From Bacilli bacterium (GTDB taxonomy: Bacteria; Bacillota_I; Bacilli_A; JAJDGJ01): a DNA stretch of 58,164 nucleotides. The position numbers and the translations under genes are program-made. Location of the stretch: assembly GCA_031289255.1 (NCBI GenBank), contig JAITPW010000084.1:1-58164 (forward strand), written 5' to 3'. This document shows, one piece after another, positions 1 to 58,164 of this stretch (the first letter of the stretch is position 1; the number at the start of each line of letters is the position of its first letter). The notes beneath the pieces were generated by a model. That model had not been told where the DNA came from. It searched no databases and saw nothing but the letters and a program-made list of their open reading frames with translations.

Positions 1-182
<182 letters not shown>

Positions 183-200
183 TTATTATAAATTATTAAT

Positions 201-1004
201 TTATGCAATCTTTTTTGATGATTCCATTTCTTTTTGTTGTTTGATTCTTAGTTTTTCTTTAGCTTCTTTTTTAGCATCCATCTTATCTAAGTCTAATTCA
301 AGACTAGAGAATACTAATGTTAATAAAGTGAAGACAAAAGCTTGAATTCCACCACAGAAAACATCAAAGAAGAAATGAAATGGCGCTGCTAAAATAGCAC
401 TTAAGATATTTAAAGCTGGTCCACCATCAACTTGAGGACTCATAAATATTAAGTTTTGTAAAAAACCAGTTGCTTGGTTAAAAACACTTAATATTAAGGT
501 TCCTGATAAAATATTACCGAAAATACGCATTGACATACTTAATGGTTTAGCAATAATATCCATTAAATTCAATGGTAACATGACAATAACTGGTTGTGTA
601 TACCCTTTTAAAAACTCCTTTGGTCCGTTGTTTTTAAGTTCAAAAACATACTTAAAAGTGAAACTGACCAACACTAATGATAAAGGAATATTATAATCGG
701 TAGTTGGTGGTTCAAATGGTAAGAATAAACCACTTAAATTACAAGTAAGTAATAGAATAAACAACATTCCTGCATAAGGTAGTATTTGTGGGCAATGACC
801 CCGAAACATTGAAGTATATAAATTAGTTATGAAATTATTGAAGAAATCAACAATAACCATTAATTTACCTGGTTTCTTAAAGGGATCTAAATGTTTAATT
901 AGAGTACCAACAATCACAAAGACAACACTTAAGAAAACGACGATGCCCATAAAAGTCCAAGTTTGGGTTGACTGGGCATTGACCCATTTATTAAAGATAT
1001 CCAT
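201..1004 (-). CDS. atpB: F0F1 ATP synthase subunit a
   Basis: 267-aa polytopic ORF containing the subunit-a signature region MRIFGNILSG (essential Arg). It is placed between the atpI-like genes and atpE. Confidence 0.9.
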   Translation of the reverse strand: MDIFNKWVNAQSTQTWTFMGIVVFLSVVFVIVGTLIKHLDPFKKPGKLMVIVDFFNNFITNLYTSMFRGHCPQILPYAGMLFILLLTCNLSGLFLPFEPPTTDYNIPLSLVLVSFTFKYVFELKNNGPKEFLKGYTQPVIVMLPLNLMDIIAKPLSMSMRIFGNILSGTLILSVFNQATGFLQNLIFMSPQVDGGPALNILSAILAAPFHFFFDVFCGGIQAFVFTLLTLVFSSLELDLDKMDAKKEAKEKLRIKQQKEMESSKKIA

Positions 1005-1355
1005 CTATTTAACCTCCTTTTTTATAATTTCTGAGCATAGAATAGCTATTCTAATACTCATACAGCCAATAAAACAACATATCATTCCACTAATATTAAA
1101 TAATTTAAAACTTAAAGTCAGAGCTATTACATAAACAAGCATTCTTAACATAAAACTAAACATACTTTTACTAATAGCTTTTTTAGGATTATTTAATACT
1201 AAAAAATGATCATTAATTACAAAATTGATATTACTAAAAACCATCCCCATGATAACCATTAAGGCATTACTAAAACTTCTACTTATTAATAAGACGATTA
1301 GGGCTATGATTAAAGCAAGACCAATACTATACTTTTTTATTTTATTAATTATCAC
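1005..1355 (-). CDS. atpI: ATP synthase protein I-like small membrane protein
   Basis: 116-aa ORF with 3-4 TM segments, immediately upstream of atpB. The call rests on position and hydrophobicity only. Confidence 0.55.
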   Translation of the reverse strand: MIINKIKKYSIGLALIIALIVLLISRSFSNALMVIMGMVFSNINFVINDHFLVLNNPKKAISKSMFSFMLRMLVYVIALTLSFKLFNISGMICCFIGCMSIRIAILCSEIIKKEVK

Positions 1356-1557
1356 GTGTTAATATCACCAACTTTATTATATTAGCAAGTGCTCCCAGAA
1401 TTCCGACTAAAGCACAAACGATAACAGCTATGCCATTATTATGAAAAAATTGAACATCTAAATACATTCCAATCAGAATTGATCCGACAATATAGCCACC
1501 AATAGCTGTAATAGATGCAATTGTTTTTAAAATCATCCCTTGTTTATTTTGTTCCAA
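1345..1557 (-). CDS. AtpZ/AtpI-family small membrane protein
   Basis: 70-aa ORF with two TM segments that overlaps both neighbours (upp end, atpI start). It occupies the typical position of atpZ in Firmicute atp operons. Confidence 0.5.
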   Translation of the reverse strand: MEQNKQGMILKTIASITAIGGYIVGSILIGMYLDVQFFHNNGIAVIVCALVGILGALANIIKLVILTRDN

Positions 1558-2167
1558 ATAAACGATCTCCAGCGTCCCCTAATCCAGGAACAATATAATT
1601 TTTTTCATTTAAACCCTCATCTAATGCCGCTAAAACAATATCTACATCAGGATGTTTTAATTGCACTGCTTCGATTCCTTGCATTACCCCAACTAAACAT
1701 ACTAGTTTAATTTTCTTAGCCCCAGCGGCTTTAATCATATCAATAACAGCACTAGCACTAACACCAGTAGCCAGCATTGGATCTAAGACCATAACATATC
1801 CATCCGCAATGGTATCTGGTAATTTATTGAAGTATTCAACTGCTTCAAAAGTTTCTTCATCACGATAAACACCGATATGACCAATTTTAGCAGTTGGAAT
1901 TAATTGTCTAATCCCATCAACCATTCCTAATCCTGCTCTTAGTATCGGAACCAGGATAATCTCCTCACTAATTCGCTCTTGCATACTCTGAGCAAGAGGT
2001 GTTTCGATTAATATTTTCTGCGTTTCAATATCTTTGGTAATCTCATAAGCCATCAAACCAGCAATTTCATCTAAATTTTGTCTAAAATCTTTAGTCGATG
2101 TTTCCTTTTTACGCATCATTGTTAATTTGTGTTTTATTAACGGATGATCTAATACGGTAAATCCCAT
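1544..2167 (-). CDS. upp: uracil phosphoribosyltransferase
   Basis: 207 aa. It has the PRPP loop VMVLDPMLATGVSA and the C-terminal YIVPGLGDAGDRLFGTK. Confidence 0.95.
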   Translation of the reverse strand: MGFTVLDHPLIKHKLTMMRKKETSTKDFRQNLDEIAGLMAYEITKDIETQKILIETPLAQSMQERISEEIILVPILRAGLGMVDGIRQLIPTAKIGHIGVYRDEETFEAVEYFNKLPDTIADGYVMVLDPMLATGVSASAVIDMIKAAGAKKIKLVCLVGVMQGIEAVQLKHPDVDIVLAALDEGLNEKNYIVPGLGDAGDRLFGTK

Positions 2168-2169
2168 GT

Positions 2170-2613
2170 TTATTCCCCTTCCATTTTCATCATTTTATGA
2201 ACACGATTTTCATGTCGTCCACCATCAAATGTTGCTTCTAACCAAGTATCGACAATTGATAGTGCTAATCCTATTCCCATAACTCGTTGACCTAAAGCAA
2301 GAACATTACTATCATTATGATTACGAGCCATCTTTGCCATATATTCATTAAGACATAAAGCAGCTCTAATACCATGACATTTATTAGCAGAGATACTTAT
2401 CCCTATTCCCGTACCACAGATAATTATACCCCTAACATTTTCTTCATTCACCGTATTTGCGACTTTTAATGCTACATCAGGATAATCAACACTACTTTTA
2501 TCATAACATCCTGCATCTATTATCTCATAATCTTTTTCTAATAAATACTCTTTGATCATTTCTTTATATTCAAATCCACCATGATCACAACCAATTACTA
2601 TTCTATTCATCAT
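2170..2613 (-). CDS. rpiB: ribose-5-phosphate isomerase B
   Basis: 147 aa. It carries the LacA/RpiB motifs IGCDHGG and ICGTGIGISISANK. Confidence 0.9.
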   Translation of the reverse strand: MMNRIVIGCDHGGFEYKEMIKEYLLEKDYEIIDAGCYDKSSVDYPDVALKVANTVNEENVRGIIICGTGIGISISANKCHGIRAALCLNEYMAKMARNHNDSNVLALGQRVMGIGLALSIVDTWLEATFDGGRHENRVHKMMKMEGE

Positions 2614-3211
2614 AATACTCCTTTTCTATTTGCTCAATACTTATTGGTCCAGCTCGTAAAATACTTATTTTATTATTAATAAAACTAACAACAGTACTAG
2701 CTTGACCATTACTAATATCACCTTTAACAATTCCTGCTATCTTATTATTAAAGGTTTCATAAACATCATCATAATTTACTAAAGCTCTTTGACCCGATAT
2801 ATTAGCTGATGTTACAAATAATGGTATTTCCATATTTTTTAAAAAGGCTAATAATTCTTTACTATCTGGTATTCTAATACCAACCGTACTGGTACAACCA
2901 ATTATCTCGACATCTTCTTTGATTGGTACAACAATAGTTATAGCCCCTGGCATAAACTTATTAATGACTCTTAAAAGCTTAGAATCAACCTGGGCATACT
3001 TAAGAATATCGTTTTTATCATGCAACATTAATGTCAAGGCTTTATTACCATCACGATCTTTAATTTCAAATATTTTATTGTAAGCTAAAAAAGAGTCATA
3101 TCGACAACCTAATCCATAAACAGTTTCCGTTGGAAAAGCGATGACTCCATCATTTTTAATTTGTTGTTTTGCTGCTAAAGATTCACTAAATTCCCATATT
3201 AAAGTCTTCAT
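2603..3211 (-). CDS. tsaC: L-threonylcarbamoyladenylate synthase, single YrdC-domain type
   Basis: 202 aa with the YrdC/Sua5 motif AFPTETVYGLGC. Its position next to rpiB and upp matches the Bacillus ywlC neighbourhood. Confidence 0.85.
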   Translation of the reverse strand: MKTLIWEFSESLAAKQQIKNDGVIAFPTETVYGLGCRYDSFLAYNKIFEIKDRDGNKALTLMLHDKNDILKYAQVDSKLLRVINKFMPGAITIVVPIKEDVEIIGCTSTVGIRIPDSKELLAFLKNMEIPLFVTSANISGQRALVNYDDVYETFNNKIAGIVKGDISNGQASTVVSFINNKISILRAGPISIEQIEKEYYDE

Positions 3212-3413
3212 CTAAAACCCTCTAACTTATTAATAAATTCTTTTAATTTATTATACTCTAAAAAATACTAAATACAATAAAATGAAAGAACTTAATCTTA
3301 TTTATTAGTACTTATTTAATGCTTGTTAACTCTTTCTTTAAATAATATTCATTAATTACTCACAATTTAACTTCTTTAGCTCGTAATTAATCTTTGAAAA
3401 TTATTTTTAAAGA

Positions 3414-3438
3414 CAAAAAAAAATAGGTAGAACCTATT
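3414..3438 (-). terminator. intrinsic terminator of csp
   Basis: The minus strand reads AATAGGT-TCT-ACCTATT followed by a T-run (plus-strand A-run 3415-3423). The hairpin overlaps the csp stop codon. Confidence 0.7.
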
Positions 3439-3631
3439 TTCTTCTAATGTTATTAGCTTGTAATCCTTTTTCTGTTTCTGCAACATCAAAAGTAACTTCT
3501 TCATTTTCTTCTAATGATTTGTATCCATCAGAATCAATTTGGCTAAAATGAGCAAATACTTTTTGTCCATCTTCACCTTCAATAAATCCATAACCTTTTG
3601 TAGCATTAAACCATAAAACTTTTCCGTTCAT
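3434..3631 (-). CDS. cold-shock domain protein
   Basis: 65 aa with an RNP1-like KGYGFI and an RNP2-like VFAHFS. Confidence 0.95.
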   Translation of the reverse strand: MNGKVLWFNATKGYGFIEGEDGQKVFAHFSQIDSDGYKSLEENEEVTFDVAETEKGLQANNIRRK

Positions 3632-3737
3632 TGAATAGCAATTCCTTTCTTAAATAAATATCTGAAATGGCTTTACTACTCTATACTCTATACAAAATTA
3701 GTTTTAAACTATAATGCAATACCGCTATTTCTACTAG

Positions 3738-3746
3738 ATTATACCA
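3738..3746 (-). promoter_or_regulatory. extended -10 (TGGTATAAT) of the csp promoter, implying a 5' UTR of about 100 nt
   Basis: The reverse complement of 3738-3746 is TGGTATAAT. Long leaders are typical of csp genes. Confidence 0.55.
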
Positions 3747-3816
3747 TAACGAAACTACATTACTTTGTTTTTTTTTTCACAATCTATCCACTTCTAATAA
3801 TTACTTTAAAATTATC

Positions 3817-4365
3817 TTATAAGTTATAACCTAATTGATAAGCCTCTTCCAAATATTTCGTTTTGTTGATATCACCAAAACTAACCATGTTATTCACAAG
3901 TAGTTCTTTTTTACTAGTCCATCCCATATACTCATTCATTTGATGATAAACATTTCTTAATGAATCATACTCACTTTCATGAGCATTAAAACAACAACTT
4001 ATTAAATAGCTTTCTTTTATCTGTGATGGTTGCGGACTGATCTTAGGAATAAAAGGATACAATTTATCAATGACCAGTTTCATTTGTCCACTAAAGCCAA
4101 ACCAATATAAGGGACTTACTAAAACAATGACATCAGTATCAAACATCGCTTCTTTTAATAGTTCATTATCATCATCTAAAATACATGGTTTTCCTTTCGA
4201 CCAGCAGGCATTACAACCAAGGCATGGTTTTAAATTAATTTGATAAGCATTGATACTAATAACTTCATGGCCAGCATCCTTTGCACCTTTAATAAATTGA
4301 TCAGCTAATTGATTACTATTACCCTTAGGACGAGGACTACCACTTAAAACAAAAAACTTCTTCAT
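3817..4365 (-). CDS. flavodoxin-like FMN reductase / iron-sulfur flavoprotein (Isf-type)
   Basis: The likely true start is ATG 4363-4365 (AAGGTG just upstream) rather than 4425. It begins FVLSGSPRPKGNS and contains the compact cluster CLGCNACWSKGKPC (C-x2-C-x2-C-x6-C) typical of Isf proteins. Confidence 0.7.
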   Translation of the reverse strand: MKKFFVLSGSPRPKGNSNQLADQFIKGAKDAGHEVISINAYQINLKPCLGCNACWSKGKPCILDDDNELLKEAMFDTDVIVLVSPLYWFGFSGQMKLVIDKLYPFIPKISPQPSQIKESYLISCCFNAHESEYDSLRNVYHQMNEYMGWTSKKELLVNNMVSFGDINKTKYLEEAYQLGYNL

Positions 4366-4512
4366 TTTATTCACCTTTTTTCTTAAATATATGTATAAAT
4401 ACATTATAATCATCAGTATCAACATGTCAATTTATATACTAAGTAAAAAGCTATTTAGGAAAGTTGGTAATAGTGTTATAATAACTCTCATAAATAAAAG
4501 AGGTGTTAAGGT

Positions 4513-6132
4513 ATGGAAGCTTATGTAAATGGTATCATTCATAGTATGGATAATCATCAAATATATCAAGCAATGTTAATTGATAAAGGTATTATTAAAG
4601 CCTTAGGTAGCAATGAAGAAATTAATAAACTAATAAATAAACAAACCATTATTAATGATTTAAATAAGCAAGTTGTTTTACCAGGATTTAATGATTCTCA
4701 TCTTCATGCTTTAATGAGTGCTACTAAAATGAAACAAATTGATTTAAGTAAAGCTCAAAGTATTGATGATATTATCAGAATCGTTAAAAATAATATATCA
4801 AGTAATATGGCTGAAGATGAATGGATAATTGGTTATGGTTGGAATCAAGATTATTTTGAGACTAAGTCCTTTTTTACTAATAAAGATTTAGATTGCATTA
4901 GTACTACTAATCCAATATGTTTAATTAGAGCTTGTGTTCATGTTTGTATTGTTAATAGTAAGGCTTTAGAAATTATTAATCTTGATATAGATAATTATAT
5001 CAATGATCCGGAAATGAATATTGGTCTTAATAAGGAAGGTGAATTAAATGGCTTATTTGGTGAGAAAGCACTAGACTTAGTCTATACTCATTTTAAAACC
5101 TTAAGTCTTAATGATATCAAGAATTTAATCTTAGCGTTTACTAAACACTTAAATAGTTATGGTATTACTTCGATTCAAAGTGATGATTTTACTGCTTTAA
5201 GTAATATTTCTTATGAAATGATTATTAAAGCTTATCAAGAGTTAGCTTTAAGTAATGAATTAAACATCAAAGTCTATCAACAATGTTTATTACCAACGGT
5301 TGAACTTTTTAAAGAATTTCTTCATAAAGGTTATCGTACTAAGCAACAATTTAATAACTATACGATCGGCCCTTTGAAATTATTACAAGATGGTTCTTTA
5401 GGAGCAAGGAGTGCATATCTCCAAGAGCCTTATCATGATGATCCTATTAATCAAGGAATTAGAATCTATGATGATGAAACCTTATTAGCTTTTGGTAATT
5501 TAGCTCAAGAAAATAAAATACAAATTGCTATTCATGGTATCGGTGATGGCGCGATTGCTTCTATTCTAAGGATGTATGAAAGACTCCAAGAAGATTATGA
5601 TATAAGTAATAGTCGTCATGGTATTGTTCATACCCAAATAACTGATCAATTTTTAATTAAAAGAATTAAAGATACATATAGTGTTATCTATGCTCAACCA
5701 ATCTTCTTACATTATGATATTCATATTGTTAAGGAGCGAGTTGGACTTAAAAAAGCTTTAACAAGTTATGCTTTTAAAACATTAATTAAACAACAGACAA
5801 GTGTTTCTTTAGGAACTGATAGTCCTGTTGAATCAGTTAATCCTTTTGATAATATCTACTGTGCTGTTACTAGAAAAGATTTAAATAACAATATGCAAGA
5901 AAGTTTTAATAAAAAAGAATGTTTAAGTATCTATGAAGCTATTAATGCCTATACTAATGAAGGAGCTTATCAATCTTTTAGTGAAGATACTAAAGGTAAT
6001 TTAATGATTAATAAAGAAGCTGATTTCATTATTATTAATCAAGATATCTTTACGATCGATCATGATTTAATCAGAGCAACTAAAGTCTTAAAAACTTATC
6101 TTAATGGTCAATTAGTTTATGAAGCTAAATAA
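4513..6132 (+). CDS. metal-dependent amidohydrolase (Amidohydro_3 / YtcJ-like)
   Basis: 539 aa. Motifs are the N-terminal PGFNDSHLHAL (HxH), HGIGDGA, and GTDSPVE near the C-terminus. Confidence 0.8.
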   Translation: MEAYVNGIIHSMDNHQIYQAMLIDKGIIKALGSNEEINKLINKQTIINDLNKQVVLPGFNDSHLHALMSATKMKQIDLSKAQSIDDIIRIVKNNISSNMAEDEWIIGYGWNQDYFETKSFFTNKDLDCISTTNPICLIRACVHVCIVNSKALEIINLDIDNYINDPEMNIGLNKEGELNGLFGEKALDLVYTHFKTLSLNDIKNLILAFTKHLNSYGITSIQSDDFTALSNISYEMIIKAYQELALSNELNIKVYQQCLLPTVELFKEFLHKGYRTKQQFNNYTIGPLKLLQDGSLGARSAYLQEPYHDDPINQGIRIYDDETLLAFGNLAQENKIQIAIHGIGDGAIASILRMYERLQEDYDISNSRHGIVHTQITDQFLIKRIKDTYSVIYAQPIFLHYDIHIVKERVGLKKALTSYAFKTLIKQQTSVSLGTDSPVESVNPFDNIYCAVTRKDLNNNMQESFNKKECLSIYEAINAYTNEGAYQSFSEDTKGNLMINKEADFIIINQDIFTIDHDLIRATKVLKTYLNGQLVYEAK

Positions 6133-6136
6133 CAAT

Positions 6137-6170
6137 AAAACGTCCTAACAAAAGTTTAGGACGTTTTATT
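6137..6170. terminator. bidirectional intrinsic terminator
   Basis: AAAACGTCCTAA-N7-TTAGGACGTTTT lies between two convergent genes. Confidence 0.8.
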
Positions 6171-6222
6171 ATAAAAATATTTTTAAGAAGAATAATCTTA
6201 TTTTAAGTAATATTAATTTTCA

Positions 6223-6900
6223 TTAATTACTTTTCTTGTTTTTTTGATCTATTTTCCAACAAGTTAAAAATAAGATTCCATAAAATATTATTGAGAAAAC
6301 TAGATTAAGACCAATATTGGTACAACTTATCAATTCAAATGGTATTGAATTGAAACCAGGAGTATCACTTGGTAAGGCCCCCATACCAGTAGGATACATA
6401 TCACGTCTAATAACGTAGCCATAAAAGAAAACAAAATACCCAAAAATAATAATATTTAGTAGTTTAGCTTTTCTATTATAAACAATAAATCCAATTAACA
6501 TAAAATAACTTATATGAGTTAATATTATATTTAACAATTCTATAAAACCTAATATTCCCGAAACATGATTAACTACATTAAACTCATAATATACTATATT
6601 AAAATAATTTGTATATTTAATACCATAGCGTGTTTTATCAAGATTTTCATACATGTATGAGGCGAATTCCGTTCTATTTATTAAGAAACCTAATAAGAAA
6701 TGAAGTCCAATAAAGATAATCACAATTTTTAAAAATAAAGATGTATTACGTATTTTTTTCATTATTAACATTAAATATTTAACAAGTTTATTTTGATATC
6801 GCGAAATATTTCCCTTTGGATTATTATCACTAGTATGCTGGACAAAACTTTCCTTATTTATTATATCCTTATGCTTATTAATTACATTTTTTTCTGACAT
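6223..6900 (-). CDS. hypothetical integral membrane protein
   Basis: 225 aa with a Lys-rich N-terminus followed by about 5 hydrophobic segments. I recognise no family motif. Confidence 0.5.
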   Translation of the reverse strand: MSEKNVINKHKDIINKESFVQHTSDNNPKGNISRYQNKLVKYLMLIMKKIRNTSLFLKIVIIFIGLHFLLGFLINRTEFASYMYENLDKTRYGIKYTNYFNIVYYEFNVVNHVSGILGFIELLNIILTHISYFMLIGFIVYNRKAKLLNIIIFGYFVFFYGYVIRRDMYPTGMGALPSDTPGFNSIPFELISCTNIGLNLVFSIIFYGILFLTCWKIDQKNKKSN

Positions 6901-7178
6901 TTTTCTGTCCTCCTTATAAGTTAAAATTATAGTAATGTAAACATTACTACTGATAATTTAACATAAAAAATACTATATAGCAACATTGTTTGTTTAATAT
7001 GATAAAATTGTAATATTCGATAATAAGTTTTATGAATTTTTTATCTAAAAAATTCATAAATGTATATATAAGAGCTTATTAATCTCGTTCTTTGCTTTTC
7101 GCAAATTTTTAATTACCTTAAAGAGATTATCATATTTTTATAAATTTATTTTATTATTATTACAAAAATCTAGGCATA

Positions 7179-7215
7179 ATAAAAACCTTATATAGTAAAA
7201 TTCCTATATAAGGTT
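7179..7215 (-). terminator. intrinsic terminator at the end of the hut-fhs operon
   Basis: AACCTTATATAG / CTATATAAGGTT forms a 12-bp stem, followed on the minus strand by a T-run. Confidence 0.75.
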
Positions 7216-7232
7216 AATTAATAAATTATAAT

Positions 7233-8900
7233 TTAGAATAAGCCAACAATACGACCATCTTCAAGAACGTCCATTCTTTCAGCTGCTGGTACTTTTGGTA
7301 AACCAGGCATTGTCATGACCGAACCTGTTAAAGCCACAATAAATCCTGCCCCATTAGATACTCTTAATTCTCTTATCGTAATATCAAAGTTTTCTGGTCT
7401 TCCTAATATTTTAGGATCATCAGTTAAACTAGCTGGTGTTTTAGCCATACAAATTGGTAACATATCCAGATCTAATTTCTTTAATAAATCTAAAGTCTTT
7501 TCCGCTTCTTCAGTTAAGATTACTTTACGTGCGCCATAACACTTAGTCGCAATCTTATTTACTTTAGTATTAAATGAATCATTTAAATCATAAATAAATT
7601 GTAATTCTTTATTTTCTTGACATGCACTAACAACAGCATCAGCCAATTCAGCTCCACCTTGACCTCCACGAGCCCATACATCAGATTCAACCATGGTTAC
7701 TTCATTGTCTCGTGCCCAATTAAAGATAGCATCTTTTTCTTTTTTGGTATCAAAAACAAAATTATTTAAAGCTACAACATATGGTAAACCATATTCGTTA
7801 ACTGTTTCAATATGTTTTTCTAAATTGGCAACCCCTTTTAATAAGGCATCAATATTTTCCTCTTTTAATTCCTCTTTAGCTTGGCCCCCATGCATTTTTA
7901 AAGCTCTAATCGTTGCAACAATTACCACACATTTAGGTTTTAAATTTCCGATTCGTGATTTTATATCCATGAATTTTTCACTACCTAAATCAGCTCCAAA
8001 TCCGGCCTCAGTAACAACATAATCCCCTAGCTTCAATGCTAGTTTAGTGGCCATTAATGAGTTACAACCATGAGCGATATTCGCAAAAGGTCCTCCATGT
8101 ACAAACATCCCATTACCTTCTAATGTTTGAACTAGATTAGGTTTTAAAGCATCTTTCATAATCATTGCGACAGCACCAACCGCCTTTAATTGTTGAACCG
8201 TAACTGGTTGACCATCAATGGTGTAAGCAACAATAATACGAGCTATTCTTGCTTTAAAATCGGCCATACTCGTACTTAAACAAAGAATAGCCATTACTTC
8301 ACTAGCAACCGTAATATTAAAACCATCTTCTCTTTCAACACCATTAGCTTTAGAACCTTGACCAATAGTTACTTGTCTTAAAGAACGATCATTCATATCA
8401 ACACATCTTTTCCAGATGATATTGTTTATGTCAATATTCAACTCATTTCCTTGATGAATATGATTATCAATCATCGCTGCTATTAAAGCATTGGCAATGC
8501 CAATGGCATGCATATCACCTGTAAAATGTAAATTAATATCTTCCATAGGTACTACTTGTGAATAACCTCCACCAGCAGCTCCTCCTTTTATTCCAAAAAC
8601 AGGTCCTAAAGAAGGTTCACGAATACAACCGATCGTAAAATGACCTTGTTGATTTAATGCTTCTACTAATCCAACCGTGGTTGTTGATTTCCCTTCACCA
8701 GCACTTGTTGGATTAATAGCTGTCACTAATATTAAATTAGCATCATCTTGCTCTTTTAATTCATCAAAAATCTTTAAATCAACTTTTGCTTTATAATTAC
8801 CATACTTTTCTAAATATTCCTCTTTAATACCTACTTTACCAGCAATTTCTTCAATATTGCGCATTTGGCATGCTTGGGCAATTTCTATATCACTTTTCAT
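7233..8900 (-). CDS. fhs: formate-tetrahydrofolate ligase
   Basis: 555 aa with the P-loop-like [11 protein letters not shown]. Its length and sequence are typical of Fhs. Confidence 0.95.
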
Positions 8901-8910
8901 TAATATCCTC

Positions 8911-9549
8911 CTATAATAATTTATTAATTTCTAAAAGACAATCAGTTACTATCTTACGAGCACTTAATTCCATATTTTGACATATTTCTAAAAAAGAAGC
9001 TGCCATTTCGCGATCTTTAAGTCCCCCTGCATTTATTTTAACATTCAGGATTGAACAGTTCATCCCTGCTTCTAATAAATAAATGGCACTACCTAAATCA
9101 CTAATAGCATTAGTATTACCATTTTTTATTAAAACTGGAACAACTAATAAAGCATGATAAGCTTCTTTAGCAGCTTCAAAAGGAACTTTAGTTGCTTTGA
9201 TTGTTGCTTTTTGAATTGTTTCACTTCTTATTTGTTGTTGTTCAGCAGTTTCTTTAGGTAATTTATAAGCAGCCATTATTTCATTAAAAGCTAAAGTATC
9301 TTCATCAACCATTTTTAATAAATTATCATAACTACTAGATAACTTATTAAAAGTACTTAAGAAAACTTCTTGTTCTGATGCTTCTAATGCTAAAAACTTT
9401 TTCTTACTAATAGTAAGATGCCCCATCATTCGAGCTAAGGCAACTCCTAAATTACTGACATAAGCAGCAACACTACCACCACCTGGAGCAGGCAAATCAG
9501 AATCAACATCATTACTAAATGCAATTAATGTTTTATCAATCAATCTCAT
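8911..9549 (-). CDS. fchA: formimidoyl-/methenyl-THF cyclodeaminase/cyclohydrolase family protein
   Basis: 212 aa with the N-terminal motif [10 protein letters not shown], characteristic of the FtcD C-terminal (cyclodeaminase) domain family. Confidence 0.8.
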
Positions 9550-9562
9550 TATTCATTTCTCC

Positions 9563-10819
9563 TTAATAACATAATTCTTTATTAAATACGACTAATTCAC
9601 CATTCTTAAAGACATCTTTAACATGATTAGATCCAAAATGATAAATCGTATATTCTAAATTTAAAGCATCCATAATAACAAGATCAGCTTTTTTACCAAG
9701 GCTTATTGATCCAACATAATCATTTTGTTGAATGGAACAACTTCCATTAACAATGGCACTATTATAAACTTCAATCGGACTCATTCCATAACCACGACTA
9801 GCAATTTGTAGCGTTAATTGCAGATTTTCATTTGGACATGAACCAGGATTAAAATCAGAACAAATACTTACAGCAATCCCTTTATCAATCATCGTACGAG
9901 CTCGTGCATAAGTCTTACCTAAATTAAAGGATGTTGCTGGTAATAAATTCGCAATGACATTAGCTTGACTCATTAAATCCATATCTTCATCATTAGTAGC
10001 CATTAAATGTTCAGCACTCAAGGCATGAATCTCGGCTGCTAAATTAGCACCACCCATCGATACCACTTCATCAGCATGAATCTTAACAATATAACCTAAT
10101 TCCTGAGCTCTTGATAAAATTCTCTTAGCTTGTTCGCGATTAAAGACGGCATCTTCACAGAAAATATCACAATACTTTGCTAGTTTTAAGCGAGCCACTT
10201 CTGGTAACATCGTATCAATAACAATATCAATATAATCTTGAGGATGTTCCTTATATTCTTCTGGAATCGCATGAGCTGGCATAAAGGTAGAAATAATATC
10301 ACAAGGATGATTTTCATTAAGTAATTCAACAACTTTTAATTGTTTAACTTCCGTTTCTAGATTAAGACCATATCCACTTTTTGCTTCTAAACTTGTAACG
10401 CCATGTAATAACATATTATCTATAAACTTTAGACTCTTGAAATATAACTCATCAAAAGAAGCTTTTCTAGTCGCAGTTACGGTATTTAAGATACCACCAC
10501 CAGCTTTAAGAATATCTAAATAATCAGCCCCTGCTAGTTTTAAAGCATACTCATGTTCTCGTGATCCTCCAAATACTAAATGAGTATGAGCATCAATTAA
10601 ACCAGGAATAACAATAAGCCCTTCGGCATCATGTAATTGACTATCTTTTTCTAAATATTTTGCATAATCACCACTATCATAAGCTTTTATTAAATCATCT
10701 TCAATAACAAGATAAGCATTTTCGATTATTTCACATTTATTTAATTCAGCTTTTTTTACAGGTACTACTTGATGATTAAAGGTATATAATTTTCCAATAT
10801 TATAAATTATGGTAATCAT
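9563..10819 (-). CDS. hutI: imidazolonepropionase
   Basis: 418 aa. An amidohydrolase with GLIDAHTHLVFGGSR, located in the hut operon. Confidence 0.9.
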   Translation of the reverse strand: MITIIYNIGKLYTFNHQVVPVKKAELNKCEIIENAYLVIEDDLIKAYDSGDYAKYLEKDSQLHDAEGLIVIPGLIDAHTHLVFGGSREHEYALKLAGADYLDILKAGGGILNTVTATRKASFDELYFKSLKFIDNMLLHGVTSLEAKSGYGLNLETEVKQLKVVELLNENHPCDIISTFMPAHAIPEEYKEHPQDYIDIVIDTMLPEVARLKLAKYCDIFCEDAVFNREQAKRILSRAQELGYIVKIHADEVVSMGGANLAAEIHALSAEHLMATNDEDMDLMSQANVIANLLPATSFNLGKTYARARTMIDKGIAVSICSDFNPGSCPNENLQLTLQIASRGYGMSPIEVYNSAIVNGSCSIQQNDYVGSISLGKKADLVIMDALNLEYTIYHFGSNHVKDVFKNGELVVFNKELCY

Positions 10820-10830
10820 TAATATTCCCC

Positions 10831-11787
10831 CTAAACATGATATTCAATGATTTTATCAAGACTAAAACCTCTTAATAATAAATTTTCACTAACAACTTGA
10901 CTTAATTCTTCTAGGCTATAAGTAGCTAGTTGTTGAGAATCACGCATTTTTAAGTAATAAGCAGCTATATCTTCAAGACAAGCTCTTGGTACTAAACCAA
11001 TAAATTCTGAACCGGTTATTTTAATATCAAATCTTTGTGCTTCCATCTTAACCGCTTCAAAAGCACGATAAACACTTGTTCTTGTAAAATCAGTAACATT
11101 CATTGTTACTTGGACAAAATCCGCCATTACCGCTGGTCCAGCTTGAATACATTGATATCCTCCTCCAGTTAATCTAATCGCTTTAGCAATATAAGCACAA
11201 GCTTCTTTATCCATGGTTTGACAATCAATATTATAAGCGATTAAGAAAGGACGACATCCTATTGCTACAACACCAGCCGTTGGATGAATCTCATTCTTAC
11301 CATAATCAGGATACCATTGTGGATCTTTTAGTTTAGCTGCCATTCCTTCAAATTCACCTTTTCGAATATTAGGTAATTTCTCACGTTCTGGCGATGTTGC
11401 ACTTTGATTATATAAAAAGACTGGTACATCATATAAATCACTAACTAATTGAGCACATTCTTTTGATAAAACCACCGTTTCTTCAATACTCATATTCCTA
11501 ATCGGGATGAAGGGAACAACATCAGTTGCTCCCATTCTTTTATGTTCTCCCTGATGATGGTTTAAATCAATCTCTTTAGTCGCAATCCCAATTGCCTGAA
11601 CAATAGCTTGTTTAACTGCTTCTGGTTCACCAATAACCGTTACCACGGTACGATTATAGATGGCATCTGGTTCAACACCAACTAATTTAACATGCTCCTT
11701 ATTTTTTAAAGGGGCAACAATTCTTGCAATTTTTTCAAGGTCTTGACCCTCGGAAAAATTAGGGACACATTCAACAATTTTATTCAT
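10831..11787 (-). CDS. ftcD: glutamate formimidoyltransferase (FtcD N-terminal domain type)
   Basis: It carries the N-terminal signature IVECVPNFSEG. The ORF track starts it at 11802, but ATG 11787 (MNKIVECVPNF) is preceded by GGTGG and is the likelier start. Confidence 0.85.
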   Translation of the reverse strand: MNKIVECVPNFSEGQDLEKIARIVAPLKNKEHVKLVGVEPDAIYNRTVVTVIGEPEAVKQAIVQAIGIATKEIDLNHHQGEHKRMGATDVVPFIPIRNMSIEETVVLSKECAQLVSDLYDVPVFLYNQSATSPEREKLPNIRKGEFEGMAAKLKDPQWYPDYGKNEIHPTAGVVAIGCRPFLIAYNIDCQTMDKEACAYIAKAIRLTGGGYQCIQAGPAVMADFVQVTMNVTDFTRTSVYRAFEAVKMEAQRFDIKITGSEFIGLVPRACLEDIAAYYLKMRDSQQLATYSLEELSQVVSENLLLRGFSLDKIIEYHV

Positions 11788-11802
11788 CTTTTCAACCACC
11801 AT

Positions 11803-13824
11803 TTATTTATTATATTTTTTTATTACTTCTTGAACAAAGGCTCTATCACTAACATAAGGCAAGGTAATATGATCTTTACCTTTCATTTGGGCATTATATT
11901 CGATACAAGTTTCAATACTAGCTTCATTACGAGCCCAATTACGACGAGCTACGCCACCCATAACATCCCATAACATTGCTTCATATAAGATATTATCGAC
12001 TCTTTCACTACCATCTAAAACCATCCCAAAGCCACCGTTAATTGATTTACCTACACCAACACCACCACCATTATGTAAAGCAATTAAGCTCATACCACGA
12101 GCCGCATTACCCGCATAACAATGTGTTGCCATTTCGGCCATAACATTAGACCCATCATTAATATTGGAAGTTTCACGGAAAGGACTATCCGTTCCCGAAA
12201 CATCATGATGATCTCTTCCTAACATAATAGGACCAACTTCTTTATTACGAACCATTTCATTAAATTTTAATGCGATATTAGTACGTCCCCAAGCATCTTG
12301 ATAAAGAATACGGCACTTGGTTCCTACAACTAAATTATTTTTCTTAGCATCTTTTATCCATTTCCAATTATCATAATCTTGAAAACGACGATTTGGATCG
12401 ATTATATGACAAGCAGCATCGTCCGTTTTATCTAAATCTTCATCTTTACCAGATAGACAACACCATCTAAAAGGTCCATAACCATAATCAAATAACATTG
12501 GGCCTAAAATATCTTCAACATAACTAGGCCAAATAAATCCATCTAAATCATTAAGACCATTCTTAGAAATTTCTTTAATACCACTATCATAAATAGCTTT
12601 CATAAAAGAATTACCATAATCAAAAAAGTAAGTACCTTTACTAGTTAATTTCTTAATAATTTCAAAATGGCGACGTAAAGACTCATTAATTAACTGATGA
12701 AATTGCTCATGATCTTCAGCTAATAATCTTGTTCTTTCTTCAAAAGTTATCCCTACTGGACAGTATCCACCATCATAAGCTTCATGACATGATGTTTGAT
12801 CAGATAATAAATCAATATGAATATCATTTTCATAAGCATATTCTAATAAATCAATTATATTACCAAGAAAGGCAATAGCGGTTGCTTCTTTATTCTCTTT
12901 AGCTTTTAAGGCCACACGGAAAGCTTCTTCACAAGTACGAGTAACACAATCAACCCATCCTTGTTCATAACGAGTATTAATTCTTGACTCATCTACTTCA
13001 GCTACTAGCGCAACTCCATTCGCAATTTTACCAGCTTTACCTTGGGCTCCTGACATTCCTCCTAAGCCACTAGTTACAAATAATAAACCATTCATATCAT
13101 GAGCATCATCTTTAATTAAACGAGAAGCATTTAATAGGGTATTATAGGTCCCATGAACAATTCCTTGTGGTCCGATATACATCCAACCTCCAGCTGTCAT
13201 CTGTCCATAATTAGCAACTCCTAGAGCTGTTAATCTTTTGAAATCTTCTGAACTACTAAACTGACCAATCGTTAGCCCATTGGTAATCATAACGCGGGGA
13301 GCTGTTTTATGAGAATGAAATAAACCGACCGGATGACCTGATTGTAATACTAAAGTTTGTTCATCATTCATTGCAATTAAATATTTTTTTACTAATTGAT
13401 ATTGCATCCAATTTTGAAATACTTGTCCTGATTCACCGTAAGTTACTAGTTCATATGGATATAAAGCAATTTCAAATGATAGATTATTATCAATCATTAC
13501 TTGACATGCTTTCCCTTCAATGGTCTTACCATCATATTCATCAATAGCCTGTGGTACAATGGCCCCTACTGGACGAAAACGATAACCATATATTCTTCCC
13601 ATAGTCATTAACTCATCTAAAAATTCAGGAGCTAACATTTCATGATATTCTTCAGGAATATACCGCAAAGCATTCATTAATGCTAATTCGATATCACTTT
13701 CGCTTAAAGTTAATTCTCTTTTAGGAGCTCTTCTGATACCTTGGACAAATTCAGGAATCTCATTAGGAATGTAATCTAATTTAATATCCATCCCTTTTTT
13801 TATATCGACATTTGTTAAAGCCAT
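11803..13824 (-). CDS. hutU: urocanate hydratase
   Basis: 673 aa with LGGMSGAQ and other urocanase-typical blocks. Confidence 0.95.
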   Translation of the reverse strand: MALTNVDIKKGMDIKLDYIPNEIPEFVQGIRRAPKRELTLSESDIELALMNALRYIPEEYHEMLAPEFLDELMTMGRIYGYRFRPVGAIVPQAIDEYDGKTIEGKACQVMIDNNLSFEIALYPYELVTYGESGQVFQNWMQYQLVKKYLIAMNDEQTLVLQSGHPVGLFHSHKTAPRVMITNGLTIGQFSSSEDFKRLTALGVANYGQMTAGGWMYIGPQGIVHGTYNTLLNASRLIKDDAHDMNGLLFVTSGLGGMSGAQGKAGKIANGVALVAEVDESRINTRYEQGWVDCVTRTCEEAFRVALKAKENKEATAIAFLGNIIDLLEYAYENDIHIDLLSDQTSCHEAYDGGYCPVGITFEERTRLLAEDHEQFHQLINESLRRHFEIIKKLTSKGTYFFDYGNSFMKAIYDSGIKEISKNGLNDLDGFIWPSYVEDILGPMLFDYGYGPFRWCCLSGKDEDLDKTDDAACHIIDPNRRFQDYDNWKWIKDAKKNNLVVGTKCRILYQDAWGRTNIALKFNEMVRNKEVGPIMLGRDHHDVSGTDSPFRETSNINDGSNVMAEMATHCYAGNAARGMSLIALHNGGGVGVGKSINGGFGMVLDGSERVDNILYEAMLWDVMGGVARRNWARNEASIETCIEYNAQMKGKDHITLPYVSDRAFVQEVIKKYNK

Positions 13825-13839
13825 TACCTTACCTACTTT

Positions 13840-15372
13840 CTAAATTTCCAATAAGTCAATTTTCTTTTCAACTTCATCAACAATAAGATGAGAAGTAACT
13901 AATTCATCAATTTTAAGCATATCTGGTTTCATAACACGATCATTTTTCATATATGATACTTTTGAACGAACTAAATCATAAGCAATTTTAGACCCTTTTC
14001 CTAAAGTATCTACTTTACGAATATCAATACCTTGGCAAGCTGCATATAATTCCATACTTAATACATATTGTAAGTTAGTAAGAATTTCACGAGCTTTACG
14101 AGCAGCAATTGTTCCCATTGAAACATGATCTTCTTGATTAGCACAAGATGGAATACTATCAACACTAGCTGGATGAGCTAAAATTTTATTTTCACTTACT
14201 AAAGCAGCAGCAGAATATTGAACAATCATAAAACCACTATTTAATCCTGATTTTTTTACTAAGAAAGCTGGTAAGCCATTAGATAAGGCTGGATTTACTA
14301 ATCTTTCAATACGACGTTCTGAAATATTAGCAAGTTCGCTTAAAGCAATTCCTAAAAAATCAAAAGGTAAAGCCATTGGTTGTCCATGGAAGTTTCCACC
14401 ACTAATAACATCATTAGTATCTGGGAAAATCAAAGGATTATCTGTCGCAGCATTTAATTCTATTTCAACTTTTCCTTTAACATAGTTAATCGCATCTTTA
14501 CTAGCTCCATGTATTTGTGGTAAACATCTTAAGGCATAAGCATCTTGAACTCGTAAATCACCTTGTCTAGTAACACTATTACTTCCTTCAACTAATTTTA
14601 ATAAATTTTTAGCGGTCGCAATTTGTCCAATGTGACCTCTTACTTCTTGAATGCGAGGATCATAAGCATCAGTAATACCACGTAAAGCTTCAAGGGTAAC
14701 TGAAGCACAAATATCGGCAAGTTTTACCGTTTTAATGGCATCATATACAGCTAAAGCTCCTACACTAGTCATCGCTTGGGTTCCGTTATTTAAACCTAAA
14801 CCTTCTTTACTAGATAAGGTAATGGTTGCTAGACCGGCTTTTTTCATGCCGATTTTACCACTAAACTTCTTACCTTGATAGTAAACTTCACCATAACCTA
14901 ACATTGGTAAAATAACATGCGATAATGGTGCTAAGTCTCCTGAAGATCCTAAGCTTCCTTTTTCAGGTACAACAGGAATAACTCCTTCATTTAACATATC
15001 TAATAATAATTGGACAGTGCTTACTCTAACTCCAGAATGACCTTTAGCAATTGAGTTAGCACGCAATAACATAATACCGCGAACTACTTCAATAGGAAAA
15101 GGATTACCTACTCCAACAGCATGAGTAATAATTAAATTTTCTTGTAGTTTTGAAGTATCTTTTTTGTTGATTGTTACTTCACTTAAAAAACCAAATCCAG
15201 TCGTAATACCATAACGAACTACATCATGTTCAACAAAATGTTCAACTAAATCACGACTAGTTTGCATTGCTGCAACAGCTTCATTACTAAATTCTACTTT
15301 AGCTTCATGACGTGCTACTGCAACGAAATCTTCAAGAGTTAAACTCTTGCCATCAATAATAATTTTTTTCAT
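13840..15372 (-). CDS. hutH: histidine ammonia-lyase
   Basis: It has the MIO-region motif GSLGSSGDLAPLSH. The start is most likely ATG 15372 (MKKIIIDG), because GGAGG lies inside the upstream TTG-started extension. Confidence 0.95.
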   Translation of the reverse strand: MKKIIIDGKSLTLEDFVAVARHEAKVEFSNEAVAAMQTSRDLVEHFVEHDVVRYGITTGFGFLSEVTINKKDTSKLQENLIITHAVGVGNPFPIEVVRGIMLLRANSIAKGHSGVRVSTVQLLLDMLNEGVIPVVPEKGSLGSSGDLAPLSHVILPMLGYGEVYYQGKKFSGKIGMKKAGLATITLSSKEGLGLNNGTQAMTSVGALAVYDAIKTVKLADICASVTLEALRGITDAYDPRIQEVRGHIGQIATAKNLLKLVEGSNSVTRQGDLRVQDAYALRCLPQIHGASKDAINYVKGKVEIELNAATDNPLIFPDTNDVISGGNFHGQPMALPFDFLGIALSELANISERRIERLVNPALSNGLPAFLVKKSGLNSGFMIVQYSAAALVSENKILAHPASVDSIPSCANQEDHVSMGTIAARKAREILTNLQYVLSMELYAACQGIDIRKVDTLGKGSKIAYDLVRSKVSYMKNDRVMKPDMLKIDELVTSHLIVDEVEKKIDLLEI

Positions 15373-15624
15373 TATTTTATCCTCCAAAATAAATTATATT
15401 TTCATTATAGTACAACTAACTTTTTTTACAAGTATTATCATTTTAATTTCTTATTTTATTATTAAATAATGGTATAATAATCCCCTAAAATATTTAATAA
15501 CTACTATTTAAAATATTTTAATAACATTTTGGTTTACATAATATTTGTAAATGATAATAATAATTTATTTATAGTATTAGTTAATAATTTATTTATGTTA
15601 TAATTGAAAAAAGAGGGTGTTGAA

Positions 15625-16326
15625 ATGTCATATATTGAGATTAAGGACTTAAAAAAAATATATGAAATGGGAAGTATTAAAATTAAGGCTTTAAATGGTA
15701 TTAATCTAAATATTAATAAAGGAGAATTAGTAATTATTGTTGGTCAAAGTGGAGCTGGTAAGACGACCCTTTTAAATATTATTGGAGGGATGGATAGTGC
15801 CAGTAGTGGTTGTTTAACCATTGATAAGCAAGATATCACTAAATTTAATAATAAGAAACTAACTAAATATCGTCGTCATGATATTGGTTTTGTTTTTCAA
15901 TTTTATAATTTAATACCTAATATAACCACCTTAGAAAATGTCGAAATGGCAAAGGAAGTTGCTTTAGATCCTTTTAATGCTCGTAAAATATTAAAATTAG
16001 TAGGTCTAGAAGATCGTCTTAATAATTTCCCCGCTCAATTATCTGGTGGCCAACAGCAACGGGTTGCGATTGCTCGTGCTTTAGTTAAAAATCCCAAGTT
16101 AATGCTTTGTGATGAACCAACTGGAGCCCTTGATTTTGAAACAGGTAAAAATATTTTAAAAATCCTACAAGCGATGAGTAGAAATTTAGGAATGAGTATT
16201 ATTATTATTACTCATAATCATGCTATTGAAGCTATTGGTGATCATATTATTCATATGAAAGATGGTTTAATATATAATGAATATTATAATGAAAATCCGC
16301 AAAATATTGATGAAGTTGAGTGGTAA
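15625..16326 (+). CDS. ABC transporter ATP-binding protein (MacB/LolD-like)
   Basis: Walker [10 protein letters not shown], signature LSGGQQQR, Walker B LMLCDEPT. The start is ATG 15625 after AGAGGGTG. Confidence 0.9.
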
Positions 16327-16328
16327 AA

Positions 16329-18686
16329 ATGTTAAAGATTATTTTTAAATTACTATTTTCTAAAATAAATAATACTAAATCACAATTCTTCTCTTTAGTA
16401 ATGATTTGTGCTATTGGGGTAGCTATGTATGTTGGGGTTTTAGATGTTTCAAAAATGATGCAACAAAATGCTCAAGCTTATTTTGATAAACAAAAAGCCA
16501 GTGATATTGAAGTATTAACCCCTTTTTTAATTACGGATCAAAAAATAGATGATCTTATTAAACTGGATAATAGTATTAATTATGAAAAATATCGTATTCT
16601 TGATGTTAAGGCTGATTATGATAGTCATGAATATATTGCGAAAATACAGACAAATCTTCATTATAATATCCCCTATTTAGTTAAAGGTAAACAAATAAGG
16701 GAAGATAATGATTGTTATGTTGATGCTAATAATGATAATTTACTAAATAAGAAGATTAAGATTAATCTTAATGGCACTACTAAACAATGTCTTGTTGTTG
16801 GTTTAGTTGATAGTCCTCAATATTTAAGTATAAAGTATCGTGGTTATAGTAGTATTAGTCCATCGAAAATTAATCTTATTATTTATTCTCAAGAAAGTTA
16901 TACCGATGATTATTTTAAAAATATGCCTCTACCAAGTAAATATAATGCTTTAAGCATTAGTTATCCTAATAAAACAAGTAATAATACTTTTACTAATAAT
17001 TATCAAGATTTTGTGGATAAAAAACTTAAGATAATAAAAAAAGTTTTTAATGAAGACTACTTAACTAGTCGTTTTGATAATAAAAGCATTGATGCTTTTT
17101 ATATCGATTCGGAACGGATTAAAGAAATTGGGGCTATTTTTCCCATAATCTTCTTTTTAGTAACAGCTTTAGTTTGTTCTAGTGCTATGACTCGTAATAT
17201 TCAAGATGATCGCATGTTAATGGGTACCATTAGTTCAATGGGTTATTCTAATATAATTAGTATCTTTGTTTATTTTCTCTATGCTTTTTTATCCACAATT
17301 ATCGGTAGTATAATGGGATTCTTTATCGGTTTTCATTTAATCCCACCTACTGTCATGAAATCATATAGTATTCTTTATTCATTACCTAATACTAAAGTTT
17401 ATTATGATTTTGATATTAGTTTACAAGCTCTAGGTATCACTTTAACTTTAATTATTATTACTACCCTTGTGATATCGTTCAAAGAGACTCATCAAAAACC
17501 AGCTCAATTATTACGACCTAAAACACCGATTCAAGGTAAAAAAATTCTTATTGAAAAAATTAATTTTTTATGGAAAAGATTGAAGTTTTTAAGTAAAGTT
17601 AATCTAAGAAATATCTTTCGTTATAAAAAGAGATTACTGATGAGTATTCTAGCCATTATGGGTTGTAGTGGTTTATTAATGACTGGTTTAGGAATATTAT
17701 CTTCAGTAGAACCTATCATCGATAAACAATTTAGTGATATCTATCATTATCAAGCTCTTGCTTATACTGATTCAGTTAGTAAAACAACTATTAATGATTA
17801 TATTAAAGATGTTAAGAAACTTAAAAATCTTGAGCAAGTTCTCGCTACTTATCGTTTAAATGGAACTATTAATATTAATAATAAAGCTAATGATATTACG
17901 ATTATTAGTCCTGAGAGTGCACAACAATTAAATAAAATAATTACTTTTAATAAGAGTTTTACTGATAATAGTGTTATTGTGACAAGGAAGATTGCGGATA
18001 AATTACATTTAAAGAGCAATGATAATTTAAGAATTACTTATCAAGATGAAGACTATGTAATTAAAATTACTGGTATTACTGATAATTATGTCGGTAATTA
18101 TCTATACATTAATCATAACCAATTTACTAAGAGCTTTAAGATTAATAAATATAATACTTTATATTTGAAATTAAGTAATACTAAAGATAAAGATGTTTTA
18201 AAGAAACTTGAAGATTACTCATTTATTAAAGCTATTGATGATGATAGTTTTCTTCAAGATATAGTTGCTAAATCATTAGCAAGTATTAATAACTTGGTTT
18301 ATATTATGATTGCTTTTGCAGGTTTTTTAGTAATAATTGTTTCTTTTAGTTTAACAAGTATCAATATTATTGAAAGAAAACGCGAACTAGCAACTTTGAA
18401 AGTCTTAGGATTTAATAATTTAGAAGTATCTAACTATGTTTTAAAAGAAAATCTTATTCTAAGTATCTTAGGTCTTAGTATCGGGCTTGTTTTTGGTACT
18501 TATTTACATCATTATATTATGTCTCATATTGAAGCTAATGATATTTATTTTATTCAAGAACAACCACTTATTAATTACATTATTGCCTTTGTCATAACTA
18601 TCATTTTTACTTTAATTGTCAATATAATTATGAAGAGCCAAATTAAAAAGATTGATATGGTTGAATCTTTAAAATCAATTGAATAA
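16329..18686 (+). CDS. FtsX/MacB-type ABC permease with two permease halves and two large extracytoplasmic domains
   Basis: About 785 aa. Two long hydrophilic stretches are each followed by clusters of TM helices. The gene is translationally coupled to the ATPase (its ATG follows the upstream TAA by 2 nt). Confidence 0.8.
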   Translation: MLKIIFKLLFSKINNTKSQFFSLVMICAIGVAMYVGVLDVSKMMQQNAQAYFDKQKASDIEVLTPFLITDQKIDDLIKLDNSINYEKYRILDVKADYDSHEYIAKIQTNLHYNIPYLVKGKQIREDNDCYVDANNDNLLNKKIKINLNGTTKQCLVVGLVDSPQYLSIKYRGYSSISPSKINLIIYSQESYTDDYFKNMPLPSKYNALSISYPNKTSNNTFTNNYQDFVDKKLKIIKKVFNEDYLTSRFDNKSIDAFYIDSERIKEIGAIFPIIFFLVTALVCSSAMTRNIQDDRMLMGTISSMGYSNIISIFVYFLYAFLSTIIGSIMGFFIGFHLIPPTVMKSYSILYSLPNTKVYYDFDISLQALGITLTLIIITTLVISFKETHQKPAQLLRPKTPIQGKKILIEKINFLWKRLKFLSKVNLRNIFRYKKRLLMSILAIMGCSGLLMTGLGILSSVEPIIDKQFSDIYHYQALAYTDSVSKTTINDYIKDVKKLKNLEQVLATYRLNGTININNKANDITIISPESAQQLNKIITFNKSFTDNSVIVTRKIADKLHLKSNDNLRITYQDEDYVIKITGITDNYVGNYLYINHNQFTKSFKINKYNTLYLKLSNTKDKDVLKKLEDYSFIKAIDDDSFLQDIVAKSLASINNLVYIMIAFAGFLVIIVSFSLTSINIIERKRELATLKVLGFNNLEVSNYVLKENLILSILGLSIGLVFGTYLHHYIMSHIEANDIYFIQEQPLINYIIAFVITIIFTLIVNIIMKSQIKKIDMVESLKSIE

Positions 18687-18693
18687 CCATAAT

Positions 18694-18731
18694 AAAAAGA
18701 GTAATTATTCTTATAAATAACTACTCTTTTA
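18694..18731. terminator. bidirectional intrinsic terminator between convergent ABC loci
   Basis: AAAAGAGTA ... TACTCTTTT forms a long imperfect hairpin flanked by A- and T-runs. Confidence 0.7.
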
Positions 18732-18736
18732 TTATA

Positions 18737-20404
18737 TTATTTTTCTTGAATTTGACTCATGAATCTTTTAGTAAGTTTATTGTAGACAAAGATTAATACG
18801 AACAGTAATAATATAAAGAAGCCTGCTAAACTAAAGGCTAGGACTTTAATATCTTGCGTATTAATATAAAGTAAAGCACTCATTGCATAAATGACACCCA
18901 TTAAAACAAAGCTACATACCATGTTTAAAATAATAGGACGACTTCTTTTAACAACGACTGTTTCTGATTCCCAATCAAAATTATAAAAACGTAAATCGAT
19001 ACAGATTGGAATTAGGATTGTTGCTAAAGTAACTATTATAATAGTTAGTATTGCAATTCCCATATAAGTAATGTTAATGCTTAACATACTCATCGCAATA
19101 ATAATAAAAATAAATAAGGTGAAAAAATCAACCAAGAAATGAAATAATACTTTGCCAAAAAAAGCTTTAGTAAAGTTAATTGGTAATGATTGAATGATTT
19201 TAATATTTTTAGCTTCACGACTTAAAGAAGAAGCAGCTCCATTATTAAAGAGGGTAAAAAAGGTTCCAATACTAATTACAATAACAATAACTAAGGGAAT
19301 ACTAAGCAAACTATTAATATTTATACTGGCCATTTCTTCTTTTAAGCCATTAATAAAATATTGATAAGCCATTATTCCTAGATAAATAACAACAACTATA
19401 ATATTTCCAAATAAAGTATTAAAAAAGTAAGTAGTGTTTCTGGTTAGTTCTTTAAACTCTTTCATAAAAAACCACTTTGTCATCGAATTGTTCTGCATCT
19501 TAACATTAGTTTTATTTTTTCTTTTAAAAATACTGCCCCCTTCATTAAAACCAATAACTCCAGGATAATATACTTTACTAAAATATATGATACTTAAATA
19601 ACCACCAATACTAAGAACTAACATGATGATAAAATTAAATATATCATGATGATTAAGAACACTAACTCCTAAATTAGCATAAAAGAAAACAGGCTTAATC
19701 TTGTTCATAATACCAGTTACACTGGCAATAAGGGCTTGAATATCTTCATTTTCACCACCAGTTTGCGTAATTATTAGAAAACTAATATAAATAGCAAAAA
19801 TAATAGCCATATATAAGCCAACTACTAAATATTTGGCAAGTACTTTATTTTTTAGTTTATTAACAAAGAACATTATTGTTCCAATTATTACATTTGCAAA
19901 ATAAATCATAATAATAGGTAATGTTAGAAAATAAAACAATGCTGAAAGCAATGATATTGGTGAGAACCCACCATAAACAAAATATAAAGCTAGAAATGGT
20001 AGAAAAACAATACCACATATTAAAATGACATTATAATAAATAAAAACAAGTTTAGTATTAATAAATGTTTTTGGATTTATTGGTAAGACAAGATAGTTAT
20101 TAATATTCTTATCTAAGTAACAATAAGCATACATATATCCAAAGACGCTAATAAAGCAAATTGTATACATTATATAAAAACCAATAATTAAGAATATTAT
20201 CCCTAAATTAAACATTGGGATAAGTTTTTTAATATCATCACTATAAATTATTAAGGGTGATATTATGGCACAGACAGAACCGATAATAACAACAAAAAGA
20301 AATAAAGTAAATAATGATTTTTTTAGTTTGGAAGTCTTCAGAAGTCTAATCGATTGGGTATCTTTATGGAAAATATTGAATAATATTTTACTAAACATTA
20401 GCAC
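18737..20404 (-). CDS. large polytopic putative ABC exporter permease
   Basis: 555 aa and extremely hydrophobic (at least 12 predicted TM segments). It overlaps the end of the upstream ABC ATPase gene by 14 nt. Confidence 0.65.
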   Translation of the reverse strand: MLMFSKILFNIFHKDTQSIRLLKTSKLKKSLFTLFLFVVIIGSVCAIISPLIIYSDDIKKLIPMFNLGIIFLIIGFYIMYTICFISVFGYMYAYCYLDKNINNYLVLPINPKTFINTKLVFIYYNVILICGIVFLPFLALYFVYGGFSPISLLSALFYFLTLPIIMIYFANVIIGTIMFFVNKLKNKVLAKYLVVGLYMAIIFAIYISFLIITQTGGENEDIQALIASVTGIMNKIKPVFFYANLGVSVLNHHDIFNFIIMLVLSIGGYLSIIYFSKVYYPGVIGFNEGGSIFKRKNKTNVKMQNNSMTKWFFMKEFKELTRNTTYFFNTLFGNIIVVVIYLGIMAYQYFINGLKEEMASININSLLSIPLVIVIVISIGTFFTLFNNGAASSLSREAKNIKIIQSLPINFTKAFFGKVLFHFLVDFFTLFIFIIIAMSMLSINITYMGIAILTIIIVTLATILIPICIDLRFYNFDWESETVVVKRSRPIILNMVCSFVLMGVIYAMSALLYINTQDIKVLAFSLAGFFILLLFVLIFVYNKLTKRFMSQIQEK

Positions 20405-21122
20405 TGATGATAGTTAAGAAAATATCTTCTAAACTAATTCCTTCTTGATATTTAGCTTTTAAATCTTCTAAAGACCCCTGATATACTATTTGTCCTTGAT
20501 TAATGATGATGATTTCATCACATAATTTTTCAGCTACTTCCAAAACATGAGTTGAAAAAAGAACGGTATTTCCTTTATTAGCATGATCTCTCATTGAATC
20601 TTTTAAAATACGACTTGCTTGCGGGTCTAGCCCTGTTAATGGTTCATCTAATAATAAGACTTTAGGATCATGAATTAAAGCCCCAATTACAACAATCTTT
20701 TGTCTCATGCCATGTGAATAAGAATCAATTAATTGATTTAACTTATCATCCATTAAATACTCTTTACTTAAAGTAGCAATTCTTTCTTTTAAAAGACTAG
20801 GTTCGACTTTATAAGCATTACCAATAAAATTTAAATATTCATAACCTGTTAATTTCAAAAAAACATCAGGATTATCTTGAACATACGACATTTCCATTTT
20901 AGCCTCTAAGGCATCATGAATTATTGAATGATTATTAATCAAAATATCACCCTCTGAAGGACTTAATATCCCACTAATCATATTTAAAGTAGTACTTTTA
21001 CCAGCCCCATTAGGACCAATAAAACCAATAATTTTACCATCATCAATCGTTAAATTAACAGGAGCTACAGCAAACTTAGATGATCCTCCATACTTCTTCG
21101 AAATATTATTTAATTTAATCAT
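20391..21122 (-). CDS. ABC transporter ATP-binding protein (ABC-2 type)
   Basis: Walker A GPNGAGKST, signature YSHGMRQK, Walker B LLLDEPLTGLD. Confidence 0.9.
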   Translation of the reverse strand: MIKLNNISKKYGGSSKFAVAPVNLTIDDGKIIGFIGPNGAGKSTTLNMISGILSPSEGDILINNHSIIHDALEAKMEMSYVQDNPDVFLKLTGYEYLNFIGNAYKVEPSLLKERIATLSKEYLMDDKLNQLIDSYSHGMRQKIVVIGALIHDPKVLLLDEPLTGLDPQASRILKDSMRDHANKGNTVLFSTHVLEVAEKLCDEIIIINQGQIVYQGSLEDLKAKYQEGISLEDIFLTIISANV

Positions 21123-21160
21123 GCTATTTCTCCTTTTCCATTAATATTTTTTCATATTTT

Positions 21161-21949
21161 TTAATACGCTACACTAGCATTTTTAGCTGCTTGAGGAATA
21201 AGGATATTATCATTAGTTCCTCTTAATTTCACAATAAAAGGGCCAGCATTTTTTAAACCAATACTAGGTACTGATAGCTTTGCCGTAACTTCTAAGTTTG
21301 CATCTGAATTAGTTGGCATTTTAAATTCAACTGAAACTTTGATATCATTAAGGCTCTTATTAAATTCTTTTAATTCTTGTTCACTCATTTGTTGATCTTT
21401 AGGTAAAGTCTTATTATAAGCAAGTAGAGCTTCTTTGTCCATATCACCATTAATAAGATAGTAATTATCTTTTTTAGCATAAGAGCTATTTTTTAATGAT
21501 TCAAAGAAAACTTTGGTATCTTTATAATTGGCTTGAGGAAATTTATTAGTAATATCCAGATTATCTTCTGTAATACTCATTTTAAATTTCTGCCACATAC
21601 CCATCATATTAAGATAGACATACTCTTTATCAAAATACATCCCTATACCCATATTACCTCCAGCATTAGAACCATCTTTAAAGTCAAATTTCATTTCTGA
21701 AAGAAAATCTTTAATATTAATTTTCCCTTCACCATTCAACATTAAATTCATACTTTCTGGTACCATTTCTGATTTCTCTACTTTTAGTTGTCCATTAATT
21801 GTAAAATTAATGGTTTTCTTACTCGTTATATCATTAATTTTCTTAACATAAGCATTAATAGCTTCCTTTTTGATTGTTTCATCTTGTTTAACTCCACCAC
21901 ACCCAACAATAAGAAACAATCCTAATACTATACTTATTATTCTTTTCAT
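21161..21949 (-). CDS. lipoprotein of unknown function
   Basis: It has a signal peptide with the lipobox LIVGC. The likely start is ATG 21949, 9 nt after AAGGAG. Confidence 0.7.
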   Translation of the reverse strand: MKRIISIVLGLFLIVGCGGVKQDETIKKEAINAYVKKINDITSKKTINFTINGQLKVEKSEMVPESMNLMLNGEGKINIKDFLSEMKFDFKDGSNAGGNMGIGMYFDKEYVYLNMMGMWQKFKMSITEDNLDITNKFPQANYKDTKVFFESLKNSSYAKKDNYYLINGDMDKEALLAYNKTLPKDQQMSEQELKEFNKSLNDIKVSVEFKMPTNSDANLEVTAKLSVPSIGLKNAGPFIVKLRGTNDNILIPQAAKNASVAY

Positions 21950-22053
21950 TATTATCAACTCCTTAGGAATATTTTACCATAATATCTTATATAATATATA
22001 ATATTCTCAAAGAATTTTTAGCATTATAATTATTTTAAGTTAATTCTCTATCT

Positions 22054-23430
22054 TTAAATATTAGTATTATTAATGAATTCTTTTTTTCTCATATAAACAA
22101 ATAATCCTATTAGAGCTATGATTTCTACCATACTTAAACTTATCATTAAATCATTATTTCCGCTATGCGGTAATCTTTTTTTAATTGATTGATTATTACT
22201 TGGTGATGTTTTATTGATAATGACCTTATGCGTTTCCTTATCTTTAGAAGGTTCATCTTGAAGTGATGGATTATGAGGTATATTGTCTTTTGGAGGATTA
22301 TCTTGAATGACATTATCTTGATTTGGTGTAATCTCTTTACTTAATTGTAATTTTAAAGTACTACTTAATGTTCCAAATTGAGCACTACCATGAACTAAAT
22401 CCATTGAATATGTATAAGGCCCTTGTAGTCGCATAACTGCTCCTTTAATAGAAGCTGCTTTTAAATATATTTGTTTATCAATTATTTTTACATCAATATC
22501 TTTATTATCTTGATTAATTTGCTTAAAGATAATATCATCTTCAATTTTGATGGGTATAGAATTATGAATATTATTATCGTATTTAGTACCATTAATAATA
22601 ATATCAAAATCTTCATTATCATCCCATTCTAAATAAGTATCATAAATCTTTTTACCTTCTATCCCTAAGTATTGTGATTCATGAGGTACAAAACCATCAT
22701 GTTCAAAACTGATTTGACCAGTATCATTATCAATGGCATTATATTTAATATTTAAGATTGTATTTTTATTACTTTTATATTGTTGCATCATTTCTTGATA
22801 CATTAAAGCTGTGTGATAAAATTCGCTCCAGGTCCCATTATCAGGTTGGACTTCAGGTGTACTTAAGCGAAAACCCAAACTAAATTTTTTAGGCATTGGT
22901 CCATATGGGCCTTGCCAGGCTTCTCTTGATTCGACCCCAGGTTTAAATAAATCAAAATCGTTAGGATGCTCATTACGAGCTTCATAGGCCCATAACATTA
23001 TTTTCATCCAACTTTTTCTTGTGATATCAGTACGAGTATTAGGTAAAGCAAAAAATTTATTAAATTGTTCATCATTTAGACTACTATAATCAGGACTGAA
23101 TAAGGCATAGGATAGAGCAGATTCATTATCATCACGTGATTTATAATAATCATAGATATCTCCTATTTCAGAAGAATGGGATCCTAAAACACCACCAAGT
23201 AAAATAAAGATTTCATCATTATCGGCCTTAAGATGATGATAAAAGGGGTTATCATTCTTAACTAGTGTATAACTAGTAGAATTATTTAAGGCTCTTTTTT
23301 CAGTATCATTAATATTAATAAACTCGCTATTATTAGTACTAATGATTTTAGCTTTAAGTGGTGTATTTATAAATAATGTTATTAAGCATAAATATAACAC
23401 TACTAAAGCTAATTTAAAACTTTTTTTCAT
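22054..23430 (-). CDS. putative cell-wall-anchored surface protein of unknown function
   Basis: N-terminal signal peptide (likely start ATG 23430 after AAAGGAGAG). The C-terminus has LPHSG, a hydrophobic stretch and RKKE, which resembles a sortase sorting signal. I recognise no domain in the body. Confidence 0.55.
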   Translation of the reverse strand: MKKSFKLALVVLYLCLITLFINTPLKAKIISTNNSEFININDTEKRALNNSTSYTLVKNDNPFYHHLKADNDEIFILLGGVLGSHSSEIGDIYDYYKSRDDNESALSYALFSPDYSSLNDEQFNKFFALPNTRTDITRKSWMKIMLWAYEARNEHPNDFDLFKPGVESREAWQGPYGPMPKKFSLGFRLSTPEVQPDNGTWSEFYHTALMYQEMMQQYKSNKNTILNIKYNAIDNDTGQISFEHDGFVPHESQYLGIEGKKIYDTYLEWDDNEDFDIIINGTKYDNNIHNSIPIKIEDDIIFKQINQDNKDIDVKIIDKQIYLKAASIKGAVMRLQGPYTYSMDLVHGSAQFGTLSSTLKLQLSKEITPNQDNVIQDNPPKDNIPHNPSLQDEPSKDKETHKVIINKTSPSNNQSIKKRLPHSGNNDLMISLSMVEIIALIGLFVYMRKKEFINNTNI

Positions 23431-23599
23431 TTTTTTCTCTCCTTTACTCATAAATTTCTCTTAGATATTATATCATATTTTTTAACATTGTAATCATAAA
23501 GTTACGATTATATTAATTATGTTAATTAATATTTTAAATATTTACTATTTGTAGAAAGTGATAATGAAAATTAAATAATATTTTAAAGACATTTATTTA

Positions 23600-23626
23600 T
23601 AAAAAAATAAGCTGTTACCAGCTTAT
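23600..23626 (-). terminator. intrinsic terminator after trmD
   Basis: The minus strand reads ATAAGCTG-GTAA-CAGCTTAT followed by TTTTTTT. Confidence 0.8.
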
Positions 23627-23651
23627 GAAAAGATATCTATCGATCTTTAAA

Positions 23652-24374
23652 TTATTTATTTTGAGAAAGAACTTCTTTTATTTTATTTTTGATAGTTCCA
23701 CTTAAGTTTTCATTATTAAGTAAATCAGGACGATTAGCCGCTGTTTTCTTAATTGATTCGACTAAGCGAAATTCATTAATTTTAGCATGATGACCATTAA
23801 GTAAAACTTCAGGTACTTCCTTGTTATCAAATATTCTTGGTTTAGTATAATGTGGATATTCTAATAAACCATTTTGAAATGAATCATCTTGATAAGAATC
23901 TTTTTCAATAACACCATCAACTAAGCGAGCAATAGCATCAACCATTACCATACACGATAGTTCCCCACTAGTTAAAACATAATCACCAATCGAATATTCA
24001 TAATCAACATAATCTCTGATTCTTTCATCATAACCCTCATAATGACCACAAATAAAAATTAATTCTTTTTCTAAACTTAATGCTTTAGCTTCTTCTTGTT
24101 TGAATGGTTTCCCTGTCGGACATAATAAAATTATTTTACTATCATTACTTCGTTGGGCTTGTAGCGCATCATAGATTGGCTGAACAGCTAAAACCATACC
24201 TGCTCCACCACCATAAGGAGTATCGTCGACTTTATGATGTTTATTAGTTGAATATTCCCGAAAATCAATCGTTTCAATAAATATTTTATTATTATCAAGA
24301 GCTCTTTTAATAATCGAATGATTTTTAAAACTATTTATTAAATCCGGAAACAACGTTAATATTTTAAACCTCAT
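23652..24374 (-). CDS. trmD: tRNA (guanine37-N1)-methyltransferase
   Basis: 240 aa. It has the TrmD blocks ICGHYEGYDERI and GDYVLTSGE and follows rimM. Confidence 0.95.
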   Translation of the reverse strand: MRFKILTLFPDLINSFKNHSIIKRALDNNKIFIETIDFREYSTNKHHKVDDTPYGGGAGMVLAVQPIYDALQAQRSNDSKIILLCPTGKPFKQEEAKALSLEKELIFICGHYEGYDERIRDYVDYEYSIGDYVLTSGELSCMVMVDAIARLVDGVIEKDSYQDDSFQNGLLEYPHYTKPRIFDNKEVPEVLLNGHHAKINEFRLVESIKKTAANRPDLLNNENLSGTIKNKIKEVLSQNK

Positions 24375-24871
24375 TAGAATAAACCATCTATTTCAAACAA
24401 AGTAATAATTCCCTTTGAAATATTTATTTCATTCACAATACTTTTAATCAAAGGTATCATTATTTCCTGATTATTTTCTTTGATTACTAAAATATCATTA
24501 GCTCCTGTTTCAAGAATACTACTAATACTACCTAGTAGATTATTTTGATAATCATAAACTTTTAAACCAATTAATTCAAAATGATAATATTCATCTTCTT
24601 CTAAAGGATACAAATCATCTTCATTAACTTTAATACTATACCCTCTAAATTTTTCAACTTCATTTAAATTATTATAACCATCTAAATAAACTAAATAAGT
24701 ATTTTTATGATTACGACTACTTTTAATAGTTACTTCTTGTTCATCATTGTCCTTAACTAACAAAAGCTTATTACCTTTACTTAAACGTTTATCAATAAAA
24801 TCACTCGTTGATTTTATTTTTATTTCACCTTTTAAGCCATGAAACCCTACGACATATCCAACATTAATCAC
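24374..24871 (-). CDS. rimM: 16S rRNA processing protein RimM
   Basis: 165 aa with the N-terminal VGYVVGFHGLKGEIKIK motif. Confidence 0.9.
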   Translation of the reverse strand: MINVGYVVGFHGLKGEIKIKSTSDFIDKRLSKGNKLLLVKDNDEQEVTIKSSRNHKNTYLVYLDGYNNLNEVEKFRGYSIKVNEDDLYPLEEDEYYHFELIGLKVYDYQNNLLGSISSILETGANDILVIKENNQEIMIPLIKSIVNEINISKGIITLFEIDGLF

Positions 24872-25625
24872 TTGTTAAATCCCTACCTTTTTCTATATAA
24901 TAAATCATACCTCTAAATAAATTAAGCATTGCTTTTTGATCATAAACAGCTAATATTTCTGGATGAAATTGTATTCCAACAAAGAATTGATCATTACTTT
25001 TTAGTTCAATTATCTCAATTAAACCATCTTCGCTTTTTCCTACTATTTTAAAAATATCCGCTAGTTTATCAATACCTTGATGATGAATTGAGTTCACAAA
25101 TATTTGATTTTTTAATCCTGTTAAAGTACTAAAAATAGAATCATTATCTTCTATTTTTAAAGAATGAACATTAATATTACCCTCTTGTGGAGCATGATGT
25201 TTAATATCAGTATGGAGACAAGCTTGTAAATCCTGATATAGAGTCCCTCCAAATGCCACATTCGCAACTTGCATTCCTCGGCAGATTACAATAGTAGGTA
25301 TTTTCTTTTCTATTGCTTTTCTTATTAAATAAATATCATAATAATCGGTCTTAGGATATAATTCTCCACATTTTTCTTGAATATATTCACCATATAACAT
25401 TGGATAAACATCATGGCCTCCAGTTATAATAAGACCATCAATATTCTCTAAATAATAATCAAGTAACTTTTCTTCATTAGTAACTGGTATTACTAAAGGT
25501 AATCCTTCAGCTTGAATAACAGCTTCAATTGCCTCAGATTTAACATATGTAATGATATGATTAGTAAACCAACCATCAAATTGAGATTCTTGATTAGATG
25601 ATATACCTATAATAGCCTTTTTCAT
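24864..25625 (-). CDS. class I glutamine amidotransferase / gamma-glutamyl hydrolase (peptidase C26, PuuD-like)
   Basis: 253 aa. It has the catalytic Cys motif ICRGMQV and the His motif GIQFHPE. Confidence 0.8.
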   Translation of the reverse strand: MKKAIIGISSNQESQFDGWFTNHIITYVKSEAIEAVIQAEGLPLVIPVTNEEKLLDYYLENIDGLIITGGHDVYPMLYGEYIQEKCGELYPKTDYYDIYLIRKAIEKKIPTIVICRGMQVANVAFGGTLYQDLQACLHTDIKHHAPQEGNINVHSLKIEDNDSIFSTLTGLKNQIFVNSIHHQGIDKLADIFKIVGKSEDGLIEIIELKSNDQFFVGIQFHPEILAVYDQKAMLNLFRGMIYYIEKGRDLTSD

Positions 25626-25675
25626 AATCTCACCTTCTTTTTTTTTAATATTATATCATTATTATTAATTAAGTT

Positions 25676-25710
25676 ATGAAAAAAGAGTCTTCTTTAAGTA
25701 GAAAACTCTT
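25676..25710 (-). terminator. intra-cluster intrinsic terminator between khpA and the amidotransferase gene
   Basis: The minus strand reads AAGAGTTTTC-loop-GAAGACTCTT followed by TTTTTT. Confidence 0.6.
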
Positions 25711-25716
25711 AATTAA

Positions 25717-25965
25717 TTAAAACGATTCAAAATCTATTAGTACTTTTTTATGTTCTTCACTAGCAATAGCACGAATTAATTGTCTAATCGCATTCGCATT
25801 ACGTCCTTGCTTACCAATAAGTCTAGGTATTTGACTCTCATGGGCAATAACTAATATCTTAATTTCATTGTCATTGGCAGTCGATAAAATATTAACATCT
25901 AAACTAGAAGCATCTTCTAATAAAGGCGTTACGATTGTCTTGACAATATTAATATAATCTTTCAT
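25717..25965 (-). CDS. khpA: KH-domain RNA-binding protein (YlqC/KhpA)
   Basis: 82 aa with the GxxG loop IGKQGRNA. It lies directly downstream of rpsP. Confidence 0.85.
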   Translation of the reverse strand: MKDYINIVKTIVTPLLEDASSLDVNILSTANDNEIKILVIAHESQIPRLIGKQGRNANAIRQLIRAIASEEHKKVLIDFESF

Positions 25966-26237
25966 TATTTTTTAAGTTTACTCTCATGGTATTTAGTCAT
26001 AATACCAGCTTTAGAAAATAAATTTCGTACTGTATCGGTTGGTTGAGCTCCATTACCCATCCATTTTAATGCTAATTCTTCTTTAATATTAACAGTAGCT
26101 GGTTCAGTATTGGGATTATAAGTTCCAATAATCTCAATAAAACGTCCATCACGTGGCGAACGAGAATCTGAAGCAACAATACGATAAAATGGTTTTTGTT
26201 TAGCACCCATTCTTTTTAATCTTAATTTAACAGCCAT
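25965..26237 (-). CDS. rpsP: 30S ribosomal protein S16
   Basis: 90 aa beginning [21 protein letters not shown]. Confidence 0.97.
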
Positions 26238-26337
26238 TAATCAATCATCCTTTCCTTTAATTTATTCTATAATATCATAATATATAATGAACTGTCAAGT
26301 ATTAATAGTTGACACTAAATAATATTTTGTCATTTAC

Positions 26338-26365
26338 TTGACACTAATTTAAATAAGACTATAAT
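26338..26365 (+). promoter_or_regulatory. sigma-A-type promoter of the alaX-like pair
   Basis: TTGACA (26338-26343), a 16-nt spacer, then TATAAT (26360-26365). Confidence 0.6.
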
Positions 26366-26384
26366 TGCTTCAAAGGAGTTGAGT

Positions 26385-27029
26385 ATGATGGTCAATAAAT
26401 TATTCTGGCAAGATCCCTATCTCGATCATTGTGATGCTATTGTGACAAGTGTCAGCGGCAATAATATTACCGTTGATCAAACTGTTGCTTATGCTTTTAG
26501 TGGTGGTCAAGAAAGTGATATGGGAACAATCGGTGGTTTTAATATAATAAGTGCTACTAAGCGGGGCCTAGATATCATTTATACTTTAGAAAATCATTCT
26601 TTAAAAGAAGATGATCATGTCGAAATAAAAATTGATATGAAAAATCGTCATCGTTTAATGCGCTTACATAGTTGTGGTGATATTTGCCTGCAAATCATCT
26701 TAAAAAATCATCCCGAACTAAATGGAAAAAGAGTTGGAGCTAATGTTAGCCCTAGTAAAGCAAGAATTGATTTTAACATGGATTACAATATCTCTTCTTT
26801 ATTTCCTGAAATTGAAACTGAATTAAATAAAATTATTAACCAGAAATTACCTTTAGTTACAGCCTTTGAAGATGATGAAAAACAAATAAGATATTGGGAA
26901 ATAGCTGGATATCCTAAAACAAGATGTGGTGGCACCCATGTTAAAAATACGGCCGAAATTGGAAAAATAAGATTAAAAAGAAAAAATATTGGTGGCGGAA
27001 AAGAACGAATTGAAATGATTATTGAATAA
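26385..27029 (+). CDS. AlaX-M-like alanyl/threonyl-tRNA editing-domain protein, copy 1
   Basis: About 214 aa. It has MRLHSCGD where AlaX proteins carry MR.H...H, and a C-terminal RCGGTHV (CxxxH). The start is ATG 26385, 7-8 nt after AAGGAG. Confidence 0.75.
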   Translation: MMVNKLFWQDPYLDHCDAIVTSVSGNNITVDQTVAYAFSGGQESDMGTIGGFNIISATKRGLDIIYTLENHSLKEDDHVEIKIDMKNRHRLMRLHSCGDICLQIILKNHPELNGKRVGANVSPSKARIDFNMDYNISSLFPEIETELNKIINQKLPLVTAFEDDEKQIRYWEIAGYPKTRCGGTHVKNTAEIGKIRLKRKNIGGGKERIEMIIE

Positions 27030-27082
27030 TAATTTTAATTTCATTTTAATGAGTCCCTCTTTTCCTAAAGGAGTTAAATATT

Positions 27083-27724
27083 ATGTTAAAAAAATTATTC
27101 TGGCAAGACCCTTATCTTGATCATTGTGATGCTATTGTGACAAGTGTCAGTGGTAATAATATTACCGTTAATCAAACAATCGCCTATGCCTTTAGTGGTG
27201 CTCAAGCCAGTGATATCGGAACAATTGGTGGTTTTAATATTATAAGTGCTACTAAACGCGGTTTTGATATTATTTATACTTTAGAGAATCATTCTTTAAA
27301 AGAAGGTGATCATGTCGAAATTAAAATTGATATGCTAAATCGCTACTGCTTAATGAGATTGCATAGTTGTGGCGATATATGTAATCAAATACTAATCAAA
27401 AATCACCCTGAATTTAAAGATCATCGTATCGGTGCTAATGTTGATGCTATAAAATCACGCCTTGATTATTATTTAGATTATAATATTTCAATCTTATTTC
27501 CTGAAGTAGAAAAAGAATTGAATAATCTTATTGAACGTGATTTGATAATTACAACTGGTTTTATTGATGAAGATAATCAAATACGTTACTGGGAAATGGA
27601 TGGATATCCGCAAACGAGATGTGGTGGTACCCACGTTAAACGAACTAGTGAAATTGGTAAGATTATATTAAAAAGGAAAAATATTGGTAGTGGAAAAGAA
27701 CGAATAGAAATGATTCTCATCTAA
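27083..27724 (+). CDS. AlaX-M-like alanyl/threonyl-tRNA editing-domain protein, copy 2 (tandem paralog)
   Basis: 213 aa with the same motifs as copy 1 and its own AAGGAG Shine-Dalgarno. Confidence 0.75.
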   Translation: MLKKLFWQDPYLDHCDAIVTSVSGNNITVNQTIAYAFSGAQASDIGTIGGFNIISATKRGFDIIYTLENHSLKEGDHVEIKIDMLNRYCLMRLHSCGDICNQILIKNHPEFKDHRIGANVDAIKSRLDYYLDYNISILFPEVEKELNNLIERDLIITTGFIDEDNQIRYWEMDGYPQTRCGGTHVKRTSEIGKIILKRKNIGSGKERIEMILI

Positions 27725-27772
27725 TAAGTTAAAACTTTGTTTTACATTGATATTGCAATCTGATCATAAATG

Positions 27773-27802
27773 AAAAGTATCCTCTTACAAGGATACTTTT
27801 TT
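27773..27802. terminator. bidirectional intrinsic terminator
   Basis: AAAAGTATCCT-N6-AGGATACTTTT followed by TT, between two convergent genes. Confidence 0.8.
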
Positions 27803-27803
27803 A

Positions 27804-28643
27804 TTAAAAATCAATTTTATCAGGTTCATTCGAATCCATATTATAAGTTGTTTTAATTTCATCAATATATTTAATTTCTTGGTCATTTAAAGTGAAATTA
27901 AAGATATCTAAATTTTCTAAAATTCTTACTGGTGTAATTGATTTAGGCAATGAAACATAATTCTTTTGATAACACCATCTTAATACTATTTGACTTACTG
28001 TTTTATCATGACTTATGGCAATTGCTCGTAGTTGTGCTGATTCAAAAACTTCTCCTCTAGCAAAAGGACTATAAGCTTCAACAACAATATTATTATTAAA
28101 ACAATAATTAACTAATTCTTCTTTAGTATCTCCTGGACATAATCTTATTTGATTAACCATCGGGGCAATATTTTGTGTTTTCTTTAATTCCTCTAAATGA
28201 TGAATCATAAAATTACTAACACCAATAGCTTTTATTTTACCCTCTTCATATAAATCTTCTAAAGCTCGCCAGACCTCAGCATTTCTACTTTGCCAATGAT
28301 CACGATGTAGTAATGGATTAGGCCAATGGATTAGATATAGATCTAAATAATCTAATCCTAATCTTTCTAAAGTTGCATTGAAAGCTCTTTTAGCTTCACT
28401 ATATGTTCCTACATTATTCCATAACTTACTGGTAATAAATAATTCTGAACGATCTTTTTTGGAATCTTTAATAGCTTGCCCAACTTCTTCTTCATTATTA
28501 TATATACGAGCTGTATCGATATGAGTGTATCCATTTTGCAATGCAAATAAACAAGACTCATAACCATCTAGCTTGGTTGCTTCCCAAGTACCTAATGCCA
28601 TTATAGGAATTGTAATTCCGTTATTCATTTTTATATTTTCCAT
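27804..28643 (-). CDS. aldo/keto reductase (YvgN/YtbE-like)
   Basis: 279 aa with the AKR catalytic blocks DTARIYNNE, SKLWN and IHWP. Confidence 0.9.
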   Translation of the reverse strand: MENIKMNNGITIPIMALGTWEATKLDGYESCLFALQNGYTHIDTARIYNNEEEVGQAIKDSKKDRSELFITSKLWNNVGTYSEAKRAFNATLERLGLDYLDLYLIHWPNPLLHRDHWQSRNAEVWRALEDLYEEGKIKAIGVSNFMIHHLEELKKTQNIAPMVNQIRLCPGDTKEELVNYCFNNNIVVEAYSPFARGEVFESAQLRAIAISHDKTVSQIVLRWCYQKNYVSLPKSITPVRILENLDIFNFTLNDQEIKYIDEIKTTYNMDSNEPDKIDF

Positions 28644-28686
28644 ATTATTAACCTCACTTAATTTTCTATATCATTATACATTAATC

Positions 28687-28762
28687 TTTAAAAATAAAAA
28701 GGCAAATGCCCTTTTACTACTATGAAATATCTTTTAAAAATAAAAAGGACAGTGCCCTTTTT
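28687..28762 (-). repeat. two tandem copies of a terminator-like module of about 29 nt, downstream of frr
   Basis: TTTAAAAATAAAAAGGCAAATGCCCTTTT (28687-28715) and TTTAAAAATAAAAAGGACAGTGCCCTTTTT (28733-28762). On the minus strand each forms a short GC-cored hairpin followed by a U-run. Confidence 0.6.
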
Positions 28763-28763
28763 A

Positions 28764-29312
28764 TTAAATACTCATTAATTCTACTTCTTTTTTCTTACTA
28801 ATTTCATCAATCTTCTTAATAATTTTATCAGTTAAATCTTGAATATCATCTTGATATCCTTGAATATCATCTTTAGTAAGTTCTTTATCTTTCTTGATTG
28901 TATCATTAGCATCACGACGAATATTTCGAATAGCAACTTTAGCATCTTCTGCATATTTAGAGACATCTTTTACTAATAATTTTCTTGTTTCTTCCGTTAA
29001 AGGGGGAATGTTAAGACGAATATTTTCACCATCACTTTGAGGATTAATCCCCAAATCAGCACTATTAATAGCATGTTCAATAGCTTGTAATGTTGTCTTG
29101 TCATAAGGTTTAATTAATAATTGACGTCCTTCAGGAACGGTAATAGCCGCTACTTGATTTAAAGGCGTTTCACTACCATAATAATCAATCATAATATTAT
29201 CTAACATTGCCGGATTTGCTCTTCCTGTTCTTAACTGACTTAAAGAATGTTCAAAACTTTCAATAGACTTGTTCATTTTTAATGTTGCATTACTTATTGT
29301 TTCCTGACTCAT
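28764..29312 (-). CDS. frr: ribosome recycling factor
   Basis: 182 aa. It has LRTGRANPAMLD and IRNIRRDAND. Confidence 0.95.
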   Translation of the reverse strand: MSQETISNATLKMNKSIESFEHSLSQLRTGRANPAMLDNIMIDYYGSETPLNQVAAITVPEGRQLLIKPYDKTTLQAIEHAINSADLGINPQSDGENIRLNIPPLTEETRKLLVKDVSKYAEDAKVAIRNIRRDANDTIKKDKELTKDDIQGYQDDIQDLTDKIIKKIDEISKKKEVELMSI

Positions 29313-29314
29313 TT

Positions 29315-30025
29315 TTATAACTCCTTTGAAATAATTGTACCGTCAACTTCACTAAGGACGGCTTTTTTTATATTACCATTCTTGTTCATATCAAAGACTA
29401 CTAAATCAATATCATTATCCATACACATCGCACTAGCGGTCGCATCAATAACTTCAAGGTTTTTTTCAAGCATATCCATGAATGTTAATTTATCATATTT
29501 TTTAGCATCTTTATATTTATTAGGATCCTTTGTATAAACACCATCAGTTCCATTCTTAGCCATCAAGATAGCATCTGCATTTAGTTCCGCTGCTCGTAAA
29601 GCAGCTGTGGTATCAGTTGAGAAATAAGGTAACCCTGTTCCTCCTCCTAAGATAACAACTCGACCTTTTTCCATATGGCGTTGCGCTCGTCCTCTGATGT
29701 AAGGTTCAGCCACTGCTGTTATTTGTAAAGAAGTTTGGACTCTAGCATCAACACCAACGACATCTAAAGCATTTTTTATTGCTAAGGCATTCATGATGGT
29801 TGCTAGCATGCCCATATAATCACCACTGCTACGTTCCATCCCTATTTTTTCGCCCGTTTTACCACGCCAAATGTTACCGCCACCAACAACAATGGCAATT
29901 TCAACGCCACTCTCATGAGCACTTTTAATTTCCTGGGCAATATTAAGCATTTGTTTTGAACTAATACTGGCTTCACTATCGCCAAGGGCCTCGCCACTTA
30001 ATTTAAGTAAGACTCTTTTGTACAC
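29315..30025 (-). CDS. pyrH: UMP kinase
   Basis: 236 aa starting at GTG, with [10 protein letters not shown] and [10 protein letters not shown]. Confidence 0.95.
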
Positions 30026-30042
30026 TATTATTCCCCTTTCTT

Positions 30043-30071
30043 AAAAAAAAGACACTAAAAAGTAGCGTCTT
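30043..30071 (-). terminator. terminator/attenuator hairpin between tsf and pyrH
   Basis: The minus strand reads AAGACGCT-loop-AGTGTCTT followed by TTTTTTTT. The hairpin overlaps the tsf stop codon. Confidence 0.6.
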
Positions 30072-30963
30072 AATTACCTTGAACTTGGGCCATAACTTCA
30101 TCTGCAAAGTTATCAACTTTTTTCTCAATACCTTCTCCAACTTCAAAACGTACCACACGACCAACACTAGCTTGTAATGTTTTAACATAATCACCAACTG
30201 TTTGATCAGGGTTTTTAACGAATGGTTGATCAACTAATACGATTTCTTTTAATACTTTATTTACTTTACCTTCAACTATTCCCGCTAACACTTTTTCAGG
30301 TTTATCGGCTGTTTTAGGATCATTTTTAGTAATTTCTAATTGAGTATGTCTTTGTGCATCAATAAATTCTTGTGATATTTCTGCTCTTTGAACAAATGTT
30401 GGATTCATAGCGGCAATATGCATTGCGACATCTTTAGCACCATCAACATCATTTGAATCATTTAATTCCACTAAAACACCAATTTTTCCACCCATATGAG
30501 TATAAGCCCCAAAGACTCCATTATCTGATTTAGTCATTAAATCAAAGCGTCTTAAGGTAATTTTTTCTCCAATATTAGCTGTTACTTCAGCAATAAGTTT
30601 TTCTAATGTTTTACCTTCTAATTCACTTGCCATTGCTTCATCCATATTTGCTGGTAAAGTATGAAGTAAGTGATGAGCTATTTTTTCAACAAACTCAATA
30701 AAAGATTCATTTTTTGCAACAAAATCTGTTTCTGAATTTACTTCAACAATGACAGCTTGATTACCTTCAACAACAATTCTTGTTAATCCCTCAGCAGCAA
30801 TACGATCTGCTTTTTTAGCTGCTTTAGCAATTCCTTTTTCTTTTAACCATTCAATACTTGCATCTAGATTACCTTCATTAGCTTCTAGTGCTTTTTTACA
30901 ATCTAACATTCCTGCTCCAGTTATTTCACGTAATTCTTTAACCATTTGAGCTGTTACTTTCAT
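30070..30963 (-). CDS. tsf: translation elongation factor Ts
   Basis: 297 aa with the N-terminal VKELREITGAGMLDCKKAL. Confidence 0.97.
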   Translation of the reverse strand: MKVTAQMVKELREITGAGMLDCKKALEANEGNLDASIEWLKEKGIAKAAKKADRIAAEGLTRIVVEGNQAVIVEVNSETDFVAKNESFIEFVEKIAHHLLHTLPANMDEAMASELEGKTLEKLIAEVTANIGEKITLRRFDLMTKSDNGVFGAYTHMGGKIGVLVELNDSNDVDGAKDVAMHIAAMNPTFVQRAEISQEFIDAQRHTQLEITKNDPKTADKPEKVLAGIVEGKVNKVLKEIVLVDQPFVKNPDQTVGDYVKTLQASVGRVVRFEVGEGIEKKVDNFADEVMAQVQGN

Positions 30964-30989
30964 ATTCTAACCTCCCATATTTTACATAT

Positions 30990-31014
30990 AAAATGAAGCA
31001 AAAAGCTTCATTTT
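30990..31014 (-). terminator. hairpin between rpsB and tsf
   Basis: AAAATGAAGC-N5-GCTTCATTTT. Confidence 0.55.
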
Positions 31015-31021
31015 ATTATCG

Positions 31022-31831
31022 TTATGCTTCTTCTCTTTTTTTATAATCTCTTTTATTATTGTAATCACGATTATTGTCACGATTATTATCACGACGGTTA
31101 TCACGACGATCTTCACTTGGTTCATCTTTAGTATAAGCTACTTCTAAAACGCCACCCTTAGCTTCAACAACAGCATCAGCCATAGCTGTAATGATTAATT
31201 TAACTGCTCTAATAGCATCATCATTAGCAGGGATAACAAAGTCAACATCATCAGGATCACAATTAGTATCAACAATACCAAATACTGGTATTCCTAATTT
31301 ACGTGCTTCTAAAATAGCATTTCTTTCAACTTTAGGATCTACTACAAAAATAGCATCCGGCATTTTTTTCATTTCTTTAATTCCACCTAGGAATTTTTCT
31401 AATCTTGCAGCTTCTTTTTTGATTTGAATTACTTCTTTTTTAGGTAATAATTCAAAAGTTCCATCAGTTGCCATTGCTTCGATTTCATTTAAACGAGCAA
31501 TTCTTTTCTTGATAGTTTTAAAGTTGGTAAGGGTTCCACCTAACCATCTTGTATTTACATAAAAAGAACCTGAACGTAATGCTTCTTGTTGAACAGCATC
31601 TTGTGCTTGTTTTTTTGTTCCTACAAATAAAATTTTTCCACTTTTTTCTGCAATTGCTTTAATTGCTTTATAGGCTTCATCAATTTTACGAGTTGTTTTT
31701 TGTAAGTCAATGATATAAATATCATTTCTCGCTGTGTAAATATATGGGGCCATCTTTGGATCCCATCTTCTTGTTTGGTGTCCAAAATGCACACCAGCTT
31801 CTAATAGTTTTTTCATTGAAACTACTGCCAT
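31022..31831 (-). CDS. rpsB: 30S ribosomal protein S2 with a low-complexity Arg/Asp/Asn C-terminal tail
   Basis: The true start is probably ATG 31831 ([23 protein letters not shown]), after AGAGGAAG. Confidence 0.95.
31065..31116 (-). repeat. in-frame tandem 12-nt repeats within the 3' end of rpsB
   Basis: On the plus strand the units TCACGATTATTG, TCACGATTATTA, TCACGACGGTTA and TCACGACGATCT are followed by TCAC. They encode the [15 protein letters not shown] tail. Confidence 0.8.
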
Positions 31832-31936
31832 AAATATACTTCCTCTCTTGTTTTTAACCTCTACTACTTCTAACATCTTCCAATCCTAAGATCACCCGGA
31901 CAATGAATTCATAGTATGTGTATTTACTGCTTTACA

Positions 31937-31966
31937 ATTATACCATGCTTTGAGAATACATTTCAA
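31937..31966 (-). promoter_or_regulatory. rpsB promoter
   Basis: The minus strand reads TTGAAA (31961-31966), an 18-nt spacer, then TGGTATAAT (31937-31945). This leaves a leader of about 100 nt. Confidence 0.55.
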
Positions 31967-32060
31967 GGATATTCAATATTTATTCATTATGAAAAGTTAT
32001 AGCTATTATGATAATTAATTGAATTATTCTTATCATTAGTTATCCTCAATAATAATAATT

Positions 32061-33023
32061 TTAAATATGCTTATTTATTTTTAATATTTTTAAAGTAAGA
32101 TCATAAAGATAATAAAAAACATAACTAAGCATTAATGATAAAAAAATACCGATCACGAAACATAAAAAGATATTATTTTTAGTGAATGCTAAGCTGTAAT
32201 TATTAAAATATTTTATCACATAATATGAACAAAAATAAAAGAAATAAGAAGTTCTTGATATCTTTCTGACCCATTTTAAAGAAAGATTACTATTTAATAT
32301 TAATTTAATAAACCCAAAGGTATACATGATTGAAAAAGGACTAAAATAACTAATGATATAAATTCTATTATACTGATTAAGTGGTGTGTAGGCATATATT
32401 TGAAATAATAAGCCGATAATTAATAACAATATGATTATTGTATTATTATGAAAATCCCATTCGAATAAAATATGGTTTAACACCAAAGCTAGACCAATAT
32501 ACGGTACAAACACAAGTAATCCTAAATCATAAGCAGTGGCATTGCCTGTTTTAATACTATAATAATAACCAAAGATAGTTAATAATATCCCGACTACCAG
32601 CATCATTTTTTTAGCTTTGTTTTTTAAAAACATGATTAAACTCATACTCAATATTAAGCCAATATACATATCACCATACCAGGTACTACTAAAGCCTATT
32701 TTGGTATTCCAATAGACATTGCTTTCCTTAAAAAATAAATGAAACCCATATGTAAGCAACAAGGTAGGTAGAATAATATAAAGGAGTAGTTTTTGAAAAT
32801 TAACTTCTTTGTTTAAATAAAGATTGCTATAGGCTGTTATCGCTACAAATATTAATACCGCAATTAAAGCAATACCTCTTAAGATACTTGCTAAATAAAG
32901 TTCAATACTACTATTCAAATATTTATTAAAATAATTAAAATAATGGATGGTATAAATCATAATCATCGCCATTAATGTTAAGATATTCAATTGTTCATAT
33001 TTATTATTTCTCAATTTAATCAC
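32061..33023 (-). CDS. polytopic membrane protein, possibly acyltransferase-3 family
   Basis: 320 aa with about 9-10 TM segments. The N-terminal EQLNILTLMAMIMIYTIHY loosely resembles the acyltransferase_3 start motif. The family assignment is weak. Confidence 0.4.
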   Translation of the reverse strand: MIKLRNNKYEQLNILTLMAMIMIYTIHYFNYFNKYLNSSIELYLASILRGIALIAVLIFVAITAYSNLYLNKEVNFQKLLLYIILPTLLLTYGFHLFFKESNVYWNTKIGFSSTWYGDMYIGLILSMSLIMFLKNKAKKMMLVVGILLTIFGYYYSIKTGNATAYDLGLLVFVPYIGLALVLNHILFEWDFHNNTIIILLLIIGLLFQIYAYTPLNQYNRIYIISYFSPFSIMYTFGFIKLILNSNLSLKWVRKISRTSYFFYFCSYYVIKYFNNYSLAFTKNNIFLCFVIGIFLSLMLSYVFYYLYDLTLKILKINKHI

Positions 33024-33139
33024 CTGTATAATTATATCATGAATTATTAGTCATTATCTGTTTAAATATTGCAATTTGTTGTTGCTATTTGTTGATTTGA
33101 TATTAATTATTTGTATAATAATTATAAGGAGTGATTTTA

Positions 33140-34216
33140 ATGAACATTTATTTTTTCCCTATTAAAACGGCTTTTATTACTTTCCCTTTAATTGCCATTG
33201 CTTTAACACTTCCCTATTTAATTATTCAATATCATAAATATGGAGCTATATCTAAATTAAAAAGTTTTATTGTTTTAAGTTTTTTCTTATACTTACTTTG
33301 TGCTTATTATTTAGTTGTACTACCTTTACCACATCCAGATGCAATTCCCACCAGAGCTAGTTATACGCAGTTGGTACCCTTTAATTTTATAAGTGATTTT
33401 TTTAAGGAATCTAAACTAGTTTTAAGTAATTATCATACTTATTTACCAGCCTTAAAACAAGGAGTGGTTTTACAACCACTATTTAATATCTTTCTAACTA
33501 TTCCTTTTGGTCTCTATTTAGCAACCTTTTATCATAAATCACTTAAAAAAGTCATTTTATTTACTTTCTTTTTATCTTTATTCTTTGAACTTACTCAATT
33601 GAGTGGTGTTTATGGTCTTTACCCTCATCCTTATCGTTTATTTGATGTCGATGATTTAATGTTAAATACCCTTGGTGGCATAATGGGTTATGGACTAGGT
33701 GGTTTATTTAAGTTTGTTCCTAATAAAAATATCTTAGATGAAAACAGTATCAAGCATAGTAAGAATGTCAGTTATTCCCGTCGGATCATTGCTTTTATAA
33801 TTGACTTATTAATCATCAGAATTAGCCAAATTATCATTGTGATAATCATTGGATTATTATCAAGAAATAATGATTTATCTAACTATGTTAATATTATTTT
33901 CTATATCATATTTGGTTTGTATTTTATTGTTTTACATGCTCTCTTTAATAATACAATTGGTAAGAAAATAGTTAATATTAAACTTATTAAAACTGATTTT
34001 TCTTCTTTATTAATAAGATACTTAATTATATTATTAGTTTTACCTAGTTTTGGAATGATTAATATTGTTAGTAATTATTTTAATATTCCCTTTATTTATA
34101 TCATCGTATTAGCATTGATAGTTATTAATATGATAATTAATTTTCCTAAAGCTAAGCATCTCTTTTATGAAAATTTAAATAATAATTATAATGTTAGTAC
34201 TTTAGTAATAAAATAA
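33140..34216 (+). CDS. VanZ-like / RDD-domain fusion membrane protein
   Basis: The start is ATG 33140 after AAGGAG. The N-terminal half has VanZ-like blocks (LTIPFGLYL, ELTQ, FDVDDLMLNTLGGIMGY). The C-terminal half has an RDD-like segment (RRIIAFIIDLLI) plus further TM helices. Confidence 0.6.
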   Translation: MNIYFFPIKTAFITFPLIAIALTLPYLIIQYHKYGAISKLKSFIVLSFFLYLLCAYYLVVLPLPHPDAIPTRASYTQLVPFNFISDFFKESKLVLSNYHTYLPALKQGVVLQPLFNIFLTIPFGLYLATFYHKSLKKVILFTFFLSLFFELTQLSGVYGLYPHPYRLFDVDDLMLNTLGGIMGYGLGGLFKFVPNKNILDENSIKHSKNVSYSRRIIAFIIDLLIIRISQIIIVIIIGLLSRNNDLSNYVNIIFYIIFGLYFIVLHALFNNTIGKKIVNIKLIKTDFSSLLIRYLIILLVLPSFGMINIVSNYFNIPFIYIIVLALIVINMIINFPKAKHLFYENLNNNYNVSTLVIK

Positions 34217-34325
34217 TAAATAAAGAATTGTTACTACTTTACGTATTGTTATATTTTAAATCATAAACTATTTAATTATTTTAATTTTTATGTTATGATA
34301 ATTCTATTGTGAGGGTGATCAATTA

Positions 34326-35216
34326 ATGAAAAAAGGAATTAGTTTTATTGTCATAATTGTTTTAGCATTTATTTACTTATTTAATTATAATAATAAAAGA
34401 GTACTTGCTGATGAAACATTAAATTTAAGTGACAATGGTATTACATATAAATTTCAAAATAAAAATAATAAATGGTACTTAGTTCAAGAACTTAATAGTA
34501 ATGATGCTACCATCTTAAAGTATACATTTGATAATAAGAAAAATTGTTTTCAAGATGAACCTACTTTAGATAACTTAAATGAAGCTAAGAAATCATGTCA
34601 GTATTTAAGTTCTAAGCAAGTTTATTTTGATAAACAGTTAAAATATATTAAATCAGAACTAAAGTATAATAACAAGAATATTAAACTATCTTATGATCTT
34701 TATTTTAGAAAGAATTTAAATATTACTGAACATCAATCTTATACCTATTTTAGTAATGGTAAACTTAATCGTTTTACTAAATATTTTAATGCTTATAGCT
34801 ATCTCAAAGATAAAGTAAATTATCGTGATACTTATACTACTATTTATAATGCTAAAGGACAACTTTTAGAAATAAAGAATTATCAAAATGTTATTCTAAA
34901 TAATGGTAATTATGCTACTATTCTTTATAGTCATTCTCTTTATACTTATCATAATAATGGTAAGTATAAGAGTAAGACTTATATTAAATATAGTCGAACT
35001 AATGGTGATCGTTATGATTATTTCCAAACTAATTATCGAACTAATGGTATTCAAGAAAATCATTATAATTATGATTATCATAATGGTAAGATTATTAAAC
35101 GTACCCTTCACCAATATAATAGTTATGGTAAATTAGGTAAAGGTGCTTATCGTTATATTTCAGACTATAATGGTAATCAAAAAATTATTAAGACTTATAA
35201 AAAAGCCTATAAATAA
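34326..35216 (+). CDS. secreted or membrane-tethered MORN-variant (YwqK-like) repeat protein
   Basis: It has an N-terminal signal/anchor followed by reiterated Y-x-x-NGK/NGN-x-x-x-x-Y units (YFSNGKLNRFTKY, YNAKGQLLEIKNY, YHNNGKYKSKTY, YHNGKIIKRTL, YNSYGKLGKGAY, YNGNQKIIKTY). Confidence 0.55.
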   Translation: MKKGISFIVIIVLAFIYLFNYNNKRVLADETLNLSDNGITYKFQNKNNKWYLVQELNSNDATILKYTFDNKKNCFQDEPTLDNLNEAKKSCQYLSSKQVYFDKQLKYIKSELKYNNKNIKLSYDLYFRKNLNITEHQSYTYFSNGKLNRFTKYFNAYSYLKDKVNYRDTYTTIYNAKGQLLEIKNYQNVILNNGNYATILYSHSLYTYHNNGKYKSKTYIKYSRTNGDRYDYFQTNYRTNGIQENHYNYDYHNGKIIKRTLHQYNSYGKLGKGAYRYISDYNGNQKIIKTYKKAYK

Positions 35217-35248
35217 AAGCAGATTGTTCCATGTGAACAATCTTTTTA
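35217..35248 (+). terminator. intrinsic terminator
   Basis: AGATTGTTC-CATGT-GAACAATCT followed by TTTT. Confidence 0.8.
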
Positions 35249-35293
35249 TTAAATATAGTATAATAGGTTTATAATATTAGGAATGGAGAAATA

Positions 35294-35854
35294 ATGATGA
35301 ACAGTATCCCTCAAACAAGAAAAGCGCAATTAAATGATTTTGATAGTATCGCTTCTTTAATATTAGAAGCTTCTGGATGTGTTTTTATCGATATTCTACA
35401 GAGTGATGACCTTTATAAAATAACTGCTCTTTTAAAATATTTCTATGATAAAGAAGATAATAAATTTTCTTATCAGAATTTTATTGTTTATGAAGCTGAT
35501 GGAACAATCTTAGCTTGTCTTAATCTTTATCATAGTCAAAAAGAAATATTTTATAATAATAATATGAGTAAACTTCTAAATGATGATTATCATATCAAAT
35601 ATACTTTCCCAATTGAAGCTACTATTAATTCTTATTATATTGATACTATTGGTGTAGCTGCTAAGGCTCGTCATCAAGGGATTGCTACTAAGATGATTAG
35701 CGAAGTTATTAGTCAAGATAATCAGAATGTTTCATTGATTGCTGATTCTGATAAACCGCAAGTCGTTAAATTATATCAGAAAATAGGTTTTGAAATTATT
35801 CATAAAGAAGAGATGTTTGGAAGAATATTTTATACAATGTTATATCGTAAATAG
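35294..35854 (+). CDS. GNAT family N-acetyltransferase
   Basis: 186 aa with the acetyl-CoA loop VAAKARHQGIATKMI. Confidence 0.75.
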   Translation: MMNSIPQTRKAQLNDFDSIASLILEASGCVFIDILQSDDLYKITALLKYFYDKEDNKFSYQNFIVYEADGTILACLNLYHSQKEIFYNNNMSKLLNDDYHIKYTFPIEATINSYYIDTIGVAAKARHQGIATKMISEVISQDNQNVSLIADSDKPQVVKLYQKIGFEIIHKEEMFGRIFYTMLYRK

Positions 35855-35868
35855 AGGAGGATATTTTG

Positions 35869-37134
35869 ATGCTTGAACAATTTAAATTATATGACCAAAT
35901 TATATGTATTGATTTAAAAAGTTTTTATGCTTCAGTTGAGTGTGTTGCTCTTAATAAAGATCCTTTTAAATTTAATTTAGTCGTCGCTGATACAAGCCGT
36001 GGTAAAGGTAGTATTATCCTAGCTGTCAGTCCTGCTTTAAAAGCTCAAGGTGTTCCTGGTCGGTTAAGGTTATTTGAACTACCAAAACATTTAGATATTT
36101 ATATTGCTAAACCTAGAATTGCTTATTATATTTATATTAGTAATCAAATTCTTAAAATGTACTTAGAATATTTTTCTAGTAATGATATTCTTATTTATTC
36201 TGTAGATGAGGTCTTTATTGATACAACTAGCTACTTAAAATTATATAATAAAACAGTCGATGAATTAGCTCAATTTTTATTAAATGAAATTTATCTTCGC
36301 TTTAAATTATGTGCAACTTGTGGTATTGGTCCTAATATGTTAATGGCTAAATATGCTCTAGATATTGAAGCTAAATATCGTGATGATTATATTGCTCATT
36401 GGCATTATGAAGATTTAGAAGAAAAACTATGGTCTATTACTGATTTAACCTCGATATGGGGTATTGGCCAAGGAATTGCTAGAAGATTAAAGAAATTAAA
36501 GATAACATCAATGAAAGACTTAGCTCATTATGATATTTATCAGCTTGTCAATGAATTTGGTATTATGGGTGAAGAATTATTTTTACATGCTAATGGTATT
36601 GATATCAGTAAAATCCAAGACCAACAAGTACTAAGTGAAAGAAAAGGTTATAACATTTCCCATACATTATATAAGAATACCCCTAAAGAACAAGTTAGAC
36701 CGATATTAAAAGAATTGATAATCAATCAAAGTGAACGGCTACGCCACGATCATAAAATGTCCCAAGTGTTAGCTCTTCATGTAAGATATTCTTTAAATGA
36801 AGGACTTAGTAGTTTCTCTAAACAAACTAAATTAATTAGTCCAACCATTGATTTAAAAGAAATCACTAAAGTCTTTTTAAAGATGTTTGATGAAGATGTT
36901 GAAGATGCTAGTATTAGAAAAATTGGTTTATCCTTTACTAAACTATCTTCTTTAGAAAATAATCAATTAGATATATTTACTTATAACAAAAAATCTTCAA
37001 TTAAAAGTGATTTTGCAGCTGATATAGTCAATACTAAATATGGGGAAAATACGATTTTTAAAGCTAGTGCTCTTGTTCCCGATTCCCTTTATTTTTCAAG
37101 AAAGAAATTAATTGGTGGTCATAATGCTAAATAA
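35869..37134 (+). CDS. Y-family (translesion) DNA polymerase, UmuC/UvrX-like
   Basis: It begins IICIDLKSFYASVEC (catalytic Asp motif) and also has SVDEVFID. The start is ATG 35869, 8 nt after AGGAGG. Confidence 0.85.
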   Translation: MLEQFKLYDQIICIDLKSFYASVECVALNKDPFKFNLVVADTSRGKGSIILAVSPALKAQGVPGRLRLFELPKHLDIYIAKPRIAYYIYISNQILKMYLEYFSSNDILIYSVDEVFIDTTSYLKLYNKTVDELAQFLLNEIYLRFKLCATCGIGPNMLMAKYALDIEAKYRDDYIAHWHYEDLEEKLWSITDLTSIWGIGQGIARRLKKLKITSMKDLAHYDIYQLVNEFGIMGEELFLHANGIDISKIQDQQVLSERKGYNISHTLYKNTPKEQVRPILKELIINQSERLRHDHKMSQVLALHVRYSLNEGLSSFSKQTKLISPTIDLKEITKVFLKMFDEDVEDASIRKIGLSFTKLSSLENNQLDIFTYNKKSSIKSDFAADIVNTKYGENTIFKASALVPDSLYFSRKKLIGGHNAK

Positions 37135-37465
37135 TAATAATAATGATAATTACCAATTTCATCCTCGAGGGATTGTAAAATGGCATGCTTTTTCAGCTGT
37201 TGTTAGTAATGAAGAACAACTCCAAGAAGCTGTTGAAATAGAACTTTTAGATATAGAATTATTAGAAGATAAAAAAAATTATTTAGATTATCAACTTAAG
37301 CATGCTCTTAATAATAACTTAATCACAAGTGTCAGTTACTTAAAAGATAATCAAATTATCATGATGGAAGGACATATTAGTAATGTTGATTATTTCAATC
37401 GGACCCTTAATATCAATGATCATAACTTACCAATTGATAATATAATTGATATTATTATAAAGTAA
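37124..37465 (+). CDS. YolD-like protein
   Basis: About 113 aa. It overlaps the 3' end of the polymerase gene. The size, the association with a Y-family polymerase and the central W-x-AF segment fit the YolD family. Family assignment is at moderate confidence. Confidence 0.55.
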   Translation: MLNNNNNDNYQFHPRGIVKWHAFSAVVSNEEQLQEAVEIELLDIELLEDKKNYLDYQLKHALNNNLITSVSYLKDNQIIMMEGHISNVDYFNRTLNINDHNLPIDNIIDIIIK

Positions 37466-37495
37466 AAAAAAGAACTTGAATCAAGTTCTTTTTTA
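37464..37495. terminator. bidirectional intrinsic terminator
   Basis: An A-run, AGAACTT-GAATC-AAGTTCT, then a T-run. Confidence 0.8.
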
Positions 37496-37510
37496 GCTAC
37501 AATTATATAT

Positions 37511-38056
37511 TTATTTATTAAAATGTCTTTTTAACATTCCTTGTAAAGCACGACCATGTCTTGCTTCATCCTTAGATATTTCATGAACAGCATCATGAAT
37601 AGCATCAAGGTTTTGTTTCTTAGCATTAGTTGCTATTTGATAACGTAATTCACAAGCTCCATTTTCTCCATAAATCATTTTTACTAAGTTTTCTTCAGTT
37701 GTTCCAAAGATTTTATCTTGAGCTAATTCTTCAAATTTAGCAGCATGTTCTGCTTCTTCCCATGCGATAGCACGTAATGTTTCACCAATTTCTGGATAAC
37801 CTTCACGATAAGCTACTCGAGCCATTGCTAAATACATTCCTACTTCAGTTACTTCAGCTTCAAAGCATTTTAATAAACCTTCATATATTTCAGGGTCAAC
37901 ACCTTTAGCAATTCCAAGTTCATGTTCTTGAGCCCAAGTTAATTCATCTTCATTAATTTCCACTTCAACGAATTTCTCTGGCCCAACACCACATAACTCA
38001 CATTTTTCATTATTGTCTTGGATATGACCACAGACTGTACATTTAAATTTTTTCAT
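37511..38056 (-). CDS. reverse rubrerythrin (N-terminal rubredoxin-like domain plus ferritin-like di-iron domain)
   Basis: The start is ATG 38056 after AGGAGG. It has CTVCGH ... CELCG at the N-terminus, followed by the EEAEHA and DEARH di-iron motifs. Confidence 0.85.
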   Translation of the reverse strand: MKKFKCTVCGHIQDNNEKCELCGVGPEKFVEVEINEDELTWAQEHELGIAKGVDPEIYEGLLKCFEAEVTEVGMYLAMARVAYREGYPEIGETLRAIAWEEAEHAAKFEELAQDKIFGTTEENLVKMIYGENGACELRYQIATNAKKQNLDAIHDAVHEISKDEARHGRALQGMLKRHFNK

Positions 38057-38335
38057 TTTTCTAATCCTCCTGTGTAGTATTATATCAAACATTATTTAGA
38101 AAGATTACCATTTTGCTTTTAAAAATATTAGTAATTTTTTTATATAAATTTTTAGACTTTAATACTGATAAAAAAGTTAATATATTAATGCCTTAATAAA
38201 TAAAAACAAAACTTATTTTATCATAAATTATTAATAAATAATCAAAATACCCTTGAGATACTTGTTCAAAGTTTATTTTTATTTTTTAGAAAAAAATATA
38301 TAAATAAAGAATTATTTACTACAAAATTTTAATAT

Positions 38336-38380
38336 AGTAAAAAGCGAAAATCCTCAGTAAATACTGAATGTTTTCGCTTT
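38336..38380 (-). terminator. long-stem intrinsic terminator ending the ispF-to-tetR operon
   Basis: AAAGCGAAAA...TCAGTA / TACTGA...TTTTCGCTTT forms an imperfect hairpin of about 19 bp, followed by a U-run on the minus strand. Confidence 0.7.
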
Positions 38381-38430
38381 GATAATATTAGAACTGTCAA
38401 AGATGAGATCCATCAACTTTATTAAAATTA

Positions 38431-39108
38431 TTACTTTTTGGCTTTTAAAAATCTGATTATCATATACTCATAAATCTGACATTTTTCAATATACTTCTCA
38501 TATGCAATGTCTTTACCGATTGTAATTGTAGATAAATAACCATATAACGATTGATAAATCATTAATGCTACTTTTTTAGTTGGATAATCAATTTGTTTAA
38601 TGCTTTTATCTTGCAGACCTCGTTCTATAATATTAACTAATTCAACCACAAATGAATCATGCATTGCTAAAGAGACATCTTTATAATCATTTTCATATTT
38701 TTGATATGAAAGATACATTCTTACTTGAGTAATAAATTTAAACTTATCAATATTACGATAATAAGCATCAAAGTTTATTTTTAAAGCTCTCTCAAAATTT
38801 TCAATTGCACTGTGATCATAATTATAATCAATATGAAAATCAGGATCAATTTCTTTAGTTATTTCTATCATTAAATAATTAAGTAAATTAATCTTAGTAT
38901 CAAAATAATTATAAATAGTTCTTCTCGTAATATCACAACCATCGGCAATATCATTTAAAGTTGTATCATTAATACCATTTTCAATCATTAATTTATATGC
39001 CATATCACTAATTGTTTTTAATTTTCGCATTTTAGTTCTAGATAATACTTCTTGTTTATCTAGTATTCTTAGTTGTTCTGGTGTGAAAACTCTCTTACTT
39101 CTATTCAT
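38431..39108 (-). CDS. TetR/AcrR family transcriptional regulator
   Basis: 225 aa with the N-terminal HTH TLNDIADGCDITRRTIYNYF. Confidence 0.85.
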   Translation of the reverse strand: MNRSKRVFTPEQLRILDKQEVLSRTKMRKLKTISDMAYKLMIENGINDTTLNDIADGCDITRRTIYNYFDTKINLLNYLMIEITKEIDPDFHIDYNYDHSAIENFERALKINFDAYYRNIDKFKFITQVRMYLSYQKYENDYKDVSLAMHDSFVVELVNIIERGLQDKSIKQIDYPTKKVALMIYQSLYGYLSTITIGKDIAYEKYIEKCQIYEYMIIRFLKAKK

Positions 39109-39114
39109 TTTATT

Positions 39115-39363
39115 TTACTCCTTACTCAGGATTTCAAACAATTCATTAGCTTCTTCTTTTTTGATATGTTCTTTGATATCAAGAACCTTTATTCTCAGCT
39201 TATTATTACCAAACATTATCGTAATAATATCATCTTTTTTTACTTCTAAACCAGGTTTAGCAACCTTATCATTTAATAAAACTCTTTGTTGAACAAGTAT
39301 TTCTTTAGCATTTGTTCTCCGTTTAATAATTCTACTTACCTGTAAATATTTATCAATTCTCAT
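39115..39363 (-). CDS. rqcP: S4-domain RNA-binding protein, YabO/RqcP (Hsp15-like) type
   Basis: 82 aa. MRIDKYLQVSRIIKRRTNAKE closely parallels the N-terminus of B. subtilis YabO as I remember it. Confidence 0.7.
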   Translation of the reverse strand: MRIDKYLQVSRIIKRRTNAKEILVQQRVLLNDKVAKPGLEVKKDDIITIMFGNNKLRIKVLDIKEHIKKEEANELFEILSKE

Positions 39364-40811
39364 TATAATAGCTTAATTGTCTTCTCAATATTCGCAATTA
39401 CTTGCTCTTTGCCATATAATTCTAAAACAGTTGGTAAATCGCCACCATGATGTTCATTAGATACCGCTATTCTAATTGGCATAAATAAATTTTTACCTTT
39501 TATTGATAATTCTTTACCGGTCTCCTTAATGGTACTTTTAATTATTTCTGTTTCAAAATCATCCATCTTTTCAAACTTATCTTTAATTGCTATTAATAAT
39601 TCTTTACCATTTAATTCATTAATAAAAGCAAGATCTTCATCTTTAATATTAAATGGTTCAAAAAATGGTTTTACAAGGCTGATAATTTCCTTGCAGTAAT
39701 TTAATTGAGGTCTAAACAAGGCAATTATTTTGGTAAGCCAACCTTCATCTTTACTATTAATTGGTAATTCTGCTTCTAAATACTTGGTGCACATTTCACT
39801 AATGGTAATTAAATCTTCTTTTTGAATATATTGATTATCAATCCAAAATAATTTCTTACGATCAAACATTGAAGGCGATTTTGATAAACGATGTTCATCA
39901 AACATGGTAATTATCTCCTCTTTAGAAAAGATTTCTTCTTCCCCTTCTGGTGACCATCCTAGTAAACTAAAGAAATTAAACATAGCCTCTGGTAAATAAC
40001 CCTCATCACGATACTGCGATATAAATTGCATAATCGTTTCATCACGTTTTGATAATTTTTTCCGTTCCTCATTAACAATTAATGTTAAATGACCAAAAGC
40101 TGGTAGTTCCATGTTTAAAGCTTCATAAATCATAATTTGTTTTGGAGTATTTGAAATATGTTCTTCCCCACGGAAAACATGAGAAATTTTCATTAAAGCA
40201 TCATCAATTACGACCGCAAAATTATAGGTAGCAATCCCATTTGATTTAATAATAACCCAATCAGAAATATCTTTACCAGGAACACTTATTTCACCACGAA
40301 CAATATCGTGCCACGTATAAGTTTTATCAACATCTACTTTAAATCTAATGGCTGGTTTACGTCCTTCAGCAATGTATTGAGCTTTTTGTTCAGTAGTTAA
40401 ATCAAGACATTTACGATTATAACGATATGAAAACTTACCAGCAGCTTCTTGCTGATTGCGAGCTTCTGCTAGTTCTTCTGGTGTGCAATAACATTCATAA
40501 GCATATCCTAATTCAATTAATTTTTTAGCATAATCACGATATAAATCTAATCGTTCGGTTTGTCGATAAGGACCATAAGCTCCTGGATTAACTGGTGATT
40601 CATCGGGAATAATTCCTAACCATTCTAAATTCTCTAATTGACTAGCTTCACCATGAGGAATATTTCTTTCTAAATCAGTATCTTCTAATCTGAAGATGAA
40701 TTTTCCATTATAATGTTTTGCATATAAATAATTAAATAAAGCCGTTCGAGCACCTCCAATATGAAGATGTCCTGTTGGACTTGGTGCATATCTTACTCTA
40801 ACTTCTTTCAT
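39363..40811 (-). CDS. gltX: glutamyl-tRNA synthetase
   Basis: It has the HIGH motif PSPTGHLHIGGART and the KMSKS-type KLSKR. Confidence 0.95.
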   Translation of the reverse strand: MKEVRVRYAPSPTGHLHIGGARTALFNYLYAKHYNGKFIFRLEDTDLERNIPHGEASQLENLEWLGIIPDESPVNPGAYGPYRQTERLDLYRDYAKKLIELGYAYECYCTPEELAEARNQQEAAGKFSYRYNRKCLDLTTEQKAQYIAEGRKPAIRFKVDVDKTYTWHDIVRGEISVPGKDISDWVIIKSNGIATYNFAVVIDDALMKISHVFRGEEHISNTPKQIMIYEALNMELPAFGHLTLIVNEERKKLSKRDETIMQFISQYRDEGYLPEAMFNFFSLLGWSPEGEEEIFSKEEIITMFDEHRLSKSPSMFDRKKLFWIDNQYIQKEDLITISEMCTKYLEAELPINSKDEGWLTKIIALFRPQLNYCKEIISLVKPFFEPFNIKDEDLAFINELNGKELLIAIKDKFEKMDDFETEIIKSTIKETGKELSIKGKNLFMPIRIAVSNEHHGGDLPTVLELYGKEQVIANIEKTIKLL

Positions 40812-40817
40812 CTATTT

Positions 40818-41390
40818 CTACCACACTTTCCTATTATTCTTTTTATCATAAATTAATGCTCCTATTATCCCAATAATAAATCCTGAAACATGACCAACAA
40901 GACTGATACCAGGGGTAAAGGAAATTATTAAGTTAATAATAATTACTGGAGCAAATGATCTTAACATTGCTCGATTACCACTTTTATATTCTTGATAAGC
41001 GTAATATATTAATATACCAAATATTCCATATATTGCTCCACTTGCTCCTACAGTAATGGTGTATGATTGTAATGATGTAGCAATCCCACTACCAATTCCA
41101 GCAATAAAGTAAATAATAATGGAAAAACGTTCTTCCATAAACATCGGTACAATACTAGCAAGCGAATATAATGCCATCATATTAAGTACTAAATGCATTA
41201 AATTACCATGGTCAAACATGTAAGTTATTAAACGATAATACTCATGTTGATTATAGACTAATTCTTTTTGAACTCCAAATAAAAGATAATCTTCATATCC
41301 TTCACTTTGAGCAAAGAAAATCATTCCAAAATAGGCGATTATCGTTATAATAATAATTAGTATTAATCCATTTAGTTTATTACGATTCAT
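40818..41390 (-). CDS. rhomboid family intramembrane serine protease
   Basis: 190 aa with 6 TM segments. Motifs are HGNLMHL, the catalytic GASGAIYG, and a downstream His in GHVSGF. Confidence 0.85.
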   Translation of the reverse strand: MNRNKLNGLILIIIITIIAYFGMIFFAQSEGYEDYLLFGVQKELVYNQHEYYRLITYMFDHGNLMHLVLNMMALYSLASIVPMFMEERFSIIIYFIAGIGSGIATSLQSYTITVGASGAIYGIFGILIYYAYQEYKSGNRAMLRSFAPVIIINLIISFTPGISLVGHVSGFIIGIIGALIYDKKNNRKVW

Positions 41391-41871
41391 TCTTTTTTAC
41401 CATTACTACTGCTTGAGCAACAACACCTTTTTCTTGACCGATAAAGCCAAGCGTTTCAGCACATGTTGCTTTGATATTTATCAAATCATCAGGAATTAAT
41501 AACACCTTAGCAATATTACCTTTCATATCCTTAATATATTTTTGTAGACGGGGTTTTTCAATAATGATTATACTATCAATATTAACAATATGATATGCTT
41601 TTTTTAATAATATTTCATTAATAACACTCAACATTTCTAAAGAAGAGCGATTCTTATTAATATCATCTTGATCACAAAAATGAGTTCCAATATCACCTAA
41701 ACCCATTGCTCCAATTATGGCTTCAATGATTGCATGAACTAAAACATCACCATCACTATGAGCTACACAACCTTTGTCATAATCAATATGACAACCTCCT
41801 AATATTAAAGGAAGATTTAAAGCTAATCGATGAATGTCAGTTGATTGTCCGATTCGGTACAAACAAATCAT
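41380..41871 (-). CDS. ispF: 2-C-methyl-D-erythritol 2,4-cyclodiphosphate synthase
   Basis: It has RIGQSTDIHRL, HSDGDVLVHA and a C-terminal TCAETLGFIG. AGGAG abuts the ATG at 41871, so TTG 41862 (giving MYRIGQ...) may be the real start. Confidence 0.9.
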   Translation of the reverse strand: MICLYRIGQSTDIHRLALNLPLILGGCHIDYDKGCVAHSDGDVLVHAIIEAIIGAMGLGDIGTHFCDQDDINKNRSSLEMLSVINEILLKKAYHIVNIDSIIIIEKPRLQKYIKDMKGNIAKVLLIPDDLINIKATCAETLGFIGQEKGVVAQAVVMVKKNES

Positions 41872-41970
41872 CTCCTTTTTTTTATTCCTTTACATTATAT
41901 AATAAATCAGCTTTGATATCTATACATACTATGAAATAAACTACTTGTGAACTCGCAAATTTATTCACCT

Positions 41971-41996
41971 AAAAAGCTGGTCAAACCAGCTTTTTA
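41971..41996 (-). terminator. intrinsic terminator after serS
   Basis: AAAAAGCTGGT-CAA-ACCAGCTTTTT. Confidence 0.85.
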
Positions 41997-43271
41997 TTAT
42001 AATTTTTCAATTTTAGTAATACCACCCATATAAGGAACTAAGGCTTCAGGAATAATAACACTACCATCAGCTTGTTGGTAGTTTTCTAAAATAGCTGAGA
42101 AACATCTTCCAACAGCAACTCCTGATCCATTAAGGGTATGAACAAACTCTACTTTACCATTTTCATCTTTAAATCTTATATTAGCACGACGAGCTTGGAA
42201 ATCAAGACAATTTGAACAACTACTTATTTCACGATAAGTATCAAACCCTGGCATCCATACTTCTAAGTCATTAGTGTTTGCTGAACAAAATCCTAAATCA
42301 CCAGTCGCTAATTGCATAACACGATATGGTAATTTTAATTTTTGTAAAACTGTTTCCGCATTTGTCGTTAATAAATCCAAAGCTTCATATGAATGATCAG
42401 GGTGAGCATACATTACTAGCTCTACTTTATTAAATTGATGTTGTCTAATTAATCCTCTTGTATCGCGACCAGCTGAACCTGCCTCTGCTCTAAAACAAGG
42501 CGTATAAGCAGTAAATCTCATTGGAAAACTAGGGTTTTGAATAATTTCATCTTGATGATAGTTGGTAAGTGGTACCTCTGCTGTTGGAATTAACCAATAA
42601 TCAGTCCCTCTAACATTAAACATATCTTCTTCAAATTTTGGTAATTGTCCTGTTCCAAACATTGTCTTTGAATTAACCATAAATGGTGGAATCATTTCGA
42701 AATAACCATGCTCAGTAGTATGAAGGTCAAGCATGAAAGCAATCAAAGCTCTTTCTAATTTAGCTCCTAGTCCTTTATAAATCGCAAATCTACTTCCTGT
42801 TATCTTAGCGGCTCTTTCGAAGTCGACTATATCTAATCCTTCAGCTACTTCGTAATGTGGTTTTGCTTTAAAATCAAACTTAGTTGGTTCTTCCCATACT
42901 TTTAAGCAGACATTATGATCTTCATCACCAATTGCCACTGTTTCACGTGGAACATTAGGAGTCATTGCTAAAGCATCAAATATTCTCTTTTCAACATCAG
43001 CAATCTTAAGATCTAATTCTTTAATATCATCTCCAAATTGACCAACTTCAGCCATTAACGCCGTTGTGTCTTCACCATTTCTTTTCATTTCACCAATTTT
43101 TTTAGATTCTTCATTTCTAATACTTTTAAGTTCTTCTACTTTTTGAACAAGGACTCTTCTTTCCTCATCCCATATAACCACATCTCTTAAATAACTAAAG
43201 TCATCTCCTCTCGTATTTAATCTTTCAATAATTGTTTCGACATCTTCTCTTAATTTTTTAATATCTAACAT
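41997..43271 (-). CDS. serS: seryl-tRNA synthetase
   Basis: The start is most likely ATG 43271 ([10 protein letters not shown]) after AAGAGGGA. It contains class II aaRS motifs, including TGQLPKF. Confidence 0.95.
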
Positions 43272-43299
43272 ACAATTCCCTCTTTTCATAATTTTATAA

Positions 43300-43540
43300 T
43301 AAAAAAAGACTTATTCATCCTAAGGGACGAATAAGCCGTGGTGCCACCCAATTTTATTGTTCCACGTGAAACATGAAACAACCTTAATAATGATAACGGT
43401 TTCAGACCGAATATAGATACTTAAATATTTCCCTATATCACTCATGGGTTGATTTCAAATAATGTTATATTAGCTTCCACCAAATGCTAACTCTCTTCAA
43501 TAACTAATTATTTTACTTATCCCAATCATCGATTTACATG
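43300..43540 (-). promoter_or_regulatory. T-box riboswitch leader of serS (Ser specifier)
   Basis: On the minus strand I see an AGAGAG bulge, a distal loop TTTGGTGGAAGC, and an S-turn AAGTA. The T-box sequence AATTGGGTGGCACCACGG is the reverse complement of 43336-43353. A terminator CTTATTCGTCC-CTTA-GGATGAATAAG plus T7 lies at 43301-43335. The proposed specifier is UCA at 43450-43452, followed by A. Confidence 0.85.
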
Positions 43541-43545
43541 ACACT

Positions 43546-43574
43546 ATTATAAAACTTTTCTTACTCAATGTCAA
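43546..43574 (-). promoter_or_regulatory. consensus sigma-A promoter of the serS leader
   Basis: The minus strand reads TTGACA (43569-43574), a 17-nt spacer, then TATAAT (43546-43551). Confidence 0.8.
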
Positions 43575-43658
43575 ACCTTTTTCTAATAGCATTTTATATA
43601 ATAATATTATATCAGAGTATAATATTATTTAAACATAATGTTTATTCATAGTATATAA

Positions 43659-44387
43659 TCATTTATTAAAACCTAATTTTATCCTCAAATATGTCCTAAA
43701 CATAAAGAACAAAGCTTTTGGAAAAGTTTTAAAATTACTTAATGATGCTGTTAAAGCAGCATCATGTTTTACATAAACATAACAAATATCTCTAGTAATA
43801 TAAATGCTCTGTGCTTGTTGATAAAGTTCCATCATATAATAAATATCTTCAAACATCATAATTCTATCAAAAATAATATTTCTTTCTTTTAAAAATGATC
43901 TCTTAACAATTTTATTCCAAGCCCAATTTTGTTTAAATACTAATCTAGGCATATCCTTAATAGTAATCATTTTCGCTTTATTAGTATAATGCCAAATCTT
44001 GTTTCTTTTATTAAAATCAGTCTCATAAACTGAACAAATTAAAACATCTGGATTAAAATCATTAAGATGCTTAACAACTTTTGCTAAAGAATCCTTTTCA
44101 TATAAATAATCATCAACATCAACAAACCAAATATACTCGCCACTCGCTTGCTCCATACCATAATTACGAGCAATAGCATGACCATTATTTTCAGTATTAA
44201 TTAAGCTAATTTTGTAATTATAATGACTTTTAATATAATTCTCGACTATTAACTGACTATCATCAGTAGAACCATCATTAATAATAATTATCTCCCAATC
44301 ATCATAGCTCTGATTAATAATACTATCTAAACATTTATTTATAAATTTCATTCCATTATAGATTGGAATAATAAAAGTAATTTTCAT
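43659..44387 (-). CDS. family 2 glycosyltransferase
   Basis: 242 aa with IIPIYNG, INDGSTDDS and a DVDD (DxD) motif. Confidence 0.85.
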   Translation of the reverse strand: MKITFIIPIYNGMKFINKCLDSIINQSYDDWEIIIINDGSTDDSQLIVENYIKSHYNYKISLINTENNGHAIARNYGMEQASGEYIWFVDVDDYLYEKDSLAKVVKHLNDFNPDVLICSVYETDFNKRNKIWHYTNKAKMITIKDMPRLVFKQNWAWNKIVKRSFLKERNIIFDRIMMFEDIYYMMELYQQAQSIYITRDICYVYVKHDAALTASLSNFKTFPKALFFMFRTYLRIKLGFNK

Positions 44388-44400
44388 ATTATCGCACCTA

Positions 44401-44430
44401 TAAAATAAGAACTACCAAGTAGTTCTTATT
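44401..44430 (-). terminator. intrinsic terminator after gyrA
   Basis: ATAAGAACTAC-CAA-GTAGTTCTTAT followed by a T-rich tail on the minus strand. Confidence 0.75.
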
Positions 44431-44439
44431 CTTTCTTTT

Positions 44440-46938
44440 TTATTCTTCACTTTTCTTTTCATTTTCAATTTCAATTTCTATAATGTCTTCAATATCTTCT
44501 TCCAAATTATCGACAACACTGATATTAGAAACGAAATTACCTTCATTAACTTTAACTAATCGAACACCCATAGTTGCTCGTCCTTTTATACCAACTTGTT
44601 CAATTGGGAATCTAATGATGATACCATCACTAGTTACTAAAATAATATCTTGTTTAATGTTATCGACAGCCTTTAAACACATTAGATCGCCATTACGTTC
44701 TGATATTTTTAAAGTTATAACCCCTTGTGCTCCTCGATTAGATTTACGATATTCCTCAACATCAGATAACTTACCAAATCCTAATTCACTAACTACTAAT
44801 AGTTTTTTTCCTTCAGCTGATGTTGACATACCAATAACTTTAGCATCATTTGGTAAACGCATTGCACGTACTCCAGCAGCACTACGTCCCATAGCTCTAA
44901 TATTCTCTTCTGCAAATCTAATCAATTTACCTTTATTAGAAGCAATATAAATCTCTTCATCACCATTAGTAATATTAACTTGAACTAATTCATCATCATC
45001 TTTTAAAGAAATAGCTTTTTTACCATTAGCTTGAATACGACTAAATTCTTTTAAAACAACTCTTTTCGCAATACCCTTCTTCGTAATAAAGAATAAATAT
45101 TTATCTTCACAACCATCTTTTAAAGCCAGAATTGTTTTAATCGTTTCATCTTTTTCTAGTTGTAATAAATTAACAATCGGAATTCCTTTAGCAATACGAC
45201 TAGCTTCAGGTATCTGGTAAGCCTTTAAACGATAGACTTTTCCCAGATTTGAAAAAGCTAAGACATAATCATGAGTTGTCATCGTAATCATTTGTTCGAC
45301 ATCATCACCATCTTTAGTTCCCATTCCTTTTACACCACGTCCACCTCTATTTTGTAGACGATAAGTATCTTCAGGTAATCTTTTAATATAACCACCTGAA
45401 GTTAAGGTAATAATGACATTTTCGACAGGAATTAAGTCTTCATCTTCTAAATCAAAATCACCACTAATAATTTCAGTATAACGTTCATCACCAAATTTAT
45501 CTTTAATTTCATTTAATTCATCAATAATTATTTGTAATACCCGACTATTGTTTGCAAGAATATCTTTATAATCAGCTATTGCGATTTCTAATGCAGTTAA
45601 TTCATCATATAATTTATCTCGAGCTAACCCAGTTAAACGAGCTAATCTCATATCAAGAATAGCTTTAGCTTGAATATCACTCAATCCAAATTCTTCTCCC
45701 ATAATATTCTTTGCTTGAGCATCATCATAAGAACCTCTAATAATTTGAATAAAACGATCAATATTATCTAAAGCAATTTGTAACCCTCTTAAAATATGAG
45801 CTCTTTCTTCCGCTTTTCTTAAGCGATAAGCTGTTCTTCTTTCAATAACTTCAATCTGATGTTTAACATAGTAACTGATCATATCTTTAAGATTTAATAA
45901 TACGGGACGACCATCAACTAAAGCTAAATTATTGATACTAAAAGAAGATTGCAAAGGAGTTAATTTATATAAATTATTTAAAACAACTTCTGCATTAGTA
46001 TCCTTTTTTAATTCAATAATAATTTTAATACCTTCACGATTAGATTCATCTCTTAAATCAGAGATCCCTTCTAATTTTTTTTCATTAACTAAATCTGCAA
46101 TCCTTTTTACCAAGTTAGCTTTATTAACCATATAAGGTATTTCTTTAACTACAATTCGTTTACGATTATTACGCATTTCTTCAATAACACAACAAGAACG
46201 CATCATTACTCGTCCCTTACCTGTTTCATAAGCATTTCTTATTCCTGAACGTCCTAAAATCATTGCTCCTGTTGGAAAATCAGGACCGGTAATATGTTCT
46301 TCATTTAATTGGGCAATCGTAATATCCGGATTTTCAATATAAGCTAAGATTCCAGAAATAACTTCAGTAAGATTGTGAGGAGCCATATTAGTCGCCATTC
46401 CTACAGCAATTCCCGTTGAACCATTCACTAATAAATTAGGAAATCTGGTTGGAAGAACCGCCGGCTCTAATTCACGAGCGTCATAGTTATCGACAAAATC
46501 TACTGTTTCTTCATTAATATCACTTACTAATAATGAAGCAAATTTAGACATTTTAGCTTCAGTATAACGCATTGCTGCTGCTTCATCTCCATCAATTGAT
46601 CCAAAATTTCCTTGGCCAATAACTAAGGGATAACGAAAACTAAAATCCTGCGCCATTCTAACCATCGCATCATAAACCGAACTATCACCATGAGGGTGAT
46701 ACTTACCTAGTACTTCCCCCACAACTGTAGCTGATTTACGAAAACCTTTTTCAGGTTGTAAATTTAATTGATCCATTGCATAAATAATCCGACGATGGAC
46801 TGGTTTTAAACCATCTCTAACATCAGGTAAAGCTCGTGAAACGATAACTGACATTGAATATGCCAAAAATGATTCCTTCATTTCCCTGGAAATATTAACA
46901 CCAATTATTTTATCATAATTATTTTCTTCCATACTCAA
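44440..46938 (-). CDS. gyrA: DNA gyrase subunit A
   Basis: 832 aa with the active-site region [12 protein letters not shown] and a QRDR-like [18 protein letters not shown]. Confidence 0.97.
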
Positions 46939-46942
46939 CCTC

Positions 46943-48922
46943 CTAAATATCTAAGTTAGTAACATATTGAGCATTATTTTGAATAAACTCTTTACGAGGA
47001 GCAACTTCTTCTCCCATTAACATACTAAAAACTTCACTTGCTTCTTCAGCATCATCAATATCAACTTTTAATAATATACGGTGTTCAGGATTCATGGTTG
47101 TTTCCCATAATTGTTCGGGATTCATTTCTCCAAGTCCTTTGTATCTTTGAATATTTATTTTTTGATTCTCATTAAAAACTTGTTTGATTTCTTCTAATTT
47201 CTTTTCATCATAAACATACTCTAATTTTTTACCTTGTTCAACTTTAAATAAAGGTGGTTGGGCAATATATAAATAACCATTTAAGATTAATTCCGGCATA
47301 AAACGATAAAAGAATGTAAGCATTAAAGTCTTAATATGAGAACCATCAACATCAGCATCAGTCATTATAACAATTTTATGATAACGAGCTTTCTTGATAT
47401 CAAATTCATCTTCAACACCAGTTCCTAAAGCGGTAATCATTGATCTTATTTCTTCATTACCATAAATACGATCAATTCTTGATTTAGCTTTTTCAACATT
47501 TAATATTTTACCTCGTAATGGTAGAATAGCTTGCGTATTACTATCACGACCTTGTTTAGCACTACCACCAGCTGAGTTACCTTCGACAATATATAATTCA
47601 CATTCTTCCGCAACTTTTGATGAACAATCAGCTAATTTACCTGGTAAGCTTGAACTTTCTAAAGCACTTTTCCTTCTCGTTGCATTACGGGCACTTTCAG
47701 CCGCTTTACGAGCTAATTGCGCACTAATTGATTTTTCAACAATCATTTTTGAAACATTAGGATTTTCTAACATAAATTCATGTAAAGAATGACCAAATAT
47801 TTTTGAAATAATTTGTCTAGCATCGGAATTTCCTAATTTAGCTTTAGTTTGACCTTCATAAATGGGATTAGGATGTCTAATTGAAATAATAGCTGTTAAG
47901 CCTTCAAGAGTATCGGCTTGCCCAATACTTTCATCTTTATTTTTTAAGAGATTATTCTTTTTTGCATAGTTATTAATAACCCGAGCAAGAGCCATTCTAA
48001 AACCATCGACATGGGTCCCATGTTCAGTTGTACTAATATTATTACAATAACTAAAGATAGTGCTTTCATAACTTTTATTGTAATGAAAAGCAATCTCAAC
48101 TTCAACACTAGCTTCTCTTAAGGAACCATCGGGATTAGGAATAGAAATTAATTCACTACCTTCACAATAAATAACATTTTCAAATAATGGGCTTCTTTTA
48201 TTAGTATCATCTATAAAAGTAACGTACTCTTTAATTCCACCATCATATTTAAATTCTTCATAGGTATCAGTTCGTTCATCTTTTATTGTTAATTTAAGTC
48301 CTCTTGTTAAAAAGGCCATTTGTCTAATTCTTCTTTTTAAGATATCATAATCAAATTCAGTCGTATCAATAAATATTTCTTTATCAGGTTTAAATTTAAC
48401 TTCTGTACCGGTAAAATCATAACCAGAATCAATTATACTTAAAGGATGAGTTGTCTTTCCTCCATCTTCAAATCTGATGTAATGACGATTCCCTTCTCGA
48501 AATACATTAACTTCTAAATAACTACTTAAATAATTAACAACGGTTGCACCGACTCCATGTAATCCCCCTGATGTATTATATACTTTACTATCGAATTTTC
48601 CCCCTGCATGTAATACCGTAAAGACAGTTTCAATCGTCGAGATATTTGTTTCATTATTAATACCAGTTGGTATCCCTCGACCATTATCTTTAATCGTAAT
48701 TTCATTATCTTTACTAACAATAAGATTAATTTCCGTACAATATCCAGCGATTGCTTCATCGATTGAATTATCAATAATTTCCCAAACTAAATGGTGTAAT
48801 CCTTTACTTGTTGTTGCTCCAATATACATTCCTGGTCGTAAACGTACTGCTTCACGATCTTCTAATGCATGAATATCTTTATCAGAATAACTAGATTGAT
48901 TCATTAATTCAATATCATTCAT
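46943..48922 (-). CDS. gyrB: DNA gyrase subunit B
   Basis: 659 aa with a GHKL ATPase N-terminus ([17 protein letters not shown]) and Toprim [10 protein letters not shown]. Confidence 0.97.
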
Positions 48923-50003
48923 TTATTTCCATCCTTTCAAATTGACCATTATTTACTTTAAATAAATAACTATTTCTTATAAACTCTTTATTAATACCAT
49001 GTAGACTAGTACAAGTAATAAAGGTTTGAATATTATTATTTAATTTCCTAATAAGATTTTCTTGACGATTATTATCAAGTTCAGAGAGAACATCATCTAA
49101 TAAAAAAATAGGATAATTATTAGTTTTTAAATAGATGTATTCTAATAGAGCTAGTTTTAATGATAAAACAATACTTCTTTGTTCACCTTGTGAAGCAAAT
49201 TCACTAGCATTATTACCATTTAAATAAAAAATAATATCATCACGATGAATGCCATTATTAGTTTGATGTAATTGAATATCTTTGTTACGACTATTAAAAA
49301 ATAAATTACTATTAATACTATTATCTAAAGAAAAACTAGAATGATATTTTATTAAAACATCTTTTTCATCATTAGCAATACTTAGATAATATTTATTAAC
49401 TAAAGCATTAATTTCATTAATAAAATTAGTTCGCAACTCATAAATAATCAATCCATACTTAATAAGTTGTTTATCAAAAACATCAAGCATATTATTATCA
49501 ATATTATCTCTTTTTAAATAAATATTTCTTTGTTTTAAAACATAATAATAATTAGCAAGAGCATCTAAATATAATTGATCTATTTTAGATAACTCAATAT
49601 CAAGTAATTTACGGCGATTACTAGGACTACCTTTTATTAAAAATAAATCCTCAGGAACAAATAAAACAATATTAATTAAACCAAAAATACTTTTTAATTT
49701 AGTTATTTTATTATTATCTAAATTAATTTCTTTGTTTTTTTCAAAAAAGAAAGTTATATCATGAATAAAATCATTTTCTGAAAGTTTTCCTTCTAAAAAG
49801 AAATTATTAGCTTTAAAATTAATTAACTCTTTTAAATTATTAGTTTTAAAACTTTTGGTAAATGATAATAAATATAATGCTTCTAATAAATTAGTTTTTC
49901 CTTGGGCATTATTGCCAATAAATAAATTTATTCTCTCACAAAAAAATAATTCTTGAAAATCAATATTTCTAAAATTAATTAATTTTAAATTATTAAAAAT
50001 CAT
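48915..50003 (-). CDS. recF: DNA replication and repair protein RecF
   Basis: 362 aa with Walker A GNNAQGKTNLLEA and the signature SQGEQRS. Confidence 0.92.
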   Translation of the reverse strand: MIFNNLKLINFRNIDFQELFFCERINLFIGNNAQGKTNLLEALYLLSFTKSFKTNNLKELINFKANNFFLEGKLSENDFIHDITFFFEKNKEINLDNNKITKLKSIFGLINIVLFVPEDLFLIKGSPSNRRKLLDIELSKIDQLYLDALANYYYVLKQRNIYLKRDNIDNNMLDVFDKQLIKYGLIIYELRTNFINEINALVNKYYLSIANDEKDVLIKYHSSFSLDNSINSNLFFNSRNKDIQLHQTNNGIHRDDIIFYLNGNNASEFASQGEQRSIVLSLKLALLEYIYLKTNNYPIFLLDDVLSELDNNRQENLIRKLNNNIQTFITCTSLHGINKEFIRNSYLFKVNNGQFERMEINE

Positions 50004-50208
50004 TAGTTATTTTAATTAAATTATCATTAACATTGATAATATCATTAACATATAATTTACGTCCTCTTCTAGTTTCAGATATACCATTAACTAGAACATC
50101 ATTTTCTAAAAGATAATACTTAACTTCTCCGCCAGAACTCACAAAATTCTCAAATTTTAGTAATTGAGAAATTGTAATATATTCTTGTTTTATTTTAATA
50201 TTTTTCAT
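49993..50208 (-). CDS. yaaA: S4-like RNA-binding protein YaaA
   Basis: About 71 aa, in the conserved slot between dnaN and recF. The probable start is ATG 50208. Confidence 0.75.
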   Translation of the reverse strand: MKNIKIKQEYITISQLLKFENFVSSGGEVKYYLLENDVLVNGISETRRGRKLYVNDIINVNDNLIKITNDF

Positions 50209-50292
50209 ATGTATCACTCATTAATTATAACATATTTTAGAGTAAAAATCAAAAAGCACTTAATTAAATTTATAGTATTATTAAATAATAAA

Positions 50293-50327
50293 AGAAAAAA
50301 AAATTGAAAAATTATTCAATTTTTTTA
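50293..50327 (-). terminator. hairpin/terminator after dnaN
   Basis: AAATTGAA-N6-TTCAATTT flanked by an A-run and a T-run. Confidence 0.55.
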
Positions 50328-50344
50328 TTGATAAAAATATTTAT

Positions 50345-51454
50345 TTAAAATGGATTTTTTACTGGTAATATTAATTGAATTAAATTATTATTGTTTTCTT
50401 GTTCTAAAATAATAGGATTCATTTTACCATTAAATTGAAATTTAATATTATCTTCTTTAAAAGTATTTAAAGCCTCAATAACATACTTTGAATTAAAAGA
50501 AACTTTTATTTCATTTCCAATATAATTAATGTAATCTAAATTTTCATTAATACTACCTACTTCTTTATTATTTGAAGAAATTGATAAAATATCAACATTT
50601 TTTTCCAAATTAACGGTAAAGTTTTGCGTATTAATCGATAAAATATTAGCTCGATCTAATGCATCTTTAATAACTTTTTTATTTATTACTAATGTACATT
50701 CAAAATTAGTTGGAATTAAATTAGCCGTTGGAGGATAAGATCCTTTAATTAAACGAGAAATAATAATAGTATCATCAAAATTAAATAATATTTTTTGATT
50801 ATCTAAATAAATATCAATATTATCTTTATTATTAGTTAGTAGTTTATTTACTTCAGATAAACATTTTCCAGGAATAATGATATTAAAATCTTTAGTATCA
50901 TTAACTTGAATATTTTTGCGAGCTAGTCTAAAACTATCAGTTGCTACACAAGTTATCACATTATTTTCACAAACAAAGTTAACTCCTGTTAATTGAGGTC
51001 TTAATACTTCGGTTGATACTGCAAAACTAGTTTCATTAATAATATCAATCATATCACTATTATTTAATTTAATTAAGTCACCAGTTAAACTATAATCTAT
51101 ATTAGGAAATTGACTAGCATCAATACCATTAATTTTAAACTCACTTTTATTAGATTTAAATAAAACTAAATCATTACTAATTAATTCTATTTCAATATTT
51201 TCATCGTCCATTTTACGAATAATTTCTTCTACAAATTTTGGGAGAATTAATTTTCCTGTTTTTTTAATACTTATATTTTCAGTAATGTTCGTCTTTATCG
51301 TAATTTCTGTATCACTACCTACTAAAGTTAAGCCTTTTTCATTAACATCAAAGAAAATACCATTTAAAGCTAAGATAGGTGATTTTGCATTAACGACGTG
51401 ACTTACTTTTCTAAGTGAATTAGCAAGGGTTTGTTTATTTATTTTAAATTTCAT
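50345..51454 (-). CDS. dnaN: DNA polymerase III beta sliding clamp
   Basis: The start is ATG 51454 (MKFKINK), because GGAGG lies within the upstream extension of the ORF. It has three-domain clamp length and follows dnaA. Confidence 0.95.
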   Translation of the reverse strand: MKFKINKQTLANSLRKVSHVVNAKSPILALNGIFFDVNEKGLTLVGSDTEITIKTNITENISIKKTGKLILPKFVEEIIRKMDDENIEIELISNDLVLFKSNKSEFKINGIDASQFPNIDYSLTGDLIKLNNSDMIDIINETSFAVSTEVLRPQLTGVNFVCENNVITCVATDSFRLARKNIQVNDTKDFNIIIPGKCLSEVNKLLTNNKDNIDIYLDNQKILFNFDDTIIISRLIKGSYPPTANLIPTNFECTLVINKKVIKDALDRANILSINTQNFTVNLEKNVDILSISSNNKEVGSINENLDYINYIGNEIKVSFNSKYVIEALNTFKEDNIKFQFNGKMNPIILEQENNNNLIQLILPVKNPF

Positions 51455-51469
51455 TGATAATACCTCCAT

Positions 51470-51580
51470 TTATTTTTTAATTATATTAAAATAATTATAA
51501 TAATACAAATATTTTAAGGGGAAAAAGTAAGAATTAATAAGTAATTAGGAATAATTAATGGTGGAAAAAGCTGTGGATAA
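51470..51580. other. oriC part 2: dnaA-dnaN spacer with DnaA boxes and an AT-rich candidate unwinding region
   Basis: TGTGGATAA at 51572-51580 is the reverse complement of the perfect box TTATCCACA. Adjacent to it, GGTGGAAAA at 51560-51568 is a TTTTCCACC-type box. The stretch 51470-51555 is almost pure A/T. Confidence 0.7.
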
Positions 51581-51582
51581 CT

Positions 51583-52929
51583 TTAAGTTTTTTTCAACAT
51601 ATTAGTTATTTCATTTATTACTTGAGCAAATTCGATATTTTTTTCATCTAATTTAATTTTTATTTTATGATAACTAGACATGATAGTTGAATGATCACGA
51701 TTACCATATAATTTACCAATTTTTTCAAAAGGAGTTTCTAATAAAGTTCTTTCTAAGTAAATGGCAATATGGCGAGGAATAGATATATTTTTTTGTCTAT
51801 TTTTACTAATTATTTGAGCTTTACTTAAATTATAATAGTTACAAACACAATCAAGAATATTTTCACTAGTAACACAAGAATTAATATTATCTAATTGATA
51901 ATCTTTAAAAGCTTCACTAACAATTTCAAGATTAATAATCTCAGGATTATCTAAATCAATTAAATAAAATAATACTCTTCTTAAAGCACCTTCTAATTCT
52001 CTAACATCTTTAGAAAAATGAGTAGCAATAAATTTGAGAGCCTCATCACTAAAGACTGTCCCAGTAGCATCAAAATAGGATAATTTATTTTGAAGAATTT
52101 TTATACTCGTTTCAAAATGAGGTGGGCTAATAGAAATACTAAGACCTTGATTAAAACGGCTTATTAAACGATCTTCTAAGCCATTTAATTTACTAGGATT
52201 GACATCAGCGGTAATAACAACTTGTTTATTATGATTAAAAAGATTATTATAAATATTAAAGAACATTTCATTACTTTTTGTTTTTTCTTTTAAAAATTGT
52301 ATATCATCAATCAATAAGACATCTAAATTACGATATTTATTATTAAAACTATCAGTATTATTAGTATTAGGATTTTGTGAAAAAGCAACATAATCAGTTA
52401 CAAATTCTTCACTAGTTACATAAAGAACTCGCATATTAGGTTTATTTTTTAATATTGAATTTCCGATAGAATGAATTAAATGCGTTTTACCTAATCCGGA
52501 AGCACCATAAATAAATAAAGGATTATATAATTGACCTGGGGTATTAGCAACCGAAATAGCAGCTTTATAAGCTTGATTGTTAGATGGTCCTGAGACAAAT
52601 AAATCAAATGAGAAATTGGTTTTTAAATTAGTCGTAATTTGATTAATTGGTGATTCACTGATAACTTTACTGGCTAGTTCAGCAGTAGTTGTAAAGATGA
52701 CCTTAAAGTTGGTTTCACTAACTTTATTAAGACTAGTTTCAATGAAAGGAAGATGGGCTTCCATATACTGCTTGGCAATAATATCATCAACGATTATATT
52801 GACGATATTACTGTTGATCGAATCAATATAGGAATCTGCAAAAAATTCATTATAAATTAAATCATCATTTATTTCTTCACGAATAATAATTAAAGTATTG
52901 GACCATAAAAGATTGATATTATCATTCAT
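51583..52929 (-). CDS. dnaA: chromosomal replication initiator protein DnaA
   Basis: 448 aa with AAA+ Walker A GASGLGKTHL, LLIDDIQF, and a C-terminal box-binding helix region (RDHSTIMSSYHKI). Confidence 0.97.
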   Translation of the reverse strand: MNDNINLLWSNTLIIIREEINDDLIYNEFFADSYIDSINSNIVNIIVDDIIAKQYMEAHLPFIETSLNKVSETNFKVIFTTTAELASKVISESPINQITTNLKTNFSFDLFVSGPSNNQAYKAAISVANTPGQLYNPLFIYGASGLGKTHLIHSIGNSILKNKPNMRVLYVTSEEFVTDYVAFSQNPNTNNTDSFNNKYRNLDVLLIDDIQFLKEKTKSNEMFFNIYNNLFNHNKQVVITADVNPSKLNGLEDRLISRFNQGLSISISPPHFETSIKILQNKLSYFDATGTVFSDEALKFIATHFSKDVRELEGALRRVLFYLIDLDNPEIINLEIVSEAFKDYQLDNINSCVTSENILDCVCNYYNLSKAQIISKNRQKNISIPRHIAIYLERTLLETPFEKIGKLYGNRDHSTIMSSYHKIKIKLDEKNIEFAQVINEITNMLKKT

Positions 52930-52991
52930 AATTTATCACTTCCTTCACTAATAAATGGGTTAGAATGTACTTGGTATTTTAAATTATAAAG

Positions 52992-53296
52992 TATTCCACA
53001 ATAATAATCTATAATAAAAAGGATAAGCAAAAGTATTCCACAATATTATCCACAGCGATTAACAAGTTAAATAGGGAATAATAGATTCTTTTCCACATAA
53101 AAAGAAAATATTTATGAACATGTTAACATTAGAAAAAAAGTTTTCCACACATAAATGTGGAAAAAATAATATTATCATTATCATGAGAATAATAAATGGG
53201 GATAAAAAGAGTGATTATAAAGGGCTGAAATAATAGTTATCCACACTTTCCACAATTAATTATTAACATAATTATGGATTAAAAGTTTTATCAACA
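52992..53296. other. oriC part 1 / dnaA promoter region: cluster of DnaA boxes
   Basis: Perfect TTATCCACA boxes lie at 53046-53054 and 53237-53245. TTTTCCACA lies at 53089-53097 and 53141-53149, with an inverted partner TGTGGAAAA at 53156-53164. TATTCCACA lies at 52992-53000 and 53034-53042, CTTTCCACA at 53246-53254, and TTATCAACA at 53288-53296. Confidence 0.85.
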
Positions 53297-53355
53297 AGCT
53301 TAAATAGAATAGGAAAAGATAAATTATCTAATTAAGCGTTTTTTAAATTAGTAAG

Positions 53356-53364
53356 TGTTATAAT
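53356..53364 (+). promoter_or_regulatory. extended -10 element (TGTTATAAT) of the cysK leader transcript
   Basis: TGnTATAAT lies about 30 nt upstream of the leader-ORF start. I see no good -35 element. Confidence 0.5.
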
Positions 53365-53392
53365 AGGGAAAATTTAAACAGGAGTGTTTATT

Positions 53393-53452
53393 GTGAAATT
53401 ATTATTTTTAAATAATAATACTTGTTGTTGCTATAATCTATCTAAGTGGTGA
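53393..53452 (+). CDS. candidate Cys-rich leader peptide (19 codons, MKLLFLNNNTCCCYNLSKW)
   Basis: Not in the ORF track. AGGAG (53380-53384) lies 8 nt before GTG 53393. Codons TGT TGT TGC occupy 53423-53431 and TGA is at 53450-53452. The ORF lies inside the alternative-hairpin region upstream of cysK. Confidence 0.6.
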   Translation: MKLLFLNNNTCCCYNLSKW

Positions 53453-53487
53453 TTATAGAATTTTTTAATGTTAAAACATATCTTAAA

Positions 53488-53520
53488 GATCACTATTTTT
53501 AATAATAGTGGTCTTTTTTT
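53488..53520 (+). terminator. intrinsic terminator (attenuator) between the leader ORF and cysK
   Basis: GATCACTATT-TTTAAT-AATAGTGGTC forms a 10-bp stem with one G-U pair, followed by TTTTTTT (53514-53520). Confidence 0.75.
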
Positions 53521-53629
53521 AAGGAGTAAGAAAAATGAATAATTTTAGATTAAGACTCTGTCTTAAGCCCATTGGGCGTATCAATAGTTAAATCATTATC
53601 TAAAATAATAGAAAATAGAGGAAATTAAA

Positions 53630-54547
53630 ATGTTAGTAAATAAAATAGAAGAATTAATTGGGAATACTCCCATTATTAAATTAAATAAATTAGTTGATGA
53701 TAATAGTGCTGAAGTTTATGTCAAATTGGAAAGTTTTAATTTAACAGGCAATATAAAAATTAGACCGGCTTATTATATGATTAATGATGTTTTGCAGAAA
53801 GGTATATTAAGTAAGGATAATATCATTGTTGAACCAACTAGTGGTAATACAGGAATTGCTTTAGCTTATATTGCGAACTTGTTAGGAATTGAAATATATT
53901 TAATTATGCCTGAAACAATGAGTATTGAAAGAAGACAAATTATGGAAGCTTATCATGCTAAAATAATTTTAACAGAAGGTAAATTAGGAATGAAAGGGGC
54001 AATTGAAAAAGCTAATGAATTAGCTCAAGATCATAAATATGTCCTTTTACAACAGTTTAATAATCCTGCTAATACCTTGTCACATTATGAAACAACGGCT
54101 CAGGAAATAATTAATGATTTCAATAATCTTGATGCTTTCATCGCAGGAGTTGGGACCGGTGGTACTATTACTGGAATTGGAAAAAAATTAAAGGAAAATT
54201 ATGATAATATTAAAGTAGTAGCAGTTGAACCACAAGAATCAGCTGTCTTAAGTGGTAATAAAAGTGGACCTCATAAAATTCAAGGTATTGGAGCAGGATT
54301 TATTCCAGAAATATTAGATCTAAGTATCGTTGATGAAGTAGTTAGTGTTGCTTCTGATGAGGTCGTAGCATTTGTAAAAGAAATATATTTGCAAGAAGGT
54401 TTATTTCTTGGTATTTCTTCAGCAGCTAATATATTAGCTGCTCTACAAATTGCGAAACAATTAGGTAAAAATAAGAAAGTATTAACTATTGCCCCAGATG
54501 GTGGTGATAAATATTTAAGTAATAATATTTTTAATTATGATGAGTAA
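53630..54547 (+). CDS. cysK: cysteine synthase A / O-acetylserine sulfhydrylase family PLP enzyme
   Basis: 305 aa. It has the PLP-Lys region LTGNIKIR, the Asn loop PTSGNTGIALA, the phosphate loop GVGTGGTITG, and GISSAAN. Confidence 0.88.
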   Translation: MLVNKIEELIGNTPIIKLNKLVDDNSAEVYVKLESFNLTGNIKIRPAYYMINDVLQKGILSKDNIIVEPTSGNTGIALAYIANLLGIEIYLIMPETMSIERRQIMEAYHAKIILTEGKLGMKGAIEKANELAQDHKYVLLQQFNNPANTLSHYETTAQEIINDFNNLDAFIAGVGTGGTITGIGKKLKENYDNIKVVAVEPQESAVLSGNKSGPHKIQGIGAGFIPEILDLSIVDEVVSVASDEVVAFVKEIYLQEGLFLGISSAANILAALQIAKQLGKNKKVLTIAPDGGDKYLSNNIFNYDE

Positions 54548-54664
54548 GTAATTTAATAAAATTTTTAATAAATAGAAAAGGGCATGATTTATACTCTTTT
54601 CTATTATCTTTTAAGAGTATTTATAATAGTTTAATTTATTTAGAAAAAGCGTATAATAATAAAT

Positions 54665-57600
54665 ATGAAGATTTTAGAAATATTACCCCAATACCAATTA
54701 AGCAATAATTTTGTTGAATTAGATACTTTCGAAGAAGCTATTTTAATTACCAAGAATTTTGATAAAAGTAAGAGTATCCTGATTGTAAAAGATACTTTGT
54801 ATCAAGCTAATAAATTATATCTTGAATTATTAAATTATCTAGATGATGAAGAATTAGCTTTTTTTGCGTTTGATGAATCATTAGTAATAGAAACTTTAGC
54901 AGCTTCTGATGATTTAAAAATCAAGAATGCGGAATGTTTATATCGAATTGATCAAAAAAAGCCTTTAGTAATAGTAACTCATACTTTAGGTTTAATTAGA
55001 CCAATTATTAAACATGATATTTATCAAAAAAATAAACTAAAACTTAGAACTAATGATGAATTAGAAATTGAATTATTAAAGCAACATTTAATTAATTTAG
55101 GTTATCATAAAGTAAGTAAAGTAAGTAGTCTAAATGAGTTTGCCATTAGAGGAGATATTATTGATGTTTATGGTATCAATAGTTATTTACCAATAAGAAT
55201 AGAATTTTATGATGATATGATAGAATCGATGCGTACTTTTGATATTAATGATCAAAAATCACGTACTATCATCAATGAAACGACTATTTATAATGCCAGT
55301 TATTATGATTTTTTAAGTAAAGATCTTATTTTTAATAATATTAAAAGTATTGAAAGTGATGAAGAGATTTTAGATTATCTATTGATGATGAAAGAGACTA
55401 ATCTTTATTTATTTTATAGTCGTTATTATGGTTTAAATAATGATAGTGATTCCTTAATTGATTATCTTGATAATTTTTATTTAGTTACTTCTTCTTTAGA
55501 ACAAATTAAAAATAAAGCTCTTAATATTAGTAATGAAAGTACTAGCTATTTAAAGAATATGTTTAAAGAAAAAAAAGCTATTTATGATTTTAAAATATTT
55601 TTTCCCATTGAAGATGTTATTATTAAGAGCTATGATATTAAAACTTACCGAAGTAATAAAGACCAAGATTCATTAAATCTTTATGAATTAAGTAAGTTTG
55701 ATAATTTAAATATTTTTATAGATGAAGTAATTAATAAAATTAAAGATAATTATCAAATAGTTATCTGTTTAAATAAAAGTCATGAAAGAACAATCATTGT
55801 TGATTTATTAAATGATCATGATTTATTATTTAGTGATGATTATTTAAGTGATAGTAAGATACTATTATTTGATGAAGAATTAAGTCGTGGTTTTATTAAT
55901 AATGATTTAAAAATTATTGTTTATACGGATAAGGAATTATTTAATAAAGTTCTTAAGCGTAAAACCAGAAGAGTTAAATATGAAAATGCTATTGAAATAA
56001 ATAGTATTGATGATTTAAAGATCGGTGATTATATTGTTCATGATGTTCATGGTATTGGGAAGTATTTGGGGTTAATTCAACTTAAAGCTGATAAAATTTA
56101 TAAAGACTACCTTCATATTATTTATAAAAACAATGAAAAAGTTTATATTCCAATTGAGAAGTTTAATCTGATTAGAAAGTATAATGGTAAGGATGGTTAT
56201 GTTCCTAAAATTAATAATCTTGGTGGAAGTGAATGGACTAAAATAAAAAGAAGAGTTAAGCAAAAAATTGAGGATATGATGGATGAATTATTATCCTTAT
56301 ATGCGAGTCGAGTTAGTGAAGCAGGTTTTCAATTTAGTAAGGATAGTGATTTACAATTAACTTTTGAAAATGATTTTGAATATGAATTGACAAAAGACCA
56401 AAAAAGAGCTGTTAGTGAAGTTAAGGATGATATGGAATCTAAATTAGTAATGGATCGTTTAATTTGTGGTGATGTTGGTTTTGGGAAAACCGAAGTTGCT
56501 ATTAGGGCGATGTTTAAAGCTATTTTAGATGATAAGCAAGTTGCTTTTCTCTGTCCAACTACCATCCTTGCTCGTCAACACTATCTCACTTTGATTAATC
56601 GTTTTAGTGAGTATGGGATTAGAATAGTACTGGTAACAAGAAATACGACCGCTTCTATGATGAAGCTAATCATTGAGGATCTTATTAATAAAAAAATAGA
56701 TATAGTGGTTGGAACGCATCGTTTATTAAGTAATCAAATTAAATTTAATGATCTTGGTTTATTGATAATTGATGAGGAACAAAGATTTGGTGTTAGACAT
56801 AAAGAAAAAGTTAAACAAATCAAGCATAATGTTGATGTCTTAACTTTAAGTGCAACACCAATACCAAGAACCCTTCAAATGTCATTAACGGGGATTAGAA
56901 AGATGTCTTTACTACAAACTCCACCCGTTAATCGTATTCCTATTCAAACTTATGTGGTTGAAAAAAATCAATATTTAATAAAAGAGGTTATTGAACGAGA
57001 ATTAGCACGTGATGGACAAGTATTTTATCTCTATAATCAGACTAAAAATATTGATATGGTTGCTTGTAATTTAGAAAAAATGTTTCATGATGTTAAAATA
57101 GGTGTTATTCATGGGAAATTAAGCAAAGGTGAAATTGAAACAACAATGGAAAGATTTGATAGTAATATTTATCAAATATTAGTTTGTACGACTATTATTG
57201 AAACAGGAATTGATATTCCTAATGCTAATACAATTATTATTGAAGATGCTAATAAATTTGGGTTAGCCCAGCTTTATCAAATTAAAGGTCGAGTTGGACG
57301 AAGTGATCGAATTGGTTATGCTTATCTTCTATATCAAAAAGATCGTATTATCAATGAAGATGCTTTAAAAAGATTACAAGCTATTAAAGAATTAACACAA
57401 TTAGGTAGTGGTTATAAGATAGCTTTACGGGATTTAAATATTAGAGGAGCTGGTGATTTATTAGGTAAGAACCAAGCGGGTAATATTGATGCTATTGGAT
57501 ATGATATGTTTATTGAAATGTTAGAAGAAGAAGTAGCCCTTCGTAAAGGGATTAAAAATGATAAACAAGTAATTGAAAATATTGAGATTAGTAATACTGG

Positions 57601-58012
57601 TTATATTCCTGAAAATTATATAATTGATGAAAATAATAAGATTGAAATATATCAGAAGATTTATACAACTCAAGATGAAGCTAGCTTAGGAATAGTAAAA
57701 CAAGAATTAATTGATACTTATGGGAAATTACCAACTAGTATGGAAGATATTATTAGTAAGCATTTATTAGAAATATTGATGAGCCCTTTAAAAAATGTCA
57801 AATTAATAGATCGTAGCAATGATATTGAAATTCAAATAAAAACTAATAATATGGATAAAGTTTTTTTGAAAAAAATTATGGATTGTGTTGAAGAAGCCAG
57901 TATCTTATTTAAGTTAGTAATTAAAAATAATTATGTTAGTATTTTAAGAAAGAAAAATAAGAATTATTTAGCTGATTTGAATGATTTAATGCGAAAGTTA
58001 GGAAAGATTTAA
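54665..58012 (+). CDS. mfd: transcription-repair coupling factor
   Basis: 1115 aa. It has a CarD-like RNAP-interaction segment (GDYIVHDVHGIGKY), helicase motifs GDVGFGKTEVA and DEEQRFG, and a TRG-type GRVGRS. Confidence 0.95.
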   Translation: MKILEILPQYQLSNNFVELDTFEEAILITKNFDKSKSILIVKDTLYQANKLYLELLNYLDDEELAFFAFDESLVIETLAASDDLKIKNAECLYRIDQKKPLVIVTHTLGLIRPIIKHDIYQKNKLKLRTNDELEIELLKQHLINLGYHKVSKVSSLNEFAIRGDIIDVYGINSYLPIRIEFYDDMIESMRTFDINDQKSRTIINETTIYNASYYDFLSKDLIFNNIKSIESDEEILDYLLMMKETNLYLFYSRYYGLNNDSDSLIDYLDNFYLVTSSLEQIKNKALNISNESTSYLKNMFKEKKAIYDFKIFFPIEDVIIKSYDIKTYRSNKDQDSLNLYELSKFDNLNIFIDEVINKIKDNYQIVICLNKSHERTIIVDLLNDHDLLFSDDYLSDSKILLFDEELSRGFINNDLKIIVYTDKELFNKVLKRKTRRVKYENAIEINSIDDLKIGDYIVHDVHGIGKYLGLIQLKADKIYKDYLHIIYKNNEKVYIPIEKFNLIRKYNGKDGYVPKINNLGGSEWTKIKRRVKQKIEDMMDELLSLYASRVSEAGFQFSKDSDLQLTFENDFEYELTKDQKRAVSEVKDDMESKLVMDRLICGDVGFGKTEVAIRAMFKAILDDKQVAFLCPTTILARQHYLTLINRFSEYGIRIVLVTRNTTASMMKLIIEDLINKKIDIVVGTHRLLSNQIKFNDLGLLIIDEEQRFGVRHKEKVKQIKHNVDVLTLSATPIPRTLQMSLTGIRKMSLLQTPPVNRIPIQTYVVEKNQYLIKEVIERELARDGQVFYLYNQTKNIDMVACNLEKMFHDVKIGVIHGKLSKGEIETTMERFDSNIYQILVCTTIIETGIDIPNANTIIIEDANKFGLAQLYQIKGRVGRSDRIGYAYLLYQKDRIINEDALKRLQAIKELTQLGSGYKIALRDLNIRGAGDLLGKNQAGNIDAIGYDMFIEMLEEEVALRKGIKNDKQVIENIEISNTGYIPENYIIDENNKIEIYQKIYTTQDEASLGIVKQELIDTYGKLPTSMEDIISKHLLEILMSPLKNVKLIDRSNDIEIQIKTNNMDKVFLKKIMDCVEEASILFKLVIKNNYVSILRKKNKNYLADLNDLMRKLGKI

Positions 58013-58105
58013 TTTTTTGATATATATATATTTTGTTTAATAGACAACAAATGATATAATTAAAAAGATTTAGTATTAATTTTTCAGAGATAAATTTTTT
58101 TAAGG

Positions 58106-58164
58106 ATGATGTTAGTGAAAAAAATAATAAAACAATTTGTATTAAGTAATGGTTATTTAAAAAA
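58106..58164 (+). CDS. 5' end of an unidentified ORF running off the window
   Basis: AAGGA is followed by in-frame ATG 58106, ATG 58109 and GTG 58115, reading (MML)VKKIIKQFVLSNGYLK. A TGATATAAT extended -10 lies at about 58060. The fragment is too short to identify. Confidence 0.3.
   Translation, partial: MMLVKKIIKQFVLSNGYLK

Follow-up and report, generated by a model that had tools for sequence, protein, structure and literature searches.

In Bacillota, by textbook account, amino-acid and aminoacyl-tRNA genes are controlled by T-boxes, by riboswitches or by regulatory proteins, CymR among them; their cysteine genes are under Cys T-boxes, S-box riboswitches and CymR. Attenuation by a leader peptide is, to our knowledge, regarded as rare for biosynthetic genes of this phylum. 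In the classical attenuators of E. coli (trp, his, leu, thr and pheA) an ORF led by a Shine-Dalgarno sequence (SD) and carrying tandem codons for the amino acid that the pathway makes is combined with four segments whose pairings 1:2, 2:3 and 3:4 are mutually exclusive, the last of them forming an intrinsic terminator that ends in a U-run; termination occurs by default, and a stalled ribosome hides segment 1. Within Bacillus, His leader peptides have been reported (Naville and Gautheret 2010, PMC2965389).

The concept of a Cys-codon leader is not new, being known in Actinobacteria (mycobacteria) and predicted before cysS in Rhodobacterales. The mycobacterial polycysteine ORFs were predicted earlier (Seliverstov et al. 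2005, PMC1262725) and were then described as leaderless sORFs of a 'Cys ribulon' under translational control (Canestrari et al. 2020, bioRxiv 10.1101/834739). They carry at least two consecutive Cys codons, and Cys-tRNA is sensed by ribosome pausing with a rise in expression of cysteine-metabolism genes; the one ORF dissected in detail unmasks a downstream ribosome-binding site, and no conserved terminator hairpins were found. The uORFC-8-2 motif before cysS (cysteinyl-tRNA synthetase) in Rhodobacterales, which belong to the alpha-proteobacteria, was predicted on computational grounds only to act by Cys-tRNA-responsive ribosome-mediated attenuation (Brewer et al. 2021, PMC8632094), with tandem Cys codons at positions 14-15 of the uORF, inside the first stem, then an intrinsic terminator, and without a second mini-ORF.

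The leader described here lies upstream of cysK on a 58,164-nt stretch of DNA from a Bacilli bacterium (the window; all coordinates refer to it, and all features are on its + strand). It holds an ORF led by a ribosome-binding site (sORF1), tandem Cys codons, a terminator with antiterminator and anti-antiterminator pairings, and a layout in which a modelled ribosome on the Cys codons masks segment 1 only. From these features we consider it probable that the leader is a ribosome-mediated transcription attenuator of the leader-peptide type, which would read the charging of tRNA(Cys) as Cys-tRNA(Cys) and control read-through into cysK. Like the classical attenuators it has an SD-led ORF in which codons for the amino acid concerned stand in tandem, and three mutually exclusive pairings ending in a U-run terminator, with termination by default and hiding of segment 1 proposed to operate in the same manner; it differs in sensing cysteine, in the gene that it precedes, and in its occurrence in low-GC Bacilli, where T-boxes normally serve. 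Cys T-boxes, S-boxes and CymR likewise match cysK/cysE expression to the supply of cysteine or Cys-tRNA in the same phylum, and T-boxes too use a terminator/antiterminator switch, but in the cysK leader charging is proposed to be read by the ribosome and not by binding of a tRNA to the RNA. Unlike the mycobacterial ORFs, which have no 5' UTR or SD and belong to a different phylum, the cysK leader has both of these, together with an intrinsic terminator and antiterminator, and its cysK SD is not predicted to be sequestered. The difference from uORFC-8-2 is one of gene (cysteine synthase), of lineage (Bacilli) and of codon position, since Cys11-13 of the cysK leader lie immediately 5' of segment 1; it also has an extra Cys-codon mini-ORF (sORF2) after the terminator.

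No Rfam leader family resembles the leader in sequence. A search of 52900-53700 with E values up to 10 returned only noise matches far below the gathering scores, with no T-box and no S-box, and a scan at gathering level of the whole window and eight related loci returned only the serS T-box. T-box, S-box and all other described RNA families were rejected for the cysK leader on this basis, although the same library detected the T-box before serS at 43320-43538 with 129 bits. In the literature searched no Cys-codon attenuator for cysK has been described in Bacillota, in agreement with the first-pass annotation of this DNA, whose author knew of none for cysK in this lineage. The leader would be the first candidate with a full terminator/antiterminator switch before a cysteine biosynthesis gene. 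The mycobacterial Cys leaders studied so far are translational, and apart from the cysK leader a Cys uORF of the terminator type is known only as a prediction, before cysS in alpha-proteobacteria. It would mean that the ribosome itself reads Cys-tRNA supply for cysK or cysK-cysE in a small clade of Bacilli that are uncultured and very AT-rich. With a length of about 150 nt, parts that are clear and separable, and predictions that are simple to test, the element could serve as an easy experimental model; it also illustrates that mini-ORFs overlooked by gene callers can hold key regulatory information.

Leader ORF and alternative pairings upstream of cysK

An extended -10 promoter element (TGTTATAAT, 53356-53364) was read directly from the sequence, with no good -35; it was absent from the output of the consensus promoter scan because that scan requires a -35. 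Similar -10-like elements, TGTTATAGT in L013 and TGTTACAGT in L002, were present at a comparable distance 5' of the leader SD in two related loci. The SD of sORF1 (AGGAG, 53380-53384) lies 8 nt before GTG 53393, and with this SD and a 5' UTR of about 20 nt between the -10 element and the sORF1 start the window leader is not leaderless. sORF1 itself (53393-53452, (M)KLLFLNNNTCCCYNLSKW), seen both by direct reading and in the ORF listing, has 19 codons and a TGA stop; it contains the putative regulatory codons TGT TGT TGC (Cys11-13, 53423-53431), and its stop (53450-53452) falls inside segment 2. The ORF listing opens the frame earlier, at GTG 53384. GTG 53393 is the better start because the ATG of homologous leaders falls exactly there (AGGAGTG-N6-RTG), which supports the choice made in the first-pass annotation; each feature named in that annotation was found at its position on direct reading of the sequence. 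The use of GTG as the start codon in the window was counted against the attenuator reading.

The probability that sORF1 with its Cys run arose by chance is low. When the 300-nt upstream region was shuffled, an SD-led ORF of at most 35 codons containing CCC was obtained in 2 of 10,000 shuffles and one containing CC in 5 of 1,000. Cysteine makes up 1.0% of residues in the long ORFs of the window, and CCC occurs nowhere in their 17,416 residues.

Segment 1 (CTATAATC, 53431-53438) is the 5' strand of the anti-antiterminator 1:2, in which it forms a perfect 8-bp helix with 53451-53458. These nucleotides belong to segment 2 (AAGTGGTGATTATAG, 53444-53458), which can pair alternatively with segment 3 through 53444-53454. 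Segment 3 (53485-53498; first noted as GATCACTATTT, 53488-53498) provides the terminator 5' arm (53485-53497) and, through 53488-53498, the antiterminator partner of segment 2. Segment 4 and the T7 run occupy 53504-53520 (segment 4 first noted as AATAGTGGTC, 53504-53513), the terminator 3' arm extending over 53504-53516 and T7 over 53514-53520. The 3:4 stem and T7 described in the first-pass annotation were present, and the stem grows from the 10 bp given there to 13 bp when flanking A-U pairs are counted; it has a 6-nt loop and an energy of -14.4 kcal/mol, and is followed by U7. A simple terminator scan missed this hairpin only because it demands at least three G-C pairs.

Helix and state energies were computed on 53365-53525. 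The 1:2 helix had an energy of -6.9 kcal/mol and the 2:3 helix one of -7.8 kcal/mol, which becomes -10.8 when its inner stem is added. The best fold was -34.4 for 1:2+3:4 against -24.0 with 2:3 enforced, so that in this comparison, which the first-pass annotation had proposed, the terminating state is the more stable; the MFE of the whole leader was -34.7, with z = -3.8 against dinucleotide shuffles. When the RNA 3' of a stalled ribosome was folded with segment 4 not yet transcribed, it adopted 2:3 (-10.8). The strongest duplex between the terminator 5' arm and the 70 nt upstream fell exactly on segment 2, and 7 of 1,000 shuffles equalled it.

The gene downstream is cysK, encoding cysteine synthase A (O-acetylserine sulfhydrylase), at 53630-54547 (TIGR01139, 391.6 bits, cut-off 350.95), with its SD AGAGG (53617-53621) located 8 nt before ATG 53630. 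In relatives cysE follows cysK, and the amino acid sensed therefore fits the pathway of the genes that would be regulated. Nearby lie dnaA, the replication origin and mfd; no peptide modification or export genes were found near sORF1.

Conservation and co-variation in related leaders

Six further distinct cysK leaders were found, all in uncultured low-GC Bacilli whose CysK is 65-68% identical to that of the window, giving seven leaders in all from about five lineages (the window, L004, L002, L013 from GCA_039809825.1, L014, L137 and L138). Each of the five complete leaders has an open sORF1 whose codons 11-12 encode Cys-Cys, and the four complete ones other than the window (L004, L002, L013 and L014) had an SD and ATG at matching geometry (AGGAGTG-N6-ATG). 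Their peptides are MSILNNNVNTCCCHNCNKSDYVF (L004), MFNKLNNLNTCCFHNCNNSDYGFWCL (L002), MFNNLNNLNTCCFHNCNNSDYGFWYV (L013) and MFTNKFNNTFCCHIT (L014), and a partial peptide, ..NTLCCHIT, could be read in L138. The N-terminal codons diverge while the 10-codon distance to the Cys-Cys pair is unchanged, and at least two consecutive Cys codons were present in 6/6 leaders covering that part. A hairpin with a U-run terminator was seen in 7/7 leaders. The mini-ORF, its run of at least two Cys codons, the terminator and the alternative pairings are all kept in the relatives, as the first-pass annotation had proposed to check, together with compensatory stem changes, which were found and link segment 2 to both terminator arms.

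Both 1:2 and the terminator were part of the free-RNA MFE in 6/6 full leaders, and in the folding model termination is accordingly the default state of the RNA. The strongest duplex between the terminator 5' arm and the upstream 70 nt fell on segment 2 in all seven leaders, with energies of -9.5 to -13.6 kcal/mol that were matched by 0 to 25 per 1,000 dinucleotide shuffles. Antiterminator and terminator had comparable energies across leaders. When the Cys codons were masked by a ribosome, the terminator was still more stable at equilibrium in all leaders but L004, and the switch would therefore have to be kinetic, like that of the trp leader. A 5' helix between the sORF1 SD region and the Cys-codon tract also appeared in every MFE; it was not retained as a conserved element, as shuffles equalled it in 71 to 458 of 2,000 trials (4-23%).

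In the MAFFT alignment of the natural leaders (A1) the linker that separates segments 2 and 3, which is variable, was misaligned, and it was removed to give a composite alignment (A2), to which all pair counts refer. On A2, 98.5% of the terminator cells pair and three of its pairs show compensatory changes, a score reached by 0/500 shuffles with kinship ignored; the antiterminator had 88.7% of cells paired, and the 1:2 helix was 88% paired with two compensatory pairs. Columns 34:54, which join segment 2 to segment 3, are CG in four sequences and UA in three, and columns 54:71, which share column 54, are GC in four and AU in three, a pattern that we read as a three-way change at columns 34, 54 and 71 tying segments 2, 3 and 4 together. 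Segment 2 and both terminator arms vary jointly, as GUGAU/AUCAC/GUGGU or as GCGAU/GUCGC/GCGGC. Because the comparison covers seven leaders from about five lineages, this co-variation represents few independent events.

Ribosome positions were modelled as a footprint reaching from -15 to +12 relative to the A site. When the last Cys codon of the run occupied the A site, segment 1 was hidden over 8/8 to 9/9 nt, and the part of segment 2 that serves the antiterminator had 0 nt covered, in 6/6 leaders. Sequence features, conservation, segment co-variation, this geometry and the relative energies are the observations on which the attenuator reading is built.

The element appears to be confined to a narrow clade, since no such leader precedes cysK of the more distant L011 (64% identical) and L012 (61%). 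GTDB genomes searched with window-specific CysK peptides gave one unrelated, 23%-identical locus only. The pattern AATACTTKYTGTTKYYATA matched 120 loci in JGI metagenomes, none with a leader-like ORF, terminator or downstream cysK, and these were set aside as chance matches because the right context was missing.

Predicted switching and rival explanations

In the proposed attenuator, transcription would start a few bases 3' of the extended -10 element (53356-53364), and a ribosome would load at AGGAG/GTG 53393 and translate the 19-codon leader. With Cys-tRNA plentiful, the ribosome is expected to pass Cys11-13 and reach the TGA within segment 2, where either it would occupy segment 2 or 1:2 would form behind it; segment 3 would be left free to pair with segment 4, and polymerase would stop at U7 to give a leader RNA of about 150 nt. 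With Cys-tRNA scarce, the ribosome would stall with a Cys codon in its A site, hiding segment 1 and exposing segment 2, and segment 2 would pair with segment 3 once this was made, so that no terminator could form and transcription would read through into cysK (cysK-cysE in relatives). Leader translation, stalling at the Cys codons, kinetic coupling to polymerase and cysteine-responsive read-through are the steps that we infer from sequence.

The first-pass annotation had set out the same trp-type logic, and its alternative pairings agree with the footprint geometry and with conservation. Its step in which a ribosome at the stop codon covers segment 2 does not carry over to L002 and L013, as the sORF1 stop of both lies beyond segment 2; in these two leaders, formation of 1:2 once the ribosome has passed must do the work. 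An extra Cys codon lies within segment 1 in L004, L002 and L013, and a stall on this codon would hide part of segment 2.

The hairpins could instead form an attenuator or a leaky constitutive terminator ruled by something other than translation, for instance an RNA-binding protein, a small ligand or a tRNA, with the mini-ORF and its Cys codons arising incidentally from constraints on the RNA sequence. RNA pairing does account for some of the conservation of the peptide, since the H/Y-N codons that follow the Cys run are segment 1 itself, and because the Cys tract can pair with the SD region its T/G-rich codons could be kept for the sake of the 5' helix. That helix, however, is matched by shuffles too readily to weigh much, and the SD, start codon, open frame and exact 10-codon spacing to Cys-Cys persist even though the codons in between differ. 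The region matched no riboswitch or T-box of Rfam, the genes concerned make cysteine, and the footprint geometry fits in every leader in which it could be modelled; we regard this explanation as unlikely. Quite unlikely too is control exerted mainly on cysK translation or mRNA stability by a ribosome stalled at a Cys codon of sORF1 or sORF2, which would alter access to the cysK ribosome-binding site or shield the mRNA. The experimentally established precedent for a Cys-codon leader is translational (Canestrari et al., bioRxiv 10.1101/834739), and sORF2 with its conserved Cys codon stands between terminator and cysK in 6/7 leaders, but a strong, conserved and co-varying intrinsic terminator is present together with an antiterminator, and L138 has the attenuator without sORF2. 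The cysK SD, moreover, was mostly unpaired in all modelled states of all leaders, and masking a ribosome on the sORF2 Cys codon in folds from terminator to cysK gave no consistent change in its accessibility. Translational attenuation through sequestration of the cysK SD was accordingly rejected as the main mechanism, no conserved sequestration being seen in either the free or the sORF2-masked folds. Control of translation or stability is more likely to be an added layer than a replacement for attenuation.

That sORF1 encodes a functional Cys-rich micropeptide, such as a metal-binding peptide or the precursor of a modified one, or is a nascent-peptide arrest leader for a drug or another signal and no sensor of Cys-tRNA supply, seems to us very improbable. 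An N-T-C-C-(C)-H/Y motif is conserved at the peptide level. Against a function of the product, the length of sORF1 varies from 15 to 26 aa with both termini free to change and the stop codon shifting, its surroundings (dnaA, the origin of replication and mfd) are devoid of modification or export genes, and mutually exclusive hairpins together with a terminator, immediately before cysK or cysK-cysE, overlap the ORF.

A second Cys-codon mini-ORF beyond the terminator

Immediately after the terminator a second mini-ORF was read directly from the sequence (sORF2, MNNFRLRLCLKPIGRINS, 53535-53591), with a Cys codon TGT at 53559-53561. It had been overlooked in the first-pass annotation. Its SD (AAGGAG, 53521-53526) is directly 3' of the T-run, and GGAGG or GGAG occurs at the equivalent place in L004, L002, L013, L014 and L137. 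An SD-led sORF2 with Cys at codon 7-9 was present in 6/7 leaders and absent from L138. When the sORF2 motif was searched in viral contigs, two chance matches in unrelated contexts were obtained.

A small hairpin, GCCC-ATT-GGGC (53567-53577), starts 8 nt downstream of the first nucleotide of the sORF2 Cys codon, which places the codon exactly 5 nt upstream of it; at this spacing, with the Cys codon in the A site, the hairpin would sit at the mRNA entry site of the ribosome. The GCCC/GGGC stem was found at identical spacing in five leaders (the window, L137, L004, L002 and L013) with a variable loop, and because it lies outside sORF2 in L137 it must be conserved as RNA or DNA and not as peptide. 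It was rejected as a second terminator, having only 4 bp and no U-tract after it.

On the read-through transcript sORF2 probably provides a second level of Cys-dependent control, acting after termination, although this step is speculative, and stabilisation of cysK mRNA by a ribosome stalled on sORF2 is one speculative possibility. We tentatively suggest, as a possible but doubtful extension of the attenuator reading, that the leader is a two-stage cysteine sensor in which sORF1 gates the terminator and sORF2 then acts only on transcripts that have read through, where it might tune the stability or translation of cysK mRNA by a second Cys-tRNA-dependent stall. A tandem design of attenuator and then stall ORF was not found for any amino-acid gene in the literature searched, and sORF2 offers a handle on whether serial ribosome checkpoints exist in bacterial leaders. 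L014, the single lineage with sORF2 and without the hairpin, carries two Cys codons in sORF2 instead, which would fit the hairpin and a second Cys codon being interchangeable means of prolonging a stall.

The cysteine-codon leader and its conservation

The cysK gene (53630-54547, + strand) was identified by the match of its product to TIGR01139 (391.6 bits; curated cut-off 350.95). Direct reading of the upstream region confirmed every element listed in the first-pass annotation, all on the + strand: the sequence TGTTATAAT (53356-53364), a Shine-Dalgarno (SD) sequence AGGAG (53380-53384), a leader ORF designated sORF1, (M)KLLFLNNNTCCCYNLSKW (GTG 53393 to TGA 53450-53452), with Cys codons TGT TGT TGC (53423-53431), and segments 1 (CTATAATC, 53431-53438), 2 (AAGTGGTGATTATAG, 53444-53458), 3 (GATCACTATTT, 53488-53498) and 4 (AATAGTGGTC, 53504-53513), with a T7 run (53514-53520) directly 3' of segment 4. 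The automatic ORF list opened the sORF1 frame earlier, at GTG 53384; GTG 53393, the start proposed initially, is preferred because the ATG codons of homologous leaders fall at exactly the matching position (AGGAGTG-N6-RTG). TGA was read as a stop since the long ORFs of the window stay open under the standard code.

Cysteine makes up 1.0% of residues in these long ORFs, and three consecutive cysteines occur nowhere in their 17,416 residues. When the 300-nt upstream region was shuffled, SD-led ORFs of up to 35 codons contained CCC in 0.02% and CC in 0.5% of shuffles. Only one other SD-led ORF of up to 40 codons in the window carries adjacent Cys codons: MACFFSCC (37180-37206, + strand), located between convergent genes and probably there by chance.

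Close relatives of the window's CysK were lacking: the nearest were 64-68% identical and all came from metagenome assemblies; their operon is cysK-cysE (CysE by TIGR01172). From the contigs encoding them we obtained six further distinct leaders, from cysK loci of related uncultured Bacilli designated L004, L002, L013 (NCBI GCA_039809825.1, a relative of L002), L014, L137 and L138, the last two incomplete at the 5' end; L016, a one-base variant of L004, was counted with it. An SD-led sORF1 was present in all five complete leaders, encoding MSILNNNVNTCCCHNCNKSDYVF in L004, MFNKLNNLNTCCFHNCNNSDYGFWCL in L002, MFNNLNNLNTCCFHNCNNSDYGFWYV in L013 and MFTNKFNNTFCCHIT in L014, and the incomplete L138 peptide ends in ..NTLCCHIT. 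The N-terminal codons, C-terminal tails and stop positions diverge and the frame is always open, with Cys-Cys at codons 11-12 of every complete sORF1, a pattern expected of translation and hard to explain otherwise. Segment 1 itself accounts for the H/Y-N conserved behind the Cys run. The mini-ORF, its Cys run and compensatory stem changes, which the first-pass annotation had proposed to look for upstream of related cysK genes, were all conserved.

The single difference between L016 (597-640) and L004 (3787-3830), AAAAGC to AAATGC in segment 2, replaces a Ser codon by a Cys codon, the fifth, and makes one 2:3 pair weaker. The leader was absent from L011 and L012, slightly more distant cysK-cysE loci (CysK 64% and 61% identical), and the attenuator is therefore restricted to a narrow clade. 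The AT-rich 490 nt upstream in L011 (3509-4000) had no Rfam match, and L012 cysK follows a FAD-oxidase gene by 8 nt (3992-4001).

In the window, pairing is possible between the sORF1 SD region AAACAGGAG and the Cys-codon tract ACUUGUUGUU (53377-53432), and similar pairings (AACAAC/GUUGUU, AGAAAG/CUUUCU) were seen in L004, L002, L013 and L014. Such pairing, equalled by shuffles in 4-23% of trials, might act as a brake on repeated ribosome loading.

Alternative pairings and ribosome position

All seven leaders contain a hairpin and U-run terminator (segments 3:4; -9.3 to -14.6 kcal/mol) and an antiterminator duplex (2:3; -9.3 to -13.6 kcal/mol). Segment 2 was the best upstream partner of the terminator 5' arm in each of them (equalled by 0-25 of 1,000 shuffles), and in the window it gave the best duplex within the upstream 70 nt (7 of 1,000). 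Two sequence types were found. Segments 2, 3 and 4 read GUGAUU, (A/G)AUCAC and GUGGUC or GUGAUU in the window, L014, L137 and L138, and GCGAUU, (A/G)GUCGC and GCGGCU in L004, L016, L002 and L013, so that one position changes jointly in all three segments.

Pairs were counted on a composite leader alignment (A2) built after excising the variable linker that separates segments 2 and 3. For the terminator 98.5% of cells were paired (29-68% in slid controls), with three compensatory pairs and a co-variation score reached by none of 500 shuffles. The antiterminator was 88.7% paired compared with 31-50% when slid; its columns 34:54 are CG in four sequences and UA in three, and column 54 has a second partner in column 71 (GC in four, AU in three). 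The 1:2 anti-antiterminator helix was 88% paired (20-54% in slid controls) and showed two compensatory pairs; these column counts are underestimates because a one-base bulge shifts the inner half in L014 and L138.

The free leader (53365-53525) folded at -34.7 kcal/mol (z = -3.8 against dinucleotide shuffles), with the 1:2 hairpin (-6.9 kcal/mol) and the terminator (13 bp, -14.4 kcal/mol) both formed, as in the free-RNA minimum energy fold of all six full leaders. The energy comparison suggested by the first-pass annotation placed the best 1:2 plus 3:4 fold of this interval (-34.4 kcal/mol) below the best fold with 2:3 enforced (-24.0 kcal/mol; 2:3 helix alone, -7.8 kcal/mol), and on this modelling termination is the predicted default of the leader thermodynamically. 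RNA 3' of a ribosome stalled at the Cys codons, with segment 4 not yet made, adopted the 2:3 antiterminator fold (-10.8). The antiterminator is modelled as an alternative that can be reached kinetically, similar to the trp leader.

With a ribosome footprint modelled from -15 to +12, counted from the first base of the codon in the A site, and with that site on the final Cys codon of the run, segment 1 was completely covered (8/8 to 9/9 nt) and the antiterminator part of segment 2 not at all (0 nt) in six of six leaders. The geometry fits the proposal that a Cys-stalled ribosome would hide segment 1 and free segment 2. The further proposal, that segment 2 is covered once the ribosome reaches the stop codon, held fully for the window, L014 and L138 and in part for L004 (7/10 nt), and failed for L002 and L013; there the sORF1 stop lies beyond segment 2, and 1:2 would therefore have to re-form behind the ribosome.

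Relation to known cysteine leaders

Conservation, co-variation, geometry and gene context all support the attenuator interpretation, on the basis of few independent leader sequences. All five sequence-testable defining features of a leader-peptide transcription attenuator were present, and we consider it likely that sORF1 and its hairpins form a Cys-tRNA-sensing transcription attenuator; mechanistically, the sequence describes a leader of the classical leader-peptide type.

Membership of the T-box family was rejected as Rfam gave no family match to the window leader even at E-values up to 10, and no leader match at the gathering score in eight related loci. The same library detected a T-box leader (43320-43538, - strand; 129 bits, gathering score 93) upstream of serS (41997-43289; TIGR00414, 521 bits), so this lineage has T-boxes and uses none here. 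Cys-run leader peptides have been predicted before cys operons of Mycobacterium, Propionibacterium and Bifidobacterium, with no terminators found (Seliverstov et al. 2005, PMC1262725), and ribosome pausing on mycobacterial polycysteine leaderless short ORFs was shown experimentally to unmask a downstream ribosome-binding site (Canestrari et al. 2020, bioRxiv 10.1101/834739). The cysK leader does not belong to this mycobacterial class, whose ORFs are leaderless and act on the ribosome-binding site, whereas sORF1 is SD-led and followed by a terminator. Nor is it a member of the motif predicted upstream of cysS in Rhodobacterales (Brewer et al. 2021, PMC8632094), which likewise combines a Cys-Cys uORF with a terminator but precedes cysS rather than cysK. 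Naville and Gautheret (2010, PMC2965389) noted that only in Proteobacteria and Actinobacteria had leader peptides been shown until then, and they reported His leader peptides in Bacillus. The first-pass annotation knew of no Cys-codon attenuator for cysK in this lineage, and full-text literature outside subscription journals likewise yielded no attenuator with a Cys leader peptide, whether for cysK or for any Bacillota gene. The novelty lies in a new combination of amino acid and gene, in a phylum where leader-peptide attenuation is rare, with a second Cys mini-ORF added.

The second mini-ORF and genomic surroundings

Directly after the U-run, AAGGAG (53521-53526, + strand) precedes this second mini-ORF, sORF2 (MNNFRLRLCLKPIGRINS; ATG 53535 to TAA 53589-53591, + strand). 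An SD-led sORF2 lies behind the terminator in six of the seven leaders, encoding MFLKKVCILPIGRFRKIKN in L004, MFVKKVCLWPNRAKLNN in L002, MFVKKVCLWPNRAKL in L013, MKDNKLCL in L137 and MILLTKGCCS in L014; it is deleted in L138. Every sORF2 has a Cys codon at codon 7-9 (53559-53561 in the window, + strand), and in five leaders a GCCC-N3-4-GGGC hairpin (GCCC-ATT-GGGC at 53567-53577, + strand, in the window) begins precisely 8 nt downstream of this codon's first base. In L137 the sORF2 stop precedes the hairpin, which argues that it is conserved as nucleic acid and not as peptide; L014 lacks it but has two Cys codons. Among all loci examined the motif was found only in the cysK leader. A role as second terminator was rejected, there being no U-tract. 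Folding revealed no sequestration of the cysK SD conserved across leaders, and masking a ribosome on sORF2 had no consistent effect on that SD. In Bacillus, erm leader mRNAs are stabilised by ribosome stalling. By analogy, one possibility is that a ribosome stalled on sORF2 would protect or activate the read-through cysK mRNA, which would be consistent with homeostasis.

To the left of the leader lie dnaA (51583-52929) and dnaN, both on the - strand, and seven DnaA-box-like sites (TTATCCACA, at most one mismatch) cluster at 53046-53296 between dnaA and the leader. An inverted pair occupies 53141-53164, and a further listed site lies at 51572-51580. GC skew changes sign at this interval, which is probably oriC and abuts the leader promoter; together with the cluster this would place the promoter on the border of the replication origin. 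GyrB was 63-75% identical to that of MAGs labelled Bacilli, Erysipelotrichaceae or Erysipelotrichales, and the host is an uncultured member of the Bacilli near Erysipelotrichales with about 27% G+C. Unlike in most relatives with enough downstream sequence, no cysE follows cysK in the window; to its right, a short AT-rich spacer (54548-54664) with an AGAAAAG...CTTTTCT inverted repeat is followed by mfd.
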